Of a stretch of 62,003 nucleotides of DNA, positions 1-62,003 are shown piece by piece (position 1 is the first letter of the stretch; every line of letters begins with the position of its first letter). Origin of the DNA: a virus (lineage: Duplodnaviria; Caudoviricetes); IMG/VR virus record IMGVR_UViG_3300017754_001794, positions 1 to 62,003 of that record; one strand, 5' to 3'. A program made the position numbers and the translations under genes. Below the pieces are notes generated by a model. The model was not told where the DNA came from, did no database searches, and worked only from the letters and a program-made list of their open reading frames with translations.

Positions 1-123
1 TGGCGACGTGCTGCAGGCGGTTGATGAGGTAGCTGCGGGGCACGTATCCTTTTTGCCACATGGCGTCCGGTATCTTGTGGCTCGCCGCTGGGCCTTCGGT
101 GAAGTATTGCTTCAGCACCAACA
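1..123 (+). repeat. 123-bp exact terminal direct repeat, copy 1 (assembly circularisation overlap)
   Basis: tggcgacgtg...ttcagcaccaaca is identical to 61881-62003 and lies inside the primase-helicase CDS. Confidence 0.95.
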
Positions 124-2272
124 GCGCCTTCTTGTCCCGGCTGCTGTCGCCCGCGCCCACGTCGCCGCTGTCCATGCGCTCTTGCATCATGGCAATGTCG
201 CGGCGCACAACCGACAGCGCCCACTCTACGTGGTGCGCCTGCACCAGCGGATTAGAGTAGTCGTCGCCCACGGCCAGCAGCGCGGCAATCCGGTACACCT
301 TCAAATGCGCCCGGCTCCACATCTGCCGGCGCGACTCCTCCAGCGTGGCGTTGATGGTGTCGTCGCACTCAATGTTGAAATCGTCCAGCAGGGCAGCAGC
401 CGCAGCGTCGCGCTTCACCCGTATGTGCTGCATGGCGAGGATGGTGTTCTGCGCCTTCTCCACCAACTGCGCGCCGTACTGCACCAGCCCAGGGTCGAAG
501 GTAAGCACCGGGTCGTTGACCAGCCTGGGGCGCGTGCCTTCGTAGGCCACGACGGTGAAGCGGCTGAGAAAGCCGTCCTCCATCATAGACTCGGTCAGGC
601 ATTCGTAGAACGTGCCCGGCGTGGTCTCGCCGATCATGCTGTACGCAACGCCCGCAATGCTCTCAACGTTCTTCTCCTTGTCGCTGTACTTCACCCCGCC
701 TAGCACGCTGGTCGCGCCGGACTTCTGGTACAGATTGGTCATCACCGTGCGCAGTTGGTGCAGCGGCCCGTCCTTGCCGTCCTCCTTCGCCAGCCGCTGC
801 AACTTGCGGCCCCACTCGCCGGACACGTTGACGAAGCTGGGGTTGACGGCGCAGTCCTTGGCAAGGCTGACGCCGCTGGGGTAGTCGGCAAAGGACACGA
901 AGCGGAAGGCGTTAGGCGTGATGCGGCTTAACTGCTGGCTCCAGGTGCTGATACCTGTGTGCATGGCCTCCTTACCGACACCGCTGCGGGCCACAAGCAC
1001 GCAATACAGGTTGAGCCCCGAGCCGGGGATGTTCCACGCCTTGCCCGCAATGCCTGCCATCCAGCCCAGGGCGGCCACAATGCTGACCTCACGCACCGGG
1101 CGGAAGCTACCGTCGTAGATAGCGCGGGCCAGCGCACCAACAAACCCAGGGGGCCACGGGGTGCCGCCGACATCAGCGTCAGCCGCTACGGCCACAGGGG
1201 GCGGCCCAGGCGGGCGCGCAGGGGGCTGGGGCGGGCCACCGGCACCATACAGGGCCATACCCTGCGCCGGGGGCACTGGGGCGACGGTGGTGGCCGCGTG
1301 GCGGCTGGCTGACACCACGGCTGCGGCCTGCCGATTGAATTCCTCCTGGGCCAGCGCTTGGCGGGCTTGGCGCTGGCGGCAGATGCGGATGGTGAGGTTG
1401 AGGTAGCGGTCGTCCTTAATAGCCTTCTCTCGCATGCCCAGGCCGGTGAGGCGGAACATGCGGCGGCATTGCTCGTTGGACTTGCTGTAGAAGGTGAACA
1501 TGGACATCAGCGACAGGTCGGCTTCCGACTGGCTGGGGTAGTGGTACTTCTGCCAGTTGCCCTCACACAGGTCGCGGAACTTGGTGGCGTTGTCCGCAGC
1601 ACCAGCACGGCGCCACAGCTCGTCATCAGGCTCGCTCGCGTCCTCGTCCATCAGGTGCGCCATCTCCGCCGCATTCTGCGCCCCGCGCATCTGCCACACC
1701 ATATTCGCAACCACGTCCATGCGGTCCACGATTGGCATTGGGATGAGCATGCGGCCTGTTGTGGCTATGAACCGCTCTTGGCTGAAAATGTCCACGTTGT
1801 CGCGCTGGCACCCCTCGCCAATGTTGGCACGGACCCAGATGTGTGCGCCCTTGCCGCTGCAACTGCTTTCGGTGAAGCTGTTGAGAGCCATGGCGATGGC
1901 GCCGAAGCGCTGGCGGTGCTCCTCCGTCGTCCACTTGTGCGGCCTGTCGGGCTCGTTCTCGGGGTCCTTGGCGTCCAGGACTACGCAGCAGAAGGGGTCG
2001 GTGGCCGTCAACACAAAGCCGATGCCGAAGCCGAAGTGCACAGCGGCGGCCACCGCTTGGTCATACGTCAGCCACTGGCGCCTGTCAACGCTGCTGGCCG
2101 CATAGGGCTTGCCGAAGCCGTCCAGTGACCCAGGGATCTTGAACAGGCCCTTTGCATTGGGCATTGCCAACAGCCATTGCGGTAAGTCCCGCATCTCCTG
2201 GGGCATGTTGGCCCAGGTGCCGGGGTCGCCGCGTAGTGGTGTGGTGTAGGGTTGTCCGTCTGGTTGTGTCAC
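1..2272 (-). CDS. NrS-1-like primase-polymerase fused to a P-loop helicase/NTPase (DUF3987-like); 5' part, continues across the origin to 61723 (about 809 aa)
   Basis: Absent from the ORF track because it runs off the end. Manual translation from GTG at 2272 (GTGA overlap with the upstream stop) gives MTQPDG...MPQEMRDLPQW...GIGFVLTATDPFCCVVLD...SCSGKGAHIW (prim-pol), YPSQSEADLSL...RMFRLTGL (helical bundle) and LVARSGVGKE (Walker A). Same frame as ORF 61723..62001. Confidence 0.88.
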   Translation of the reverse strand, partial: MTQPDGQPYTTPLRGDPGTWANMPQEMRDLPQWLLAMPNAKGLFKIPGSLDGFGKPYAASSVDRRQWLTYDQAVAAAVHFGFGIGFVLTATDPFCCVVLDAKDPENEPDRPHKWTTEEHRQRFGAIAMALNSFTESSCSGKGAHIWVRANIGEGCQRDNVDIFSQERFIATTGRMLIPMPIVDRMDVVANMVWQMRGAQNAAEMAHLMDEDASEPDDELWRRAGAADNATKFRDLCEGNWQKYHYPSQSEADLSLMSMFTFYSKSNEQCRRMFRLTGLGMREKAIKDDRYLNLTIRICRQRQARQALAQEEFNRQAAAVVSASRHAATTVAPVPPAQGMALYGAGGPPQPPARPPGPPPVAVAADADVGGTPWPPGFVGALARAIYDGSFRPVREVSIVAALGWMAGIAGKAWNIPGSGLNLYCVLVARSGVGKEAMHTGISTWSQQLSRITPNAFRFVSFADYPSGVSLAKDCAVNPSFVNVSGEWGRKLQRLAKEDGKDGPLHQLRTVMTNLYQKSGATSVLGGVKYSDKEKNVESIAGVAYSMIGETTPGTFYECLTESMMEDGFLSRFTVVAYEGTRPRLVNDPVLTFDPGLVQYGAQLVEKAQNTILAMQHIRVKRDAAAAALLDDFNIECDDTINATLEESRRQMWSRAHLKVYRIAALLAVGDDYSNPLVQAHHVEWALSVVRRDIAMMQERMDSGDVGAGDSSRDKKALLVLKQYFTEGPAASHKIPDAMWQKGYVPRSYLINRLQHVA

Positions 2273-2508
2273 GCCGCACCTGCCCCCGTTTTGGAGAGCT
2301 TGGTGATAGCGGCATCAAGCACAGGGCCGCGCTCCCACAATCGGGGGCCACCCTCGCACAGCACTGCCCCAGGTAGGCGGCCAGTATGAACGGCTTTGTG
2401 CAGGCCGACGCGGCCCATGCCCAGGCGACGGCAGAGCTCGCCTGTGGTGATGTATTTGGCGTCAAAGCGCTCTTGCGCCGCTTTGTCGTGTGCGTTAACT
2501 GTTGTCAC
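2269..2508 (-). CDS. Small AlpA/excisionase-like HTH DNA-binding protein
   Basis: YITTGELCRRLGMGRVGLHKAVHTGRLPGAV...RLW pattern; translationally coupled to the primase. Confidence 0.65.
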   Translation of the reverse strand: MTTVNAHDKAAQERFDAKYITTGELCRRLGMGRVGLHKAVHTGRLPGAVLCEGGPRLWERGPVLDAAITKLSKTGAGAA

Positions 2509-2598
2509 GTCCGTGTTCCTTATGCCCTCGGCCCACCGTTACCCGCTGTAGGCATTGCCCTACGCATGGCAGCGCAGTATAGCCACAGGCCGGGCTAA

Positions 2599-2961
2599 TC
2601 ATAACGGCTGTTTGCTGGTCTGTTCGAGCCTTATTCCAGCACGCAGCAGTTTGTCCAGGTTTACACGTTGCCTGACCGCCGTCTTAGCGAACTGCTGCGC
2701 TGCGTCGATTTGCACGGTAAGGTCATCAATCTGCTTTTGCAGTGCGGCCAACGACGGCACGTTTTGCACCAACCGCGTCATTTCTTCGCGGTCTGCTGCG
2801 GCCTGCTCGCGGCGCAGCCGATTCTTGCGTTCCACAGCCGTTTCGCCTGGGTGTACCGGGTGGACAAAGGGGCGGCCGACTGCGCGCCTAGGCTGGGGCT
2901 CTTGATCTGCGAAGTCGAACTGCGGCTTAACATTGGCCGCATCAAATTGGTCTAGCTGCAT
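2599..2961 (-). CDS. Hypothetical protein (basic GRP motif plus coiled coil)
   Basis: ATG at 2961 follows a CAGGAG RBS; MQLDQFDAAN...RRAVGRPF... Confidence 0.6.
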   Translation of the reverse strand: MQLDQFDAANVKPQFDFADQEPQPRRAVGRPFVHPVHPGETAVERKNRLRREQAAADREEMTRLVQNVPSLAALQKQIDDLTVQIDAAQQFAKTAVRQRVNLDKLLRAGIRLEQTSKQPL

Positions 2962-3029
2962 GGCTGGCTCCTGGTGTGCGGCAATTATGCCCGGTCGCAA
3001 TTAGAGACAGTGGGGTAAGAACAAAGCAC

Positions 3030-3265
3030 TAGCTCTATTATAAAATATTCCCCTATTGTACCCCCCCGACGGAGGCCCTGTATATAGCAATTAAGCGCAT
3101 TTTTCCCAGTACGTCCTTAATGCGCATAATCCATAATTGATTTACAGTACCGGAATAATACATAAATAATAATATATACTCTATATACCCTATGGTAGCC
3201 CATTATTACCGTTATTGTTGCCCTGCCAGACCGTCCCTAATTAGTGTGCTGAATTATGCCTATTT
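3030..3265. other. AT-rich non-coding segment at the divergence of the two arms; candidate replication origin or divergent promoter region
   Basis: Runs such as tattataaaatatt and ataatacataaataataatatatactctatata in an otherwise GC-rich genome; adjacent to the primase operon. Confidence 0.55.
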
Positions 3266-3763
3266 CCGACGGCGCCGCTACTGGGCATAATGCCGTAATT
3301 GCCGCCCGCCAACGGCCAGCCCGTGGACGCCTTGCATGTGGTTACACTAGAACACATCGCATTATCAAACACCATTGCCGCACAACTGGCATATACTGCA
3401 GGCACCGCAGCAAGGCGTGACACCTACTGCGGGCAGTTGATAAGTGATAGTGGATAAATGATACGTAGAGCAGGCCCAGCCCTGCACGCTTTGCCCATGT
3501 GCGTACATACATGGGCACAGGCCTCGCCCTGGGAACGTGCATAGCATGCAATGTACGCTGTCCTAAGAGCGCGGCTGTGGTGGCCTAGCGTAGGTTCGTC
3601 CGCGCTGGGTCGCCTGGGTGCCTGCCGTTAGCCGTACAGGGCGCGGCGGGCACACCCTTACGTCCTACACCTGGGCCGCATATCGCCGTCTGTTCGCCAG
3701 TGGCGGCAGCGGCTGCATAGCCCAGGTGCGGGACACCCTTGCCGGCTGCACCAAGGACCAACC

Positions 3764-4018
3764 ATGCCTTCAATCCTTACACCCGAACAGGCCCGTGCCT
3801 GCGCTAACGCCATGTGCGCGCTCAACCCTGTTCGCGGGCGCATCGACGCCAACCTTGACAACAAGATCCACGTCTACGAGGTAGCTAACGGGCTGGTGTT
3901 CGTTGCCAGCCTGCTGGACAGCCAGATCGAGCGCTACACCGGGCAACCGCACTTCTGTGACGCGCACGGCCTCGACATGCGACAACCTGTGGTTAAACGA
4001 GCTGCCGGCACCGTGTGA
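3764..4018 (+). CDS. Hypothetical protein (paralog of 6419..6694)
   Basis: AAGGA RBS; ILT...ALN...ERY...F..A.GL pattern. Confidence 0.7.
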   Translation: MPSILTPEQARACANAMCALNPVRGRIDANLDNKIHVYEVANGLVFVASLLDSQIERYTGQPHFCDAHGLDMRQPVVKRAAGTV

Positions 4019-4200
4019 CCATGTAGGTCGGTGGCTGCTCAGCCATGCCTGGGTGTGGCAGCGCGTGCAAGCCTGGGCCGACGCAGCCCCGGCAGTCCTA
4101 TGTGAGCCCCGCAGCCCGTGCCCGCTATTGCGTGTGGCATGACAGGTACAGCAGCGAATTAGACGCCGCCTATCGGCCCGCGTCTAGCCGATAGAAATCT

Positions 4201-4270
4201 TTGCTGCGTTAGACGGGCACAGCCGTCTGTTTTGTTGGATACTAGAGGCACACCAACACAACGCAGCAGG
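4201..4270 (+). promoter_or_regulatory. Putative promoter/leader: -10-like GATACT followed by AGAGGCACACCAAC, within a long inverted repeat
   Basis: The same TAGAGGCACACCAAC follows CATAA on the - strand at about 43556-43575; tgctgcgtt/aacgcagca arms. Confidence 0.5.
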
Positions 4271-4278
4271 TAAACTAA

Positions 4279-4614
4279 ATGAATGCAATCGGCACCTTCT
4301 ACACCGCACTAGTTATGCTGCAAGACCACTTTGCAGAGCTGCCCGGCAGCACTAGAGACAAGGCTGCTTTTCGCATTGACGGGCAGGTTGGCTGCGTGGT
4401 GCGAAAGAACGAAGAGGGCTTTGTGTGCGTAGCCTTGGCGTGGGAAGACCGCCCCGGCGTGTGGTTTGCCATGGGAGACATGGAAGATGCAGTGCGTAAG
4501 CCGGCCCTGTTTAAGATGGGCGTTGGCTACAGCGGCGCACGCAACGACGCTAACTGCAGCAACGCCGATGTGCTGGCATACGCACAGCACCTGTGCAAGT
4601 ACGCAGCCGTTTAA
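4279..4614 (+). CDS. Hypothetical protein
   Basis: ORF downstream of the promoter motif; coding-like composition. Confidence 0.7.
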   Translation: MNAIGTFYTALVMLQDHFAELPGSTRDKAAFRIDGQVGCVVRKNEEGFVCVALAWEDRPGVWFAMGDMEDAVRKPALFKMGVGYSGARNDANCSNADVLAYAQHLCKYAAV

Positions 4615-4655
4615 CACCAACAGGCCCGGCAGCGGGCCATTCCTAAGGAGCCACC

Positions 4656-4874
4656 ATGGTAGACCAACCGGCGCAACCGCGCGCCACAGTAACCGTAGAC
4701 TGCGACGCCCTTGTACAGGTGCTGAACGCCCTGAACGGGCACTCGCACGAGATCCGCGAGCTGCAGGTGACGCGCGGCCTGCACAGCCTGGGCGGGCAGT
4801 ACGCCAACCCGATCGAGACGCTGCTGGCCGAGGTGCGCCCGCAGTTGGAAGCCATGAAGCAGGCAGGAGGCTGA
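4656..4874 (+). CDS. Hypothetical protein
   Basis: AAGGAG RBS; tightly packed with neighbours. Confidence 0.7.
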   Translation: MVDQPAQPRATVTVDCDALVQVLNALNGHSHEIRELQVTRGLHSLGGQYANPIETLLAEVRPQLEAMKQAGG

Positions 4875-4875
4875 T

Positions 4876-5181
4876 ATGCTGTACAAAGTCCAAGCCGTTC
4901 AGCGGCGCGTGGTGCCTGCGCCCGATAACCTGCCGCCCGGCACCTGGGCAAGTGATTACGCCCAGTCGCGACGCCTCAAAGACACGCCCTTCTTTACTGA
5001 AGAAGAACTGGCCCGCGCGTGGTGCCAGCACATGGCTGACCGCGAGCTGCGGTGGCACTTGTCTAGTGACGGTTGCACAGCCGCCGACAGTTCCTCGTTC
5101 TTCTACATCACCAACGTGTACAGCACAGTCAACCCCGCAGCAGGCTCGGCCGAGTTCGGTGGCTGGTACAAGGGACGCTGA
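4876..5181 (+). CDS. Hypothetical protein
   Basis: GGAGG RBS; abuts the previous stop. Confidence 0.65.
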   Translation: MLYKVQAVQRRVVPAPDNLPPGTWASDYAQSRRLKDTPFFTEEELARAWCQHMADRELRWHLSSDGCTAADSSSFFYITNVYSTVNPAAGSAEFGGWYKGR

Positions 5182-5182
5182 T

Positions 5183-5584
5183 ATGCTGACGACAGCCATC
5201 TTGCAGCGCTGTGACATCCGCAGCCCAGGCCGCGCCGCCCAAAGCAGCGACGGGAACCTGCGCGTCTTTGCGACCGAGCAGGCCCTATTCGCAGCGCGTG
5301 GCCGGCCTGTGGTCATCCTCTGCCATAAGGAGGCCATGGTGAAGGCGTGGCAGAACAATACGCCCGGCGCTGCATGCTTTACCGTCGACTGCTGGCGCCA
5401 CATGCCTGAGCACGAGAAAGACCGGACGGCGCTGGTCTTGGTGGCCGACGTAGGGCCTAACCTGCTGCAGGCAATCGGCCCGTACCTGCATGCCATGCCG
5501 CAGGAGGTCTGGCTTATCAACAATCCACTGCCTACGCCTTTCCCGGCAGAATGGGCACACCCTTACAACGCAGAGGCAGCATGA
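5183..5584 (+). CDS. Hypothetical protein
   Basis: ATG at 5183 (MLTTAILQRC...); ATGA overlap with denV. Confidence 0.6.
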   Translation: MLTTAILQRCDIRSPGRAAQSSDGNLRVFATEQALFAARGRPVVILCHKEAMVKAWQNNTPGAACFTVDCWRHMPEHEKDRTALVLVADVGPNLLQAIGPYLHAMPQEVWLINNPLPTPFPAEWAHPYNAEAA

Positions 5585-6030
5585 CCCGAATTAACCTTGT
5601 CCCGCCCGAAGAGCTTACTGACCAGCACCTGTTCGCTGAGTTCCGTGAGATTAAGATGATCCCTAAGTCTCTGGCGCGCAGCTATGCCGCTGCGTTGCGC
5701 AACAATGACGGCAGCGAGTACAAGGCGCGCATTGCCGTGCTGGACAAGGTGCCTGCAGAGTTCTGCCTGGGCAAGGGGCATGTGAGCTTCTTCTATAACA
5801 AAGGCGTTTACTTAATCCAGCGGTATGCTCTTATCCGCCGCGAGCTAGATAAGCGCGGCGTGCGGTACAGCAAAGACAGCGCGTTCGACCCTGAGCTTAT
5901 GATGTGGGAACACCCTTGGCACGGGTTCTACACACCCCGCGAAGCCGACCTGAAGCTGGTGCGTGCCCGCATAGCCGAGCGCATTGCCTTCCGGCCTGGG
6001 TGGTATCGCCGTTACGGGGTGCCAGTATGA
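5581..6030 (+). CDS. denV: Pyrimidine dimer DNA glycosylase / endonuclease V
   Basis: MTRINLVPPEELTDQHLFAEFRE retains T4 EndoV Thr2 and Glu23; also LGKGHVSFFYNK and RIAERIAFRPGWYR. Confidence 0.93.
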   Translation: MTRINLVPPEELTDQHLFAEFREIKMIPKSLARSYAAALRNNDGSEYKARIAVLDKVPAEFCLGKGHVSFFYNKGVYLIQRYALIRRELDKRGVRYSKDSAFDPELMMWEHPWHGFYTPREADLKLVRARIAERIAFRPGWYRRYGVPV

Positions 6031-6422
6031 GCGCCCGTGGCCGGGTGTCGCGGCCCTACCAAGAGCCCCACACCTTCCGCCGCTCGCGCTGGGGTGCTTG
6101 GGGTACGCGAGTAAACCTCTACCAAGCGGCCTTAGACGCCCGTAAAGCCCGCTTGCGGCGCGAGGCAAGGCTCGCCCAGCCCGGAGGCGAAGCAAAGCCC
6201 CAGGTGACGCGCGTGGTGCATGTGAAGGCCGGGCAGTGGTACAGACTGGTTGACGAGCATGGCCGTGAGTACGGCGAACGCCACCAGAAGTCACCTCACC
6301 CGCTGCAAGGGCACTTGGCGAACACCCGCTGCCGTGTGTGCCAGCCCAAGCCCCTGAGCCTGTACGACGAACTCATTCTGCAACGTAACCGCCTGCACCG
6401 GCAGGCCAAGAGGCAACCATGA
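6027..6422 (+). CDS. Hypothetical basic protein
   Basis: ATGA overlaps on both sides; Arg-rich; CxxC. Confidence 0.55.
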   Translation: MSARGRVSRPYQEPHTFRRSRWGAWGTRVNLYQAALDARKARLRREARLAQPGGEAKPQVTRVVHVKAGQWYRLVDEHGREYGERHQKSPHPLQGHLANTRCRVCQPKPLSLYDELILQRNRLHRQAKRQP

Positions 6423-6694
6423 CAAAGATACTGACCCGCGCTGAGGCGCTGCATTGCCTAGACATTGCTGCCCTGAACGGCGCGTCGCCTGCCGCACCTG
6501 TGTGCGTGGTGGAAGTGCGCTTCTTGCGCACGGACAACACCATTGCTACGGTAAAAGAACACATCGCACCGGGGATTAGCGTATTGCACAAAGAGGACAC
6601 GCATCACCCTGTGCAAGAGCGCTATCTCGACTGGGAAGACTTCGCCCAGGCATACGGCCTCACGTCGGGCCACAATACGTCCACACCAACTTAG
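6419..6694 (+). CDS. Hypothetical protein (paralog of 3764..4018)
   Basis: GAGG RBS; shared motif pattern. Confidence 0.65.
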   Translation: MTKILTRAEALHCLDIAALNGASPAAPVCVVEVRFLRTDNTIATVKEHIAPGISVLHKEDTHHPVQERYLDWEDFAQAYGLTSGHNTSTPT

Positions 6695-6702
6695 GAGGCG
6701 CT

Positions 6703-7275
6703 ATGCCACATGATTTCGACGAGATGCGTCGGCAGGCAGCGGGCGAAGACATCGACTACAGCGCAACCGCGCATAAGGCGCAGGGCTGCACCTGGGAAGA
6801 GCTCTTGCAGTCAGCCAACCCGCCCAAGGTGCAGCCGGGTGGCAGTCTGCATGCTCAGGTTGTAATGACGCCGCACATTGCGACCTACCCGCTGCACGAA
6901 GAACAAATCGCACTTATGAAGTCGGGCCGCTTTGCACCGCGCCAGTTGGGCGGCCTGCCCAGCGGCACAACCACAGGCCGCACACCGTCTGCCCATACGC
7001 CACCCATGCACCAACTGCCCAGTGATAGCCCTGGGGTGGCCTCTGTACGCGCTGCCATGCACTCGCAGCGCCTGGGCCGCGCGTGGGATGACCACATCGC
7101 CACAGCCATGGCCCGGCTGACTGCTGTGCATGCCGACAAGTACATGCTGGAGCGCAACCCGGACGGTTCGTACTGCCTTGCTGTCGACGCGCCGTCTAGC
7201 TCGCATGGCTGGGCCACGGTACGCGACTACATGACGCGCGAGCAGACGGTCACTTTGATACTGGCGCTGTTGTAA
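6703..7275 (+). CDS. Hypothetical protein
   Basis: AGGAGG RBS; 190 aa. Confidence 0.65.
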   Translation: MPHDFDEMRRQAAGEDIDYSATAHKAQGCTWEELLQSANPPKVQPGGSLHAQVVMTPHIATYPLHEEQIALMKSGRFAPRQLGGLPSGTTTGRTPSAHTPPMHQLPSDSPGVASVRAAMHSQRLGRAWDDHIATAMARLTAVHADKYMLERNPDGSYCLAVDAPSSSHGWATVRDYMTREQTVTLILALL

Positions 7276-7291
7276 ACCAAGGAGCAAGAAG

Positions 7292-7552
7292 ATGGACTTT
7301 GACAAAGCAGCACAGGGCTTCGCCCTGATCGTGGTGTGCGTGGCGTTCTACGCACTGGGCTACATGCGGGCCAATGCGCGGCGCGACGAACGGCCCATGG
7401 TGGAATGCCCGGCTTGTGGTCAAACGCAATTGTCACAGCGGACGTGTAGCTGCAAGGTGTGCAGCGCCTTGTTCGACGAAGACTGGCAGGCCGAAGAACA
7501 TGCTACAAAGCGGCCTTACATCAACCGCAGACAACGCAGGAGATCCTTATGA
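7292..7552 (+). CDS. Membrane-anchored zinc-ribbon protein
   Basis: N-terminal hydrophobic helix; CPAC...CKVC. Confidence 0.6.
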   Translation: MDFDKAAQGFALIVVCVAFYALGYMRANARRDERPMVECPACGQTQLSQRTCSCKVCSALFDEDWQAEEHATKRPYINRRQRRRSL

Positions 7553-7878
7553 ACTCGTCTAACTTTGGCGGCATCGATCTGTTCCAGTTCGCCATCTACA
7601 TTGCCTTCTATTTGCTGGGCCACTGGCGCGGGCGCAAGACTGAACGGGCTTGCCACGCACCGCCACCGTCGGGCAACAACGGCGACGTAACCGGCGTGCC
7701 ACCGCAACAGCTTGGGAGCTGGTTTGCGACGCATGCCCCGCAGCCACGTCTATCATACTGCCGCGATTACGCAACGGGGTTGTATGGTTGGGCCGGCTAC
7801 GGCAAGAGCGGCGACGGGCACGCCACCCTCGCCGCCGCAGCCATTCACGCACACGCAACCACAGGAATGAAATCATGA
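7549..7878 (+). CDS. Hypothetical membrane-anchored protein
   Basis: AGGAG RBS; N-terminal hydrophobic helix; ATGA overlaps. Confidence 0.6.
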   Translation: MNSSNFGGIDLFQFAIYIAFYLLGHWRGRKTERACHAPPPSGNNGDVTGVPPQQLGSWFATHAPQPRLSYCRDYATGLYGWAGYGKSGDGHATLAAAAIHAHATTGMKS

Positions 7879-8594
7879 AAGAAACACGAGCGCATGCAGT
7901 GCGCGTACTGCACCTCACCATCGGCGACAAAGCAGTCGGCCTGTTCAAGGTCATGGGCGAATGGAATGGCCTGCTGGACGTACAGCACGTCAACAACAGC
8001 AATCTGCAGGGCATCATTGTGGACCCGTTCCCGAACGGTGTTGCCGCCGACGTGGAAAAGATGCTGAAGCTATTTGCCGGCAAGGTAGAGGAGGACCCAG
8101 GGCAGGTAATCAAGCGGATCAAGCTGTCCCCGGCACTGCTCGACAAGGTGCTGCCCGACAAGCCCGGCCCTACGCCCGACGCTGGCCCGTGGCCCTGGGT
8201 GGTGCATACCGCATGGCCCTACGCCTACCACAACCCGGCACCGCCCGCGACGCCAAAGGTCTGCACCGAATGCGGTGGCCCGGGACACTGGCCGCTGCCC
8301 TGTTTGCAGTGGTCGACCCTGCCGGCAGACGTGTTAGCGGAGCTGCGCGACATACGTGAGATTGACGTGCAGATGGAGTTCCGCAACAGCGCACGCGGCA
8401 CCATGGTTGACCGTGAGCCGGTGGGCGTGCATGTTCGCCATGTACCAACAGACAGCGAGGCTGCGCACTGGGGCGACAGCACCCGATACGCGAACTGGGT
8501 GGCGGCCTTGAAGCTGTTGCGCAAGAGTGTTGATGCTGCGCGCATGGCGAACGATGCTGCGCACAGCATGGGCGGCGACCGCAACGCCGATTGA
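7875..8594 (+). CDS. Multidomain protein: CCHC zinc knuckle plus degenerate release-factor (RF-1 domain)-like C-terminus
   Basis: CTECGGPGHWPLPC = Cx2Cx4Hx4C; VHVRHVPT-x14-N-xxx-AL has the same spacing as class I RF domain 3; no GGQ. Confidence 0.6.
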   Translation: MKETRAHAVRVLHLTIGDKAVGLFKVMGEWNGLLDVQHVNNSNLQGIIVDPFPNGVAADVEKMLKLFAGKVEEDPGQVIKRIKLSPALLDKVLPDKPGPTPDAGPWPWVVHTAWPYAYHNPAPPATPKVCTECGGPGHWPLPCLQWSTLPADVLAELRDIREIDVQMEFRNSARGTMVDREPVGVHVRHVPTDSEAAHWGDSTRYANWVAALKLLRKSVDAARMANDAAHSMGGDRNAD

Positions 8595-8651
8595 CATCAA
8601 GGTTAACGCTCGTATCCCACCGCTGTAAAATTGGCCCAGGAGGACCAACCT

Positions 8652-9977
8652 GTGCCAGATTTCCAGACAGACGACCAACGCGGTGCCCACGAATTCTTCC
8701 AGGAGTTCATGGCACTGCCAACCGATAGCCGCCCGCAGGCTGTCATCAAGGGTAATGCAGGCGTTGGCAAGACGTGGACGGTGGGCCACTGCATCGACCT
8801 GTACCTGCAAGAGAAGCCGAATGCCCGTGTGGTAATGGCAGCACCCACAAACAAGGCTGTGGACGTGCTGCGCGGCAAGGTGCGCACCCCAGGCGTGCGC
8901 TTCTGCACCATCGACAGCTTCCTGGGCTACCGCATCAAGCGCAACGACGACTGGAAGGTTGAGCGCACCAAGGCAAGCAAGAGCCCCAACAAGAGCGCTG
9001 ACGAGCCCGACCTGCTGGTGGTTGATGAAGGCTCCATGGTGAAGAAAGACTACGTGGAAGAGCTGGGCTGGACCGCCAAGCGCGTACTCTACTCCATGGA
9101 CCCGGCGCAGTTGCAGCCCATCAACGAAGACGTGTGCGCAGCCGCCAGCATCGAGCGCGCGTACACCATGACCGAGACGGTACGGTTCGCCATGGACAGC
9201 CCGGTCAACCGGCTGGCCTACCTGTTCCGCGACCGCGTCAACGACCGGGGCTTCTTTACCCTGCCCGACATACGGCAGGCTGTAGAAGGCATGGACAACC
9301 GCGTCACCTTCACCAACATGCGCAAGGTGCCTGAGTGGGCTATGGCCGCCGTGCGCAAGGGCCTGGACTGCCGCATACTGGCCTTCACGAACGCTGCAGT
9401 GTGGCAACACAACCAGACAATGCACAACCTGTGCTTCCCTAACGACAGCCTGTTCGGTGTTGGCGAGAAGGCGCTGGTGGCAGACACGTTTGAGATGCCT
9501 AATGAAGAGATGCTGCTAAACGGCGACATTGTAGAGGTGGTGGACTGCCAAGAGGCCGAACCAATCTGCGGCGTGCGCTGCTACGACGTCACGTTCAAGT
9601 ACACCAGCGCAGCAACGGTGAAGAACGCCGACGGCGAGTGGGACGATACCGAGGGCCTGCGTACCGTCAAGGTAGCGCTGTCAGAGTCTGAAGCGGTGCA
9701 GGTTCACAAGGACATCACCAACCGCATCTATGCTGCCCGTGACGCGGGTGACATCCACACCTACCAGACATTGCTGGAGCAGCGCCGCCCGCTGAACAAG
9801 CTGGCCCCGCTGCGCCACAGCTACAGCACCACCATCCACAAGTCGCAGGGCAGCACGTACGACGTCGGCTTTGTGGACTTTGCAGACGTGTACAAGGCCC
9901 GCGACATGCGCGCACGTTTGTTTTACGTCGGCGCCACACGCACCAGCAATTGGCTTACATTCGGTGTCCAGTCTTAA
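8652..9977 (+). CDS. Dda/RecD-like SF1B helicase
   Basis: GNAGVGKT, APTNKA, VVDEGSM, DPAQLQP, TIHKSQGSTYD, YVGATR; GTG start after AGGAGGA. Confidence 0.9.
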   Translation: MPDFQTDDQRGAHEFFQEFMALPTDSRPQAVIKGNAGVGKTWTVGHCIDLYLQEKPNARVVMAAPTNKAVDVLRGKVRTPGVRFCTIDSFLGYRIKRNDDWKVERTKASKSPNKSADEPDLLVVDEGSMVKKDYVEELGWTAKRVLYSMDPAQLQPINEDVCAAASIERAYTMTETVRFAMDSPVNRLAYLFRDRVNDRGFFTLPDIRQAVEGMDNRVTFTNMRKVPEWAMAAVRKGLDCRILAFTNAAVWQHNQTMHNLCFPNDSLFGVGEKALVADTFEMPNEEMLLNGDIVEVVDCQEAEPICGVRCYDVTFKYTSAATVKNADGEWDDTEGLRTVKVALSESEAVQVHKDITNRIYAARDAGDIHTYQTLLEQRRPLNKLAPLRHSYSTTIHKSQGSTYDVGFVDFADVYKARDMRARLFYVGATRTSNWLTFGVQS

Positions 9978-9994
9978 CCACAAGGAGCTTCACT

Positions 9995-10948
9995 ATGCTT
10001 GCATCAACCACACCTGACGCGCGCCTGCGCCAAGTGCTCACCGTTATTCAGAACTATCTGCCACCCGATGGCGGTACGGCCGATGAGGCACTCAACAAGA
10101 TCATTGAACTGGTTGACCCGTGGCCCGCCTTCCCCAGCGACCCCAGCACCTACCAAGACCGAGCGACCGCTTGGTGCAAGGAGTGCGTCGGCGAAGACGC
10201 CTACCTGATTAAGGTGCGCTGCCACCGCTTCTTGGAAGAGGCGCTGGAGCTGGTGCAAGCCCTGGGCAGTAGCAAGGCCGCAGCGCATCGGTTGGTGGAG
10301 TACGTGTACAGCCGGCCAGCCGGCGAGGTGGAGCAAGAGATTGGCGGCACTGTGACAACGCTGGCCGTGCTGTGCAGTGCTGCGGGCTGTGACATGCTGC
10401 AGGCGGGCGAGAAAGAATACAAGCGCGTCAACACGCCCGAAATGATTGCCAAGATCCGCGCCAAGCACAACAGCAAGCCGGACATGGATGACAACCCGCT
10501 ACCGGTGGCCGTTGGCAACATCGAGCCGAACAACGACGAAGTTATCTGCCCCAACTGCACCACCCAGTTCAGGGCCATACCCGTCAACGTGCAGGCCATG
10601 CTGATAGAGTCGGACTACGAACCGCCCTTCACGTCTACACCGCCGCGCCTGTACCCCGTGTCTGTGCTGCGCGAGGCGCTGGCGCGCAGCAAGCTGGTGC
10701 CGCTGCCGTACCGCAACGAGATCGCGTCCGAGTTTGAACACTTGTGGCACATGCACAAGGCCCGCTTGCCGGCAAACGACGTCAAGAGTTACCTCAGGTA
10801 CGTGGCGCAGCGTGAAGCCCTGTCCTGCGCCGGCCTGTACAGCTACGCGCCGACGTCACTGGAAGAGGCCGTCAACTTTGAACCGCACGAGTGGGTCCTC
10901 AACGCCATGGCAACCGCTGTGCATGAGCTGGGCCGGGTGCCGCAATGA
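9995..10948 (+). CDS. Mosaic protein with a MazG-like all-alpha NTP pyrophosphohydrolase domain and a CxxC module
   Basis: RFLEEALELVQA...EQEIGG pattern; VICPNC; AAGGAG RBS. Confidence 0.55.
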   Translation: MLASTTPDARLRQVLTVIQNYLPPDGGTADEALNKIIELVDPWPAFPSDPSTYQDRATAWCKECVGEDAYLIKVRCHRFLEEALELVQALGSSKAAAHRLVEYVYSRPAGEVEQEIGGTVTTLAVLCSAAGCDMLQAGEKEYKRVNTPEMIAKIRAKHNSKPDMDDNPLPVAVGNIEPNNDEVICPNCTTQFRAIPVNVQAMLIESDYEPPFTSTPPRLYPVSVLREALARSKLVPLPYRNEIASEFEHLWHMHKARLPANDVKSYLRYVAQREALSCAGLYSYAPTSLEEAVNFEPHEWVLNAMATAVHELGRVPQ

Positions 10949-11163
10949 GCAACGAGCCGACCAAGAAGGTGATGACGCTGGAGGCGGCCTTGCACAGGAA
11001 TCTTGTGGCTATACGCCTCAGCAAGTCGCTGCAGGGTCGCGTCATGGAAGCGTTCCGCGCCGCACGCACAGAGATCGCAATCCATCGCGGCCACCCCGTG
11101 CCCGTCCGAGTAATGCCCAAGGTGAAACATGAACCTCCAAAAGAGCCACAAGAAGGCCGCTGA
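10945..11163 (+). CDS. Hypothetical protein
   Basis: ATGA overlap; 72 aa. Confidence 0.5.
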   Translation: MSNEPTKKVMTLEAALHRNLVAIRLSKSLQGRVMEAFRAARTEIAIHRGHPVPVRVMPKVKHEPPKEPQEGR

Positions 11164-11509
11164 CGCGCTGCTGGCGGCCTACCCCGCCAGCAAGTGGGGC
11201 GACGCTGCCCAGGACGCTATGGGGCGCCTTGCCGAGGCCCTCAGCTACGACGTCGCCCGGCACATGGCCGAAATGTTCCTGGGGCGCCCGCTGCCGCGTG
11301 GTGTGCTGCGCTGGCCGACGTGCTGGGACGGGCGCACGTTGGAAATAGCAGTGGATGACGTAACCGCTATGACCATGGCTGCAGCCGTAGAAGAGGGCGA
11401 GGCGGTTAGCATGGAGCGCTGGGGCTACGCCGGGCTGTGGACGTTGTCTGACACCCGCAAACTGCTGATGACACCACGCGCGTACATCCTTACCTACCGC
11501 AGGCAGTAA
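11129..11509 (+). CDS. Hypothetical protein
   Basis: AAGGTG RBS; 126 aa. Confidence 0.6.
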   Translation: MNLQKSHKKAADALLAAYPASKWGDAAQDAMGRLAEALSYDVARHMAEMFLGRPLPRGVLRWPTCWDGRTLEIAVDDVTAMTMAAAVEEGEAVSMERWGYAGLWTLSDTRKLLMTPRAYILTYRRQ

Positions 11510-11511
11510 CC

Positions 11512-11826
11512 ATGACAAAGATGTACGGCACCGGCATTAAGACGCGCCGTACTGGCCTGTCTGCCTACACCATGACCATGCGCATGCAGCGCGTGCGTGA
11601 GCTGCTACTAGACATGACATACGGCGCAACGGTTGCTGAGATAGCGGCCATGCACGACGAAAAGACGCGCCGCGTTGAAAGCGTGCTGCACCGTATGTCT
11701 GACGCATACATCGACCATTGGCAGCCAACGCCAGAAAACACCTGGGAGGCCGTCTGGTGCTTGGCAGTAACGCCAGCCCACTGCCCCAGGCCACCGCAAC
11801 CACCAAACAGGACACATTCTAAATGA
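11512..11826 (+). CDS. Putative winged-helix DNA-binding protein
   Basis: VRELLLDMTYGATVAEIAA...VESVLHRMSDAYIDHW. Confidence 0.55.
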   Translation: MTKMYGTGIKTRRTGLSAYTMTMRMQRVRELLLDMTYGATVAEIAAMHDEKTRRVESVLHRMSDAYIDHWQPTPENTWEAVWCLAVTPAHCPRPPQPPNRTHSK

Positions 11827-12299
11827 CAGTTATTGCATGGGACGGCACCACGCTTGCCACCGACAGCCGCGCCACATACGGCAACCAGAACACCACTGTT
11901 GCTAAGATCTGGACGGTTGGCAACTACGCTATCGCCGGCTGCGGCACAAACCCGGCATATGACGAACTCGTGCATTGGGCAAAGATGAAGTGCGCGAAAA
12001 CGCCCGTGGACTTCCCGGCAAGCGCGAAGGACAGCGGCGCTGCTGTGGTCATAGCAGACATGCAAAGCAAGGAGCTTACGCGCTACGATTCGTCCGAACA
12101 CGGCACCCTTATCTTAGACCCGCTGCACGCTGCTGGCACGGGCGGTGACGTAGCCCTGGGCGCCATGGCAAGCGGCGCCAGCGCGCAGACAGCCGTTCGC
12201 ATAGCTGCCCGCTTCAACTGCGCCTGCGGCCTGCCGGTGCAGTACGTGGCCTGCACCGGGGCCACCGGCAAAACGCTCAAAGTGTTGCAAGACATCTAA
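11823..12299 (+). CDS. HslV/proteasome-beta-like Ntn peptidase
   Basis: N-terminal (M)TVIAWDG...LATDSRAT and AAGTGGDVALGAM motifs. Confidence 0.8.
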   Translation: MTVIAWDGTTLATDSRATYGNQNTTVAKIWTVGNYAIAGCGTNPAYDELVHWAKMKCAKTPVDFPASAKDSGAAVVIADMQSKELTRYDSSEHGTLILDPLHAAGTGGDVALGAMASGASAQTAVRIAARFNCACGLPVQYVACTGATGKTLKVLQDI

Positions 12300-12360
12300 C
12301 TCCACAAGCTCGTTTGCAAGCTCCACAATAGAGCCACCAAACGAGCTAAAGGAGCAGTAA

Positions 12361-13161
12361 ATGAGCCAAGAGAAGTTGATTGACAGGGTGCGCAAGCTGT
12401 TGCGCTTGGCAGAGAACGAGGCGGCCAGTCAGGGCGAGCGCGACAATGCGTTCCGCATGGCAAACAACATCCTCATCAAGCACAACCTTGCCATGTCAGA
12501 GGTCAAGGATGTGGGCCAGCAAGAAGCCCGCGTGAACGAAGATGCCGAGCTGTGCATCTACCCTTGGGCGCGCGACGTGTCCAACATTGTGGCCCGCGCC
12601 TTTATGTGCAAGTTCCTCTTCCAGCGCAAGGGCTTCGGCACCACCGGCACGCACACCTTCATCGGCCGCGCAGGCAACGCGGTCACAGCGGCTGAGATGT
12701 CCCGCTTCTTGATTGCCAACATCCAGACCGAGCAGCGCAAGCTCTACGGCGGCATCACCGTACCTCAGGCCCGCGACTTCGCGCTGGGCGTGGTTGCTGC
12801 GCTGACGCAGAAGGCTGCAGCAGTGCGACGTGAGGCAGAGGTGGCCGAAGCCAAAGAGGCCCAGGCCGCCACCGAGCGCGCAGCGGCCAACGCAGCAGCC
12901 GGCGTTATCGCCCTGGGCGGCCCCGCCATGTCTACCTCTACCGCGCTCACCATTGCGACGCTGTACACGCAAGAAGAGCAGGCCAACAAAGACTTCATGT
13001 ACGAGCTTTACCCCAGCATCAAACACGTGAAGGACAAGCAGCACGATATCAAGAGCCGCAGCGCCGCAAGCGTCGGCTTTGCGCACGGCCAGAAGTTGAG
13101 CTTGAACGCCCAACTGACCGGCGCAAAGCGCGCCCCTACCTCCGCCCTCAAACTCAAGTAA
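12361..13161 (+). CDS. DUF2786-domain protein
   Basis: IDRVRKLLRLAE...ERDNA...LIKHNL N-terminal motif; AAGGAG RBS. Confidence 0.75.
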   Translation: MSQEKLIDRVRKLLRLAENEAASQGERDNAFRMANNILIKHNLAMSEVKDVGQQEARVNEDAELCIYPWARDVSNIVARAFMCKFLFQRKGFGTTGTHTFIGRAGNAVTAAEMSRFLIANIQTEQRKLYGGITVPQARDFALGVVAALTQKAAAVRREAEVAEAKEAQAATERAAANAAAGVIALGGPAMSTSTALTIATLYTQEEQANKDFMYELYPSIKHVKDKQHDIKSRSAASVGFAHGQKLSLNAQLTGAKRAPTSALKLK

Positions 13162-13168
13162 CCACATC

Positions 13169-13507
13169 ATGCACCAAGAACACACCAGCAACCTGGAAGC
13201 GTTGCACACCGCCCAAAACCCGCAGAACGTCTGGGCCGCCTTTTGGAGCTGGTTCACGGGGCGCAAGCCGCCCGCACCCAGCGCGTTGACGCTGGCTCAC
13301 GTGGACCTGGACAACTGCCGGGCCAACGCCCTGCAGCACGCCCGTGACGCCGAGTACCACACGGCGATGAGCCGCATGCTGAAGGACCGCGAGAAGCGGC
13401 TGGTGGCAGAGATCGAACGCATGGCTATCGACTGGCCGAAAGAAGACACGGTTGCGCCCGGCAACGTGCGTAACTTCAAGCCGGCCGAACATTACCGGCT
13501 GTCTTAA
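13169..13507 (+). CDS. Hypothetical protein
   Basis: 112-aa ORF in the operon. Confidence 0.65.
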   Translation: MHQEHTSNLEALHTAQNPQNVWAAFWSWFTGRKPPAPSALTLAHVDLDNCRANALQHARDAEYHTAMSRMLKDREKRLVAEIERMAIDWPKEDTVAPGNVRNFKPAEHYRLS

Positions 13508-13534
13508 CATACGGCCACAACCAAGGAGAACCCT

Positions 13535-13903
13535 GTGCCAATTAACATCGGCCTCGACTACGACGGCACCTTCACAGCCGACCCGAACCTGTGGCTGCGC
13601 TTCATTCTCGACGCCCAGGCGGCAGGGCATGAGGTGCATGTGGTCACCATGCGCTACCCCAGCGAGACGGCCAACGCCGATCCCGAGGCCAAAAATTACT
13701 TTGACCCGCGTCTGCGCGCCCTGGGTTGCCGTGTGCATGCCACCAGCCGGGGCGCCAAGAAGCCTTACATGCTGCAGCATGGTATCAATATCCACGTCTG
13801 GATCGACGACAACCCCAAGGCCGTAGACCTGGACGCGACAGTGCTGTGGCCCGACCAGGACATCGCGCCCGAAGGTCACCCCGTGGTGCCCGTTCATGGC
13901 TGA
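13535..13903 (+). CDS. HAD-superfamily hydrolase
   Basis: IGLDYDGTF, VVTMR, WIDDNP motifs. Confidence 0.8.
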   Translation: MPINIGLDYDGTFTADPNLWLRFILDAQAAGHEVHVVTMRYPSETANADPEAKNYFDPRLRALGCRVHATSRGAKKPYMLQHGINIHVWIDDNPKAVDLDATVLWPDQDIAPEGHPVVPVHG

Positions 13904-14135
13904 CGCACTGCGCACCTACCGGGCGGGGCCGGTAGAGGAGTACAACTACCCGGAGGCCGGCGACCCGCGCCCCGGCAGTAATGAGCAAGTGTCTATCCTT
14001 ACCGAAGGTGGCATCTGCATTCGTGGCACCTGGAAGGACGATGCGGGCTTCCTGGGCTGGGCCAATTTTCCACCGCGCAACAAAGAGAAAGAAGAGCTGA
14101 TTTATGAGCAACGACGTAACCGCGCCAGTGCGTAA
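13896..14135 (+). CDS. Hypothetical protein
   Basis: 79 aa; overlaps neighbours. Confidence 0.6.
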   Translation: MADALRTYRAGPVEEYNYPEAGDPRPGSNEQVSILTEGGICIRGTWKDDAGFLGWANFPPRNKEKEELIYEQRRNRASA

Positions 14136-14532
14136 GCAGTACAGCCATTATCACAAGCGCGTGCCCACTGGTGTCACGCACATCGACGTCTACCGTGTGC
14201 TGCAGATGTGGGACGTGCGCGACCCCTGCCTGCAGCACGCCCTGAAGAAGTTGCTGGTGGCCGGTGGTCGCGGCAGCAAGGGCGTAGAAAAAGACGTGGC
14301 CGAAGCGATTGCGTCGCTGCAGCGCTGGCAAGAGATGCACGAGGAGGACCAAGCCCCCGGCCCCGCCACGCCTGCGGCCCCGCCAGCGCCCTGGGCACCA
14401 GCGCCAGCACCCCAGGCCCCAACCCGGCCCGTCAACAGCGGCCTGCCGCCCCCTGCGTTGCCCGGTGGCCTGCCAGCGGCACCCCAGCCCCCTGCGCCCC
14501 CACCACTGCCCCACGGCGCAAGCGGGTATTGA
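14104..14532 (+). CDS. DUF3310-like protein with a Pro-rich tail
   Basis: YSHY...IDVYRVL...LQHALKKLLVAGGRGSK...D..EAI.SL.RW. Confidence 0.6.
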   Translation: MSNDVTAPVRKQYSHYHKRVPTGVTHIDVYRVLQMWDVRDPCLQHALKKLLVAGGRGSKGVEKDVAEAIASLQRWQEMHEEDQAPGPATPAAPPAPWAPAPAPQAPTRPVNSGLPPPALPGGLPAAPQPPAPPPLPHGASGY

Positions 14533-14533
14533 T

Positions 14534-14788
14534 ATGCCAGTTGTCTCCATCACAGACGACGAGCTGGAGGCCTTTAAAGGCCACTGCGCCGCCCAGGGCT
14601 GGGTGGAGGCACCCAAGGCAGTGGACACCCTCTACAAGGCCAGCAAGCCGGGCGTAAAGGACCACCTTCTGATCGCCCGGCACCCGTGGTCCAACGGCAG
14701 CAAAGGCATCCGCAACTTCAACAACGTTGCCAAAGCCGCCTTCGACCGCTACCGTGTACTGCAGCAACGCGGGAAGGTGCCGACATGA
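14534..14788 (+). CDS. Hypothetical protein
   Basis: ATG at 14534 (MPVVSITDDE...). Confidence 0.6.
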   Translation: MPVVSITDDELEAFKGHCAAQGWVEAPKAVDTLYKASKPGVKDHLLIARHPWSNGSKGIRNFNNVAKAAFDRYRVLQQRGKVPT

Positions 14789-15129
14789 GCAAGGTGGTGC
14801 CCTTTGGGCGCAAGCCCGAGACGCCGGATAACCACATGGTGCGCGACTGCCTGTGCGTGGCTTGTGGTCATGCGTGGACAGGCGTAATGCCGTTTCACAC
14901 CAAGGGCCAGTCTACCGGCCCTGAAGACTGCGCGCTGGAGTGCCCGAGCTGCGGCGCCCTGCGCGGTGTCTACAAAAAGAACATACAGCACGAGACAGGC
15001 ATGCAGTGGACCTGCGTGTCGTGCCAAGGCTTCTTGTTCACCATCTCTCTGCGGCCCGACAGTACGGCACCCGTGCTCATGTGCGCGGGCTGCGCCAACG
15101 AAGCTTCAGCAATGGATATGTTCCCATGA
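14785..15129 (+). CDS. Double zinc-ribbon protein
   Basis: Four CxxC pairs; ATGA overlap. Confidence 0.65.
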   Translation: MSKVVPFGRKPETPDNHMVRDCLCVACGHAWTGVMPFHTKGQSTGPEDCALECPSCGALRGVYKKNIQHETGMQWTCVSCQGFLFTISLRPDSTAPVLMCAGCANEASAMDMFP

Positions 15130-15410
15130 ATATCGCCGACCAACTCAAGGGCACCGGCCCTTACACACTGCCCTGCGAATACGCAGCAGAGGCGCACTTC
15201 GCTGCAGTGCTGCAGGGTGACGGCAGCATGGGGCCGCCCAAGCTCCGCGGTCTCGTCATTGAATGGCACCAGCGCGGCGAGCGCGTGGTAGAGCAGTCCA
15301 CGCAGATCCTCAACCTGCAGCGCCGCCTCCGCGAGCTGGAGAATGAGATGGGCGTGCTGCGCGCAGCCAATCGGCGCATGGCAAAGGCTGACGGCAATGG
15401 CAACGATTAA
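15126..15410 (+). CDS. Hypothetical coiled-coil protein
   Basis: ATGA overlap; C-terminal heptads. Confidence 0.55.
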   Translation: MNIADQLKGTGPYTLPCEYAAEAHFAAVLQGDGSMGPPKLRGLVIEWHQRGERVVEQSTQILNLQRRLRELENEMGVLRAANRRMAKADGNGND

Positions 15411-15864
15411 GCCCGGCTTTAACATCGACGAGCACTGCGACAAGCTGGCCTCGTCGGGCACCGAGCACGCGCACCAACGGGCCTTCTTCCAGTGGCTGCA
15501 CTGGGCTGACAACGGCCTGCCGCCGCTGATGGGCAAGCTGGCTTTCGCCGTGCCCAACGGAGGCAAACGCGACAAGATAACAGCGGCCCGCCTGTCGGTA
15601 GAGGGCGTTAAGTCGGGCGTGCCTGATGTGGTCATACCCTACCCGGTGCCGCACCCATTGCCGGGCGGTAACAGCTTCTGGCGTCACGGCCTGTACGTGG
15701 AGCTCAAGGTAGACACCAACACAACCAGCGAGACACAAGACATCTGGTTGGAGGCCCTCGACAGTTTGGGCTACAGTGTGGCTGTCTGCTGGGGCTGGCG
15801 TGCAGCCCGGCAGGCTGTCTTAGACTACATAGGAGGGCGTGATGTCCAAAGGAAATATCGGTGA
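15397..15864 (+). CDS. VRR-NUC family PD-(D/E)xK endonuclease
   Basis: EHAHQ, FAVPNGGKR, GVKSGVPD, YVELK, Q..W...L...GY. Confidence 0.88.
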   Translation: MATIKPGFNIDEHCDKLASSGTEHAHQRAFFQWLHWADNGLPPLMGKLAFAVPNGGKRDKITAARLSVEGVKSGVPDVVIPYPVPHPLPGGNSFWRHGLYVELKVDTNTTSETQDIWLEALDSLGYSVAVCWGWRAARQAVLDYIGGRDVQRKYR

Positions 15865-16129
15865 CGGTGTACGCGCTTTGTTCGGGCTGATGGGCAAGAC
15901 GCAAGACAACCAAGCAAAGCGCGAAGCGCTGTCCATGCAACTGTCTGCGCAACTGCAATTGCACGTTGCCCGCATCATGAACGGCTGCACGGGCGTAGAA
16001 GAGTCAGACATGCGGCGCAACATGCACGAGACGTTGGACCAACTGCTGGACAACGTGTGCGAAATGGGCGGTATCAAGAAGCAGGTTGACGAACACAACC
16101 CCGCTGACTTCCGCCCGCCAAGTGCCTAA
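15842..16129 (+). CDS. Hypothetical protein
   Basis: AGGAGG RBS. Confidence 0.6.
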   Translation: MSKGNIGDGVRALFGLMGKTQDNQAKREALSMQLSAQLQLHVARIMNGCTGVEESDMRRNMHETLDQLLDNVCEMGGIKKQVDEHNPADFRPPSA

Positions 16130-16218
16130 GACTTCACGTCTGTAGCGCAGCACTTCACACCCGCTATTATCCGGGCACCGGCTTCGGCATGTGCCCGGCG
16201 CGGTTGTGAAGAGCACCT

Positions 16219-16731
16219 ATGAACCAACGAGATGACGACGTCCCCTGGACATGGGCAGCAATGGAGCCCGAGCCGGTAGGTCAAGAACGCGAAGTCCTTG
16301 ACCGCTTTTGTGCCGAGTACATGATTGACGGCGACTACGTTGCCGCAGCGTTCCGCGTTGGCTTCCAAGACGGCTTTGCCCAGCAATACGGCAAACAGTT
16401 CCTCAACCGCTCGTATGTCCAGCGCCGCCTGCGCGCAATGAAGGACACCAAGCCGGTAAGCGCCAAAGATACAGACGAGTACATGAAGCAGGCCGTGGCC
16501 CGGCGCATGTACGAGATCGCAATGGACCCCCTCAGCAAGCGCAGCGACGCTGTAAGGGCCGCGCAGCGCCTCGCCACCCTGCATGCCTGGGACCAGCCCG
16601 CGCAGCGCGCTACGGTGGGCGCAGGGCACGCCAGCGGGGTGATTGTGGTGCCTGTGGGTTCGCTGGACGAGTGGGAGGCCGCCGCCACCGCATCGCAAAA
16701 CAAACTTATCGAAGACTCAAGGGTTGACTGA
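16219..16731 (+). CDS. terS: Terminase small subunit
   Basis: RFCAEYMIDGDYVAAAFRVGF HTH; immediately upstream of TerL. Confidence 0.8.
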   Translation: MNQRDDDVPWTWAAMEPEPVGQEREVLDRFCAEYMIDGDYVAAAFRVGFQDGFAQQYGKQFLNRSYVQRRLRAMKDTKPVSAKDTDEYMKQAVARRMYEIAMDPLSKRSDAVRAAQRLATLHAWDQPAQRATVGAGHASGVIVVPVGSLDEWEAAATASQNKLIEDSRVD

Positions 16732-18332
16732 TGCACGAACTTGCTGACGGACGGCGGGTGGTGTGGTCAGCCCTCAAGGGGTCCCAGGAGCTGGCCCTTT
16801 GGTGCCCGGCGCACATTATCCTTTACGACGGTACACGCGGCCCCGGCAAAACGGACGTGCAGCTCATGCGCTTCCGCAGCCGCGTTGGCCTGGGCTACGG
16901 CAAGTTCTGGCGCGGGGTCATCTTTGACCGCGAGTACAAGAACCTGGACGACTTGCTGGCTAAGTCCATGCGCTGGTTCCCCGAGTTCAAAGACGGCGCC
17001 AAGTTCTTGGCAAGCAAGTCGGATTATCGGTGGGTGTGGCCTACAGGTGAGGAGCTGATGTTCCGGGCCGTAAAGCGCCCCGTCGATTACTGGGCATACC
17101 ACGGCCAGGAGTTCCCCTTCCTGGGCTGGAACGAGCTTACCAAGTACCCCAACGACGATCTGTTCAACTCCATGATGTCGTGCAACCGGAGCAGCTACCG
17201 GCCCGCCGACTACCCCGTCACCATCGACGGCGACCTGTACGCCAAGACCGGCATCATCCAGATTGTGCAGGGCGGAGATCACTTTGAGCTGCCGCCCATA
17301 CCGCTGGAGTGCTTCGCCACGACCAACCCTTACGGGGTTGGGCACAACTGGGTTAAGAAGCGCTTCATCAATGCGGCCCCGCCCGGCAAGGTGGTTCGGC
17401 GTAGCGTCAACGTGTTCAACCCACAGACGCAGCGGCGAGAGGATGTGGTTAAGACCCAGGTGCGGCTATTCGGCAGCTACCGAGAGAACAAGTACCTGAC
17501 GCCCGAGTACATTGCCGAGCTGGAAACCATCACCGACAAGAACAAACGCAAGGCGTGGCTCGGTGGTAGCTGGGACGTGGTGGCCGGTGGCATGTTCGAC
17601 AGCCACTGGGACACGGTTTACCACAGCATCGACCCTTTCATTGTCCCGTCGCACTGGACCATCCAACGGTCCTTTGACTGGGGCAGCAGCAAGCCCTTTA
17701 GCGTCGGCTGGTGGGCGAAGTCAGACGGCAGTGACGTGCAGCGTAAGGATGGCACATGGATGAGCACAGTGCGCGGCGACCTGTTTCGGATTGCAGAATG
17801 GTATGGCACCACCGGCAAGCCGAACGAGGGCCTGCGCATGCTGGCAACCGAGATCACGCAGGGCATCGTCGAGCGTGAGCTTAAGTGGGGGCTGTATGGC
17901 CGCGTAGCGCCTGGGCCGGCCGACAATAGCATCTGGGACGTTGTCAACGGCAACAGCATCGCCGTTGACATGGCAAAGCCTGTGCGCGTTGACGGCAAGG
18001 TGTACCCCGGCATACAGTGGACGCGCAGCGACAAGAGCCCCGGCAGTCGCAAGGCCGGTTGGCGCCGCTGCAGCGAGTACCTGAAAGACGCGCTGCCCAA
18101 CTTTGTGCGCATGAAGAACGGGGCCATGGTGCGCATCCCGCGCGAGCGCCCAGGCATGTACATCTTCAACACATGCACCCACTTTTTGGATCTGTTTCCA
18201 ACGCTGCCACGCGACGAAGATGACCCGGACGACGTTGACACTGACGCCGAAGACCACATTGGTGATGAAACCCGTTACCAAGTATTATCGCAAACCACCG
18301 GCCCGCGCCACGGTCGCACCAAAGGGACCTAA
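16731..18332 (+). CDS. terL: Terminase large subunit
   Basis: GTRGPGKT Walker A, WNELT Walker B variant, ATTNP, SFDWGSSKPF, DHIGDETRY nuclease motifs. Confidence 0.95.
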   Translation: MHELADGRRVVWSALKGSQELALWCPAHIILYDGTRGPGKTDVQLMRFRSRVGLGYGKFWRGVIFDREYKNLDDLLAKSMRWFPEFKDGAKFLASKSDYRWVWPTGEELMFRAVKRPVDYWAYHGQEFPFLGWNELTKYPNDDLFNSMMSCNRSSYRPADYPVTIDGDLYAKTGIIQIVQGGDHFELPPIPLECFATTNPYGVGHNWVKKRFINAAPPGKVVRRSVNVFNPQTQRREDVVKTQVRLFGSYRENKYLTPEYIAELETITDKNKRKAWLGGSWDVVAGGMFDSHWDTVYHSIDPFIVPSHWTIQRSFDWGSSKPFSVGWWAKSDGSDVQRKDGTWMSTVRGDLFRIAEWYGTTGKPNEGLRMLATEITQGIVERELKWGLYGRVAPGPADNSIWDVVNGNSIAVDMAKPVRVDGKVYPGIQWTRSDKSPGSRKAGWRRCSEYLKDALPNFVRMKNGAMVRIPRERPGMYIFNTCTHFLDLFPTLPRDEDDPDDVDTDAEDHIGDETRYQVLSQTTGPRHGRTKGT

Positions 18333-18337
18333 CCTCC

Positions 18338-19798
18338 ATGTCGTCACTCAAACAAGTCCATCCCGATTACATGGCAATGAAGCCCCTTTGGGAGCTCATG
18401 GGCGACGCCTATGCAGGCGAGACCGCCATCAAGAAGAAGCGCACGGTGTACCTACCTGCAGCGCCGAGCATGGTGCTGGACGGCATGGCGCCGGGCGAGC
18501 TGGGCGCCGCCACGTATGACGTCTACCTGTCCCGCGCCGTGTTCCCGGAAAGCACAGGCGAAGCCGTGGAGCGTTACCTGGGCCTGCTGCACGACAAGCC
18601 GGCGACCGTGGAGCTGCCAACGGCGATGGAGTACCTGCTGGAGCGCGCCACGCCCCAGGGCGAGGGCTTGCTGGCCCTGCTGCGCCGCATCAATGAAACG
18701 CAACTGATTGACGGTCGCTTGGGCCTGTTGCTGGACGTCACCACCGACAAAGCAAGCGCCCCCGTCTTGCGTATCGCCATGTATGGCGCGCTTGCTGTCA
18801 TCAACTGGGACACCAGCGAAGACGGTGAGGGTACTGACAAGGTTGAATTGGTGGTGCTGGACGAGAGCTGCCCCGTGCGTGAGGGCTTCGCGTGGCAACC
18901 GCACGACCGCTACCGTGTACTGCGGTTGGAGGGCGGGCAGTACGTGCAAGCGCTATTCGACCTCACCAACAGCCAAGATTACAACGATGCCGCGCTGCTG
19001 CCGCCCCTGCTGCGCGGCGCGCCCTGCAAAGAGGTGCCGTTCGTGTTTGTCAACAGCAAGGACATCCTTGCCAAGCCAGACAAGCCACCACTTGCGGCAC
19101 TGGCCCGCCAGTGCCTTACCACCTACCGGGGCGAGGCCGACTACCGGCAAAACCTATTCATGCAGGGCCAAGACACGCTCGTCATTATCGGCGCCAAGGC
19201 AGCACCGCTGACCGGCGTTGGTATGGCGGTGGCGCAACCTTCTGAAACCCGTGTGGGTGCTGGGGCTACGCTGGAGCTGGACCAGGAGGGTGACGCCAAG
19301 TACATTGGCGTCAATTCTGATGGCCTGTCCGAGCAGCGCGAAAGTGTGGTCAACGACCGCCGCCAGTGCGACACCATGGCCGGCACGCTGATGAGCCCGA
19401 CGGCGGGCAAGCAGGAGAGCGGCGATGCCATGGCGACGCGCGTGGGCGCGCAGACAGCCAGTCTGACCCAGGTGGCAAAGACCGGCGCTCTAGCGCTGCA
19501 AACCATCTTGCGTTCTGCAGCCGTGTGGATGGGCCTGGACCCAAGCACCGTGACCGTGACGCCGAACTTAGAGTTCGCCCCCAACCCAATGACGACCACC
19601 AGCGTGAAAGACCTGACCGCTGCGAAGGCACTGGGCGCACCAATCTCCAACGAAAGCATCCACGCTAACCTCGTGCGCGGCGGCTTCACGCAACTCAGCT
19701 TCGACGACGAAATGAAGCGGATTGGCGAAGAAGAGCCGCTGAACATCCCGCCTGTGCCACCAGAAGACAAACCAGCACCAACCAATGCCAACAAGTAA
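18338..19798 (+). CDS. Portal protein (DUF4055-like)
   Basis: HPDY...W...D...G...IK...YLP...Y..YL.RA.F; follows terL. Confidence 0.88.
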   Translation: MSSLKQVHPDYMAMKPLWELMGDAYAGETAIKKKRTVYLPAAPSMVLDGMAPGELGAATYDVYLSRAVFPESTGEAVERYLGLLHDKPATVELPTAMEYLLERATPQGEGLLALLRRINETQLIDGRLGLLLDVTTDKASAPVLRIAMYGALAVINWDTSEDGEGTDKVELVVLDESCPVREGFAWQPHDRYRVLRLEGGQYVQALFDLTNSQDYNDAALLPPLLRGAPCKEVPFVFVNSKDILAKPDKPPLAALARQCLTTYRGEADYRQNLFMQGQDTLVIIGAKAAPLTGVGMAVAQPSETRVGAGATLELDQEGDAKYIGVNSDGLSEQRESVVNDRRQCDTMAGTLMSPTAGKQESGDAMATRVGAQTASLTQVAKTGALALQTILRSAAVWMGLDPSTVTVTPNLEFAPNPMTTTSVKDLTAAKALGAPISNESIHANLVRGGFTQLSFDDEMKRIGEEEPLNIPPVPPEDKPAPTNANK

Positions 19799-20981
19799 CG
19801 AGGAGCTGCGTGACGCAGTCCTACGCCATCAGATCTACCTGCTGCGCTACAGCGGTTCGGTCCGCAACCGGATCCTAGCGCTGCTGGATGCGACTGAGGA
19901 CAGCTTGGCCGAGAAGATTATGGGCCGCCTGGGCACCACACGAGGCCTGGACGGGCCTGCAGACGTGCAGCGTATGCGGAGCCTGCTGGCGGCCCTGGAA
20001 AGCATTCGCACGTCGGCCTGGGACAAGGCATGGGACGTGATGTATAACGAGATGGTAAACCTTGCCTACCAAGAGCCCGTGACCTTGGGCGCCATGGTCG
20101 GCACCGTTGCGCCGGTCGTGGTGACCACAGTGCTCCCGGCCCAGCGCATGCTCCGCGCCATTGTGGTAGACCAACCATTCGAAGGCCGTGTGCTCAAAGA
20201 CTGGGCGCGCGGCATGCAGGCAGACGACCTGCGCCGCATCCACCGCGAGGTACAGATGGGCATGGTTGCCGGCGAAAGCAGTGCAGACATAGCCCGGCGT
20301 GTGGTTGGCACCAAGCTGATGAAGGGCGCCGACGGCACCACCCAGGCCACACGCCAGCAGGTGGAGTCTGTCACTCGCACCGCCGTGCAGCACGTTGCCA
20401 ACAGCAGCCGCGACGCCTTTATGCGCGACAATGCAGACCTGTTCACGCAAGAGCGCTTTACCGCCACACTGGACAGCCGCACAACGCCCGTGTGCAGGGC
20501 CTGCGACGGCAAGCTGTACCCCATTGGCACAGGCCCACGGCCCCCGCTGCACTTTGGGTGCCGTAGCTGCCGCATAGCGGTGCTGGACGGGGTGCTGCTG
20601 GGCCAGCGGCCCGCCAAGCCAACCACGGAGAAGATCCTGGTGGGCGAGTATGCTGCGCTCAACAAGCTGGGGCCGCTGAAGAGCCGCGACGACCTGCCCA
20701 GGGGCACCAAGGGCGCCTATGACGAGTGGGCGCGCAAGCGGATGCGCCAGTTGGTGGGGCCGGTGCCTGCGGAAGAGACCTACCAGACGTGGATGAAGAA
20801 ACAGAGCAACGAGTTCCAGGCCGAGGTGCTGGGCGTTGCCAAGGCAAAGCTATTCCGCGAGGGCGGGCTGACGCTGGACAAGTTTGTCAACAGGGCTGGG
20901 GACGAGCTGACGCTGCCCGAGCTCGCTAAGAAGCATGCGCAAGCATTTCGCGCGGCTGGGTTGGACCCGGCTGCATTCTGA
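19785..20981 (+). CDS. Head morphogenesis / minor head protein (SPP1 gp7, Mu gpF-like)
   Basis: ATLDSRTTPVCRACDG, PPLHFGCRS. Confidence 0.9.
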   Translation: MPTSNEELRDAVLRHQIYLLRYSGSVRNRILALLDATEDSLAEKIMGRLGTTRGLDGPADVQRMRSLLAALESIRTSAWDKAWDVMYNEMVNLAYQEPVTLGAMVGTVAPVVVTTVLPAQRMLRAIVVDQPFEGRVLKDWARGMQADDLRRIHREVQMGMVAGESSADIARRVVGTKLMKGADGTTQATRQQVESVTRTAVQHVANSSRDAFMRDNADLFTQERFTATLDSRTTPVCRACDGKLYPIGTGPRPPLHFGCRSCRIAVLDGVLLGQRPAKPTTEKILVGEYAALNKLGPLKSRDDLPRGTKGAYDEWARKRMRQLVGPVPAEETYQTWMKKQSNEFQAEVLGVAKAKLFREGGLTLDKFVNRAGDELTLPELAKKHAQAFRAAGLDPAAF

Positions 20982-21026
20982 CCTTGTGGTCAACAATCGT
21001 CGCAATGTGCGGCACAGGAGAGAAGC

Positions 21027-21842
21027 ATGAAGCTGAAAGCGGTATACGACAAGCAAGAAGACATCCCCGAAGGCTTTGCCGCGCTGTACACACAGCGCGG
21101 TGACAAGTGGGAGCTGACGGAGATTGAAGGCGTGCGCACGCAAGGCGACGTCGACCGTCTGCAAACGTCGCTCACCGCCGAGCGCAACGACCACAAGCAA
21201 ACCAAGAAGCGCTTCGAGCTGCTGGGCGACCGCAAAATCGAAGACATCTTGGCCGAGCTGGACAAGATCCCCGAGCTGGAAGCGCGTGCCGGGCAGGTCG
21301 ACGACAAGAAGATCGACCAGATCGTTGAAAGCCGCGTGCGCACCAAGGTAGCGCCCATTGAGCGCGAGCTCACCACCGCCAAGGCACGGCTGACCGAGCT
21401 GGAGACGGAGAACACCGGCTTCAAGACCGAGCGCACGCAGCGCACCATCGCCGACAACGTGCGCGACGTCATTGGCAAACAGCAGGGCTTCCAGTCCAGC
21501 GCCATCGACGACGCCATCATGTACGGCGAGCGCCACCTGGAGGTGAATGCCGAGGGCCGTGTGGTCACGCGCGACGGTGTTGGTGTTACCCCAGGCGTGG
21601 ACGCCGCTGTGTGGCTGTCCGAAATGCAGAACAAGAAGGCGCACTGGTGGGGCACCACTCAAGGCGCTGGCGCACGCGGCAGCAATGGCGGCAATAACGG
21701 AGGCGCCAACCCATTCAGCCACGAAGGTTGGAACATGACCGAGCAAGGCAAAATCCTGACCGAGAACGCCGACCGTGCGCACCAACTGGCACGCAGCGCG
21801 GGCACCACCGTCGGCGGCGGGCGCCCAGCACCCAAAAAGTAA
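21027..21842 (+). CDS. Capsid scaffolding protein
   Basis: Coiled-coil rich; ends GGANPFS...WNMTEQG; precedes the capsid gene. Confidence 0.8.
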   Translation: MKLKAVYDKQEDIPEGFAALYTQRGDKWELTEIEGVRTQGDVDRLQTSLTAERNDHKQTKKRFELLGDRKIEDILAELDKIPELEARAGQVDDKKIDQIVESRVRTKVAPIERELTTAKARLTELETENTGFKTERTQRTIADNVRDVIGKQQGFQSSAIDDAIMYGERHLEVNAEGRVVTRDGVGVTPGVDAAVWLSEMQNKKAHWWGTTQGAGARGSNGGNNGGANPFSHEGWNMTEQGKILTENADRAHQLARSAGTTVGGGRPAPKK

Positions 21843-21850
21843 GTTCATCA

Positions 21851-21871
21851 GCCCCTGAACAACTCAGGGGC
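21851..21871 (+). terminator. Hairpin after the scaffold gene (possible weak terminator)
   Basis: GCCCCTGA-acaac-TCAGGGGC; the T-run is offset downstream. Confidence 0.4.
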
Positions 21872-21979
21872 GGTGCTACATTTTGTTCACGCGGCATGTG
21901 CCGCCACCCGTAAGCGAACCCTGGACCATGTGGTCGCGTTCGAGAAATTGAACCCATCCACATCTTCTAGGAGCCCGTC

Positions 21980-23017
21980 ATGGCCAGTGGTGTAACCCGC
22001 CTTTCGGACGTCATCGTCCCGGCAATCTTCTCCCCCTACGTCCAGCAACTGACCCGCGAGAAAAGCCGCATCGTTCAGTCCGGTGCGCTGGTGTGGGACT
22101 CCGTGCTGTCCGCGATGCTCATGGGCGGCGGCACCACCTTCAACGAGCCTTCGTTCAAGGACCTGGACAACGACACGGAAAACGTCAGCAGCGACGATCC
22201 TACCGTGTTCAGCACGCCCAACAAGATCCAAACGCTGCAAGAAATCCAGGTGCGTCTGTCGCGCAACAACTCCTGGAGCTCCATGGATCTGGCCGGTGAC
22301 TTGATCGGTGCCGACCCCATGAACGCCATTGCCAACCGCGTCGCCGCGTACTGGACCCGTCGTCTGCAGAAGGCGTTCGTCGCCACCGTGCAGGGCGTGT
22401 TCGCCGACAACGCTGCTGCGCCTACGGGTGGTGACACCCATGTGCAGAACGACATGACGTTTGACGTGTCGGGCGGCTCGTTCACCAACGGCGTCACCAA
22501 CTTCAACGCCAGCGCGTTCCTGGACGCGGCTGTGACCATGGGCGATGACATGGACGAGCTGCGCCTCTGCGTCATGCACTCCATCGTCTACAACCGTGCG
22601 TTGAAGAACAACCTGATCGACTTCATCCCCGACAGCTCCAACCCGGCCAGCCGTGGCATCCCCCAGTTCCTGGGCCGCGATGTGGTGGTGGACGACGGTA
22701 TGCCCAACACGGGCGGCGTGTTCGAGACGTGGCTGTTCGGCGGCGGTTCGTTCCGCGGCGGTCAGGGCACCCCCAAGGTGCCAACCGAGATGGAACGCAA
22801 GCCTGACGCCGGCAACGGTGGCGGCCAGGAAATCCTGTACGACCGCCACGAGTGGATCATCCACCCCGTGGGCCATGCGTACATCGGCACCTCGCCTGCC
22901 GGTGGCCCGTCCAACGCCAACACGACCAACAACCTCGCGAACGCGGGTAGCTGGCGCCGTGTGTTCGTGGAGCGCAAGCAGATTCGCGTTGCGCGCCTCG
23001 TGACCCGCGAGTTCTGA
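21980..23017 (+). CDS. Major capsid protein
   Basis: TRLSDVIVP.IF.PY, GG.TFN.P.F.DL, DPM.AIANRVA.YW; AGGAG RBS; highly biased codons. Confidence 0.92.
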   Translation: MASGVTRLSDVIVPAIFSPYVQQLTREKSRIVQSGALVWDSVLSAMLMGGGTTFNEPSFKDLDNDTENVSSDDPTVFSTPNKIQTLQEIQVRLSRNNSWSSMDLAGDLIGADPMNAIANRVAAYWTRRLQKAFVATVQGVFADNAAAPTGGDTHVQNDMTFDVSGGSFTNGVTNFNASAFLDAAVTMGDDMDELRLCVMHSIVYNRALKNNLIDFIPDSSNPASRGIPQFLGRDVVVDDGMPNTGGVFETWLFGGGSFRGGQGTPKVPTEMERKPDAGNGGGQEILYDRHEWIIHPVGHAYIGTSPAGGPSNANTTNNLANAGSWRRVFVERKQIRVARLVTREF

Positions 23018-23035
23018 TCAACGGCCAGTAACAAC

Positions 23036-23065
23036 GCAAAACGCGGCTCACGGGCCGCGTTTTGC
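23036..23065 (+). terminator. Rho-independent terminator after the capsid gene
   Basis: GCAAAACGCGGC-tcacgg-GCCGCGTTTTGC. Confidence 0.65.
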
Positions 23066-23078
23066 TATGGAGTAAATC

Positions 23079-23531
23079 ATGCCCGGAAACTTGTACGCCC
23101 GTCACGAACGCTATGGCCGTTTGGACCGTATCCGCTACGCGCGCAACACGCTTGCATGGCTCAGTGCCCAGGCCACCCGCCTATCCACTACCGTTGCCGT
23201 CGTGTTTGCGCGCCTGCAGAGCGGCTCCTCCGCTGCCCAGGTTGCGGCGCTGGCCGGCACCTACCCTGCGAACACAGTGTTGCCGGCCATCACCGGCACT
23301 ACCACCAGCGGCCAGACGTTGACCACAACGAACGGCACCTGGACCGGCACAGCAACCATCACCTACACCCGCGCATGGCTGCGCGACGGTGTGGTTATTG
23401 CAGCCGCCACCGGAACGACCTACGTCCTGCAGGCTGCAGACGTGGGCAAGCGTATCAGCGTGCGTGTCACGGCCACCAATGGGCTCGGGTCCATCACGGC
23501 CACAAGCGCACAAACAGCAATCATTGCTTAA
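23079..23531 (+). CDS. Ig-like domain virion (decoration) protein
   Basis: PANTVLPAITG...GQTLTTTNGTW...W.RDG..I..AT..TY....ADVGK.ISV.VTATN. Confidence 0.75.
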   Translation: MPGNLYARHERYGRLDRIRYARNTLAWLSAQATRLSTTVAVVFARLQSGSSAAQVAALAGTYPANTVLPAITGTTTSGQTLTTTNGTWTGTATITYTRAWLRDGVVIAAATGTTYVLQAADVGKRISVRVTATNGLGSITATSAQTAIIA

Positions 23532-23542
23532 AGGAGCACAAC

Positions 23543-24187
23543 ATGACCGCAGCAATTGTCGACGCACTGAAGAAGCTGGACCCTACCAACGACGCGCACT
23601 GGACCGACGACGGCCTCCCGCGCATGGACGTGATGAAAGAGCTTACGGGCAATAACTTCACCACCCGCGAAGCTGTCACCACGGCACTCCCCGGCTTCAA
23701 CCGCGCCAGCGCTGGCGAGCAGACCCAGGACGGCGCCGCGCAGGCCTCTGACGCTGGCGGGGCTACCAACCCCCCAGGCGACGGCGACGAGGCTGCTGGC
23801 GGCCCCATTGCGGGCGCGGGCGACGGCATTGTGGAAGGCGACATCGGTGCGGGGCAACCCGGCACCGAACTGGAGCAACTGCAGGCCGAGCTGGACCGCA
23901 CCGAGGCAGCGCTGGCAGAGCTGGACCAACGCATGGACGAACTGCGCGGCACCCAACAGCGCGGCAAGGCTTACGCTGACGGCCTGCGCGACCGCATCAC
24001 CAACCTGTCGCCCAACAAGCCGACTCACGCCATCATGGGCTATCTGGAAAGCCAGAAGCAGCAGTTGGCCGAGGCCGCCGCGCGCATTGACGCGGTCAAC
24101 GCCAGTGGCCTGGACCTGAAGGCACTACAAGACAGCTTGGCACCTTCCAAGCTCGACGGCGCAATGGCTAACCGCAAGCGGGGTTGA
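23543..24187 (+). CDS. Head-associated hypothetical protein
   Basis: AAGGAG RBS; LDPTNDAHWTDDGLP motif, acidic linker, coiled coil. Confidence 0.7.
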   Translation: MTAAIVDALKKLDPTNDAHWTDDGLPRMDVMKELTGNNFTTREAVTTALPGFNRASAGEQTQDGAAQASDAGGATNPPGDGDEAAGGPIAGAGDGIVEGDIGAGQPGTELEQLQAELDRTEAALAELDQRMDELRGTQQRGKAYADGLRDRITNLSPNKPTHAIMGYLESQKQQLAEAAARIDAVNASGLDLKALQDSLAPSKLDGAMANRKRG

Positions 24188-24188
24188 C

Positions 24189-24509
24189 ATGAACGGCGGA
24201 TACATGCGGCGGCAGGACGCCCGGCGTGCGGTGTCCGCCTATGGCGCGCTCCTGGCTACCCCGGCCACGGGAGGCACCATCACGGCTCCTGCGGGGGCCG
24301 GCCTGTACGTGCGGGCCACCGCGAACCGGGCGGCGGGTAAGGTGGCGTCTGTGGGCGGTGTGGACGTTGGCGCCCCTGCCATGCAAACCGGGGACGTGCG
24401 CCTGCTGGGATACGTTCAAGCAGGCGCCACGGTTGTGCAGCAAGCTGGCATTGAGCTCTTGTTGGACGTCGGCCTGGGCTCTTACGTCAAAGTCTCGGGA
24501 GCTATCTAA
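24189..24509 (+). CDS. Hypothetical virion protein
   Basis: Located in the head-tail region. Confidence 0.6.
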   Translation: MNGGYMRRQDARRAVSAYGALLATPATGGTITAPAGAGLYVRATANRAAGKVASVGGVDVGAPAMQTGDVRLLGYVQAGATVVQQAGIELLLDVGLGSYVKVSGAI

Positions 24510-25009
24510 TGGCCTTTGTAGTAGAAGACGGCACAGGCATTCCTGGTGCCAATGCGTACATTGAAGTCGCGTTTGCCGACGGCTACTTCAGCGACCGCCT
24601 GGACACCGAGTGGACCGGCACGCCGGAGCAAAAGCAAGCGGCCATCGTCTTGGCAACGGACTACATGGAAAGCCGTTTCGGCGCTGCCTGGGTCGGTTGC
24701 CGGCTGACCGAGACCCAGGGCCTGGGCTTCCCCCGCGTGGCCCCCGCAGGCATGCCCCTGGGGCTGCAGCAGGCGTGCGCGGAGTACGCCAAGCGGGCAC
24801 GGGTCAAGCCACTGGCGCCTGACCTGCCCTTGGCGGCTACAGGCACCGTAGCCATGGTGACCGAACGCACGGTAGGCCCCATCACCACCAAGTTCGCCGC
24901 GCCCACCCACGGGCCTGGAAGTGTGGTCATGCTGCTCCAACCGTACCCCACGGCCGACATGAAGTTGCGCGGGCTGGTGCGCAACACGTCTGGAAGGACC
25001 GTGCGGTGA
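24509..25009 (+). CDS. Head-tail adaptor (DnaT-like family)
   Basis: MAFVVEDGTG..GANAY...AD.YF.DR...ATDY...QGL.FPR. Confidence 0.82.
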   Translation: MAFVVEDGTGIPGANAYIEVAFADGYFSDRLDTEWTGTPEQKQAAIVLATDYMESRFGAAWVGCRLTETQGLGFPRVAPAGMPLGLQQACAEYAKRARVKPLAPDLPLAATGTVAMVTERTVGPITTKFAAPTHGPGSVVMLLQPYPTADMKLRGLVRNTSGRTVR

Positions 25010-25374
25010 ACACCTACGCCGACGAGCTGGCTGCAGCACGCGAAGGCATCTTGGACGCTGGCCGCGAGGTCAGCACCATTGCACTCCGCAGCAACGCCAC
25101 TGTGGACCAGCCGTGGAAGACCGGCAAGTCCGAACAAACCATCACAACGCAGGCCGCCGTGTTCGTGCCTGCGGCTGGCACCGGCCTGGGCACTGACTGG
25201 ATCCGCGACGACCTGCTGGCCCGCGTAAGCGAAGTCTGCCTGCTGGCGTGGTACGCGGATCTGGACGACGTAACCACATTGGTTGACGGCGGCAAGAAGT
25301 ACGCGGTGGAGTGGGTCCAAGCGCTGAAGCCGGGCGGCCAAACACTGCTTTACGCAATGGGGGTAAAGCGATGA
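25006..25374 (+). CDS. Head closure / head-tail joining protein
   Basis: Position and size; ends LKPGGQTLLY. Confidence 0.65.
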   Translation: MNTYADELAAAREGILDAGREVSTIALRSNATVDQPWKTGKSEQTITTQAAVFVPAAGTGLGTDWIRDDLLARVSEVCLLAWYADLDDVTTLVDGGKKYAVEWVQALKPGGQTLLYAMGVKR

Positions 25375-25775
25375 ACTACCAAGAGGGAACCGACGCGGTA
25401 CTCGACGTTTTCTGGCAAGCCTGGAAGCCGCGAATTACCGTGTGGGATGACACCCCAGGCAGCGCGCCGGCCACTGATGAAATTTGGGCGCGTGCTACAC
25501 TTCAACACGTAACGGGTCGTGCCATTTCCCTCGCCGATGCAGACGGGAAGAAGCGGTACAACCGTACAGGTTTTTTGACAGTGCAGGTCTTTGCCCCCAT
25601 GGGAGATGACTCCGGAGCCGGCCTTACTGCAGTGCAACTCGTGACGAATGCGCTGCAGGCAGCTAACGACCAGAACGTCTGGTTTCGGGAAGTGACGATG
25701 AGAGAAGCGGGGCGCGACGGTGCGTTCCGCCAATACAACGTCACAGCATCATTTTCATATGACGATGTGAGGTAA
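25371..25775 (+). CDS. Tail terminator-like protein
   Basis: Precedes the tail tube; R.G...VQVF.P.G...Q.NV...F.YD pattern. Confidence 0.7.
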   Translation: MNYQEGTDAVLDVFWQAWKPRITVWDDTPGSAPATDEIWARATLQHVTGRAISLADADGKKRYNRTGFLTVQVFAPMGDDSGAGLTAVQLVTNALQAANDQNVWFREVTMREAGRDGAFRQYNVTASFSYDDVR

Positions 25776-25779
25776 CACC

Positions 25780-27294
25780 ATGGCAACCAAGCAAGACAGC
25801 AACGCAACCGGCCTTCGCATTGCCGAAGAAGAAACCATTGGCGTTCTGCCAGTGTCCCCGGTCTGGATCCAACGCGAGCCCAACAGCTACGACGGCGACT
25901 TCGGCGCGCAGATCACGACTGTGGCCCGCATGCCCATCAACCAGTCGCGCCAACGCCGCAAGGGCACCATCACGGGCCTGGACAGCGCTGCCGGTTGGAG
26001 CGAAGACTTGACTGCCACCAACATGACGTCGCTCATGCAAGGCTTCTTCTTCGCCGACGCCCGCCAGCGCCCCAGCACCAAGCCATTCAACGGCACCCAG
26101 GTCGCCATCACCGGCGTGACCGCTGCGGACGACGAGTACGCTGCCGCTTCCGGCCTGGGCGTGTTCGCACTCAATCAGCTGGTGCTGGCCTCCGGCTTCG
26201 GCCAGTCAGCTAACAACGGCCTCGCCACAGTGCTTGCGGCAGACGCGGTGTCGGTGGGCGTCAACAAGGCGCTCGCCAACGAAGCCTCGCCCCCTGCCGC
26301 TGCCCGCCTGGACTGTGTTGGCCTGCAGTTTGCCAGCGCCGACGCTTCTATCAGCCTCAACGGCTCTCTGGTGCGCCTGGAAAGCGCTGCCCTGGATATG
26401 ACCACGCTGGGCCTGATCCCTGCGCAGTGGGTCTACCTGGGCGGCGATGCGGGCACCACCACCTTCGCCAATAACACCGGCTGGGCGCGCATTGGTGCCA
26501 TCACCGCCGACTACCTGGAGTTCGACAAGGTGTCGTGGACGCCCCAGGTCGAAGCCGGCACCGGCAAGACGATCCACCTGTACACCGGCACTGTGGTCAA
26601 GAACGAGTCGGACCCCGCCCTGATCAAGCGCCGCACGTACCAACTGGAACGCACCCTGGGCCGCGATGCCGTGGGCGTGCAAAGCCAGTACATCCCCGGC
26701 GCTGTGCCTAACCAGCTCACCATCAACATCCCGCAAGAAGACAAGGTCACGTTCGACCTCACCTTCGTGGCGCTGGACGACGAAAAGCGCACCGGCACCC
26801 AGGGGCTGAAGACCGGCACGCGGCCTGCGCTGCTGCCCGAAGACTGCTTCAACACGTCGCTGAACGCCAAGCGCCTGAAGCTGGCTTTGGTGACGCCTGA
26901 CGCCGCTGTGGTGCCCCTGTTTGGCTTCTGCACCAGCGCCACCATCACCGTCAACAACAACACGTCGCCCAACAAGGCGATCGGCGTGCTTGGCGCGTTT
27001 GAGATGTCTGTCGGCAACTTCGATGTCGGCGGCAACCTGGAAGCCTACTTCGCCACCGTGGACAGCGTTGCTGCAATCCGCGACAACGAAGACGTGACCT
27101 TCGACTTGATGCTGGCCGCGGACAACCAAGCCATCATCTTCGACATCGGCCTGCTGTCCCTGGGCGATGGCCGTCTGAACGTTGCAATGAACGAGCCCAT
27201 CATGCTGCCGCTGGAAACCAACGCAGCTGAAAACAAGTTCAACAACACGTTCCTCTACCAACAATTCCCCTACGTGCCGAACAAGGCACTTTAA
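25780..27294 (+). CDS. Major tail tube protein (with inserted domain)
   Basis: DSN.TGL..AEE...G, PNSY..FG, RQRRKG..T.LD; 504 aa; precedes the chaperone. Confidence 0.85.
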   Translation: MATKQDSNATGLRIAEEETIGVLPVSPVWIQREPNSYDGDFGAQITTVARMPINQSRQRRKGTITGLDSAAGWSEDLTATNMTSLMQGFFFADARQRPSTKPFNGTQVAITGVTAADDEYAAASGLGVFALNQLVLASGFGQSANNGLATVLAADAVSVGVNKALANEASPPAAARLDCVGLQFASADASISLNGSLVRLESAALDMTTLGLIPAQWVYLGGDAGTTTFANNTGWARIGAITADYLEFDKVSWTPQVEAGTGKTIHLYTGTVVKNESDPALIKRRTYQLERTLGRDAVGVQSQYIPGAVPNQLTINIPQEDKVTFDLTFVALDDEKRTGTQGLKTGTRPALLPEDCFNTSLNAKRLKLALVTPDAAVVPLFGFCTSATITVNNNTSPNKAIGVLGAFEMSVGNFDVGGNLEAYFATVDSVAAIRDNEDVTFDLMLAADNQAIIFDIGLLSLGDGRLNVAMNEPIMLPLETNAAENKFNNTFLYQQFPYVPNKAL

Positions 27295-27315
27295 ACCACC
27301 CGAAAGGACTTCGAC

Positions 27316-27759
27316 ATGAGCAAGGTTTCCCCACTCTACCAAACGTACCAGACCGACCCCGCGCTGGAGAAGAACGGCGTCTGGCTGGACTACGGCCTCA
27401 ACAGCAAGGGCAAGGAAACCCGCATTCTGGTGGCCCGCGCAGGCGGCGCCAATGAGCAGTACGAAAAGCGCATCGAAGTCCTGTACAAGCCTTACCGGCG
27501 CCAGATTCAGAACGAGACCATCGGCCGCGCCAAGCTCTTGCAGCTGAACCGCCAAGCCGCCGCCGAGTGGGTGGTCAAGGGCTGGGAAGAGATGGAAGAC
27601 GAGGCCTGCAACGACTTGTCGTTCACCCTTGAAAACGTGCTGGCTCAGTTCGAGAAGCTGCCTGACCTGTACGACGACGTGATGGCGCTGGCGAACAAGA
27701 TGGGCGCGTACCGCAAGCACCTGCAGGAAGAAGACGCAAAAAACTCGTCGACGTCCTAA
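27316..27759 (+). CDS. Tail assembly chaperone (gpG-like)
   Basis: TDPALEKNGVW.DYG...ARAGGAN; ends in a slippery site. Confidence 0.85.
   Translation: MSKVSPLYQTYQTDPALEKNGVWLDYGLNSKGKETRILVARAGGANEQYEKRIEVLYKPYRRQIQNETIGRAKLLQLNRQAAAEWVVKGWEEMEDEACNDLSFTLENVLAQFEKLPDLYDDVMALANKMGAYRKHLQEEDAKNSSTS
27738..27744 (+). other. Programmed -1 ribosomal frameshift heptamer A AAA AAC
   Basis: GCA AAA AAC near the end of the chaperone; the -1 frame is open through to 28130. Confidence 0.8.
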
Positions 27760-28130
27760 AGTACACGCTGGAGCAAGGGCCTACAGAAAAGGCCATTATC
27801 CAGCAGTGTTATGCAGAAGGACAGCCCTTGCCGGAGGCGATAGCAAACGCCCCCGAGCTGCTAGAGGGGCTGTCCTTTTTTTACGCAGCATTTTGGGACG
27901 TGAATACTTGTCGGAGCCTCGGCTTCGGCGCAGAGGGGCCGATCCCCTGGACAGCGGTTAGGCAGTGGGCCGAGGAGCACGAGCTGGAAGGCGACCAGCG
28001 CAAAGACCTCTTTGTGTACCTAGAGAAGATGGACGGGGCCTACCTGAAGTTCGTTGCGGACAGGGCGGCAAAGCGCAAGTCAATCGCCGAGGCCCAGGGC
28101 AAGCGCCCAGGCAAAGGCAAACGGGGGTAG
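27744..28130 (+). CDS. Tail assembly chaperone frameshift extension (gpT-like)
   Basis: The -1 frame reads LVDVLKYTLEQG...LPEAIANAPEL...FWDVNTCR...GPIPW; no ATG start of its own. Confidence 0.8.
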   Translation, partial: LVDVLKYTLEQGPTEKAIIQQCYAEGQPLPEAIANAPELLEGLSFFYAAFWDVNTCRSLGFGAEGPIPWTAVRQWAEEHELEGDQRKDLFVYLEKMDGAYLKFVADRAAKRKSIAEAQGKRPGKGKRG

Positions 28131-28131
28131 C

Positions 28132-28560
28132 ATGGCAAAGGCGTTCGGCAAACTGGGAGCAGACCTGCGGAGGCTTGGCGCCAACGTAGAGCGCAACGCT
28201 CCCAAGTTGCTGCGCGCTACCGCCCTCGCCATCGATAGCGCTGTGGTTACAGCCACCCCAGTTGACACAGGTCGTGCCCGCAGCAACTGGCAAGTCAGCA
28301 TCGGTTCGCCTATCCTCAGCGTCCGCGAATCCTACAGTCAGGGCGCCGCTGCCGGCCAGTTTGCCATGGCGCAGGCCCGTGCGGTGATTGAGGGCTACAA
28401 GAGCGGGCAAACCATTTTCATCAACAATAACCTGCCGTATATCGGCAGGTTGAACGACGGCTGGTCGGCGCAAGCGCCAGCCGGCTTCATCCGCTTTGCC
28501 GTCCTTGTGGGAGTCAACGCTGGCCGACAGTTTGGTAGTCTTTTGGAGAAGCGTGGATGA
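28132..28560 (+). CDS. HK97 gp10-like tail completion/neck protein
   Basis: TPVDTGRARSNW, NNLPYI.RLN.G.S.QAP.GF. Confidence 0.85.
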   Translation: MAKAFGKLGADLRRLGANVERNAPKLLRATALAIDSAVVTATPVDTGRARSNWQVSIGSPILSVRESYSQGAAAGQFAMAQARAVIEGYKSGQTIFINNNLPYIGRLNDGWSAQAPAGFIRFAVLVGVNAGRQFGSLLEKRG

Positions 28561-31500
28561 CGACCGAAACCTATGAGATTCGGGTGCGGGAGGACGGCTC
28601 CCGCGTTGTGAGCCGCAACCTGAACGAGACGGCGGACAGTGCCGACCGCGCGTCGCGTAGCATGAACCTGCTGGGCGACGCCATGAAGTCGCTTGCGGTG
28701 TACGCCACTGCCAAGGCAATCATCGGCATGGCTGACGCGGTGACCACACTGAACAACCAGCTGAAGCTGTCCACGGGCAGCGCGACCGCAGCGGCCAGCG
28801 CATACAAAGACCTGTTTGCCATTGCCCAGCGCGGGCGCGTCAGCTTCACCGAGCTGGGCACCACGTTTGCAGCCCTGAACCGGGCAGGCAAAGAGATCGG
28901 CGTCAGCCAGCAGCGCATGCTCACCATCACCGAGTCTGTTGCGAACGCAATGGCCGTTGGCGGCGGCAGCGCTGAGTCGATGAAGGCCGCGCTCGTTCAG
29001 CTGGGTCAGGGCATGGCCTCCGGTGTGCTGCGCGGCGAAGAGCTGAACAGCGTTATGGAGCAGACGCCACGGCTTGCCAAGGCAATCGCCGACGGGCTGA
29101 ACATCCCTATCGGCAAGCTCCGCGAGTGGGGCAGCGAGGGCAAGCTGACTAGCGACATGGTGATCCGTGCGCTGGAAAGTCAGTCCGCCGTCCTAAAGGG
29201 CGAAGTGGCCGGCAGCGTTATGACGGTGTCCCAGGCATGGGTCACGCTCAACAACGCCACCACCGTAGCGGTCGGACAGTTTGACGCTGCTACAGGCTTC
29301 TCCAAGGCCCTTGCTACGGCTGTAACCGCCATCGGCACCGCCATCACGGCAACGGGCAAGGCGTTCGAGGACAACGCAGTAATTATCAAGACGGTGTTTG
29401 GCGCGCTGGCAGGCGCTGCAGCGCTCGCAACGCTGGCGGCCATCCCTGTGGCTATCGCCGCCATTAAAACCGCCGTGGTGGCCCTTGCGGTGGTGCTGGC
29501 GGCTAACCCCGTAGTCCTGGCGCTGCTGGGCATTGGCGCCGTCGTGGGGGGCGTGCTGGCGTACAACGCGGCCACGGAGAAAACCGTGGACGGTATCAAG
29601 CGCACCATTGCAGAGCTGGAGAAGCTGAACGCCACCGGCCCCGGCATCTACAACCGCAGCGCCAAGGATATGGAGCAGTACAACGCGGCCACGGAGAAGC
29701 GTAAGCAACAGATCAAAGAGCTGCGCCAAGAGCTGGTCCTGCTGGAGTCGCCCAAGGTGGACACCACGGCTGAAGATGCGCGCTTGGCCCGCAACTCGCA
29801 GATGATTAAACAGCAGGCTGCAGACGCTGAGGCCGCTAACAAACTGCGCCTGAAGATTTCCGGCGTGCCCGCCAACTACGTGGAAGAAATGAACGAGGTC
29901 ATCCGCCTCAACCAATCCGGCGCGCTTGTGGGCAAGGAGTACGACGACGTTATCAAAAAAATGCAAGAGACGTTGCTGAAAAAGACCGAGGGCACCAAGA
30001 AGGTAAACGCCGAAGAGAAGAAACTGCAAACCACCTATGAGGCCTTGATGGGCCAACTGCGCGACCGGCAAGCGGTGTACAGCGCCGAGGGTGAGGCGCA
30101 ACGGAAAATGACCGAGGCCGAGCAGTTCCGCGAGAAGGTGCTGGTGTCGCTGAACAACGAGCTGAAGAAGCTGTCGGAGACGCAGAAGGCCGGTATCAAG
30201 ACCGCACTGGACACACTGGTGACGCAAGAGCGCAACAACGGCATGCGCGAGCTGGAGGAGCGCCTGCTTGGCAAAGTAGAGCAGGCCGGTGCCGGCTATT
30301 ACGACCAGCTCAAGCAGATTGAAGACGCGGCTGCACGCGGGTACGACCCCGAGAAGATTGAGCGCATGCGTGAGGCCCTGGAGGCCACCACGCCCGCAGC
30401 GCAGAAGCTGGCCGCAGCGATGGCCGCCTTTCAGCAGGCACAAGACGGCATGGCAAAGAGCGCCCGGTCGTGGCAAGACAACATTGCGCAGATGGCCGCC
30501 GAGAACGCAGCCATGCGCGGCGGCTTGCAAGACCGCTCTGTCGACGAACAGAAGATGGTGACGGCTGAGTACCAAAAGCAAAAAGAGCTGACACAGATTG
30601 AAAACACGCTGCGCGAAAAGACGGCGTCCGCGCAAGAGCGGTTGAAAAAGTCCATGGCTGAGGCTGGCCCCAACCTGACGTCGGCCGGTGCGGCGGAGAT
30701 GAAGACGCAAACCGACTCGGCCATCGCCAACTACGAACGCATTGCCAACCTGGACCGGCAAGCTGTAACAGACAACACGTTCTTGAAACTGCTGTCGGGT
30801 TACATCAAAGACGTGGATGCCGACGCGGGCCGTGCCGCAGACAAACTGGCCCAGTTGGCAGAGGCCAGCGGCAACATCAGCTTCGCCAACGGTATCGCGT
30901 CGTTGAACACGCTGGTGAAGTCCATGGACGAGCTGTTCAGCAAGCAAAAGGCTTTCGACAAGTTGCGCAAGGACGCGGGCGATGACCAAGAGGCCATTGC
31001 CAAGATCAACGAGAAGCAGGCCCAGTCCACCATCAAGGGCTATGGTGACATCGCTGGCGCCATGAAGGGCTTCTTTAAGGAGGGATCCAAGGGCTACAAG
31101 GCCCTGCAGACGGCTGAGAAGGTGTTCCGTGCCTTCGAGATGGCAATGGCCCTTAAATCGGCTGCCGTGCGCATTGCCCAGGAGATCGGAGTAACCACAG
31201 CCCGCGTGACTGGCGACGCCACGGCTACGGCCAGCGCGGTCACCAGCAGCGCCACCATCGTGGCCGCCAAGGGTGCCGAGGCCTCTGCCAGCGCCGTAGC
31301 TGCTGTGGCTAACCAAGGCACCGGCGACCCCTACACCGCCTTCCCTCGCATTGCGGCCATGATTGCCATCATGGCTGGCATTGGCCTGCTCGTGGGCGGT
31401 GGCGGCGGTGGCAGCGGTGTGCAACCCAGCAACCAAGGCACCGGCACGGTGTTCGGCGACAAGGACGCCAAGTCTGCATCTATTAACAACTCGTTGAGCC

Positions 31501-34448
31501 TGCTGGAAGATGTTAATACGCTCACCATGCAGTACAGCGCGCAGATGGCTAAGAGTCTGCGCAACATTGAATCGGCACTGACCGGCGTTACCAATATCAT
31601 CCTTCGTAGTAACGGGATGGCCCTTTCTGCCGCAGGCGTGAAAGAAGGCACTACGATTGCAGAGGGCAAGTTGTTTCTGGCCGGCATCGGCGGCATCGTA
31701 AAAAGCCTGCCTATCATCGGCAAGCTCCTTAGTGCACTCTTCGGCACCAAAACCACTATCACGGGACAAGGCGTGATGGCTAATGACGCCTCCCTGCAGC
31801 AGATTGCGGCTGGCGGCCTGTCGGCCGGTTATTACACAGACGTCAACAAGAAGAGCAAGTTCTTGGGCATCACAGTGTCAGACAAGGACTCTACGCAGTT
31901 CGATGAAAGCTCAGAGCTGTCCCGGCAGTTCAGCGCGGTCATTAACGGCTTTGTGGAAAGCATCCGGTCGGCTGCGCCGATCCTGGGCGTGTCGCTGGCA
32001 CAGATCGACGCCAACCTGGAAGGGTTCATTGTTAAGATCGGTAAGATCGACCTGAAAGACTTGAAGGGTGACGAGATTAAAGAGAAGCTGCTGGCTGTAT
32101 TTGGTGCAGCCGGCGACGACATTGCCATGCAAGCGCTCAAGGGCTTCGAGAAGTATCAAGAGGCCGGCGAAGGTTACCTGGAGACTGTGGTGCGTGTGGC
32201 TATGACGGTAGAGCGTGCGCGTGGCGCGGTGGACAGTCTGAACAGCACCATGAGCTTGACTGTTGACGGTGCGATGGAACTGGTGGAAGCCTTCGGCGGC
32301 CTGGAAGCCTTCTTGCAGACAACCAGCTCTTACCTCAATGGCTACTTCAGCGACGAAGAGCGCCGCGACACGCTGGCGCGCCAAGGTAGCGCGGCGCTGA
32401 AGACCAAGGGCATTGATCTCAGCCCCGACAAGGTAAAGGACCTGACCAAGGACGACATTAAAAAGTTTGTGACAAGCCAAGAGGGCGACAAGGATAACTA
32501 CGCCTGGGCGCAAAACTTCGCCGTGCAAATGCTTCCCATGTTTGAATACTCGGAGGCGCTTGAAGACAACAAGGACAGCGCTACCGAAGCCAAAGACGCG
32601 GTGGACGAGCTGACCAAGGCATACGACGACGCAGTCAAGACGCTCAAGCGCAGCATCGGTGACACACAGATTGCTTTGATGCGTGCCAACGGCAACGAGG
32701 CCGGTGCACGCGCTGCGGAGAAGTCGCGCTTCTTTGCCGAAATCGAAGTGCATGGACCGTTGGACCCGGTTCGCAAGAAGTATCTGGAGAGCCTGTACGA
32801 CGAGAAGGTGCGGCTGGACGACCTGCTGACCGAGCGCAACAAGGTGAAGGCGCTTGAGGACGAAAGCGTGCAACTGCAGATCCAGTTGGCCCAGGCTGTG
32901 GGCGACACTGCCACTGCGACGGCGCTGCTGACCCGTGGCATGGGCGAGGCCGAGCTTGCACAGTACAAGCTGAACCAAGGGCTGAAGACGCAGCTCGAAG
33001 TGTTGCAACTGATCCCGCAGGTTGCTGGCATGTACGCAACGCCTGAGCAGACCAATGCAGCCGGCTACGCCAACGCGCAGGGCCTGCTGAAAAAAGGCGG
33101 GCTGGACGTGTCTATCGGCCAGCTCATGGCCCTCAGCAAAGACGACATTGCGAAGTTTGTGGTGGCGGTGTTTGGCGACATTAGCGTGGACTCGCAGAAG
33201 TACCTGTTGCAGGCAGCGCAGGCCCTGGGCACGGTAAAGGACGCGGCGAAGCAACTGGCTGACGGCAAGCTGGACGCGGCCTGGGCAAAGTTCGAGAAGG
33301 CGTATGACGACGAGAAGCAACGCCTGGAGAAGAGCATTGACACGCTGAAGGGTGTGTTTGACTTCTTGGAAAGCAGCGCAAAGGACCTCTACCAAAGCGT
33401 CCAGACCACCAGCGACCAAGCCGCCAAGGCCGCGCGCAAGTTCATCGCTGACGCAGCCGCTACGGCCCGCGCTGGCGGTGTCCTGCCCGAGGACAAGGCC
33501 ATGCGTGAGGCTGTGGCTAGTATCAACAGCAACTTCGACGAGAACCTGTATGCCACCCAGGCAGAGGCCGACCGTGACCGCCTTATTCTTGCCGGCCAAC
33601 TGTCCGACCTGCAAGACGCTGCGGGTGTGCAGTTGAGCGTAGAGGAGCAAGCGCTTAAGAAGTTAGAAGAAACGTATGACACGCAATTGGCTGCATACGA
33701 GAACGCGAAGCGGCACCTGGACGCCACGTACGAGGGGAATGCCACGCTGGTGACAATTGAGTCGGCCATTGCCGGCCTCAGCGCGGCCATTGCCGGGGCC
33801 ATGGGGGCAGGCGGCGGGGCTGGGGTGCGCCCAGGTGCCACCGGGGCCGCCAAGGGCACGCCATGGGCCGCTGCGGGCCAGCAGGCGGGCGCGAACTGGG
33901 TGGTCAATGACACCAACACCTACGGCTACGACAAGTCGACGCAAGACCTGTACAACGGTGCCGGCACTTCGTGGTCGCAAGAGCTGCTGCGGGCGGAGGG
34001 TGAGAAGTTCTTGACTAGCGGCCAGGACGAGGCGCTCTACGGCATCCTCAAGGGCGGCGGCTTCAGCTTGGCGGAGTGGGACAACGTGCTCGGCCTGGGC
34101 GCAGGCAGCGCAGAAGCCTGGGCACGCGCCAACGGCCTGGACGTGTTCCACCGTGGCACGCCCTACGTACCGTCTACCGGGCTGGCGCTGCTGCAGCAAG
34201 GCGAAGCGGTGTACAGCCGGGACACCAACCCGTTCACGGGCGGCGGCAGTGGCAGCGTCATCCAAATGCTGCTGGAGCGTATTGCCTACGCAATCGAAGA
34301 GCAGGGTGTGCAGTTGGACACCATTGCCGAAACCAACAAGACCATGTCGGACGGGCAAGACGACTACACGGAGCAGGGCAACGGCGCCCGCACGGTCATC
34401 ATGAACGTTGACGAACTTGCTGCCGCCATCGTGGCAGCGCTGCCGTAA
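28557..34448 (+). CDS. Tape measure protein (1963 aa)
   Basis: Tape_meas N-terminal motif QLGQGMASGVLRGEELNSVMEQTP; helical and Ala-rich; follows the chaperones. Confidence 0.93.
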   Translation: MTTETYEIRVREDGSRVVSRNLNETADSADRASRSMNLLGDAMKSLAVYATAKAIIGMADAVTTLNNQLKLSTGSATAAASAYKDLFAIAQRGRVSFTELGTTFAALNRAGKEIGVSQQRMLTITESVANAMAVGGGSAESMKAALVQLGQGMASGVLRGEELNSVMEQTPRLAKAIADGLNIPIGKLREWGSEGKLTSDMVIRALESQSAVLKGEVAGSVMTVSQAWVTLNNATTVAVGQFDAATGFSKALATAVTAIGTAITATGKAFEDNAVIIKTVFGALAGAAALATLAAIPVAIAAIKTAVVALAVVLAANPVVLALLGIGAVVGGVLAYNAATEKTVDGIKRTIAELEKLNATGPGIYNRSAKDMEQYNAATEKRKQQIKELRQELVLLESPKVDTTAEDARLARNSQMIKQQAADAEAANKLRLKISGVPANYVEEMNEVIRLNQSGALVGKEYDDVIKKMQETLLKKTEGTKKVNAEEKKLQTTYEALMGQLRDRQAVYSAEGEAQRKMTEAEQFREKVLVSLNNELKKLSETQKAGIKTALDTLVTQERNNGMRELEERLLGKVEQAGAGYYDQLKQIEDAAARGYDPEKIERMREALEATTPAAQKLAAAMAAFQQAQDGMAKSARSWQDNIAQMAAENAAMRGGLQDRSVDEQKMVTAEYQKQKELTQIENTLREKTASAQERLKKSMAEAGPNLTSAGAAEMKTQTDSAIANYERIANLDRQAVTDNTFLKLLSGYIKDVDADAGRAADKLAQLAEASGNISFANGIASLNTLVKSMDELFSKQKAFDKLRKDAGDDQEAIAKINEKQAQSTIKGYGDIAGAMKGFFKEGSKGYKALQTAEKVFRAFEMAMALKSAAVRIAQEIGVTTARVTGDATATASAVTSSATIVAAKGAEASASAVAAVANQGTGDPYTAFPRIAAMIAIMAGIGLLVGGGGGGSGVQPSNQGTGTVFGDKDAKSASINNSLSLLEDVNTLTMQYSAQMAKSLRNIESALTGVTNIILRSNGMALSAAGVKEGTTIAEGKLFLAGIGGIVKSLPIIGKLLSALFGTKTTITGQGVMANDASLQQIAAGGLSAGYYTDVNKKSKFLGITVSDKDSTQFDESSELSRQFSAVINGFVESIRSAAPILGVSLAQIDANLEGFIVKIGKIDLKDLKGDEIKEKLLAVFGAAGDDIAMQALKGFEKYQEAGEGYLETVVRVAMTVERARGAVDSLNSTMSLTVDGAMELVEAFGGLEAFLQTTSSYLNGYFSDEERRDTLARQGSAALKTKGIDLSPDKVKDLTKDDIKKFVTSQEGDKDNYAWAQNFAVQMLPMFEYSEALEDNKDSATEAKDAVDELTKAYDDAVKTLKRSIGDTQIALMRANGNEAGARAAEKSRFFAEIEVHGPLDPVRKKYLESLYDEKVRLDDLLTERNKVKALEDESVQLQIQLAQAVGDTATATALLTRGMGEAELAQYKLNQGLKTQLEVLQLIPQVAGMYATPEQTNAAGYANAQGLLKKGGLDVSIGQLMALSKDDIAKFVVAVFGDISVDSQKYLLQAAQALGTVKDAAKQLADGKLDAAWAKFEKAYDDEKQRLEKSIDTLKGVFDFLESSAKDLYQSVQTTSDQAAKAARKFIADAAATARAGGVLPEDKAMREAVASINSNFDENLYATQAEADRDRLILAGQLSDLQDAAGVQLSVEEQALKKLEETYDTQLAAYENAKRHLDATYEGNATLVTIESAIAGLSAAIAGAMGAGGGAGVRPGATGAAKGTPWAAAGQQAGANWVVNDTNTYGYDKSTQDLYNGAGTSWSQELLRAEGEKFLTSGQDEALYGILKGGGFSLAEWDNVLGLGAGSAEAWARANGLDVFHRGTPYVPSTGLALLQQGEAVYSRDTNPFTGGGSGSVIQMLLERIAYAIEEQGVQLDTIAETNKTMSDGQDDYTEQGNGARTVIMNVDELAAAIVAALP

Positions 34449-34457
34449 GGAGGCATT

Positions 34458-35411
34458 GTGGCTACAGAACTTCAGGGGGTGCGGGTCCTGGTGCCCGTCA
34501 CCATTACGTCAGCGATGCTGAAGACAGGCACCACGCTTGCCGAACCCGACTTGCCCACAGGAGAGGTCGCCTGGGTGGCGGCTAACACCTACGCGGTCGG
34601 CGACAGCCGCACGTACGACGGTGTTATCTACGATTGCGTGCGCACCGTCAACCCAGCGCGCAGCACCATCCCAAAAGAGGACGCGCAATACTGGACACCC
34701 ATGGGGCCGACTGCACGCATGGCACCGTTCGACGACTACGGCACCACGACTGCCAAGGCGACCGGCACACTGCGTTACGTCATACAACCGGGCGGCCTTA
34801 TCACGGGGTCGCAGGCGTACAACCTGCAAGGTGACACGTACCAATATGACATCTACGACGACCTGGGTGGTACGCTGCTGAAACGCAAGACGGGCAGTCT
34901 GTACGCCCAGGCGGCGGGCCTGTGGGAACTGCTGTTTGAGCCGCTGCCCAAGGTCAACCGTATCACCATAGAAGACTTCCCCATGGCACCGAAAGCCGTG
35001 GTAGACGTGCGGGTGACATCTTTGTCCGCGCTGGTGCCTGCCAAGATTGGCGACATCAAGGTCGGGTCGTGGCGCTTCTTGGCCGTTGACGCAAAGTGGG
35101 GCCGGCCCGAGTACGGTGCCAGCATGGAGCGCAAGTCCAACGCATACCGCAAGGACAACAAGGACGGCACGTATTCGCTAGTCCGCCGCCCATCCTATCG
35201 TGAGGTGAGCTTTACTGCCATACTGCCGCCAGAACAAGCCATGTATGCAGATGCAGTCCTTGAAGAGATCACCGACGTAGCTGTGCCCGTCGAGGTGGTC
35301 AATCTGCCGCAGTACGATTACCTCAATACAATTGGGTTCGTCAGCGGCACTGTCAAGGCCGATAACTACGGGGAAACCGTGCTGGACCTCAAAGTCCGGG
35401 GGAACATTTAA
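34458..35411 (+). CDS. Tail tip/distal tail protein with a small carbohydrate-binding-like (CBM5/12-type) insert
   Basis: WVAANTYAVGDSRTYDGVIYDC motif; directly after the tape measure. Confidence 0.6.
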   Translation: MATELQGVRVLVPVTITSAMLKTGTTLAEPDLPTGEVAWVAANTYAVGDSRTYDGVIYDCVRTVNPARSTIPKEDAQYWTPMGPTARMAPFDDYGTTTAKATGTLRYVIQPGGLITGSQAYNLQGDTYQYDIYDDLGGTLLKRKTGSLYAQAAGLWELLFEPLPKVNRITIEDFPMAPKAVVDVRVTSLSALVPAKIGDIKVGSWRFLAVDAKWGRPEYGASMERKSNAYRKDNKDGTYSLVRRPSYREVSFTAILPPEQAMYADAVLEEITDVAVPVEVVNLPQYDYLNTIGFVSGTVKADNYGETVLDLKVRGNI

Positions 35412-36461
35412 ATGCCGACGATTTATCCACCAACCACCATCAGCGCCATCCCGCCCTTCCCGGCGCTGTCCCGGCGCGTTACGGGGGAATACAACGACAT
35501 GGCGTTCGCCTTTGGCGTACACATGGGCGGTGACGGTGCCGCAGTGGTGTCGGTGTTCGTGCCACAGATGAATGCGGCGCTGGTGAACGCGAACGCCAAT
35601 GCTACCGCGTCCTACGACTATTCGGTGCTGTCGCAGAACGCCTACGCACTGGCAGACGCGGCACGGGTGGCCGCCCAAACAGCGGCAGCGTCTGCGGTGG
35701 GTTCTGCTGCGTCAATGTCCACATCGACAACCAGCATTGCAATCGGCTCCGGCGACAAGGTGTTCACGCTGGTAGAGTCGGGCAAAGACTATTCGCCTGG
35801 GCAGACGGTGGTTGCTGCTGTGACGGCCAACCCGGTACTTAGCATGCAGGGCTTTGTCAAAGCCTACGACAAGCCCAGCCGCCTATTGACACTGACGTCG
35901 CAAACCTTTTCCGGCAGCGGCACCTTCGGCGCGTGGTCAATCTCGGTAAGCGCAGCACCGACCAACATCCCGCGCTTTGCGTATGAAGACCGGGCTACTT
36001 TGCGCAGCATGGCATCGCCCGAAGGCACGGCAGCGCTTGTGTCGGGACTGGGCCTGTTTACGCACTACGTTGGTTCAACCGAACTCGATGACGACGAGTC
36101 CTGCTTTGCCACAAGTTCGGGCCGCTGGCTGTTGCTGGCGGTAGATTTTGAGCTGGTGGACAACTGGCTGTCCACCATGGCGGTGAGCGACAACACGGGG
36201 CGTATGCTGTTCGGGCGGGTCTACTCGTCTGTTGCCACTGTGGGCGCTGGTGCCGTTGCCAACATACTTGCCTACGTCGACGGTGCTGATGTAGGTGACC
36301 GAGTGTTGGTGTGCCCAGCACGCCTGCAGACGTCTGGTTCCGGCTTCATGAGCGGCGTTGTTACCGCGCCGGGCACAGTCAACGTTCAACTCTTCGGCGG
36401 CGCGTCTGGTCTTAACTCGGCCGACGGCTTCTACCTGATCACCGTGTTTAAGGAAACCTAA
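35412..36461 (+). CDS. Tail fibre/spike protein
   Basis: Ala-rich stalk followed by the STTSIAIGSG.K.F beta-rich module. Confidence 0.65.
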   Translation: MPTIYPPTTISAIPPFPALSRRVTGEYNDMAFAFGVHMGGDGAAVVSVFVPQMNAALVNANANATASYDYSVLSQNAYALADAARVAAQTAAASAVGSAASMSTSTTSIAIGSGDKVFTLVESGKDYSPGQTVVAAVTANPVLSMQGFVKAYDKPSRLLTLTSQTFSGSGTFGAWSISVSAAPTNIPRFAYEDRATLRSMASPEGTAALVSGLGLFTHYVGSTELDDDESCFATSSGRWLLLAVDFELVDNWLSTMAVSDNTGRMLFGRVYSSVATVGAGAVANILAYVDGADVGDRVLVCPARLQTSGSGFMSGVVTAPGTVNVQLFGGASGLNSADGFYLITVFKET

Positions 36462-36462
36462 T

Positions 36463-37761
36463 ATGCCTATTATTCGCGCTATGCGCCTTGTGAACGCCAT
36501 CGAATCTGGCACCATGAACTCCGCTGCTTTGGAGGCAGCTTTGGCCGATGTTGGGCGGCTGTCCGAATTTCAGGCGGCACTTTCTCAGCTCGGGATTGCG
36601 CGCCGTATCGCCTCTAGCAGCACCTCGGTCAACACCCTCATCGGCAGTCCCATTGCGCTGGCAGCGGCCATGCGTGTCGGCGTGTCTGCCCAAGAGCTTG
36701 CCACCAACGTTATCAGCTATCCGCTGTTGGCCGCGTCCAGTGTGGCTATGAAAGCCGCTACGGCGCAGGTCGCCAGCATGAAAGCCTGGGTAGACAAGTT
36801 CCCCTATATTGCGCGGACGTTTGCCAATACAAACAACGCAGGCGCCGCGCGGATCAACAGCGTGGCGTTCGGCGCTGGCTTATATGTCGCGGTAGGCGAT
36901 TACGGCTCTATCATCACGTCCCCAGACTTGGTGACCTGGACTGCCCGTACGCATACGGCAGGCACCACCTCGGCCACGGTGTGGAGGTCTGTGGGTTTTG
37001 CCAACGGCCTTTTCGTTGCTGTTGGTCACAACAGCACCCAAGCCTACGCCTACACGTCGCCTGACGGCATTACCTGGACCTCCAGAACACTGCCTAGCAG
37101 TGGCACTGTTGCGGCTAATGGTTGCCGCAACCTGCTTCATGACGGAACGCGCTGGTGTCTTTTGGTGCAGACGTCGGCTTCTGCAGCTACTGTGTGGTAC
37201 GCCACTGACCCTACTGCAGCTTGGACCGCCGCAGCAGGCATGAACACAGGCGCTAATGACACCTATCACTTCCTGATCTACAAGGCGGGGGTCGGCTACT
37301 TAGTTTCGCGCACCGATAATCTGCCTACTGGCGGCAATTACTACATTTCAGCAAGTATCACCTCGGCTGTCTGGGTTTCACGTAGCTCTACTACTGGGAC
37401 AGCGTACAATATGTACACCCAACTTGTTGCCGGGACTGAATTCATTTACGTCCTGCCCAATTCCACCTCCACCTGGATGCGCTCGCGGGATGGGTATACC
37501 TGGGAAATGACGGGCTACGATCCGTTTGCGTCTGACTCGACCATGGCCCCCGGTTGGCAGACTATGGTCTTTGTTAATGGTACTATCGTACGTACTTCGG
37601 CGGCATCTGGCCGGCCCCTGCGCGCAACCAGCGACCACGGACTGAACTCTAAAAACTTCTATGCAGGTTCCACGGACAGCAACTCTTTGGCCTACGCAAA
37701 CGGAATTATCTTCAACCTGAGTAACACCACCAGCTACTCCACGCACATTCCAATCGTATGA
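36463..37761 (+). CDS. Putative receptor-binding protein with Asp-box/BNR beta-propeller repeats
   Basis: TSPDLVTW, TSPDGITW, RSRDGYTW; helical N-terminus; visibly lower GC in the 3' part. Confidence 0.65.
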   Translation: MPIIRAMRLVNAIESGTMNSAALEAALADVGRLSEFQAALSQLGIARRIASSSTSVNTLIGSPIALAAAMRVGVSAQELATNVISYPLLAASSVAMKAATAQVASMKAWVDKFPYIARTFANTNNAGAARINSVAFGAGLYVAVGDYGSIITSPDLVTWTARTHTAGTTSATVWRSVGFANGLFVAVGHNSTQAYAYTSPDGITWTSRTLPSSGTVAANGCRNLLHDGTRWCLLVQTSASAATVWYATDPTAAWTAAAGMNTGANDTYHFLIYKAGVGYLVSRTDNLPTGGNYYISASITSAVWVSRSSTTGTAYNMYTQLVAGTEFIYVLPNSTSTWMRSRDGYTWEMTGYDPFASDSTMAPGWQTMVFVNGTIVRTSAASGRPLRATSDHGLNSKNFYAGSTDSNSLAYANGIIFNLSNTTSYSTHIPIV

Positions 37762-38204
37762 AAATCATCTTCAACACCGAAGGCAAGGCCCAGGGCACGG
37801 CCCTGGACTCGTACGAAGGTCCCGATGCCTGGGGCTACGTGGAGGACGACGGGTTTGTGCCCGAGCTGCTGGATCAGTACACGCTGGTCAACGGCGCTGT
37901 CGTCTTCACGCCAACCAGCCGCATCACGCGCCTCGCCTTCCGCAACCGCTTCACGCAGACAGAGAAGGTGGCGCTGGAGTTGGCGTCGCAGCACAACCCA
38001 GCCGGCACGGCCCCACAACAGCAGGGCGCGGCCATGCTGCGGGCTTACCTAGCCGACGTCAACGCAGCCACCTTCGTGGACCTTGCAAGGGCCGACACGC
38101 GGGCCGGCGTGCAGTACCTGGAAACAATGGGGCTATTGGGCACGGGCCGCGCGCTGGAAATCCTGGACGACCCTATCCTGCCCGAGGAGCGCCCTTTGGC
38201 GTAA
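37758..38204 (+). CDS. Tail fibre assembly/accessory protein
   Basis: ITRLAFRNRFT..EK...A.FVDL...T..G...LE..GLL..GRA.EIL. Confidence 0.65.
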   Translation: MKIIFNTEGKAQGTALDSYEGPDAWGYVEDDGFVPELLDQYTLVNGAVVFTPTSRITRLAFRNRFTQTEKVALELASQHNPAGTAPQQQGAAMLRAYLADVNAATFVDLARADTRAGVQYLETMGLLGTGRALEILDDPILPEERPLA

Positions 38205-38208
38205 CACC

Positions 38209-38745
38209 ATGCTTCTGGCCTCCTACACGTCCACGCGCCCCGGTTTGCAGGGCGTTGCCAATGTGCTTATCCGAACGCGCCTGCGGGGGCAATATAGCCA
38301 CACAGAGGTCGTGCTGGAGCCCGGCGATGGTGTAGACCACCTTGTGCCAGACGGCACGCTGCAGCCAGACGCCGACGGTGCCTTGTGGTCAATGTCCAGC
38401 GTCGCCGCAGAGCTGCTGCCCGATTACAGCCCCAGGCGCGCTGGGCACAAGGGCGGTGTGCGATGGAAGCGCATTGCCTACGACAGGCGCAAGTGGGACC
38501 TCTTGCCGCTGCACCGCGACCCAGAGTTCGCCGTGTCCGAGTTCCTGACCCACCAAGGCGAGCCATACGATTGGCAACTGGTGGCGGGTCAGGTCATCTG
38601 GCTCATCCCCGGCAAGGCCTCGCGCAAGCACTGCAGCGAGATGGCCGCGTTGATGTGCGGCGTGCCCGACAAGGACGCGGGGCGCTTCGACCCCTGCACC
38701 ATTCGCGCCATGGTGTTTTCTGAACAAGATATCCGGAGGCTTTGA
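38209..38745 (+). CDS. Permuted papain-like (NlpC/P60, YiiX/YaeF-type) enzyme
   Basis: YSHTE (His), GEPYD and HCSE (Cys) in permuted order. Confidence 0.7.
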   Translation: MLLASYTSTRPGLQGVANVLIRTRLRGQYSHTEVVLEPGDGVDHLVPDGTLQPDADGALWSMSSVAAELLPDYSPRRAGHKGGVRWKRIAYDRRKWDLLPLHRDPEFAVSEFLTHQGEPYDWQLVAGQVIWLIPGKASRKHCSEMAALMCGVPDKDAGRFDPCTIRAMVFSEQDIRRL

Positions 38746-39797
38746 TGCTGTACAGCCCTTACTCTCGTGTCATTGACCTCGTGCCGGGCATGCAGACCAA
38801 CCCGCACGAAGCGCCCGCAGAACAGTTTTGGTACAACGGGTGTCAGACCTGGACCGGGTCGCTGCTCCTCGAAGTAGAGCACGTACGCGCGGGCCAGCCC
38901 ATCGACGTCAATCGTGTGCAGTCCTATAGAGGCGCACAACTGCGCAGCGGTCAGGTCATCAACAACGGTGCATCAGTGGACCAACTGGGCAGTGCCTGGG
39001 CCGCCGACGGTGTCCCAACGAATACCACGTTCTGGGATATGTACAGCGAGCCGACCCAGGCGGAGAAAGACAACGCCCGACAGTACATGGGTGTTGAGAT
39101 CGCAGGCGTGCCGTACATTCGCAGCGGCCCCGCAATGGACAACACCATTGAAACGATCCACATGCTGCTGGACCAAGGCCATGGCATCTTCGGCACCTTC
39201 CGCATGACGGCAGACTTTGACAACAACGCTTATTATTTTCGCAACTGGCGGGAAATGAACTGGGACAGCAGCTATGCAACGGGCGGCCCTTCGCGCGGCG
39301 ACCACGTCGTGGCTATCCTCGGCATCGACATGGACTACGGGCAAGTGATGTTCGCAAACCATTGGGGAGTGGACTGGGGCGACGGCGGCTTTGGCGGTGC
39401 GCCCTTTGAGAAGTTCCTTCAAGGCCCGCAGGGCTGCTTCACGCAGCTACACTACATCAAACACTGCGCCGTCAACCCGGTAGGAGTCCGCACCGTGCCC
39501 AACGCCTTCCCATCTCTTCTCACGCCTGACCAGCAGGGCGCACGGGTGTCCGCACTCAAGCTGGAGCTGACGGCTGCTTATGCCGCCGCGCATGCTGCAG
39601 CGCCCACGGGCACCAACCCGGACATCGCCGGCTGGCTTGCCGCGCTGGCCCGTGGTGGCGAGCTGCGTTGCAGCGACAAAGAGTTCGAAGCCAGCGCCCC
39701 AGGGCTTAACCCACTGCCACGCGGCACCGTGCGCGAGTTCGTTGACCGTGGCGACTTTGCATGGCCTGTGGGCATGCGCAAAGAAATCGGCGAGTAA
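38745..39797 (+). CDS. Papain-family (C1A) cysteine peptidase
   Basis: Q-x5-C (EQFWYNGC), DHVVAILG, FANHWGVDWGDGGFG. Confidence 0.8.
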   Translation: MLYSPYSRVIDLVPGMQTNPHEAPAEQFWYNGCQTWTGSLLLEVEHVRAGQPIDVNRVQSYRGAQLRSGQVINNGASVDQLGSAWAADGVPTNTTFWDMYSEPTQAEKDNARQYMGVEIAGVPYIRSGPAMDNTIETIHMLLDQGHGIFGTFRMTADFDNNAYYFRNWREMNWDSSYATGGPSRGDHVVAILGIDMDYGQVMFANHWGVDWGDGGFGGAPFEKFLQGPQGCFTQLHYIKHCAVNPVGVRTVPNAFPSLLTPDQQGARVSALKLELTAAYAAAHAAAPTGTNPDIAGWLAALARGGELRCSDKEFEASAPGLNPLPRGTVREFVDRGDFAWPVGMRKEIGE

Positions 39798-39800
39798 CCC

Positions 39801-40013
39801 ATGCCTACAGGCGTGGACATAGACGTGACCACAGCGGAGACGGTGCCCGCACCGCTGCAGGTTGCGCCTGACCCACTGGATGCGCGCATGCGTGCCATCC
39901 TGCAGCGTATCGGATTCGACAACGCTGCAATCAATGAATTGCAGGCGGACACGGGCCAATGGGGCATCCTGCGTGATTACACAATCTGCGTAGAGAATGC
40001 CGCCCGTGCCTGA
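39801..40013 (+). CDS. Hypothetical protein
   Basis: 70 aa; fills the gap between neighbours. Confidence 0.5.
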   Translation: MPTGVDIDVTTAETVPAPLQVAPDPLDARMRAILQRIGFDNAAINELQADTGQWGILRDYTICVENAARA

Positions 40014-40389
40014 CCGCCACACGACCCCCACACAGCCCGAAGACGGGCAAGATGCCAAGATCAACTTCAGCCTACCCGAGCGACGAAGGCCGGCAGAGGT
40101 GCGGCTGGCGCAAGAGCAGGTAGACGAACTCAAAGCCATTGTGCGCACTGCAGCAGCCGACGCGCTGCGCGACAGCATCACGCAGGACATGGCGGAGAAG
40201 TTTTGGGCCGCTGGAATCGCAGTGCTGCAGGACAATGCCAAGAAGCAAGCAGGTGACTTTGTGGTCGGTGGTGTCCTTGCGCTGCTCAAGCGCGGCTTCC
40301 TTATTGTTTTGGTTGGCAGCATGGTCTACACCCTGGGCGGTTGGGCCATGTTCGTCAAGTTCGCAAAGTGGGTCTCAACATTGGGGTGA
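39997..40389 (+). CDS. Putative holin / membrane protein
   Basis: C-terminal hydrophobic helices; directly upstream of the endolysin. Confidence 0.55.
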   Translation: MPPVPDRHTTPTQPEDGQDAKINFSLPERRRPAEVRLAQEQVDELKAIVRTAAADALRDSITQDMAEKFWAAGIAVLQDNAKKQAGDFVVGGVLALLKRGFLIVLVGSMVYTLGGWAMFVKFAKWVSTLG

Positions 40390-40392
40390 AGT

Positions 40393-41253
40393 ATGGAAAG
40401 AACATCAGAAAAGGGCCGCAAGGCCATCAAGACACACGAGGCGCTGCGGCTGTTTGCTTACCCGGACCCAGCGTCCAAGCTCGCCCGCGCAACGCACAAC
40501 ATGCGCCTCGGCTGGGGCTTCAAGCCGGCGCGCGGCATCCTTGCGAAGCTGAACCCGGAGATCGCTGCGCTGGACGGCGGCCCGTGGACTTGTGGCTATG
40601 GTGAAACCAGCGGCGTCACACCCGACACGCAGTGGACCGAGCAGCAGGCCAACGCCCGCTTCGACCAGACCCTGTCCAAGTTTGAACAGGGCGTCGCCAA
40701 GGCGCTCACGGTGCCGGCCACGCCTGGGCAGTTCGACGCCATGGTGTCGCTTGCCTATAACATCGGCCTCGGCTGGGAAGGCCCTAAGAAACCACCGGGC
40801 GCCAAAGACGGCTTCCGGCAGAGCTCCGTGCTGCGCCTGCACAACCGGGGTGACACCGCTGGCGCTGCCCGCGCGTTCCGTCTGTGGAACAAGGCCGGAG
40901 GCGTTGTGAACAACGGCCTGGACGTGCGCCGGGGCGAGGAGTCCGCCATGTACTCGCGCAGCAGCCCGCCTGACGTCATCCCAGGCACCAACCTGCCCCA
41001 GGTGCCGAGCAGCAATGTGGACCCCGAAACGCGCATGACCGAGAGCCCGATCAACCGAGCCGCTGTCATCGCTGGCGGGTCCACCACCGTGGCCGGCGTA
41101 GCAGAGGTGGCACGCACCGCAGCGGACGCGAAGTACAGCATGCAGCAGCTCGGAGACTGGCTGCTGCCGCTGATCCTGGTGGCCGTGGTGGTTGGCCTGT
41201 GTGGCTATATCGTCTGGCAGCGCAAAAAGCAGCGTGACGGGGGCTGGGCATGA
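40393..41253 (+). CDS. Endolysin, GH24 lysozyme with a C-terminal transmembrane helix
   Basis: HEALRLFAYPD (E-x8-D), WTCGYG, QFDAMVSLAYNIG, WNKAGG...GL..RR..E. Confidence 0.9.
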   Translation: MERTSEKGRKAIKTHEALRLFAYPDPASKLARATHNMRLGWGFKPARGILAKLNPEIAALDGGPWTCGYGETSGVTPDTQWTEQQANARFDQTLSKFEQGVAKALTVPATPGQFDAMVSLAYNIGLGWEGPKKPPGAKDGFRQSSVLRLHNRGDTAGAARAFRLWNKAGGVVNNGLDVRRGEESAMYSRSSPPDVIPGTNLPQVPSSNVDPETRMTESPINRAAVIAGGSTTVAGVAEVARTAADAKYSMQQLGDWLLPLILVAVVVGLCGYIVWQRKKQRDGGWA

Positions 41254-41765
41254 TTGCCGGCCTGCAACTCACCGCCGCCGTGGCCCTTGCCGCAGCCGTG
41301 GCGGGCTTTGGCGCGGGTTGGGGTGCCCAGGGTGTGCGCGCGGAGCGCACGGTGGCCCAGCAGGCTGCAAAGCACGCCGACGCCATGCGCAAGGACGCAG
41401 AGGAAGACCGACAGGCGGCACAGGAGGTCCTGCGCCGCGCCAACCTACTTACGGAGAAAGCAGATGAAGCACAACGCAATGCAGAGGCCCGTGCGGCGGT
41501 TCACAAGCGTGCTGCTGACAGCGCTTTGCGCGAGCTTGCTGGGCTGCGCACAGACCTTGCCAGTGTGCCCGGACGTATCCAGCTCGCTTCCCGCGAGGCC
41601 GTCAACCAGTACGCCGCAACCGCCACAGCCGTATTCGAGCAATGCACAGCAAGATATCAGCGCTTGGCGGAAGCAGCTGATGGACACGCAAGTGATGTCC
41701 AAACCCTGACCGAGGGATGGCCGCGCCTGCCGGCTGCAGGCAACAAACCGAAGGAAACCAAATGA
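41250..41765 (+). CDS. Rz-like inner-membrane spanin
   Basis: N-terminal transmembrane helix plus coiled coil; follows the endolysin. Confidence 0.8.
   Translation: MIAGLQLTAAVALAAAVAGFGAGWGAQGVRAERTVAQQAAKHADAMRKDAEEDRQAAQEVLRRANLLTEKADEAQRNAEARAAVHKRAADSALRELAGLRTDLASVPGRIQLASREAVNQYAATATAVFEQCTARYQRLAEAADGHASDVQTLTEGWPRLPAAGNKPKETK
41464..41709 (+). CDS. Rz1-like outer-membrane lipoprotein spanin, embedded in the +1 frame
   Basis: GGAG RBS; signal peptide with lipobox LLGC; Pro-rich. Confidence 0.75.
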   Translation: MKHNAMQRPVRRFTSVLLTALCASLLGCAQTLPVCPDVSSSLPARPSTSTPQPPQPYSSNAQQDISAWRKQLMDTQVMSKP

Positions 41766-41980
41766 CGCTGAAACTCCGCATCCAAGTGCCCCGCAACGGC
41801 GGCGACTACGAGGCCCGCGTGTCCCAGGGCAACGGCGCGCCCGAGGTGATCTTGGCACCCGGTGACGAGATGGAGCTGTACGTGTACGACAGCAACCAAA
41901 TCAACATCACCGAGGCGCCGGCAGGCACCAAGGATAACCACACGGCCCAGGCGCGAGCGGCCAGCCCAGCGGGGGGCTAA
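41762..41980 (+). CDS. Hypothetical protein
   Basis: AAGGA RBS; MTLKLRIQVP... Confidence 0.6.
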   Translation: MTLKLRIQVPRNGGDYEARVSQGNGAPEVILAPGDEMELYVYDSNQINITEAPAGTKDNHTAQARAASPAGG

Positions 41981-42195
41981 GTCCGCACCTGACGCGGCTT
42001 GCACACGCGGGCCGCGTCTTTCCTGTAGTCAGGCATGCGGCCATCGGCAACCGCATCGCAGTAAGCCTTCGTGTCGCGCTTTTCCATGTCCGTGGTGTGT
42101 GCCACGATGGCGAAGGCACCGGCCACCGCAATGGCGGCCACGCAGTACCAGAACATTGCGTTCAACGTCGACTGGCTCATGTTGCTGTAAAGCAT
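41977..42195 (-). CDS. Small membrane protein
   Basis: AAGGAG RBS; one transmembrane helix; YC..V..G..PDY motif. Confidence 0.6.
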   Translation of the reverse strand: MLYSNMSQSTLNAMFWYCVAAIAVAGAFAIVAHTTDMEKRDTKAYCDAVADGRMPDYRKDAARVCKPRQVRT

Positions 42196-42204
42196 CTTTA
42201 CTCC

Positions 42205-43185
42205 TTAAAAACCGTACCGCTTTGCGCACACCGGGCCGATGCCCGCTGCCACGCTTTCCTCGTCCGTCAGCTCACGGGCGCACACGCTGCAGCGCCCGAA
42301 CTTCTTGCCGTAGGCAATGGCCGCCGCCTTTGGGTCTTTGGACAGCTCCACGATAACCGCCTGGGTTGCATCGCTGCAGTCGCGGCTCTTCAAGAACTTG
42401 CCGCCCAGCACCTTGCCCAGGTACGCACCCGGCAGGCCGTTGTCGTCCTTGGCGGCTTTGATGTAGATGGCGCCTGGGTTGGCGCTCTCAGCCTTGGCAG
42501 GCGTAAATACAAACTCGCCAAGACGCAGACGCGGGTGGACAATGCCTGCCGCACTGGCGCGGTCAAAGGCCTCGTGCAGGGGCTGCAGGGTCACTGCCGG
42601 TGCTGGGGCCTGGGCCGGGGCGCTTTGGGCCGCCTGCGGGGCTGTGGCTGCGGCGCAGCGGGCCATGTCGCGGTGTACGGCGGCCAACTGGTTGGGACTG
42701 AGGGAGCCCCATTGTGCGAGGCCGCGCTGCAGGCTTGCGTAGAAGTTGCTGTTGGGTGCGCGTTCGTTAAGGAATGCCACCTCCTCCGCATGGTCGGTCG
42801 CCCACTGTTCGGCCAGCTTGGCAACGGTGGCCGCCTTCTTGGCCTGCTGTGCCTTCTTGCGGATCTCTGCCACGCGGCCCTGCATTTGGCGGTTGAACTT
42901 CTCGAAGCCTGCCACCGCCCCGCCCGCCTGCTTCACACACTCGCAGCCCACGGTAAAGCGGTGCCCGTGTACGTCTGCAACGATGAAGCAATACTTGAGC
43001 CGCGTGGTGCAGTAGGCGCACCGCGTTTCACCGCTCTCGTCAATGCGGATGTCCACGCACTGGAACGGGGCCACACCCAGGCCGACGGCCTCGTACGGGT
43101 GGGCGGGGGCCTTGGGGGCTGGCTGGCGGTCCTCTGCGGCTGCTACCTGGGCCAGTGCGTTGATTTCGTCTAGCGTTGCTTGCAT
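42205..43185 (-). CDS. Zinc-finger protein with a C-terminal DUF6011-like domain
   Basis: CAYC...VGCECV at the N-terminus; CSVCARELTDEESVAAGIGPVCA at the C-terminus. Confidence 0.75.
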   Translation of the reverse strand: MQATLDEINALAQVAAAEDRQPAPKAPAHPYEAVGLGVAPFQCVDIRIDESGETRCAYCTTRLKYCFIVADVHGHRFTVGCECVKQAGGAVAGFEKFNRQMQGRVAEIRKKAQQAKKAATVAKLAEQWATDHAEEVAFLNERAPNSNFYASLQRGLAQWGSLSPNQLAAVHRDMARCAAATAPQAAQSAPAQAPAPAVTLQPLHEAFDRASAAGIVHPRLRLGEFVFTPAKAESANPGAIYIKAAKDDNGLPGAYLGKVLGGKFLKSRDCSDATQAVIVELSKDPKAAAIAYGKKFGRCSVCARELTDEESVAAGIGPVCAKRYGF

Positions 43186-43224
43186 GGTGTGCTCCTAGGG
43201 CGGCGCGGTGGCCGCCCGCTGTGG

Positions 43225-43533
43225 TCAGTAGGTGAAGAAGCCCTTGCAGATGCCCAGGTAGCCGCCCGTACTTTCTTGGCGGCGCAACACCTCCGAAATG
43301 CAAATGCAACCGACCCAGCGGCCCCAGGCCTCCACGTAAAACACCACGTACTGCGCAGGCTTCACCGTGTCCACCGTAGCGGCCATGTCCTTATGAAAGT
43401 AGGCAGCGCACTGCTTCGCCATCAGCAGCGTCGCCTTTTCTGCAGCCGCTTCGGTGGCGTAGTTCTTGCAGGGGTTCTTGTTCTCTGCGCGGTACTCTTC
43501 GATGCGGGCGGTCAGCTCTTTGATAAGGTTCAT
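43225..43533 (-). CDS. Hypothetical protein
   Basis: CAGGAG RBS; MNLIKELTAR... Confidence 0.7.
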   Translation of the reverse strand: MNLIKELTARIEEYRAENKNPCKNYATEAAAEKATLLMAKQCAAYFHKDMAATVDTVKPAQYVVFYVEAWGRWVGCICISEVLRRQESTGGYLGICKGFFTY

Positions 43534-43549
43534 GGTGTACTCCTGTGGG

Positions 43550-43600
43550 TTGCGGGTTGGTGTGCCTCTATTATGTCGTCTTCTTAGACAGCAACGCAAG
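43550..43600 (-). promoter_or_regulatory. Putative sigma70-type promoter TTGCGT-N18-CATAAT followed by AGAGGCACACCAAC
   Basis: Read on the - strand; downstream motif shared with about 4242-4257. Confidence 0.55.
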
Positions 43601-43618
43601 TCCCGTAGAAGTTTGGGG

Positions 43619-45655
43619 TTATTCGCAGTGCCCCCAGTCCGGCCCAAGCTCCATGTCAGCCCGCACCGGGATGCGCAAGGGCACCGCCGTTTCCATGACG
43701 TGCTGCATGGCGGCAAAGCCGTCATCCTTGCCGCCTGGGTCGCTGAAGTCCAGCTCGTCATGCACGGTCAGCCGTGGCACACCCGTATAGTCAAAGATGC
43801 CATCTTCCCAGCACTGTAGCATTGCAACCTTCATCATGTCAGCTGCACTGCCCTGCAACTTGCGGTTCAGCGCCTTGTGCGTGTACGCGCGCTCGATGCT
43901 GTTGCCATACTTCGCCTGTGCAAGGCCGTAGGGCAGCGGTATGCCGCCCTCGCCCCAGCCCGCAGGCCCCCACAGGTCAAAGCGGCTGCAGCGGCCACCA
44001 ATGGTCCTAACCACACCCGTGCTGATGGCCTCGTCGGCGCACCATTCCATTGTCTTCTTGGCGAACGGCACGGCCTTGTGATACAGCTTGAAAAGCGCCT
44101 TGCCCTCCGCTGCCGACATGCCCAGGCTGCGCGACAGCTTGTCAACGCCCATGCCGTAGATCAGGCCGAAGTTAATGTTCTTGATTGGCTTGCGTTGGTG
44201 CTTGCGGCGCTGCGGTGTGCTGATGTCCCAGCCGGCCAGCGGTGCCACCATGTCCAGCGTCATGTCGTGGTAGTCAAGGTCCGGGTTCGCGTTGAAGTTG
44301 CGGCGGATTTCGTCGCTGCCCTCGCCCACCGCAAAGTGAATCAGAAAGCGGTATTCAATCTGCGAATAGTCATACCGGCGCCATTGCTTGTGGCCCTCGT
44401 CCGGTATGAACAGGCCGCGCAGCATGGGGGCCAGTATTTCGTCACGGCTGGGGATGTTCTGTAGGTTGGGCGAGCTGCCGCTGAACCGCCCGCTGCGGGT
44501 GCCACCCTCGTCGCCGCGCAACTGGTGGAACTGCCCGTACAGCATGCCATTGATGTGCGACTTGAGGATGTAGCTGTCAACAAACGTGCCGGCTAGTTTG
44601 TCGTACTTGCGCACGTCGCGTATCAGCTCACCGATCGGGTGCTCAAGGCCCTCTAAGAAGCCTTTGGTGAACGACGGGGCGCCCTTGGGTGTGCGCGGGT
44701 AGGCTACCCCAGCGGCGTCGAATGCGCGCTGCAGCGTCTCGCTCTGATTGACGTTAACAAGGCACCCGGCCACGCTGTTCAGCTGCGCCTGGACCTCGGA
44801 CTGCTTTTCGCGCAACGTGTGGTAAAGCTCCTCGCCCTTCTTCACGTCCACACGCACGCCTGCAAAGCGCATGCGCACCATGAGCGGTATGAGCCGGCAC
44901 TCCACACCGAACAGGTACATCAGGCCCTGCTGCTCCAACAGCGGCCATTGCTTTTCGATTACGCGCAGTGGCAGGTCCGCGTCGGACTCGGCGTAGGGGC
45001 CGACAAGACGGGGGCTGCAGCGGTAGATGTTCTTACGCGCCGTAGGCCCAGCAGGGCCGCCATACGCCCGCGCAAGCCACTCGTACATCCCGTTGGACTG
45101 CTTACCTTCACCCAGGTACTTCTGCGCCAGCGTTTCCAGGTTAACGAACGCCCGCTCGTCCAGCAGCGCTTCTGCGAACTGCACGTCGAACACCGGCCCC
45201 ACCACCTCAACGCCTTCGTGCTTCAGCCAGCCTATGTCGTACGTGATGTTGGCGCCGACCTTGGGCTGGTGCGGTCGGCCGAGTTGCTCTGACAGCCACA
45301 GCAGCACCAGCGCGGGGTCGAAGTTAAGCTCGGGCTCCACCTCGTGGCGCATGGGGAAGTACCACCGGCCACCGCCGTCGGCGCCCACAGACACGCCCAC
45401 AATGTGCCCCTTGCCCCGTGCCCAGCCCGGCCCCTTGCCTGGGTGCTTTACGCCCGCGTCGTCCACCCAGTCCACCAGCTCGGGGTCCTTGGTTTCGCAG
45501 TCGATGGAGATAACACGGGCGCCCGACAGGTCGGGAAAGTAGGTGGGCCGCACCCAGCCCGTGTCAGGCGTCGGCGGTATGATGCGCGGGCCGCGCTGGT
45601 TGGACTTGGCTACCGGGATGTCTTCCCAGAACAGCCCGATGGAATCGTTACGCAT
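43619..45655 (-). CDS. polA: DNA polymerase family A with 3'-5' exonuclease
   Basis: IDCET, GTRSGRFSGSSPNLQNIP, DYSQIEYR, KNINFGLIYG, LQGSAAD, TVHDEL. Confidence 0.96.
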   Translation of the reverse strand: MRNDSIGLFWEDIPVAKSNQRGPRIIPPTPDTGWVRPTYFPDLSGARVISIDCETKDPELVDWVDDAGVKHPGKGPGWARGKGHIVGVSVGADGGGRWYFPMRHEVEPELNFDPALVLLWLSEQLGRPHQPKVGANITYDIGWLKHEGVEVVGPVFDVQFAEALLDERAFVNLETLAQKYLGEGKQSNGMYEWLARAYGGPAGPTARKNIYRCSPRLVGPYAESDADLPLRVIEKQWPLLEQQGLMYLFGVECRLIPLMVRMRFAGVRVDVKKGEELYHTLREKQSEVQAQLNSVAGCLVNVNQSETLQRAFDAAGVAYPRTPKGAPSFTKGFLEGLEHPIGELIRDVRKYDKLAGTFVDSYILKSHINGMLYGQFHQLRGDEGGTRSGRFSGSSPNLQNIPSRDEILAPMLRGLFIPDEGHKQWRRYDYSQIEYRFLIHFAVGEGSDEIRRNFNANPDLDYHDMTLDMVAPLAGWDISTPQRRKHQRKPIKNINFGLIYGMGVDKLSRSLGMSAAEGKALFKLYHKAVPFAKKTMEWCADEAISTGVVRTIGGRCSRFDLWGPAGWGEGGIPLPYGLAQAKYGNSIERAYTHKALNRKLQGSAADMMKVAMLQCWEDGIFDYTGVPRLTVHDELDFSDPGGKDDGFAAMQHVMETAVPLRIPVRADMELGPDWGHCE

Positions 45656-45827
45656 CGTAGACGTTATGGCTGTGCTCGTACACGGTCAGCCCGGCATGGC
45701 TGCGCCCGGTGCGTTTATAGACCGCATAAGCGCACTTGTCGTAATGCACCTCCAGCTCTGCAGGCTGGGGCAACTGCACGTCAAACTCGTCTAGTCGTGC
45801 AGGGCCATCTTCTAGTATGACTCTCAT
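45648..45827 (-). CDS. Hypothetical protein
   Basis: ATGA overlap with the clamp stop; 59 aa. Confidence 0.45.
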   Translation of the reverse strand: MRVILEDGPARLDEFDVQLPQPAELEVHYDKCAYAVYKRTGRSHAGLTVYEHSHNVYDA

Positions 45828-46789
45828 TCTCTCATCCCAATGATTGCACCGCGCAAGCGGTCGCCGTAGAAGAAGCAAGGGCGCGGGTAGGTGCTGAGGT
45901 CCCACTTCTGCGCCACGCCCTGCAAGAGCTGCAGCATGTCCACGTTGAAGACGCCATTGGCGCGCAGTGTGGTCAGGTCGTACAAGCTCCCCTCCCCCTC
46001 TGCTACGTGCGTGCGCAACACGCCCTCTTTCAGTATAGCCCGGCCCAGCTTGTCGGCGAAGGGCTTGACCACAGCCAGCCCCTCGAACAGGCTTGTGTCA
46101 ACCTCTTCCACCGTTGGCGCAAACGGGTCGCCCTTGTCCAGCACGCTGCCCAGGTCGGGCCACTCGGTGCTCAGTAGCTGGGTGCGCAGCCAGCGATTGC
46201 CGGAGTAGAAGAATGTGACGCTGTGCTCGTCCGCCTGCATGCCTTCGGGTGCTTCGTTAATGCGAAGCATCTCGCGCACGGCCATGCGGGGCAGGCACAC
46301 AGTGAGCGGAAACTCGCTGCCGATCCAATACTCCACAAGCGTGATATTGTTGGTGGCGTAGGCGCTGACGCCACGTAGCAAGATGCCGTTGCTCCATGGC
46401 CGAGCGGCGTCTTCGCCGATGAACTCCGACAGCACCTTGACGGCGGCGAACAGGTGCTCGCCATTGATGGGCACATGCTGGCCGGTTGGCATCACGTGCG
46501 GCGTCTCGCCCTCCACGCAGTCAATGAACGCCTTGAACTTGCCGCTCTTGATTGACAGCCGGCCACCAGCGGTAAGCGACAGGGAAACGGTGTCGTCGCA
46601 ATTGCCGATAGCGCGCACCATAGGCTCCGCCTTGGGCTTGCAGGCAATGTCCAAGGCTATGGGTGCCGACAGGGCAATGATGCCGTTATAGCCCCGTACA
46701 GTGCCGCCCTCAATGGCGAAGTGCGACAGGGCCGGCAGCAGGTCTTTACGGGCCACGGCGCCCTGGACGAACTTGAGTTCTTTAAGCAC
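45824..46789 (-). CDS. DNA sliding clamp (Pol III beta-like)
   Basis: GTG start after GGAGG; LKFVQGAVARKDLLPALSHF, RPWSNGILL, YATN, PCFFYGDRLRGAIIGMR; about 321 aa. Confidence 0.8.
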   Translation of the reverse strand: MLKELKFVQGAVARKDLLPALSHFAIEGGTVRGYNGIIALSAPIALDIACKPKAEPMVRAIGNCDDTVSLSLTAGGRLSIKSGKFKAFIDCVEGETPHVMPTGQHVPINGEHLFAAVKVLSEFIGEDAARPWSNGILLRGVSAYATNNITLVEYWIGSEFPLTVCLPRMAVREMLRINEAPEGMQADEHSVTFFYSGNRWLRTQLLSTEWPDLGSVLDKGDPFAPTVEEVDTSLFEGLAVVKPFADKLGRAILKEGVLRTHVAEGEGSLYDLTTLRANGVFNVDMLQLLQGVAQKWDLSTYPRPCFFYGDRLRGAIIGMRE

Positions 46790-47024
46790 CGAACCTCCGT
46801 AGGTGGTTGGCGACGCGGTTGCGCAGCGCGTCCATCTGAACATCCGTTGGCCGGTAGTCTTCGTGACCGCAGTACGGGCAGGCATGCAGCGTGCCGTTAA
46901 TGCAGTCAAGCGTGCGATAGCCGTCCGGTGTGGGGAACTGCTTTGGCGCGCTGTGCGGGTGCTGCCAGTGCTTGCGCTGGTCCTGCGGTGCCGGCTCTGC
47001 GGCGGTACATTGGCGGGGTTCCAT
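46782..47024 (-). CDS. Small hypothetical protein (CPYC)
   Basis: Fills the gap between neighbours. Confidence 0.5.
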   Translation of the reverse strand: MEPRQCTAAEPAPQDQRKHWQHPHSAPKQFPTPDGYRTLDCINGTLHACPYCGHEDYRPTDVQMDALRNRVANHLRRFGA

Positions 47025-47025
47025 A

Positions 47026-47331
47026 TCAACCAACCATTCCCGCACCGTAGTCGCACATCTTCAGCAGGTTGGTGTCCTCCTGGCCTTTGGACTTGACGTT
47101 GAGCGAGGTGCTTTCGCCGTACAGTTCGCCGCCGAAAGCCATGCTGTTGCACTCGCCGGCGCTGGTGGCCGTGACGGTGGCTTTGGGAAACATCATTTCC
47201 AACAGCAGCGAGTTCACCTTGGCAACATGCGCATGCACCATGTTGTTCGGGAAGACAATTGGATAGCGCATCACGAACGGGCTTTCATCGCCCTTGGGTG
47301 GCTGCGTGACAGTGAGAACAATGTATTTCAT
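47026..47331 (-). CDS. Hypothetical protein
   Basis: AAAGG RBS; MKYIV...PIVFP...H...SAG...GES.SL..KS...D. Confidence 0.7.
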   Translation of the reverse strand: MKYIVLTVTQPPKGDESPFVMRYPIVFPNNMVHAHVAKVNSLLLEMMFPKATVTATSAGECNSMAFGGELYGESTSLNVKSKGQEDTNLLKMCDYGAGMVG

Positions 47332-47340
47332 ACTAGCCTT

Positions 47341-48273
47341 TCAAAAGAGCTGTTGCACTGCATGGCAGTCTAACCGGCCTTGGCGTGCATCCATTTGTCG
47401 ATTAATTTCTACGTTCAGCTTCATGTAGCCGAGCATGTTGCAGGCCGCCCGGCTTTGGTACACGGTGGACAGACGTTCATAGTTGAAACCTTCTGCGGCC
47501 AGCTCTTGCTCTACGTGCTGCCGCACGATCTCCGGCATGCTGCTCAAGTGCTGATTGGCCGTGTGCCGGGCAGGCGACAGGGCCGACACGGCAATGGGGC
47601 CGTGCTCCACGGTGTACACGCTGCCGAAGCTGGCGGCCTGGATCCAAGAGGAGCTGTCAACGCTGTGCCATGGGTAGCGCTCCATCAGCGACACTGTGGT
47701 CACACCGAACGCATGTACCTTCAGCTTAGGGCGGCCACTGCCGTCCACGAGGTAGCGGTTCCAGATGCGGTCCAACCACTGCATCACGTCCTCTGCCTTG
47801 GTGCGCACCATGCCGCCGATTGTGATGTACGGGTAGCGCGACACGTACCACTCCAGGTATCGTTCGTCCTCGCCAAAGTGGAAGCAAGGCAGCGGCGTCG
47901 CGCCCTTGCTTTCCATGTAGATCTGGTTCTCCCAGGTCAGCTTCGGGTCGCCAATGCCGTCAAGTACGGAGGCCATGACCACATTGTCCTCTATGCGCAG
48001 GATGTCGCGGTTGCGCAGGATGTAGTCGCAGTAAGCGTTGATGTCAATGTCCACGCCCAGGCTTTTCGCAGAGAAGGCGCCCGAGTCAAGGAACACCTTG
48101 CCGCCACTGGACCGCATCTCGTCTACAAAACGCTGTTTGCCGACGTAGTGGTACGACTCCAGGATATACGGCAGGTTGTCAACAATCTGTGCTTCCCGCT
48201 CGTTGAAATGCGGGTACTGCTTCTGACTGCTGCGATACTGGTTGGTATAAATGGCGGCTAGATAGACGTTCAC
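47341..48273 (-). CDS. dpdA: DpdA-like 7-deazaguanine DNA transglycosylase (TGT fold)
   Basis: FLDSGAFS, LDGIGD, PCFHFGE, IGGMV, VHAFG, SVDSSSW; adjacent to the preQ0 synthesis genes. Confidence 0.88.
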   Translation of the reverse strand: MNVYLAAIYTNQYRSSQKQYPHFNEREAQIVDNLPYILESYHYVGKQRFVDEMRSSGGKVFLDSGAFSAKSLGVDIDINAYCDYILRNRDILRIEDNVVMASVLDGIGDPKLTWENQIYMESKGATPLPCFHFGEDERYLEWYVSRYPYITIGGMVRTKAEDVMQWLDRIWNRYLVDGSGRPKLKVHAFGVTTVSLMERYPWHSVDSSSWIQAASFGSVYTVEHGPIAVSALSPARHTANQHLSSMPEIVRQHVEQELAAEGFNYERLSTVYQSRAACNMLGYMKLNVEINRQMDARQGRLDCHAVQQLF

Positions 48274-48515
48274 GCTTGGTCTCGCTCTGCTGCAAGTTCG
48301 CAGCGGTGGCAGTGGCCCCAGCACACCCAGTCACCGACCTGCATGCAAAAGCCGCCGCAGGCAGGGCAAGGGTCTGACATAGGCAAGAACATATCGATAA
48401 CCGGCCCGCGTTCCAAGTCCAGTATTGGCACAGGCGTTTGCAGCGGCTGTGCCCCGTTTGTCTGGTCTAGCGTGCTTGAGCTGGTTGCCAGCAAGCGGCT
48501 TAGGTCTAGTGCCAT
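48270..48515 (-). CDS. Small Cys-rich (zinc-ribbon) protein coupled to dpdA
   Basis: CAGGAG RBS; CPAC...C...CWGHCHRC; GTGA overlap with dpdA. Confidence 0.55.
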   Translation of the reverse strand: MALDLSRLLATSSSTLDQTNGAQPLQTPVPILDLERGPVIDMFLPMSDPCPACGGFCMQVGDWVCWGHCHRCELAAERDQA

Positions 48516-48531
48516 GGTTGCTCCTGTGGTG

Positions 48532-48610
48532 GGGCCGCGTGCTCCGTCCATGCTAAGGGCACTCGCTGGAATGCGACTTCATGAATCAGCACCGCCGCAA
48601 CACGCGGCCC
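48532..48610 (-). promoter_or_regulatory. Structured intergenic RNA element (nested long hairpin)
   Basis: Outer stem GGGCCGCGTG/CACGCGGCCC, inner stems UGCUGA/UUAGCA and UCGC/GCGA. Confidence 0.5.
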
Positions 48611-48616
48611 GAACTG

Positions 48617-49342
48617 TTAAACGCCTGCTATGTCCAGGGCGCGGAAGATATCTTCGCGACGCTGGTGCGAGTACGGGGCGGCCTTAGCCTCCCATACCTT
48701 GCGGTCGTGTACCCCGGCAGGATGGCACTCCCAGTGCTGCACCTCCCAGGCGTCGCGCTGCAGGGCCACTGTAAGGGCCACCCAGCGCTTAAAGCAGCTA
48801 GAGCAGCGCCCGCAGTGGTGTGCGCCCCCATCATAGCAGCTAACCGACCGCAAGAGGCTTTGCAGGGGCTTACCGCGCTCCAGGTAGCGGCGCACAAGGT
48901 CGGTCTTGGACGTGTGGCGGAATGGCGTCTCGATAGTAAAGCTCCTGCCTTCAGTCCAATACTGGCGGCGGTGGCTTATGTTCAAGACGGCTTCCATGGC
49001 GTGGCAGAATTCCTCACTCTTGTCGCTGTTGATCTCGTCAGCCACCACACCCAGGTAGATGCTATCTGCGTGCTGGGCCGCGCACAAGATCAGCTCGGCA
49101 TTACGGAAGGGTATGATGCCCGACTCATGTTCGTAGGCTTGCAGGTTGGTGGCCTCCATCTTCACGAACGGCGCTTTGGCTTGGTCGGCCACGTACCGGG
49201 CCGCCAAGTATTCTTTCCCAGCGTACTTCTGTCCGGCATTCACAAACACATGCACAGCGCCGGCCAGCTCGGGCTCGTGGGCCAGCAAGAAGCTATCCAT
49301 GCCGCCGCTGCTCAACAGGGCCTTCTGATAGATTGTGGTCAT
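48617..49342 (-). CDS. queC: 7-cyano-7-deazaguanine synthase QueC-like (divergent)
   Basis: SGGMDS PP-loop, IPFRN, SCY...CGRCSSCFKR zinc site. Confidence 0.85.
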   Translation of the reverse strand: MTTIYQKALLSSGGMDSFLLAHEPELAGAVHVFVNAGQKYAGKEYLAARYVADQAKAPFVKMEATNLQAYEHESGIIPFRNAELILCAAQHADSIYLGVVADEINSDKSEEFCHAMEAVLNISHRRQYWTEGRSFTIETPFRHTSKTDLVRRYLERGKPLQSLLRSVSCYDGGAHHCGRCSSCFKRWVALTVALQRDAWEVQHWECHPAGVHDRKVWEAKAAPYSHQRREDIFRALDIAGV

Positions 49343-49343
49343 C

Positions 49344-49952
49344 TTAGTTGCTCCGTGCCAGTTGCAAGAATTCGCTGCGGGTGGTGCCGTCCTTGAAGCA
49401 GCCGCGCAGCGCATGCGTTTCGGTCATGCTGTTGCTGTGCTGCACGCCCCGGCTCTCGACGCACATATGCCGCGCAGAGATCCACACGCCGACGCCCTTG
49501 GGCTGGACCAGTTCATAGAACGACTCGGCGATTTGGTTGGTCAGCCGCTCCTGCACTTGCAGGCGCCGCGCAAACACGTCAGCCAGCCGGTCCAGCTTGG
49601 ACAGCCCCACCACCTTCCCGTCGGGGATGTAGCCGATGACAGCGGTGCCGATGATGTCGGCAAGGTGGTGCTCGCACTTGCTGTAGATGGGGATGCCTTT
49701 GCGCACCACCATTTCATCGCAGCCCTCAGCACCGTCGCTGAACATCTTGAGTACGTCCTTGGGGTTGATGCTGTAGCCGCTGCACCAGTGCTTCCACGCT
49801 TTGACCACACGCAGCGGCGTTTCCTGCAGGCCCTCGCGGTGCGGGTCCTCGCCCACGAACTGCAGCACACCGCGGATGAGCTCTGCGGGGGACACGCGCA
49901 CGTCGCGCCCGTCTATGGTCTGCACGGTTGGGCAGTGCAAAGGGCTGCTCAT
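49344..49952 (-). CDS. folE: GTP cyclohydrolase I
   Basis: REGLQETPLRV, CEHH, GLSKL.R, RRLQVQERLT, HMC...RG. Confidence 0.96.
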   Translation of the reverse strand: MSSPLHCPTVQTIDGRDVRVSPAELIRGVLQFVGEDPHREGLQETPLRVVKAWKHWCSGYSINPKDVLKMFSDGAEGCDEMVVRKGIPIYSKCEHHLADIIGTAVIGYIPDGKVVGLSKLDRLADVFARRLQVQERLTNQIAESFYELVQPKGVGVWISARHMCVESRGVQHSNSMTETHALRGCFKDGTTRSEFLQLARSN

Positions 49953-50404
49953 ACTGCGTCCTTCTCGTAGATGGCGCTGTTGGCACCGTGCTCGCGCACC
50001 TCAACACTCTGCACCCACACGCGCGGCACATGGCCGTTATCAACCAGCCACGCCTCGGCGGACTTGAAGATGAGCTTCGCAAAAGCCTCGCAGCCGGTGG
50101 CTTCCACGATGCGCACGTCTGCCAAATCAAAGCCAGCCAGCACGCCAAGCTCATCGACATGCGGGTCGTCTTGGGCGATCAGCAGCGTGTGGTCAAACAT
50201 GGCCTTCAGGCTGTCTTTGAACGTGCCCAGGCCACCAAAGTCGATAACCCAGTTGCGCTCGTCCAACTCGTTGGCGCCGAACTTGATTGTGACGGCCAGC
50301 GCATAGCCGTGCAGAAAACGGCAATGACTGGTCGCCTTGTGCTGACGGAAGCATGCAGACAGGCCCACGTCGTGGCCGTAGGTTTTGGTAGAGAAATGAG
50401 GCAC
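49949..50404 (-). CDS. queD: 6-carboxytetrahydropterin synthase
   Basis: SHCRFLHGY, WVIDFG, FDH, VEVREH..NSA.Y. Confidence 0.92.
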   Translation of the reverse strand: MPHFSTKTYGHDVGLSACFRQHKATSHCRFLHGYALAVTIKFGANELDERNWVIDFGGLGTFKDSLKAMFDHTLLIAQDDPHVDELGVLAGFDLADVRIVEATGCEAFAKLIFKSAEAWLVDNGHVPRVWVQSVEVREHGANSAIYEKDAV

Positions 50405-50405
50405 G

Positions 50406-51110
50406 TTATTCTACTCCCAGGATCTTGTGCAGTTGAAGTTGAAGGGTATAGCCGTGCTTCATGCACGACGCCATTGCCGCTTGCAAGTTTAAGGCGTTTT
50501 GCGCCTCGTCTTGCGTGTCGGCTGGCTGCACATAGATATGTCGGCGGCTTCGGACGGAAGGCAGGCCAGAAGGCCGGGCTACACGACTGATGACATGGTT
50601 GCCCAGGGCTTGCACCGGCAGGCCGTCTGTCGGGTCCACGCTGCGGCTGTCCAGCACGTACTTCCATGCAATGGCCTGCGATGCAATGCGGGGCTGCACT
50701 GTGTCTGTCTTGGGGCTGACCACAATGTCGCAGTCGTCACTCGTCAGGCCGACAGGCATGGGCAGCGTGCCGTTCGTTTCAATCTGCACGTCCATGCCAC
50801 GGTGCAGCAGTTCAAACACCAGCTCGCGCAGTTGGCCGGGCTGGCGCATGGGTTCGCCACCAGTGATGACGACGAGCGGCGTGGGGCTTTCAAAGCACTT
50901 GCGTGCCACATGCTGCGCGCTCATCAGCTGGCGCCCCTGCGTGTACTCCGTGTCACACATGGGGCATTGCAGGTTGCAGCCGGCAAGGCGGACGAAGGTG
51001 GCCGGGCGGCCCGCGTGTGGGCCTTCGCCTTGTATGGTGTAGAAGATGCCGTGGATGTCCAGCAGCTCTTCGTTCAGGCGACGGAGCTTTTCGATAGGTT
51101 GGGAATTCAT
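50406..51110 (-). CDS. queE: 7-carboxy-7-deazaguanine synthase (radical SAM)
   Basis: FYTIQGEG, FVRLAGCNLQCPMCDT, ITGGEP, IETNGT, SPK, QLHK. Confidence 0.96.
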   Translation of the reverse strand: MNSQPIEKLRRLNEELLDIHGIFYTIQGEGPHAGRPATFVRLAGCNLQCPMCDTEYTQGRQLMSAQHVARKCFESPTPLVVITGGEPMRQPGQLRELVFELLHRGMDVQIETNGTLPMPVGLTSDDCDIVVSPKTDTVQPRIASQAIAWKYVLDSRSVDPTDGLPVQALGNHVISRVARPSGLPSVRSRRHIYVQPADTQDEAQNALNLQAAMASCMKHGYTLQLQLHKILGVE

Positions 51111-51126
51111 CTATACCTCGGGAGTG

Positions 51127-51153
51127 CGACGGGGCACCTGTAGTGCCCCGTCG
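51127..51153 (-). terminator. Hairpin between the Ala/Lys-rich gene and queE
   Basis: CGACGGGGCAC-ctgta-GTGCCCCGTCG, 11-bp stem; no U-tract on the - strand. Confidence 0.4.
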
Positions 51154-51189
51154 GATTTCTGGTAGCGGCGCGCGATGGCCGCTGGGAAG

Positions 51190-51837
51190 TTACGCGGCCT
51201 TGCCTGCGGGCTTGGCCTTGGCGTCCTTTTCGGCTTGCTTGGCAGCAGCCGCAGCGTCCTTCTCTGCCTGCTTTGCAGCGTCGGCAGCGGCCTTTTCTTC
51301 GGCCTTCTTCTTGGCATCGGCAGCGGCCACGGCAGCGTCAGCCAGCGCCTTCTCGTGGGTGATCTCGGCCTGCGACTTGACGCGGCCTTCCACCTTATTG
51401 AACTTGCGCCACGTTGCGTAATTGCTGCGCACCATGTTCGGGTTCATGCCGGCTGCGGTGGTTTCCACCATCAGGTCGGCAATGGCGACAGCGCTGCCCA
51501 GCTTGGCCGACATGCGGTCCATGATGGCCCAGGCTTGGCCGCACTTGCCTTCGGGGCGGGGGCGACGAATGCCGTTTTGCTCGGGCATACGTGCGTCTTC
51601 CTTGGCCTTCTTGGCAGCAGCCTTGTCGGCTGCGGCCTTGGTCTTCTTGTCGGCTTTGTCCTGTTCGGCCTTGGCCTTGGCAGCAGCCTTTTCTTTCGCC
51701 TTGGCGTCGGCAGCGGCGGCCTTTTCTTTGGCCTTCGCATCAGCGGCGGCGGCCTTGGCGGCGGCAGCAGCGTCAGCGGCGGCCTTGGTAGCGGCTGCGG
51801 CTTCGGCAGTCAGTTGTTCGGGGGTTTTGTCGGCCAT
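51190..51837 (-). CDS. Ala/Lys-rich (histone H1-like) protein with a central conserved domain
   Basis: AAKAKA/EKAAA repeats flank PEQNGIRRP...W.IMD. Confidence 0.75.
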   Translation of the reverse strand: MADKTPEQLTAEAAAATKAAADAAAAAKAAAADAKAKEKAAAADAKAKEKAAAKAKAEQDKADKKTKAAADKAAAKKAKEDARMPEQNGIRRPRPEGKCGQAWAIMDRMSAKLGSAVAIADLMVETTAAGMNPNMVRSNYATWRKFNKVEGRVKSQAEITHEKALADAAVAAADAKKKAEEKAAADAAKQAEKDAAAAAKQAEKDAKAKPAGKAA

Positions 51838-51903
51838 GGTGGACTCCTGGTGGTGAATGGAACGTTACGGGTTGGTGAGTGCAATATAACTGTGTACGGG
51901 CGG

Positions 51904-52626
51904 TTACTGCTCTTGGATGAACTTTAGCCACATGCCGCTTCCCTTGCCGGCGCTGTTGGCGTTAATGCCCTCTTCAACAATGCGGGTGATCGCCAGCTTG
52001 CGCACCGCAGGCAGGGGCGTGTCCGGGTTGGCCGCGCGCACCTCATCACAGATGGCGTAGATACGTTCCGTGACCGTGCCGCCAGCCGGCTTGACGCTAG
52101 GGGGCCGTGCGGCGCTGCCCTGGGGCCGTGGCTGGCCTGCGGGCGCCGGGCTGGGGGTTGGGGCAGGCTCGGGCAGCGCGGGCCGCTGTGGCACCGCTGG
52201 CGCGTTGGCTGCTGCCAGCGTGTGGTCAACATACGGCAGCGCGCCCTCCAGTATGTCCGGCCACAGCATGGGGGAGCCGGCGCCCTTGATGTATCGGTAG
52301 CGCCGGGCGTCCCGTGGGCGCACCCAGCGGACCTGAGCTTGGAGCTCCGCCATGTTGACGTCTGCGGGCTGCAGCAAGGCCACAGCCGCCACGATAGCGC
52401 GCTGTATGTGCTCTCGGTAGTACCCTGGGGCCTTTTGCCCGGTAAGGCCGATATACAGCTTGTGCAGCTCCAGGTCGGTAAAACCGTCCAGGTCCGTGGG
52501 GTAGAAGGCGGGCACCGTGCGCACTGGCACATGCGGCAGCTCCAGGTCAGCCAGGAGGCTGCACACCTCCCGGGCTGGGTGTGCGTGTACCACGCACACC
52601 GGGTCCATATTGATGTTGATGTGCAT
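51904..52626 (-). CDS. Hypothetical protein with the shared C-terminal helical domain
   Basis: KPAGGTVTERIYAICDE...GINANSA...W.KF. Confidence 0.7.
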   Translation of the reverse strand: MHININMDPVCVVHAHPAREVCSLLADLELPHVPVRTVPAFYPTDLDGFTDLELHKLYIGLTGQKAPGYYREHIQRAIVAAVALLQPADVNMAELQAQVRWVRPRDARRYRYIKGAGSPMLWPDILEGALPYVDHTLAAANAPAVPQRPALPEPAPTPSPAPAGQPRPQGSAARPPSVKPAGGTVTERIYAICDEVRAANPDTPLPAVRKLAITRIVEEGINANSAGKGSGMWLKFIQEQ

Positions 52627-52635
52627 GTTGCTGCC

Positions 52636-53286
52636 TTACTTGTTGCCGCCGACCTTCTTGCCGTAGCCGTTGAACCGGCGCCATTGGTACAGGGCAAGGC
52701 CGGCGCTGGTGGGGCTCATGCCGTTGGCTTCGCCCATCTCGCGGGCTTGCTTCAGCGTCACGCTTTCGCCCACTGCGTCGAACAGTGCCCACAGGCGGTC
52801 ACCCACCGTGCCGGGGCTCATGCGGCGCACGCCGTTTTGTTCGGGGCGGTCCTTTTGAATGCGCACACCCGTCTTGCCGTCGCCCATGTCGGGGGTCTTG
52901 TTGCTCTTCAGGTGGTCGGGCACTGTGCCGCCCGTCAGCTGGCCCAGCAGGGCACCACCAAACACAAGCGCCACAGGGGCGGCCACTTCTTCCTCTGCTG
53001 GCGCTGGGGCGGGCTTTGCCTTGGCTGCTGCGTTGGCAGCGTTTACACGGCTGCGGGCTTCGGCCAACTCTTGCCGGGCGCTGGGCTTGGTAGCGGCTGC
53101 GGGCTTTGCCTTGGGTGCCATGGCGGCCAGCGTCACGGGGTTGCCCTTGGTGTCCAGGTAGCAGCCCCAGGCGCCGTCTACTTGGGTCAGGTATGCGTCC
53201 ACCATGCTGGCCTCCACCTTGGCAGTGTTGGTAAGGAAGCGCTTTGCGTTGGACTTGCTGCTGTTGGACTTGAAGGTGACTTGCAT
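52636..53286 (-). CDS. Hypothetical protein with the shared C-terminal helical domain
   Basis: PEQNGVRRMSPGTVGDRLWALFD...GMSPTSA...QWRRFNG. Confidence 0.75.
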   Translation of the reverse strand: MQVTFKSNSSKSNAKRFLTNTAKVEASMVDAYLTQVDGAWGCYLDTKGNPVTLAAMAPKAKPAAATKPSARQELAEARSRVNAANAAAKAKPAPAPAEEEVAAPVALVFGGALLGQLTGGTVPDHLKSNKTPDMGDGKTGVRIQKDRPEQNGVRRMSPGTVGDRLWALFDAVGESVTLKQAREMGEANGMSPTSAGLALYQWRRFNGYGKKVGGNK

Positions 53287-53409
53287 GATGGGATACTCCG
53301 TTTGGGGTTTGTGGCGGCAACCGCTGCAGCCATGACTAAAATGTACACGGAAAGGAACACCTGTTTACCGACCTGCTCACAATATTTTCTATCAGCAGGC
53401 GGCAACCGA

Positions 53410-55353
53410 TTAGAACGGGATGTCGTCGTCCAGGTCGTTCCAGTCCACAGTCCCAGGCTTTACAAGCGCCCCCTTGCCCTTTGCATCGGGCAGCACGTAG
53501 TCGTCCACTGGCTTGGCGTGGCCCTCATTGACGGCACCGTCTGGCGGCGCGTCCTCTTTGGTGTAGTTGGTGATCTGCACCTCGGGCATTACATCGGGCG
53601 CGTCTATGGTGCCAAACGCGGTGCCGTCGAAGCTGGCGTCCATGATCTGCGGGTAGGGCTTTTTGTTTGCCCACACGCGCAGATGCGACGGCGCGCGTAG
53701 ATGGTCCGTCAGCTGCCCTGCTTCCCAAGTTGTGGTCGGCACCGGCCCTGCAGTCTGCCCAGGCTGGCGCAGGCGCCACCACTGCGCGGCAAGGCTCCGC
53801 ACAAAGGCGCTTGTGTGCTCGAACGACACGAACTCTGTGTATCGCGTCATATGGCAGTAGTAGGTGACGCGCAGGCTTGGTGCGCTGCCGGCCTTGTGGT
53901 GCTGCCTGTAGGTGATGTGCGTCACTGGCACGATCTGCACGTCCGGTGGCTCAGGCTCACGGATGAGTGCGGCGGTGCCGGACGTGTTGGCAATGGCTGG
54001 GCCGTACTGCGGGAACAGGTGGCCGCAGGCGATGCACTCTTTGGCGAGCGTGTGGTTATAGATCTCGCAGATGGGGCACTTTTTGACAGGCGCCTCGCCC
54101 TTCTTCTCGCCCTTCTTTCGCGGCAGCACTGGGTCGTTAATAGGCCCAAGCCGCTCTGTGTTGCGAGCAAAGTCCAGCACAAGGCAATCGGGTTTGTGGC
54201 TGGCAGCAATGGCGGACAACCGGCCCTCCACCGTCAGTATGTTGTACCCCGGTGCGAAGAACGGGCGGGTGCCCCGGCCCAGCATCTGGATCCAGAGGAC
54301 GGTGCTGTGCGTTGGGCGCAGCATGATAATGAGGTCAAGCGCCGGGTGGTCGATGCCGGTCGTCAGCACGTTGTTATTCGTGACGGCCTGTATGCGCCCC
54401 GCCTTCCAGTCTTCTAAAATACGGTCGCGTTCTGTCTTACCGGCCTTGTCCTTTGTGGTTGGCAAGTCGCTGTGAACGGCCTTGCAGCTGACGCCCAGGC
54501 TGCGCAGGATCTCCGCCGTGTGCAGCGCATGGTTAACGCCCGCGCAGAAGATGAGCCAGCTATAGCGCTTGCGCCCGGTGTTGGCGAGCTGTATGGACTC
54601 CTGCAGCGCGGCCAGTGTCGTCTCGTGCTTGTCTACTGCAGCCTCCAGCTCCCCCTGCTTAAACTCGCCGCCTTGGGTGCCCACACCGGACACGTCCAGG
54701 ACCACCTCTGTACACCTGGGTGACAGCCGGCAGAGGTAGCCTTGCCCCAACAGCCAATTGAAGGCGTCCATGGTGGACAGGTCGAAGGCGGTGTGCGTGA
54801 ACAGCCCGTCGTCGGTAATGCGGCCTTGCCCAATGCGCCAAGGCGTGGCGGTAAGGCCAATGACGCGGAGGTGCGGGTTGACCGCCTTTAGGGCGGCGAT
54901 AAACGTGGCGTACATGGTGGCGCCGCTAGTGTTCACCAGATGGCACTCGTCCACAATCACAATGTCTATGCGGCCGAAGTGTGCGTGCTTTTTTGCGACG
55001 CTGCCAATGCCTGCGAACGTGATAGGAAAGATGGATTCCTTGCGCCCCAAGCCAGCGCTATAGATGCCAGCGGGGGCGCCGGGCCACACGGCCAGCGTCT
55101 TGTCATAGTTCTGCTGGATCAGCTCTTTAACGTGCGTCAGCACCATCACCCGCGTCTGCGCATGCACCTGGAAAAACCGCTGCAGCAGACGGGCGATGAC
55201 CACACTTTTACCCGTGCCCGTTGGCAGTACCAACAGCGGGTTCGCCGCCTCAATGGTGCCGTCCTTGGCATAGCCGTGCGTGGACAGGAATTGGAAGGCG
55301 TGTTCTACACAGGCCGTCTGGTAGTCGCGGTCCTGCAGGGCTACGGCGCTCAT
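53410..55353 (-). CDS. SF2 helicase, RadD/YejH-like, with zinc finger and C-terminal DDDIPF
   Basis: PTGTGKS, VDECH, GLTATP, LTTGID, QMLGRGTR, CPIC...CIAC. Confidence 0.92.
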   Translation of the reverse strand: MSAVALQDRDYQTACVEHAFQFLSTHGYAKDGTIEAANPLLVLPTGTGKSVVIARLLQRFFQVHAQTRVMVLTHVKELIQQNYDKTLAVWPGAPAGIYSAGLGRKESIFPITFAGIGSVAKKHAHFGRIDIVIVDECHLVNTSGATMYATFIAALKAVNPHLRVIGLTATPWRIGQGRITDDGLFTHTAFDLSTMDAFNWLLGQGYLCRLSPRCTEVVLDVSGVGTQGGEFKQGELEAAVDKHETTLAALQESIQLANTGRKRYSWLIFCAGVNHALHTAEILRSLGVSCKAVHSDLPTTKDKAGKTERDRILEDWKAGRIQAVTNNNVLTTGIDHPALDLIIMLRPTHSTVLWIQMLGRGTRPFFAPGYNILTVEGRLSAIAASHKPDCLVLDFARNTERLGPINDPVLPRKKGEKKGEAPVKKCPICEIYNHTLAKECIACGHLFPQYGPAIANTSGTAALIREPEPPDVQIVPVTHITYRQHHKAGSAPSLRVTYYCHMTRYTEFVSFEHTSAFVRSLAAQWWRLRQPGQTAGPVPTTTWEAGQLTDHLRAPSHLRVWANKKPYPQIMDASFDGTAFGTIDAPDVMPEVQITNYTKEDAPPDGAVNEGHAKPVDDYVLPDAKGKGALVKPGTVDWNDLDDDIPF

Positions 55354-55354
55354 C

Positions 55355-56326
55355 TTAGATAATCTTTCTTGCTGTGTACTGGTTGCACCCGGCCAACTGC
55401 GCCGCCTTGTCCAGCACCACGGGCGCCGTCTGGTTCAGCATGCAGTACCAATTCCCATCTTCTGCTGGGTCGCTGAACGCGCACGTCCTGCAGTTCTTCA
55501 GCGCCGGTGCCCGCATGTGGCACTGTGGCCGGTAGTCGCACATTTTGCAGGTAAACCAGGACGGCGAGCTGCTGATGCGCTCCGGTGGCTGCTGGCTGCG
55601 GATGAGGGCGATGGCGCGGGCCGTGTACTGGTTGGCGTTCTCAACGTCCAGCTCAATCACCTCCATGTACATCAGATCGTTGTCCTTGCACACCGCAACG
55701 TAGAGGCCGTACTGCAACCCAAATTTGCTCATGTACTGCTGCATCTGCACATAGTGCATTGGCTTGGCTTCGCGTAGGCCCTTGCCGGTAAACGGTGGGG
55801 GCTCAACGCCCGCCTGTATGGCCTCCTCTACTTTCTGCCAGTCCTTGCCGGCCAGCTCGTCGAAAGACTTCTTGGCGTGCGTCTTGAACTCGGTGAGGCA
55901 GTAGGCGCCCAGGGGCAGGTCAGGCACACGCCCGGCCATGCCGTCGCCGCTGCCGCTGTAGTGGCCGCCGTAGTCTGAAATCTTGTATTGCTTGCCGTTG
56001 GCGTCTTGCTGGATAACCTCCAGGCCGGCTGCAAGCATGAGCGCAATGATGCGGGCCTCCTCCATATGGCCTCGGTTAAACAGGCGCAGCATACGCCCGC
56101 TAAACGCCTTGGCGGCGATCCAATGGAAGTTGTACCAGATGTGACGCGCGCACTCGTGGCCGATGCCGCTGGCGCCCATGTGGTTACGAAAGGGGCTGTC
56201 CTCTTGCCGGTATGCGTCTGTGATGTGTGGGAGCACGCGCTGCAGCCACATGCGGTAAGCGTTCCCTTGGTCGGCTACGACGACATTGTGAAAGAGCTTG
56301 ATGGTTTTGGCTGCGATATAGCCCAT
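55355..56326 (-). CDS. Cas4-like PD-(D/E)xK exonuclease
   Basis: GASGIGHECAR, GH..E, DG...EFKT, HYVQMQ.YM, CKMCDYRPQC. Confidence 0.85.
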   Translation of the reverse strand: MGYIAAKTIKLFHNVVVADQGNAYRMWLQRVLPHITDAYRQEDSPFRNHMGASGIGHECARHIWYNFHWIAAKAFSGRMLRLFNRGHMEEARIIALMLAAGLEVIQQDANGKQYKISDYGGHYSGSGDGMAGRVPDLPLGAYCLTEFKTHAKKSFDELAGKDWQKVEEAIQAGVEPPPFTGKGLREAKPMHYVQMQQYMSKFGLQYGLYVAVCKDNDLMYMEVIELDVENANQYTARAIALIRSQQPPERISSSPSWFTCKMCDYRPQCHMRAPALKNCRTCAFSDPAEDGNWYCMLNQTAPVVLDKAAQLAGCNQYTARKII

Positions 56327-56339
56327 GTGCGCCTCTGCA

Positions 56340-56374
56340 TAAAAAGAGCGCCGGCCCCGTGAAGGACCGGCGCT
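56340..56374 (-). terminator. Rho-independent terminator after the SSB gene
   Basis: On the - strand, AGCGCCGG...CCGGCGCT is followed by CTTTTT. Confidence 0.7.
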
Positions 56375-56380
56375 GTAAAA

Positions 56381-56424
56381 CCGTTCGTAGCTAAGGGAGG
56401 GAGGAGATAGGCAACTGCGAACGG
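56381..56424 (-). ncRNA. Candidate 3'UTR small RNA hairpin with an anti-SD loop
   Basis: CCGUUCG...CGAACGG stem encloses UCUCCUCCCUCCCU; directly upstream of the terminator. Confidence 0.35.
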
Positions 56425-56438
56425 GGAGCGGGATCTAA

Positions 56439-57365
56439 TTAAGCGGCGGTCTGGCCGGTCACCCAGGGTGGTGGACTGCCGGCTTGCGCTGCAGCGGCAC
56501 CGGGCTGAGGTTGCCATGGTTGGCTACCCTGTGGAGCAACCTGCTGTTGCTGGGGCTGCTGCACGGGCTGCTGCGGCTGACCTTGAGGGGGTTGCCAAGG
56601 TTGTTGAGCCTGCTGGCCGGGGTCCATTTGCTGGCCGGCTGGCGGTTGCCACGGCTGGCCCTGGGGCTGTTGGGCCGGCTGGCCGCCCTGCGGGGGCTGC
56701 CAAGGCTGTTGAGCGCCCTGGGTGGGGGGTTGCCACGGCTGGCCGGCTGGGGCGCCTTGCTGGGGCTGCTGTTGCTGCGCAGGGGGCTGATACTGCTGTT
56801 GGGCAGGAGGCTGATAGCCCTGCTGTGCTGGCGGTTGGTACTGCTGCGCGGCTGGGGGTTGGTACGCCTGGGCCTGGGGTGCGCCCATGCCGACCGGGGC
56901 TCCGCCTGCGTTGGGCACCGCGTTCACGTTAACGCTCATGTGCTCCACGCGCTTGACCTCGTTGCTGGGGTCGTACTTCTCGCCCGTGGGCTGGCCGGAC
57001 ACCTTGTCCACCTTGTCACCGCCTTGGCGCAGCACGATCTTCGCCTTGAAGGGGATATTGTGCATGTGCATGCTGGTGGGTGGCGTGAGTACGCCCACCG
57101 CGTGGCACAGCGCGGACAGTTGGCCCCAGGCGATTTCCACCGTCTGCGGGTTGCTGTGCTTCAGGTTCAGGCGGTGCATCACCGTGCGGCCTGCGTACTG
57201 GCCTTCCACGATACGCAGACGGCATTGCAGGTAACTGCCGGCGCCGTTGCTGGTTGGCTTCTCACCGGACTCGTCGATGATGACCTGATACCAACCCTCG
57301 GGAACCGGGTCAGCACTGCCTTGGTTGGGCTGCACCTGGGCAGCATTGAAATTACCGAACTGCAT
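56439..57365 (-). CDS. ssDNA-binding protein (DUF669-like) with a long Gln/Pro-rich tail
   Basis: FNA..V.P...PVPEGWY...G.YL...I.EG.Y.GR...LNL...A...LS.LC.AVG. Confidence 0.8.
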   Translation of the reverse strand: MQFGNFNAAQVQPNQGSADPVPEGWYQVIIDESGEKPTSNGAGSYLQCRLRIVEGQYAGRTVMHRLNLKHSNPQTVEIAWGQLSALCHAVGVLTPPTSMHMHNIPFKAKIVLRQGGDKVDKVSGQPTGEKYDPSNEVKRVEHMSVNVNAVPNAGGAPVGMGAPQAQAYQPPAAQQYQPPAQQGYQPPAQQQYQPPAQQQQPQQGAPAGQPWQPPTQGAQQPWQPPQGGQPAQQPQGQPWQPPAGQQMDPGQQAQQPWQPPQGQPQQPVQQPQQQQVAPQGSQPWQPQPGAAAAQAGSPPPWVTGQTAA

Positions 57366-57368
57366 ATC

Positions 57369-58097
57369 TTACGCTCCTAGCATTTTTTGAAAGATTTTGC
57401 CCAGGTGTGGTTCTTCAATTGGCGCCAGCACACCCGAGCGATCCTTGGCGTCAAATTGGATGTCCGGCTGGGTTTGCAAAAATCGGTAGGCAATGCCCTC
57501 CGGTGTCTTTGCCATCCCCAGGCGGAAAACTTCGTCGAAAAAGTACGGCAGCGCAGGCCCCAGGCGCTGGCCCGGCATGCTGGCAAGATATTTAATCATG
57601 CCCGTTGCCTCGTCCTTCATAGGTGCCATTTTAGCGGCGACATATACGTTGCGCCCAGGCAGATCGCGATAGGCACGCACCAGCGTTTCTAGCGTCTCGG
57701 TGAGCACCCCGTAAGCCTGCCGGGGGTCCTTGCTGGCCCGCTTGGCGTTGTTCAAAATGATTTCAGCAATCTCGCTGATACTGTCCACGCCGACGCTGTG
57801 GTACTGGCGGGCTTCGTGCGACTGCTGCAGCCAGCGCAACACGTCCAAGAAGTCTTGCACCGTGTTGATCTTTGCCATCGGCATGTCGTAGTTGATCCAC
57901 GGGTTGCCGACGCCGTAGATGCGTTCCAGGTTGGCGCGCCGCAGCGACAGCTCACCGGACTCTGCACCGACCAGAAAGCTACCCGGCCCCATGGTGGCCG
58001 CAAGCACGGTCTTGCCGGTGCCTGGGCCTGCGTAGACGAGGACTTTGAAGCCCTGGGTTTGAGTGACCTGGGACACTGTGGTTAGATTGATTGGCAT
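57369..58097 (-). CDS. Sak4-like / AAA_24 ATPase (ssDNA annealing)
   Basis: YAGPGTGKT, AESGELS, VDSISE, FDEVF, AKDRSG.L...E.P.L. Confidence 0.85.
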   Translation of the reverse strand: MPINLTTVSQVTQTQGFKVLVYAGPGTGKTVLAATMGPGSFLVGAESGELSLRRANLERIYGVGNPWINYDMPMAKINTVQDFLDVLRWLQQSHEARQYHSVGVDSISEIAEIILNNAKRASKDPRQAYGVLTETLETLVRAYRDLPGRNVYVAAKMAPMKDEATGMIKYLASMPGQRLGPALPYFFDEVFRLGMAKTPEGIAYRFLQTQPDIQFDAKDRSGVLAPIEEPHLGKIFQKMLGA

Positions 58098-58138
58098 GCT
58101 GTTGGTGTGGTGTAAGTGGTAGTGTAGGGCGGCCCGGC

Positions 58139-59068
58139 TTACTTGGGGTCACCGATGTCGCGCTCGTTGCGGAAGGCCATGAAGACGGGATGGCGCGGTG
58201 CCACCTTGGCGCCGATCTCAAAATGCTTGTACTTCACAATGAGCCCGACCATGACCTCGCGCTGCGCCCAGTAGGCCAGCCGCTCCTCTGCCGTAAAGCC
58301 GGTGCCGATGTTGAAGCGCACACCGCTGTGGATGTCTTCCACGGTAAACGCGCCAAGCATGCCCGTCGGCACCTTGCCCTCTTGGCTGTGCCCGCGCTTG
58401 GTGTAGCCCCGTTCGTCTATGGTGGCCTCGTTCTCGTTGCTCATCTGCTCTACACATGCCACGATGCGGGCCTCGCTGTCGCTAAACTCCTTTAGCTTCA
58501 TCATCCAACCCTGCTTCGCCGTGCTGCGGCCCTGCTTATACGGCCCGTCGGGGCTCCGTATGATTAGACCCTCGAAGCCTCCGTCCAGCGCTGTCTGCTG
58601 GGCCTGCTGCAGCTCTTGGCCGTCGTTGACCACAGTGTGCGGCAGCAGGCGCAACCACGGGTGCGCGCTGTAGGGGTAGACGCCCAGGGCCTGCGCGATG
58701 GCTTGCAGGCGCTTTTCGTAGCCCCAGTCGGCCGGAGAGTTCCAAGTGTCGAACACCCAAAACGTGCAGGCCGGCTCCCCCTCAATGGTCATCACCGCAG
58801 ACTGGGTGTCGCTGAACACCATCTTCGCGTTCGGCGCACCCACCACCAGCTCGCCGTCCAGGCCCTCCAGCAACGGGTGTCCAAGCATGCGCTGGACGTG
58901 CTTGTTCGGCAGGGGCTCCAGCTTGCGGCTCATGGCCTGCCCATCTTTGATAAGGCACCGCACCCCGTCCAACTTGGTAGAGGCGATGTACGGGAAGGTA
59001 AGTCCCTCGCTCGGCGCTGGGCAGGCCAGCATAGGGCGGAAGGGCTTGGGGGCGGGTGACTTGCTCAT
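58139..59068 (-). CDS. ATP-dependent DNA ligase
   Basis: PMLA, KLDGVR, LDGEL, EGLIIR, YKQGRS, KLK, GTGF, PRHPVF. Confidence 0.94.
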   Translation of the reverse strand: MSKSPAPKPFRPMLACPAPSEGLTFPYIASTKLDGVRCLIKDGQAMSRKLEPLPNKHVQRMLGHPLLEGLDGELVVGAPNAKMVFSDTQSAVMTIEGEPACTFWVFDTWNSPADWGYEKRLQAIAQALGVYPYSAHPWLRLLPHTVVNDGQELQQAQQTALDGGFEGLIIRSPDGPYKQGRSTAKQGWMMKLKEFSDSEARIVACVEQMSNENEATIDERGYTKRGHSQEGKVPTGMLGAFTVEDIHSGVRFNIGTGFTAEERLAYWAQREVMVGLIVKYKHFEIGAKVAPRHPVFMAFRNERDIGDPK

Positions 59069-59104
59069 AGTGTGCCTCAGATGTCCGTTGGTCCGATTGG
59101 GATC

Positions 59105-59461
59105 TTACCCCGGTGTTCCTCCGGGATGGGGTACGGGCAGGTCGGTGTCTGCGACGGTGCCTGTTTGCTTTGTGAGTTCATCGATTACCGCTTTCTGTTG
59201 GTCAAGGATTTGCATGGCGACGCCGAGCTTGCGTTGCATGCTGAAGTGTTGCACCAGCGTCTGAATGCACAGCCTGCGAAGCTGGTCTTTGCTGTTGCAC
59301 TGCGACACTACCTTCATGGGCGCCTGCATCAACATGATCAGGTCTGCTCCCTCGGTGCCCTGCAGCCCGTCATAGGGCGTGTTTGCGACCTGCGCGCCCA
59401 GGTAGTTCGTCAGGTGCGCAGCATCGTTTTGCAGCGCTTCAATGGGTGTTGGCTTTTGCAT
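59105..59461 (-). CDS. Hypothetical protein
   Basis: 118 aa; abuts thyX. Confidence 0.6.
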   Translation of the reverse strand: MQKPTPIEALQNDAAHLTNYLGAQVANTPYDGLQGTEGADLIMLMQAPMKVVSQCNSKDQLRRLCIQTLVQHFSMQRKLGVAMQILDQQKAVIDELTKQTGTVADTDLPVPHPGGTPG

Positions 59462-59462
59462 G

Positions 59463-60278
59463 TCAGTCTGCCTTGCGAACGTGTTTGTCGAACAGACCCA
59501 TGAGGCCGGGGAGGTGGGGGCGCAGCAGCGTCACAATCGCTTCGCCGTAGGCCCGTGCCTCGATCTGCGCGTGGCTGTGAGTGCGCAGGGCAAGGAACTT
59601 GAACAGGTTGGACAGGTCCACGCTGCCAACCCAGTGGACATAGTGGTTGAGGTGCAGGGCCATACGGGCGTGTTCGGGTGCCACGCCGGCCTCCATAGCG
59701 CCCGTGTACAGCGCATAACCCTCGCGGCACTGGCGGTCCAGGGCTGCGCGAAACTGCGCTTGTACTTCTTCAGGCAGGTTGTCCTCCTGGCCCTGCTTCT
59801 TGTTCGGCGCCTTGCCGCCCACCACCGCAGGGATGTACCACATCTCCGGCAGCGTCACATAGCGCCCGCTGGACTCGTTGCGGCGCCATGTGCGGTGACG
59901 CACCATCTGGCGGTCAATGAAGATAGGCACGCGCACCTCCACCCACACCTGGATCATTTCCAGCGGGCTGGTGTGCTGGTTGACCAGCAGGTATTCGGCG
60001 AGCCGCATGTCTTGCTCATACGTGCGCGGCACACTGTGGTCACCGAGGTCGCCTTGCTCAAATGACAGGCGCGCGGCGTTGGCCGGGTCAATGTCGTCGG
60101 CGTCAAAGCAGCGGTTCAACTCGATGCTGTTGGGGGTTGCAGACAGGCGCCCGTCCAGCAGCGTTGCCGCTTCTGCATAGCCATGCCCGTCAATAGACAG
60201 TGTGCGGCGCGTAGGCCCTGCCAAGTTCAACAGCTTCACAAAGCCGTGGTCCAGCACTTGGCGTGAAAACTCGTTCAT
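59463..60278 (-). CDS. thyX: Flavin-dependent thymidylate synthase
   Basis: VLDHGFV, AARLSF, HTSPLE, RHR-x7-S (RHRTWRRNESSGRY), GVAPEHAR, HAQIE. Confidence 0.93.
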   Translation of the reverse strand: MNEFSRQVLDHGFVKLLNLAGPTRRTLSIDGHGYAEAATLLDGRLSATPNSIELNRCFDADDIDPANAARLSFEQGDLGDHSVPRTYEQDMRLAEYLLVNQHTSPLEMIQVWVEVRVPIFIDRQMVRHRTWRRNESSGRYVTLPEMWYIPAVVGGKAPNKKQGQEDNLPEEVQAQFRAALDRQCREGYALYTGAMEAGVAPEHARMALHLNHYVHWVGSVDLSNLFKFLALRTHSHAQIEARAYGEAIVTLLRPHLPGLMGLFDKHVRKAD

Positions 60279-60823
60279 TTCTTCTCCTTCGGTGGTTCAA
60301 CTTCCAGTGCCTTGGGGCCGGGCTTGGTTTCCAGCATGCACTCTACGAATGCGCGCTGCACCTCGGTCAGCTTGTTGTAAGCGCTCTTAGACAGCTCGGT
60401 CTTCTGCTTCATGAGGTCTGCCATAGGCACGTTCAGCGCTTGCCACACAAAGGCCTCCGGGTCCATGGCTTCGATGTTGGCCGCGCCCCAGGCTTCCAAC
60501 TGCGGAGCGAACTCAGCCACCTTGGCAAGGCCGTAAGACGTCAGCGCAGGCAGGTCCACGGTTCGGTTGATGCTGTACTCGCCTTTCAGCTTCCAGCCGC
60601 CGCCCAGCTCCACGCGCTGCAGGCCCTCAGAGGGTGTGGGAAAGAAGTAATCGAACAGCTTGGCGCGGTCCGCTTTCTCCTTGGCAGTGTCTGCGGCAAT
60701 GCGCGCCTTCAGCGCCTGCCAGTCGCCAAGCTGTTGCAGCCGGAGGGCGTGCAGCTCCTCCGGCGTCAGCGCAGCCTCGTCCACTTCCCCGCCTGGGGTT
60801 GGTGTGTTGGCTGCGTCGGTCAT
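60275..60823 (-). CDS. Conserved phage hypothetical protein
   Basis: FPTPSEG...L.GGW.LK, K.ELS..AY..L...Q, KPG...LE. Confidence 0.7.
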   Translation of the reverse strand: MTDAANTPTPGGEVDEAALTPEELHALRLQQLGDWQALKARIAADTAKEKADRAKLFDYFFPTPSEGLQRVELGGGWKLKGEYSINRTVDLPALTSYGLAKVAEFAPQLEAWGAANIEAMDPEAFVWQALNVPMADLMKQKTELSKSAYNKLTEVQRAFVECMLETKPGPKALEVEPPKEKK

Positions 60824-61674
60824 TGGGCGAGGTCTTCGTTACCGCTGCCGATGAACGTGCGGCTGCTGGGCACAGCGCGATCGGCACCGGCCACCGGGGC
60901 AGGAGCGTCGGCACCCTTGTCAGCACGGGCCACGGCCTGGGTGTCGCTGTACTTGCCCAGCTTGTAACGCGCCTTCTCGCTGGTTAACAGCTTCTCGGTG
61001 TTCTGCTTCAGGCACTCGTCGCGCGTGATGCCCAGCCCTTGACGCATGCCCTCGAGGTAGAACTCCAGGTCACCCATCTCTTCCACCACGTTGGCACGGT
61101 CCAGCGGCGTGCCGTAGATGATGTGCTTCTTGACCGCGTCAAACAGCTCGCCCGCTTCGCTGGGCACGCAGCTTGCCATGTGCCACAGGTGGCAGGCCTC
61201 GGGCGTCAGAACGGCCAGGATGTCTGCGCCGGGCTTTGCCAGCGCGGCCACCATGTCGCGATAGACGACTTCGGTGCCGGGCACGGTGCCGTCCAAAAAC
61301 GACACAAGGGCTTCTTTTTGCACCAGCGTCATGCCGTTGATGTTGCATTCAAAAGTCTCGCCGCTGGGCGTTACTTCGGCGGCGCCTTGCAAGCGAAGCA
61401 GGCCCGCCGCAGGCTTTTCGGCCTGCACAATGTCGCCGCCCAGTTCCTTCAGCGCATCGCCCCGCAGGCCGCCCGCATCGTGGACGGCCGCGCCCTGGGC
61501 TTGCTGCAGTTGTGCGCGCATGGCTGCGATCTCTTCGGCCACCTTCGGCGATGGCATGTCGCCGGGCGCCTTCTCGTTCAGGTCTCGCAGCGAGTCTTCC
61601 TGCTGGCCGCTGGCGGCTTGTGTAGGGGCCGCCAGCATCGCGCCCAGGGCGGTCGCAAGCAATTGCTTCTTCAT
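60820..61674 (-). CDS. MazG-like nucleotide pyrophosphohydrolase with a long N-terminal extension
   Basis: SEAGELFDAVKK..IY...D..NVVEEMGDLEFY, N..KL...RY..G.YSD..A..RADK; AAGGAG RBS before the ATG at 61674. Confidence 0.85.
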   Translation of the reverse strand: MKKQLLATALGAMLAAPTQAASGQQEDSLRDLNEKAPGDMPSPKVAEEIAAMRAQLQQAQGAAVHDAGGLRGDALKELGGDIVQAEKPAAGLLRLQGAAEVTPSGETFECNINGMTLVQKEALVSFLDGTVPGTEVVYRDMVAALAKPGADILAVLTPEACHLWHMASCVPSEAGELFDAVKKHIIYGTPLDRANVVEEMGDLEFYLEGMRQGLGITRDECLKQNTEKLLTSEKARYKLGKYSDTQAVARADKGADAPAPVAGADRAVPSSRTFIGSGNEDLAQ

Positions 61675-61722
61675 ATCAAACTCCTTCAGGTTGGTTGTCA
61701 AAACGACCGTTTATTGTGCCGG

Positions 61723-62003
61723 TTAATCCAGCACTTGCATGAGTTGGAAGCAGCGCCCACGGTAGCCGAAGTCCTGTGTGAGCTTGCTCTTGTCAACCTC
61801 CATAAGCCACCCGCTGTCCACAAGGCTTTTGACGCAGGCGTCCACGGCGCTGGTGCTGCCGTAGGGGTGGCGGCTGAAGCTGGCGACGTGCTGCAGGCGG
61901 TTGATGAGGTAGCTGCGGGGCACGTATCCTTTTTGCCACATGGCGTCCGGTATCTTGTGGCTCGCCGCTGGGCCTTCGGTGAAGTATTGCTTCAGCACCA
62001 ACA
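61723..62003 (-). CDS. 3' end of the primase-polymerase/helicase CDS
   Basis: In frame with 1..2272 through the 123-bp overlap; TAA at 61723-61725. Confidence 0.88.
   Translation of the reverse strand, partial: LVLKQYFTEGPAASHKIPDAMWQKGYVPRSYLINRLQHVASFSRHPYGSTSAVDACVKSLVDSGWLMEVDKSKLTQDFGYRGRCFQLMQVLD
61881..62003 (+). repeat. 123-bp exact terminal direct repeat, copy 2
   Basis: Identical to 1-123. Confidence 0.95.

Follow-up and report, generated by a model that had tools for sequence, protein, structure and literature searches.

Domain 3 of the release factors is defined by its GGQ motif; both glycines of this motif are required for release activity, and its Gln is the residue on which PrmC acts. 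Retroviral-type CCHC knuckles, the second kind of module considered here, bind single-stranded nucleic acid. Loss of GGQ in plant mtRF2b and in a tick ICT1-like protein is described in PMC3472500, and the hibernation factor Balon, according to PMC10901736, occupies both the A site and peptidyl-transferase centre and does not release the peptide. For ArfB, a basic C-terminal tail is required for ribosome binding (PMC3950681). The window analysed here (the whole stretch of DNA, 62,003 nt) is the complete genome of a lytic, 62-kb NP1-like siphophage of metagenomic origin, and one of its genes, P0001, encodes a protein in which a CCHC knuckle is followed by what is in all probability a release-factor domain 3 without GGQ.

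According to the ORF listing and its translation, P0001 is the 239-aa product of the plus-strand ORF 7875-8594, which starts with ATG at 7875 and stops with TGA at 8592-8594 (Table 1). An ATGA overlap joins the start ATG to the stop codon of the preceding ORF (7549-7878), and a candidate ribosome-binding site, AGGA, lies 9-12 nt 5' of the start. The codon-usage score of the P0001 frame is +0.32 bits per codon, against a reference range of 0.22-0.65 in confirmed phage genes, and the other five frames score -0.18 to -1.0. Since the in-frame 5' extension 7650-7874 scores -0.35, ATG 7875 is the likely start. The gene has a DenV-type glycosylase gene (5551-6030) on one side and a Dda-like helicase gene (8631-9977) on the other, the latter beginning 37 nt downstream. 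P0001 ranks as a genuine, though accessory, gene of this phage, and as a sporadic one, carried by 2 of 36 related phage records.

Table 1. Features of the P0001 gene and its product (nucleotide positions in the window)
Feature	Coordinates	Strand	Details and basis
Whole gene P0001	7875..8594	+	239 aa plus stop; ORF listing, codon usage, ATGA overlap, AGGA site
N-terminal domain	7875..8159	+	residues 1-95; no known family
Pro/Trp/Tyr-rich linker	8160..8261	+	residues 96-129; 10 Pro and 3 Trp in 34 aa; model pLDDT about 53
CCHC knuckle CTECGGPGHWPLPC	8262..8303	+	residues 130-143 (C130, C133, H138, C143); regex and shuffle test
Probable RF-1 (release-factor domain 3) homologue	8313..8540	+	residues about 147-222; PDB, PHROG, GGQ-less HMM, model
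R174-G175-T176 at the GGQ position	8394..8402	+	HMMER alignment to E. coli RF1; loop pLDDT about 62
Short acidic C-terminal tail	8541..8591	+	residues 223-239; 2 K+R and 3 D+E

As a whole protein, P0001 has no homologue among about 15 billion proteins, and a word-based search of 5.8 billion clusters returned only P0001 itself. Pfam, NCBIfam and PADLOC gave no significant match to the full sequence, PADLOC returning 0 matches to defence or anti-defence families; neither P0001 nor the Dda-like helicase had relatives in IMG/VR scans, and synteny with Burkholderia phage BgManors32 was not seen. P0002, a repetitive, eukaryote-like prediction of 1295 aa, was rejected as a homologue and judged an artefact because its score was summed over four repeats; the exhaustive phmmer search concerned (1.84 billion representatives) otherwise found P0001 only. 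Also rejected were the tblastn matches of P0001 in 50,697 phage records, all with E values of at least 1 and antisense to annotated mycobacteriophage genes.

The knuckle follows the Cx2Cx4Hx4C pattern exactly and contains all three Cys of P0001. The pattern was found in 1 of 200,000 shuffles of P0001, and the knuckle is its sole match in a six-frame translation of the window (94,810 residues), so that the retroviral-type knuckle claimed in the first-pass annotation at about 8262-8303 is borne out in both pattern and place. With the retroviral-type knuckles of Pfam zf-CCHC (PF00098) it shares this spacing, the Gly after the second Cys and the Gly before the His. On the other hand, it differs from them in having no basic residues (Lys + Arg = 0 by composition count) and in its profile score, and its zinc binding is predicted from sequence. 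The comparison with zf-CCHC that the annotation had proposed therefore gave a divided result: the spacing is exact, but the profile reaches 11.9-13.2 bits, under the gathering cut-off of 20.8 bits. In the PDB, the knuckle weakly matches retroviral nucleocapsid knuckles (E 0.64-4.3).

Beyond the knuckle, P0001 contains the string DVQMEFRNSARGTMVDREPVGVHVRHVPT-x14-NWVAALKLL to which the same annotation had drawn attention, and the claimed identity of spacing with release factors is confirmed, since H189-x-P191-T192 and N207 are separated by 14 residues as in E. coli RF1, in a gapless HMMER alignment. The GGQ tripeptide occurs nowhere in P0001; R174-G175-T176 is aligned to it, which agrees with the replacement by about RGT proposed earlier, and the loop at this site is within one residue of RF1 in length. 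The RF-like domain is acidic, with a pI of 5.9. Direct searches gave weak matches to release factors. The 13 best PDB matches to P0001 are all RF1 (E 0.061-0.53, residues 147-227), PHROG 20323 matches at E 0.012 and 16.4 bits library-wide, and NCBIfam prfA matches at E 0.049; NCBIfam ArfB has no match in P0001. When phrog_20323 was run against the window, with E calculated per genome, nt 8376-8537 was the sole match (E 1.1e-4, 18.3 bits). With an HMM built from 20 RF-1 domains that bear GGQ, the P0001 ORF scored highest among 900 six-frame segments (E 0.045; runner-up 0.34), at a level that none of 5000 shuffles reached. A direct match to the PF00472 profile (gathering score 35 bits), the lack of which was to refute the first-pass annotation, is absent: no match was obtained with whole P0001 or its C-terminal fragments at E <= 1-10, or in a six-frame search of the window at E <= 10, and hhalign of P0001 against four E. 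coli RF-1 domains gave a probability of only 8%. Because these direct RF-1 matches are weak, the homology of P0001 could be settled only through bridge sequences.

The first bridge, P0004, is a protein without GGQ from a related phage and the sole match among 23 related records. Its PF00472 score is 55.8 bits (E 5.3e-15; cut-off 35 bits) and its phrog_20323 score 67 bits (E 1.8e-18), and BLASTP aligns it to P0001 at E 2e-6. The P0004 gene follows a DenV gene at a distance of about 1.3 kb and adjoins genes for a dNMP phosphatase and RusA; the Dda-like helicase is not conserved beside it. The second bridge, the L142 ORF, aligns to P0001 at E 8e-7. An HMM built from eight GGQ-less phage RF-1 domains matches P0001 at E 3.3e-10, with a score that none of 5000 shuffles attained, and hhalign of P0001 against these eight domains gave a probability of 89.6%. 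Profile A2, in which P0001 is included, was searched against 5.8 billion proteins and recovers fragments of RF1/RF2 (E 1e-18 to 1e-15); its invariant positions are V, H, P, N and A. These relationships make it very probable that P0001, over its C-terminal ~76 residues, is truly homologous to domain 3 of the bacterial class I release factors, their peptidyl-tRNA-hydrolase domain (Pfam RF-1).

Models of the fold are consistent with this homology, domain 3 being a three-stranded sheet with a long helix. In the ESM Atlas, residues 146-224 match RF-1 clusters with a TM score of 0.61, the mean pLDDT of the Atlas model being 0.52. An AlphaFold model guided by an alignment of 64 rows has a pLDDT of 78.9, with 84-96 in the RF-1 core, and Foldseek places domain 3 of RF2/RF1 at the top (rmsd 1.8-2.3 Å over 75 columns). 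This outcome answers the Foldseek comparison suggested in the first-pass annotation only in part, since the alignment behind the model was rich in RF-1 sequences, so that the model lends no independent support to the fold, and the single-sequence AlphaFold model was uninformative (pLDDT 36.5). The structural reading put forward there, a CCHC knuckle joined to a GGQ-less homologue of release-factor domain 3, nevertheless holds by way of the intermediates (P0004, the eight-domain HMM and A2), with which the ESM Atlas and AlphaFold results are consistent.

The N-terminal domain has no Pfam, PHROG or NCBIfam match, and its structural neighbours in the ESM Atlas all fell under the naming bar, giving no usable lead. 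No PCRF domain (PF03462) was matched by Pfam in P0001. A weak internal likeness was observed between residues 34-56 and residues 163-185 (BLASTP E 0.007). The idea that the N-terminus holds another RF-like repeat was rejected, this BLASTP value being the only sign of it and hhalign of the N-terminal 128 residues against RF and RF-1 profiles giving a probability below 1%.

P0001 does not stand alone, and the first-pass annotation missed how frequent GGQ-less RF-1 domains are in phages. GGQ is absent from all four isolate-phage RF-1 domain proteins examined, from all eight fused metagenomic proteins, and from 21 of 56 RF-like ORFs in IMG/VR (19/48 when unique ORFs are counted); the viral scan used alignment A4, which is closer than the diverse alignment A2. 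None of the 56 viral ORFs carries a CCHC knuckle. Among the GGQ-less phage proteins, the loop at the GGQ position is hypervariable, and the core of sheet and helix is retained. Some members keep two glycines, as GGG, GGF, GGM or GGR (P0005, P0012, P0042, L146, L126), and others (P0004, PA73 ORF037, LPPA15) have neither a glycine nor a conserved substitute at the site. A tblastn search of phages with ArfB was of no use, as it returned mostly full-length RF1/RF2 on unverified fragments. Judged by sequence, P0001 belongs to a broad set of phage RF-1 domains without GGQ that is common in phages and so far unstudied; full-text searches, which covered the main texts of papers, found no literature on such domains. 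The missing GGQ in the isolate proteins and the unique viral ORFs casts doubt on the database labels 'peptide chain release factor' and 'peptidyl-tRNA hydrolase', which are probably wrong for the GGQ-less phage copies.

With A-R-G-T in place of the GGQ loop, no canonical peptide release is expected from P0001, and our best guess is that it binds ribosomes or RNA as a module without hydrolytic activity. Balon, mtRF2b and the tick ICT1-like protein are precedents for release-factor relatives that lack GGQ and are no hydrolases. The RF-like domain may have been retained to bind where release-factor domain 3 usually sits, either at the A site and peptidyl-transferase centre of the 50S subunit or at the acceptor end of the P-site tRNA, while the zinc knuckle, together with the N-terminal domain, would take over the anchor role of the codon-reading domains. 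Bound without hydrolysis, P0001 could hold ribosomes or outcompete RF1, RF2 or ArfB, and in infection termination, ribosome rescue or ribosome availability would be modulated. The first-pass annotation had suggested that the protein, expressed early, might jam termination or rescue, or act as a decoy for PrmC or a defence system. Several observations count against this proposal. An acidic RF-like domain next to a knuckle without basic residues is atypical for an rRNA binder and argues against the RNA-binding reading; P0001 has no ArfB-like basic tail, which counts against ribosome binding; the hypervariable GGQ-equivalent loop argues against a conserved contact with the peptidyl-transferase centre; and the distribution of the gene is sporadic (2/36). 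The explanation as a whole, a GGQ-less RF-1 homologue acting as a ribosome- or RNA-directed module, is offered tentatively, as somewhat short of an even chance, and the ribosome- or RNA-directed mechanism by itself with a shade less assurance still. A wider version, which we consider rather unlikely, is that the dead domain-3 copies in many phage lineages are viral 'Balon-like' factors that lodge in the ribosomal A site and in the peptidyl-transferase centre. They would either keep host ribosomes parked or protected or prevent release and rescue mediated by RF1, RF2, ArfB or PrfH, for example blunting translation-acting abortive infection; P0001 would then be a variant anchored by its knuckle and its new N-terminal domain.

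The same features may be read in terms of a protein partner instead of the ribosome. The RF-like domain could be a scaffold or decoy, either for a defence protein or for a host protein that normally binds domain 3 of release factors, the methyltransferase PrmC for instance. The acidic domain and non-basic knuckle suit protein binding better than RNA binding, the GGQ loop varies freely while the core of sheet and helix is kept, and the sporadic, accessory distribution resembles that of counter-defence genes; furthermore, PDB 2b3t, in which RF1 domain 3 is bound by PrmC, is among the structural/PDB matches of P0001. However, the Gln that PrmC targets is missing in P0001, and PADLOC gives 0 matches to defence or anti-defence families; we regard this role, with its putative partner, as unlikely.

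Quite improbable in our judgement is a function as an accessory of nucleic-acid metabolism, in which the knuckle and RF-like fold would bind ssRNA or ssDNA and act together with the repair and replication genes nearby. The position of P0001 between the DenV-type glycosylase and the Dda-like helicase, the presence of P0004 near DenV as well, the nucleic-acid binding of retroviral-type knuckles and the precedent of a plant GGQ-less RF2 relative, which reportedly stabilises a transcript, all speak for it. Nonetheless, the basic residues used by such knuckles are absent, gene neighbourhood is weak evidence in phage early regions, and the helicase does not accompany P0004.

We consider it very improbable that the P0001 gene descends from a captured release-factor fragment and is now in decay, or that it is a functionless ORF. 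Its lack of whole-protein homologues, its lost catalytic motif and its sporadic occurrence would fit such an origin, but the 239-codon frame is intact, has phage-like codon usage and is translationally coupled to the upstream gene, the three Cys all lie within a perfect knuckle, and GGQ-less RF-1 domains with intact cores persist in many unrelated phages. Still harder to credit is a domain that remains a peptidyl-tRNA hydrolase with a non-canonical loop: two glycines are kept in the five members named above and the P0001 loop has nearly the length of that of RF1, yet R-G-T supplies one Gly and no Gln where two glycines are needed, and P0004, PA73 ORF037 and LPPA15 have no glycines or conserved substitute. 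The probability that the RF-1 resemblance is due to chance and the domain has another fold is smaller still, because against the absent direct PF00472 match and the uninformative single-sequence AlphaFold model stand the GGQ-less HMM with its shuffle control, two independent pairwise bridges (E about 1e-6) and the recovery of RF1/RF2 by A2.

A non-hydrolytic, ribosome- or RNA-directed module thus remains our preferred reading of P0001. Whatever its exact role, the family shows viruses making repeated, so far unexplained use of a ribosome-directed fold, and if its members do bind ribosomes without peptide release, they would form a new class of phage translation modulators. As P0001 itself is an orphan, known from one metagenomic phage, experiments would better start from other members of the family, such as Pseudomonas phage 73 ORF037 or Acinetobacter phage Ac42 p144.

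Compared with known systems, P0001 is nearest to the phage proteins annotated as 'RF-1 domain peptide chain release factor' (PHROG 20323 / 3122; the two proteins just named, phiPsa347 gp006 and LPPA15 gp44), with which it shares the domain-3 core V..H.P[ST]... N...A...L. These proteins are stand-alone (64 aa) or have other extensions and no knuckle, and they read H.P[ST]G where P0001 reads HVPTD. With domain 3 of RF1/RF2 (PF00472), P0001 aligns without gaps from the beta-strand preceding the loop to helix alpha7; in contrast to RF1/RF2, it lacks GGQ, the PCRF domain and the codon-recognition domain with its PxT or SPF motif, and has an unrelated N-terminal domain in a protein of 239 aa. ArfB (YaeJ), ICT1 and PrfH similarly attach a release-factor domain 3 without codon-reading domains to another anchoring part, but they keep GGQ and hydrolyse peptidyl-tRNA, whereas the extra parts of P0001 are N-terminal and its tail is acidic, not basic as in ArfB, whose tail binds in the mRNA channel when this is empty. 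Balon, mtRF2b and the tick ICT1-like protein, like P0001, retain a release-factor fold after loss of GGQ. However, Balon has three domains and belongs to the archaeo-eukaryotic (aeRF1) family, not to bacterial RF-1, mtRF2b and the tick protein are cellular or organellar, and none of the three is viral or carries a knuckle. Among the RF-1 domain proteins compared, the fusion to a knuckle and to this N-terminal domain is found in P0001 only.

P0001, the 239-aa protein under study, is read from an ATG at 7875 to a TGA at 8594, and its start is preceded by AGGA and forms an ATGA overlap with the stop of the ORF immediately upstream. A codon-usage log-odds score, with 18 confirmed genes from the same phage as training set, was positive in this frame only (+0.32, against 0.22-0.65 in the training genes) and fell to -0.35 in the in-frame extension upstream of the ATG. 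Since the two small ORFs upstream and the P0001 gene overlap or abut, the three look co-translated. A similar hydrophobic helix opens both small ORFs (…VAFYALGYMRANARRDER… in the first and …IAFYLLGHWRGRKTER… in the second), and in the first a CxxC…CxCxxC stretch resembles a zinc ribbon, for which Pfam gave weak matches.

The first-pass annotation had read this ORF as a CCHC knuckle fused to a release-factor-like domain with about RGT in place of the catalytic GGQ, and the gene, the knuckle, the RF-like string and the tripeptide are all confirmed. By aligning P0001 to E. coli RF1 in HMMER, residues 147-227 were placed on RF1 204-286 with R-G-T under GGQ; the RF-like string is exact, with no gap between HxPT and N. 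The proposed check against Pfam RF-1 (PF00472) was silent for P0001, C-terminal fragments included, and in a six-frame window search at E <= 10. The direct family matches are weak, and all of them point one way. RF1 supplied the best 13 of the 16 listed matches among PDB sequences (E 0.061-0.53), the other three being CCHC knuckle proteins; the PHROGs family phrog_20323 ("RF-1 domain") matched at E 0.012, and NCBIfam prfA matched the last 94 residues at E 0.049. An HMM of 20 GGQ-bearing RF-1 domains (4 E. coli, 16 viral) placed the P0001 ORF first among 900 six-frame window segments (E 0.045; runner-up 0.34), and its score for residues 144-239 (11.6 bits) was reached by none of 5000 shuffles (best 8.0). 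With only the four E. coli RF-1 domains, hhalign gave 8% probability. In the ESM Atlas model (mean pLDDT 0.52), residues 146-224 aligned to RF-1 clusters with a TM of 0.61, and the Atlas feature search returned small viral clusters, partly with PF00472, whose scores (0.77-0.78) count only as leads by the tool's own rating.

By use of the large terminase, 80 IMG/VR loci were gathered, and P0001 was then the query in a six-frame search of the longest 23 records (27-66 kb). A single record of these gave a match, P0004, a 184-aa ORF of a 48.9-kb record, which exceeds the Pfam RF-1 cut-off (55.8 bits against 35, E 5.3e-15), matches phrog_20323 at E 1.8e-18 and lacks GGQ (…YRSPAQSQMLNAGNSAVRITHLPSG…); BLASTP aligned it to P0001 over 101 residues at 25% identity (32.3 bits, E 2e-6). 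P0004 matched 858 proteins, most of which share with it the N-terminal domain alone (phrog_2452 type). Of ten fetched with high coverage, seven end in an RF-like domain, and GGQ is absent from all eight domains when P0004 is counted. An HMM of these eight, with P0001 left out, recovered P0001 at 26.3 bits (E 3.3e-10) and, over the 900 window segments, at E 2.8e-7 (runner-up 4.5); none of 5000 shuffles reached its score of 28.7 (best 15.2), and hhalign of P0001 against the eight gave 89.6% probability (E 1.9e-6). Once P0001 120-239 was combined with the eight domains in one profile (A2), PF00472-carrying RF1/RF2 fragments were brought up at E 1e-18 to 1e-15 from a 5.8-billion-protein database. 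From a viral contig of 388 kb, the 155-aa ORF L142, again without GGQ, supplied a second, independent bridge and matched P0001 over 64 residues at 31% identity (33.1 bits, E 8e-7). At the level of sequence comparison, these bridges settle the homology of P0001 to RF-1, and the assignment of its fold is very probably correct.

An AlphaFold model guided by a 64-row alignment (P0001 120-239, the eight phage proteins and 55 RF-1 proteins) reached a pLDDT of 78.9 and a pTM of 0.68, with the order strand, loop, strand, strand, long helix; pLDDT was 84-96 in the core, about 62 in the GGQ-equivalent loop and about 53 in the knuckle. For this model Foldseek returned RF2 and RF1 domain 3 as the top PDB matches (rmsd 1.8-2.3 Å, 75 columns, E from 3e-4). 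Because the model leans on an RF-1-containing alignment, it is consistent with homology and not proof of it. The single-sequence model was useless.

The knuckle (CTECGGPGHWPLPC, residues 130-143) lies at nt 8262-8303, exactly where it had been predicted, and takes in all three Cys of P0001. Its pattern arose in 1 of 200,000 shuffles of P0001 and occurs only this once when the window is translated in six frames (94,810 residues). In the suggested zf-CCHC profile check, it scored 11.9-13.2 bits, short of the 20.8 that Pfam requires; it contains no Lys or Arg and was found in no relative seen. Further traits set P0001 apart: Pro, Trp and Tyr abound in the linker, the N-terminal 95 residues gave no family and no Atlas lead, and the RF-like domain has an acidic pI of 5.9 and a C-terminal tail that is not basic. 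Residues 34-56 (7974-8042) resemble residues 163-185 (8361-8429), the first part of the RF-like domain, with 9 of 23 positions identical (BLASTP E 0.007) and a second, weak colinear match, and AVRVLHLTIG and QHVN in the N-terminal domain echo RF-1 motifs. A degenerate duplication of the RF-like domain there is only a hint, because hhalign gave it <1% probability.

P0001 is the sole member of its 90% cluster, and an exhaustive phmmer search gave nothing but an artefact. This only non-self match, P0002 (1295 aa, four near-identical repeats, eukaryotic look with RhoGAP-like text), is probably mis-assembled or mis-predicted, its summed score being inflated by the repeats. Scans of phage records and IMG/VR with P0001 gave no real relative, and the databases searched contain no full-length relative.

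Among phages, RF-1 domains that lack GGQ are common. A tblastn search with the RF-like part of P0004 reached 145 phage records. Four annotated isolate genomes were opened, and GGQ is present in none of their proteins (Pseudomonas phage 73 ORF037, Acinetobacter phage Ac42 p144, phiPsa347 gp006 and LPPA15 gp44), all of which carry the label of release factor or of peptidyl-tRNA hydrolase. A pattern scan of IMG/VR with a strand motif that does not include GGQ ([GAC][VI][RI][IV][THK]H[ILK]P[ST]G) gave 57 loci, with the motif inside an ORF in all except one. GGQ lay within 28 residues before the motif in 35 of these 56 ORFs and not in 21 (unique ORFs: 29 of 48 with GGQ, 19 without), a census skewed to conservative members, since P0001 (HVPTD) itself fails the pattern; a CCHC pattern occurs in none of the 56. 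In the lineage that the terminase defines, the domain occurs sporadically: of 36 records A2 picked out 2, both already part of A2, and phrog_20323 picked out 2 of 24. The P0004 gene lies ~1.3 kb downstream of a DenV gene, adjoining dNMP phosphatase and RusA genes and upstream of lysis and terminase genes, in a module comparable to that of P0001. No paper on phage RF-1 domains without GGQ turned up in a full-text literature search, supplements not covered.

The phrog_2452-type N-terminal domain (motif KKLLVAGGRGAGKD) is very common in phages and, as seen in P0004-P0008, P0012, P0042, P0052, P0105 and P0115, is fused to interchangeable C-terminal modules; among these are RF-1 domains that lack GGQ and, in P0105, a module rich in Cys. 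Six of the ten fetched proteins close with a conserved tail, …(S/G)RD(S/A/G)LQP. Very small viral RF-1 ORFs of 68-76 aa that keep GGQ (e.g. …RGGQHVG…) were also seen (L131, L138, L144, L149, L153, L157-L159 and L163); they are too short for any ribosome-anchoring part.

The window spans an entire IMG/VR virus record (62,003 bp, 62% G+C, direct terminal repeats, completeness rating 100%) and belongs to a siphophage by PHROG scans, with small and large terminase, portal, major head protein, tape measure and endolysin on the plus strand. The replication block on the minus strand holds family-A polymerase, helicase, Cas4-type exonuclease, Sak4, ligase, ThyX and MazG, together with a 7-deazaguanine set (47341-51110), a hint that guanine is modified in the DNA of this phage. 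Its major head protein shares 72% identity with those of Pseudomonas phages NP1 and PaMx25, Xanthomonas phage DoCa3 and Variovorax phage VPv62, and the window has no tRNA genes. The P0001 gene lies in a plus-strand block of small genes, flanked by a DenV-type glycosylase and a Dda-like helicase. Further downstream the phage encodes a homologue of HslV-family peptidases (phrog_1040, E 2.2e-26; no Pfam match at E <= 0.001). The sole DNA-level likeness of region 6000-12000 to known phages is 10222-10467 (+), with 67-69% identity over ~245 nt to hypothetical genes of Ralstonia phage RSL1 and Burkholderia phage BgManors32, inside an ORF that matches phrog_14118 and phrog_8593.

Coordinates of the 7-deazaguanine genes and of genes near P0001
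Feature	Position	Strand	Remark
DenV-type glycosylase	5551-6030		
First small ORF upstream of P0001	7292-7552	+	
Second small ORF upstream of P0001	7549-7878	+	
Dda-like helicase	8631-9977		
ORF enclosing the DNA-level likeness	9950-10948	+	
HslV-family peptidase homologue	11823-12299	+	
Queuine tRNA-ribosyltransferase/DpdA-like	47341-48324	-	7-deazaguanine set, PHROG scan
GTP cyclohydrolase	49344-49952	-	7-deazaguanine set, PHROG scan
QueD-like	49949-50404	-	7-deazaguanine set, PHROG scan
QueE-like	50406-51110	-	7-deazaguanine set, PHROG scan

The likeliest of the readings, an inference, is that P0001 would have a non-hydrolytic, ribosome- or RNA-directed role. Residues V, H, P, N and A are invariant in A2, and this retained core shows that the fold is under selection; the GGQ-equivalent loop varies freely across the GGQ-less family. 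The loss of GGQ and this free variation argue against canonical hydrolysis, and also against a conserved contact with the peptidyl-transferase centre. Among the rivals, the RF-like domain might be a protein decoy, or P0001 might be a nucleic-acid accessory protein. A residual hydrolase has the missing GGQ against it, and a gene in decay has the intact cores and the codon usage against it. Chance similarity to RF-1 has the bridge sequences against it.

For the favoured non-hydrolytic role, known systems offer a comparison. Ribosome binding by ArfB requires its tail, as reported in PMC3950681. A domain 3 on its own is thus likely to depend on some other anchor, which in P0001 would be the knuckle with the N-terminal domain. 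Balon, as described in PMC10901736, is a GGQ-less hibernation factor that occupies the A site and the peptidyl-transferase centre without hydrolysis, and PMC3472500 presents plant mtRF2b and a tick ICT1-like protein, both GGQ-less, as predicted to be non-hydrolytic. In its architecture P0001 is new within a known kind of protein that is probably misannotated.
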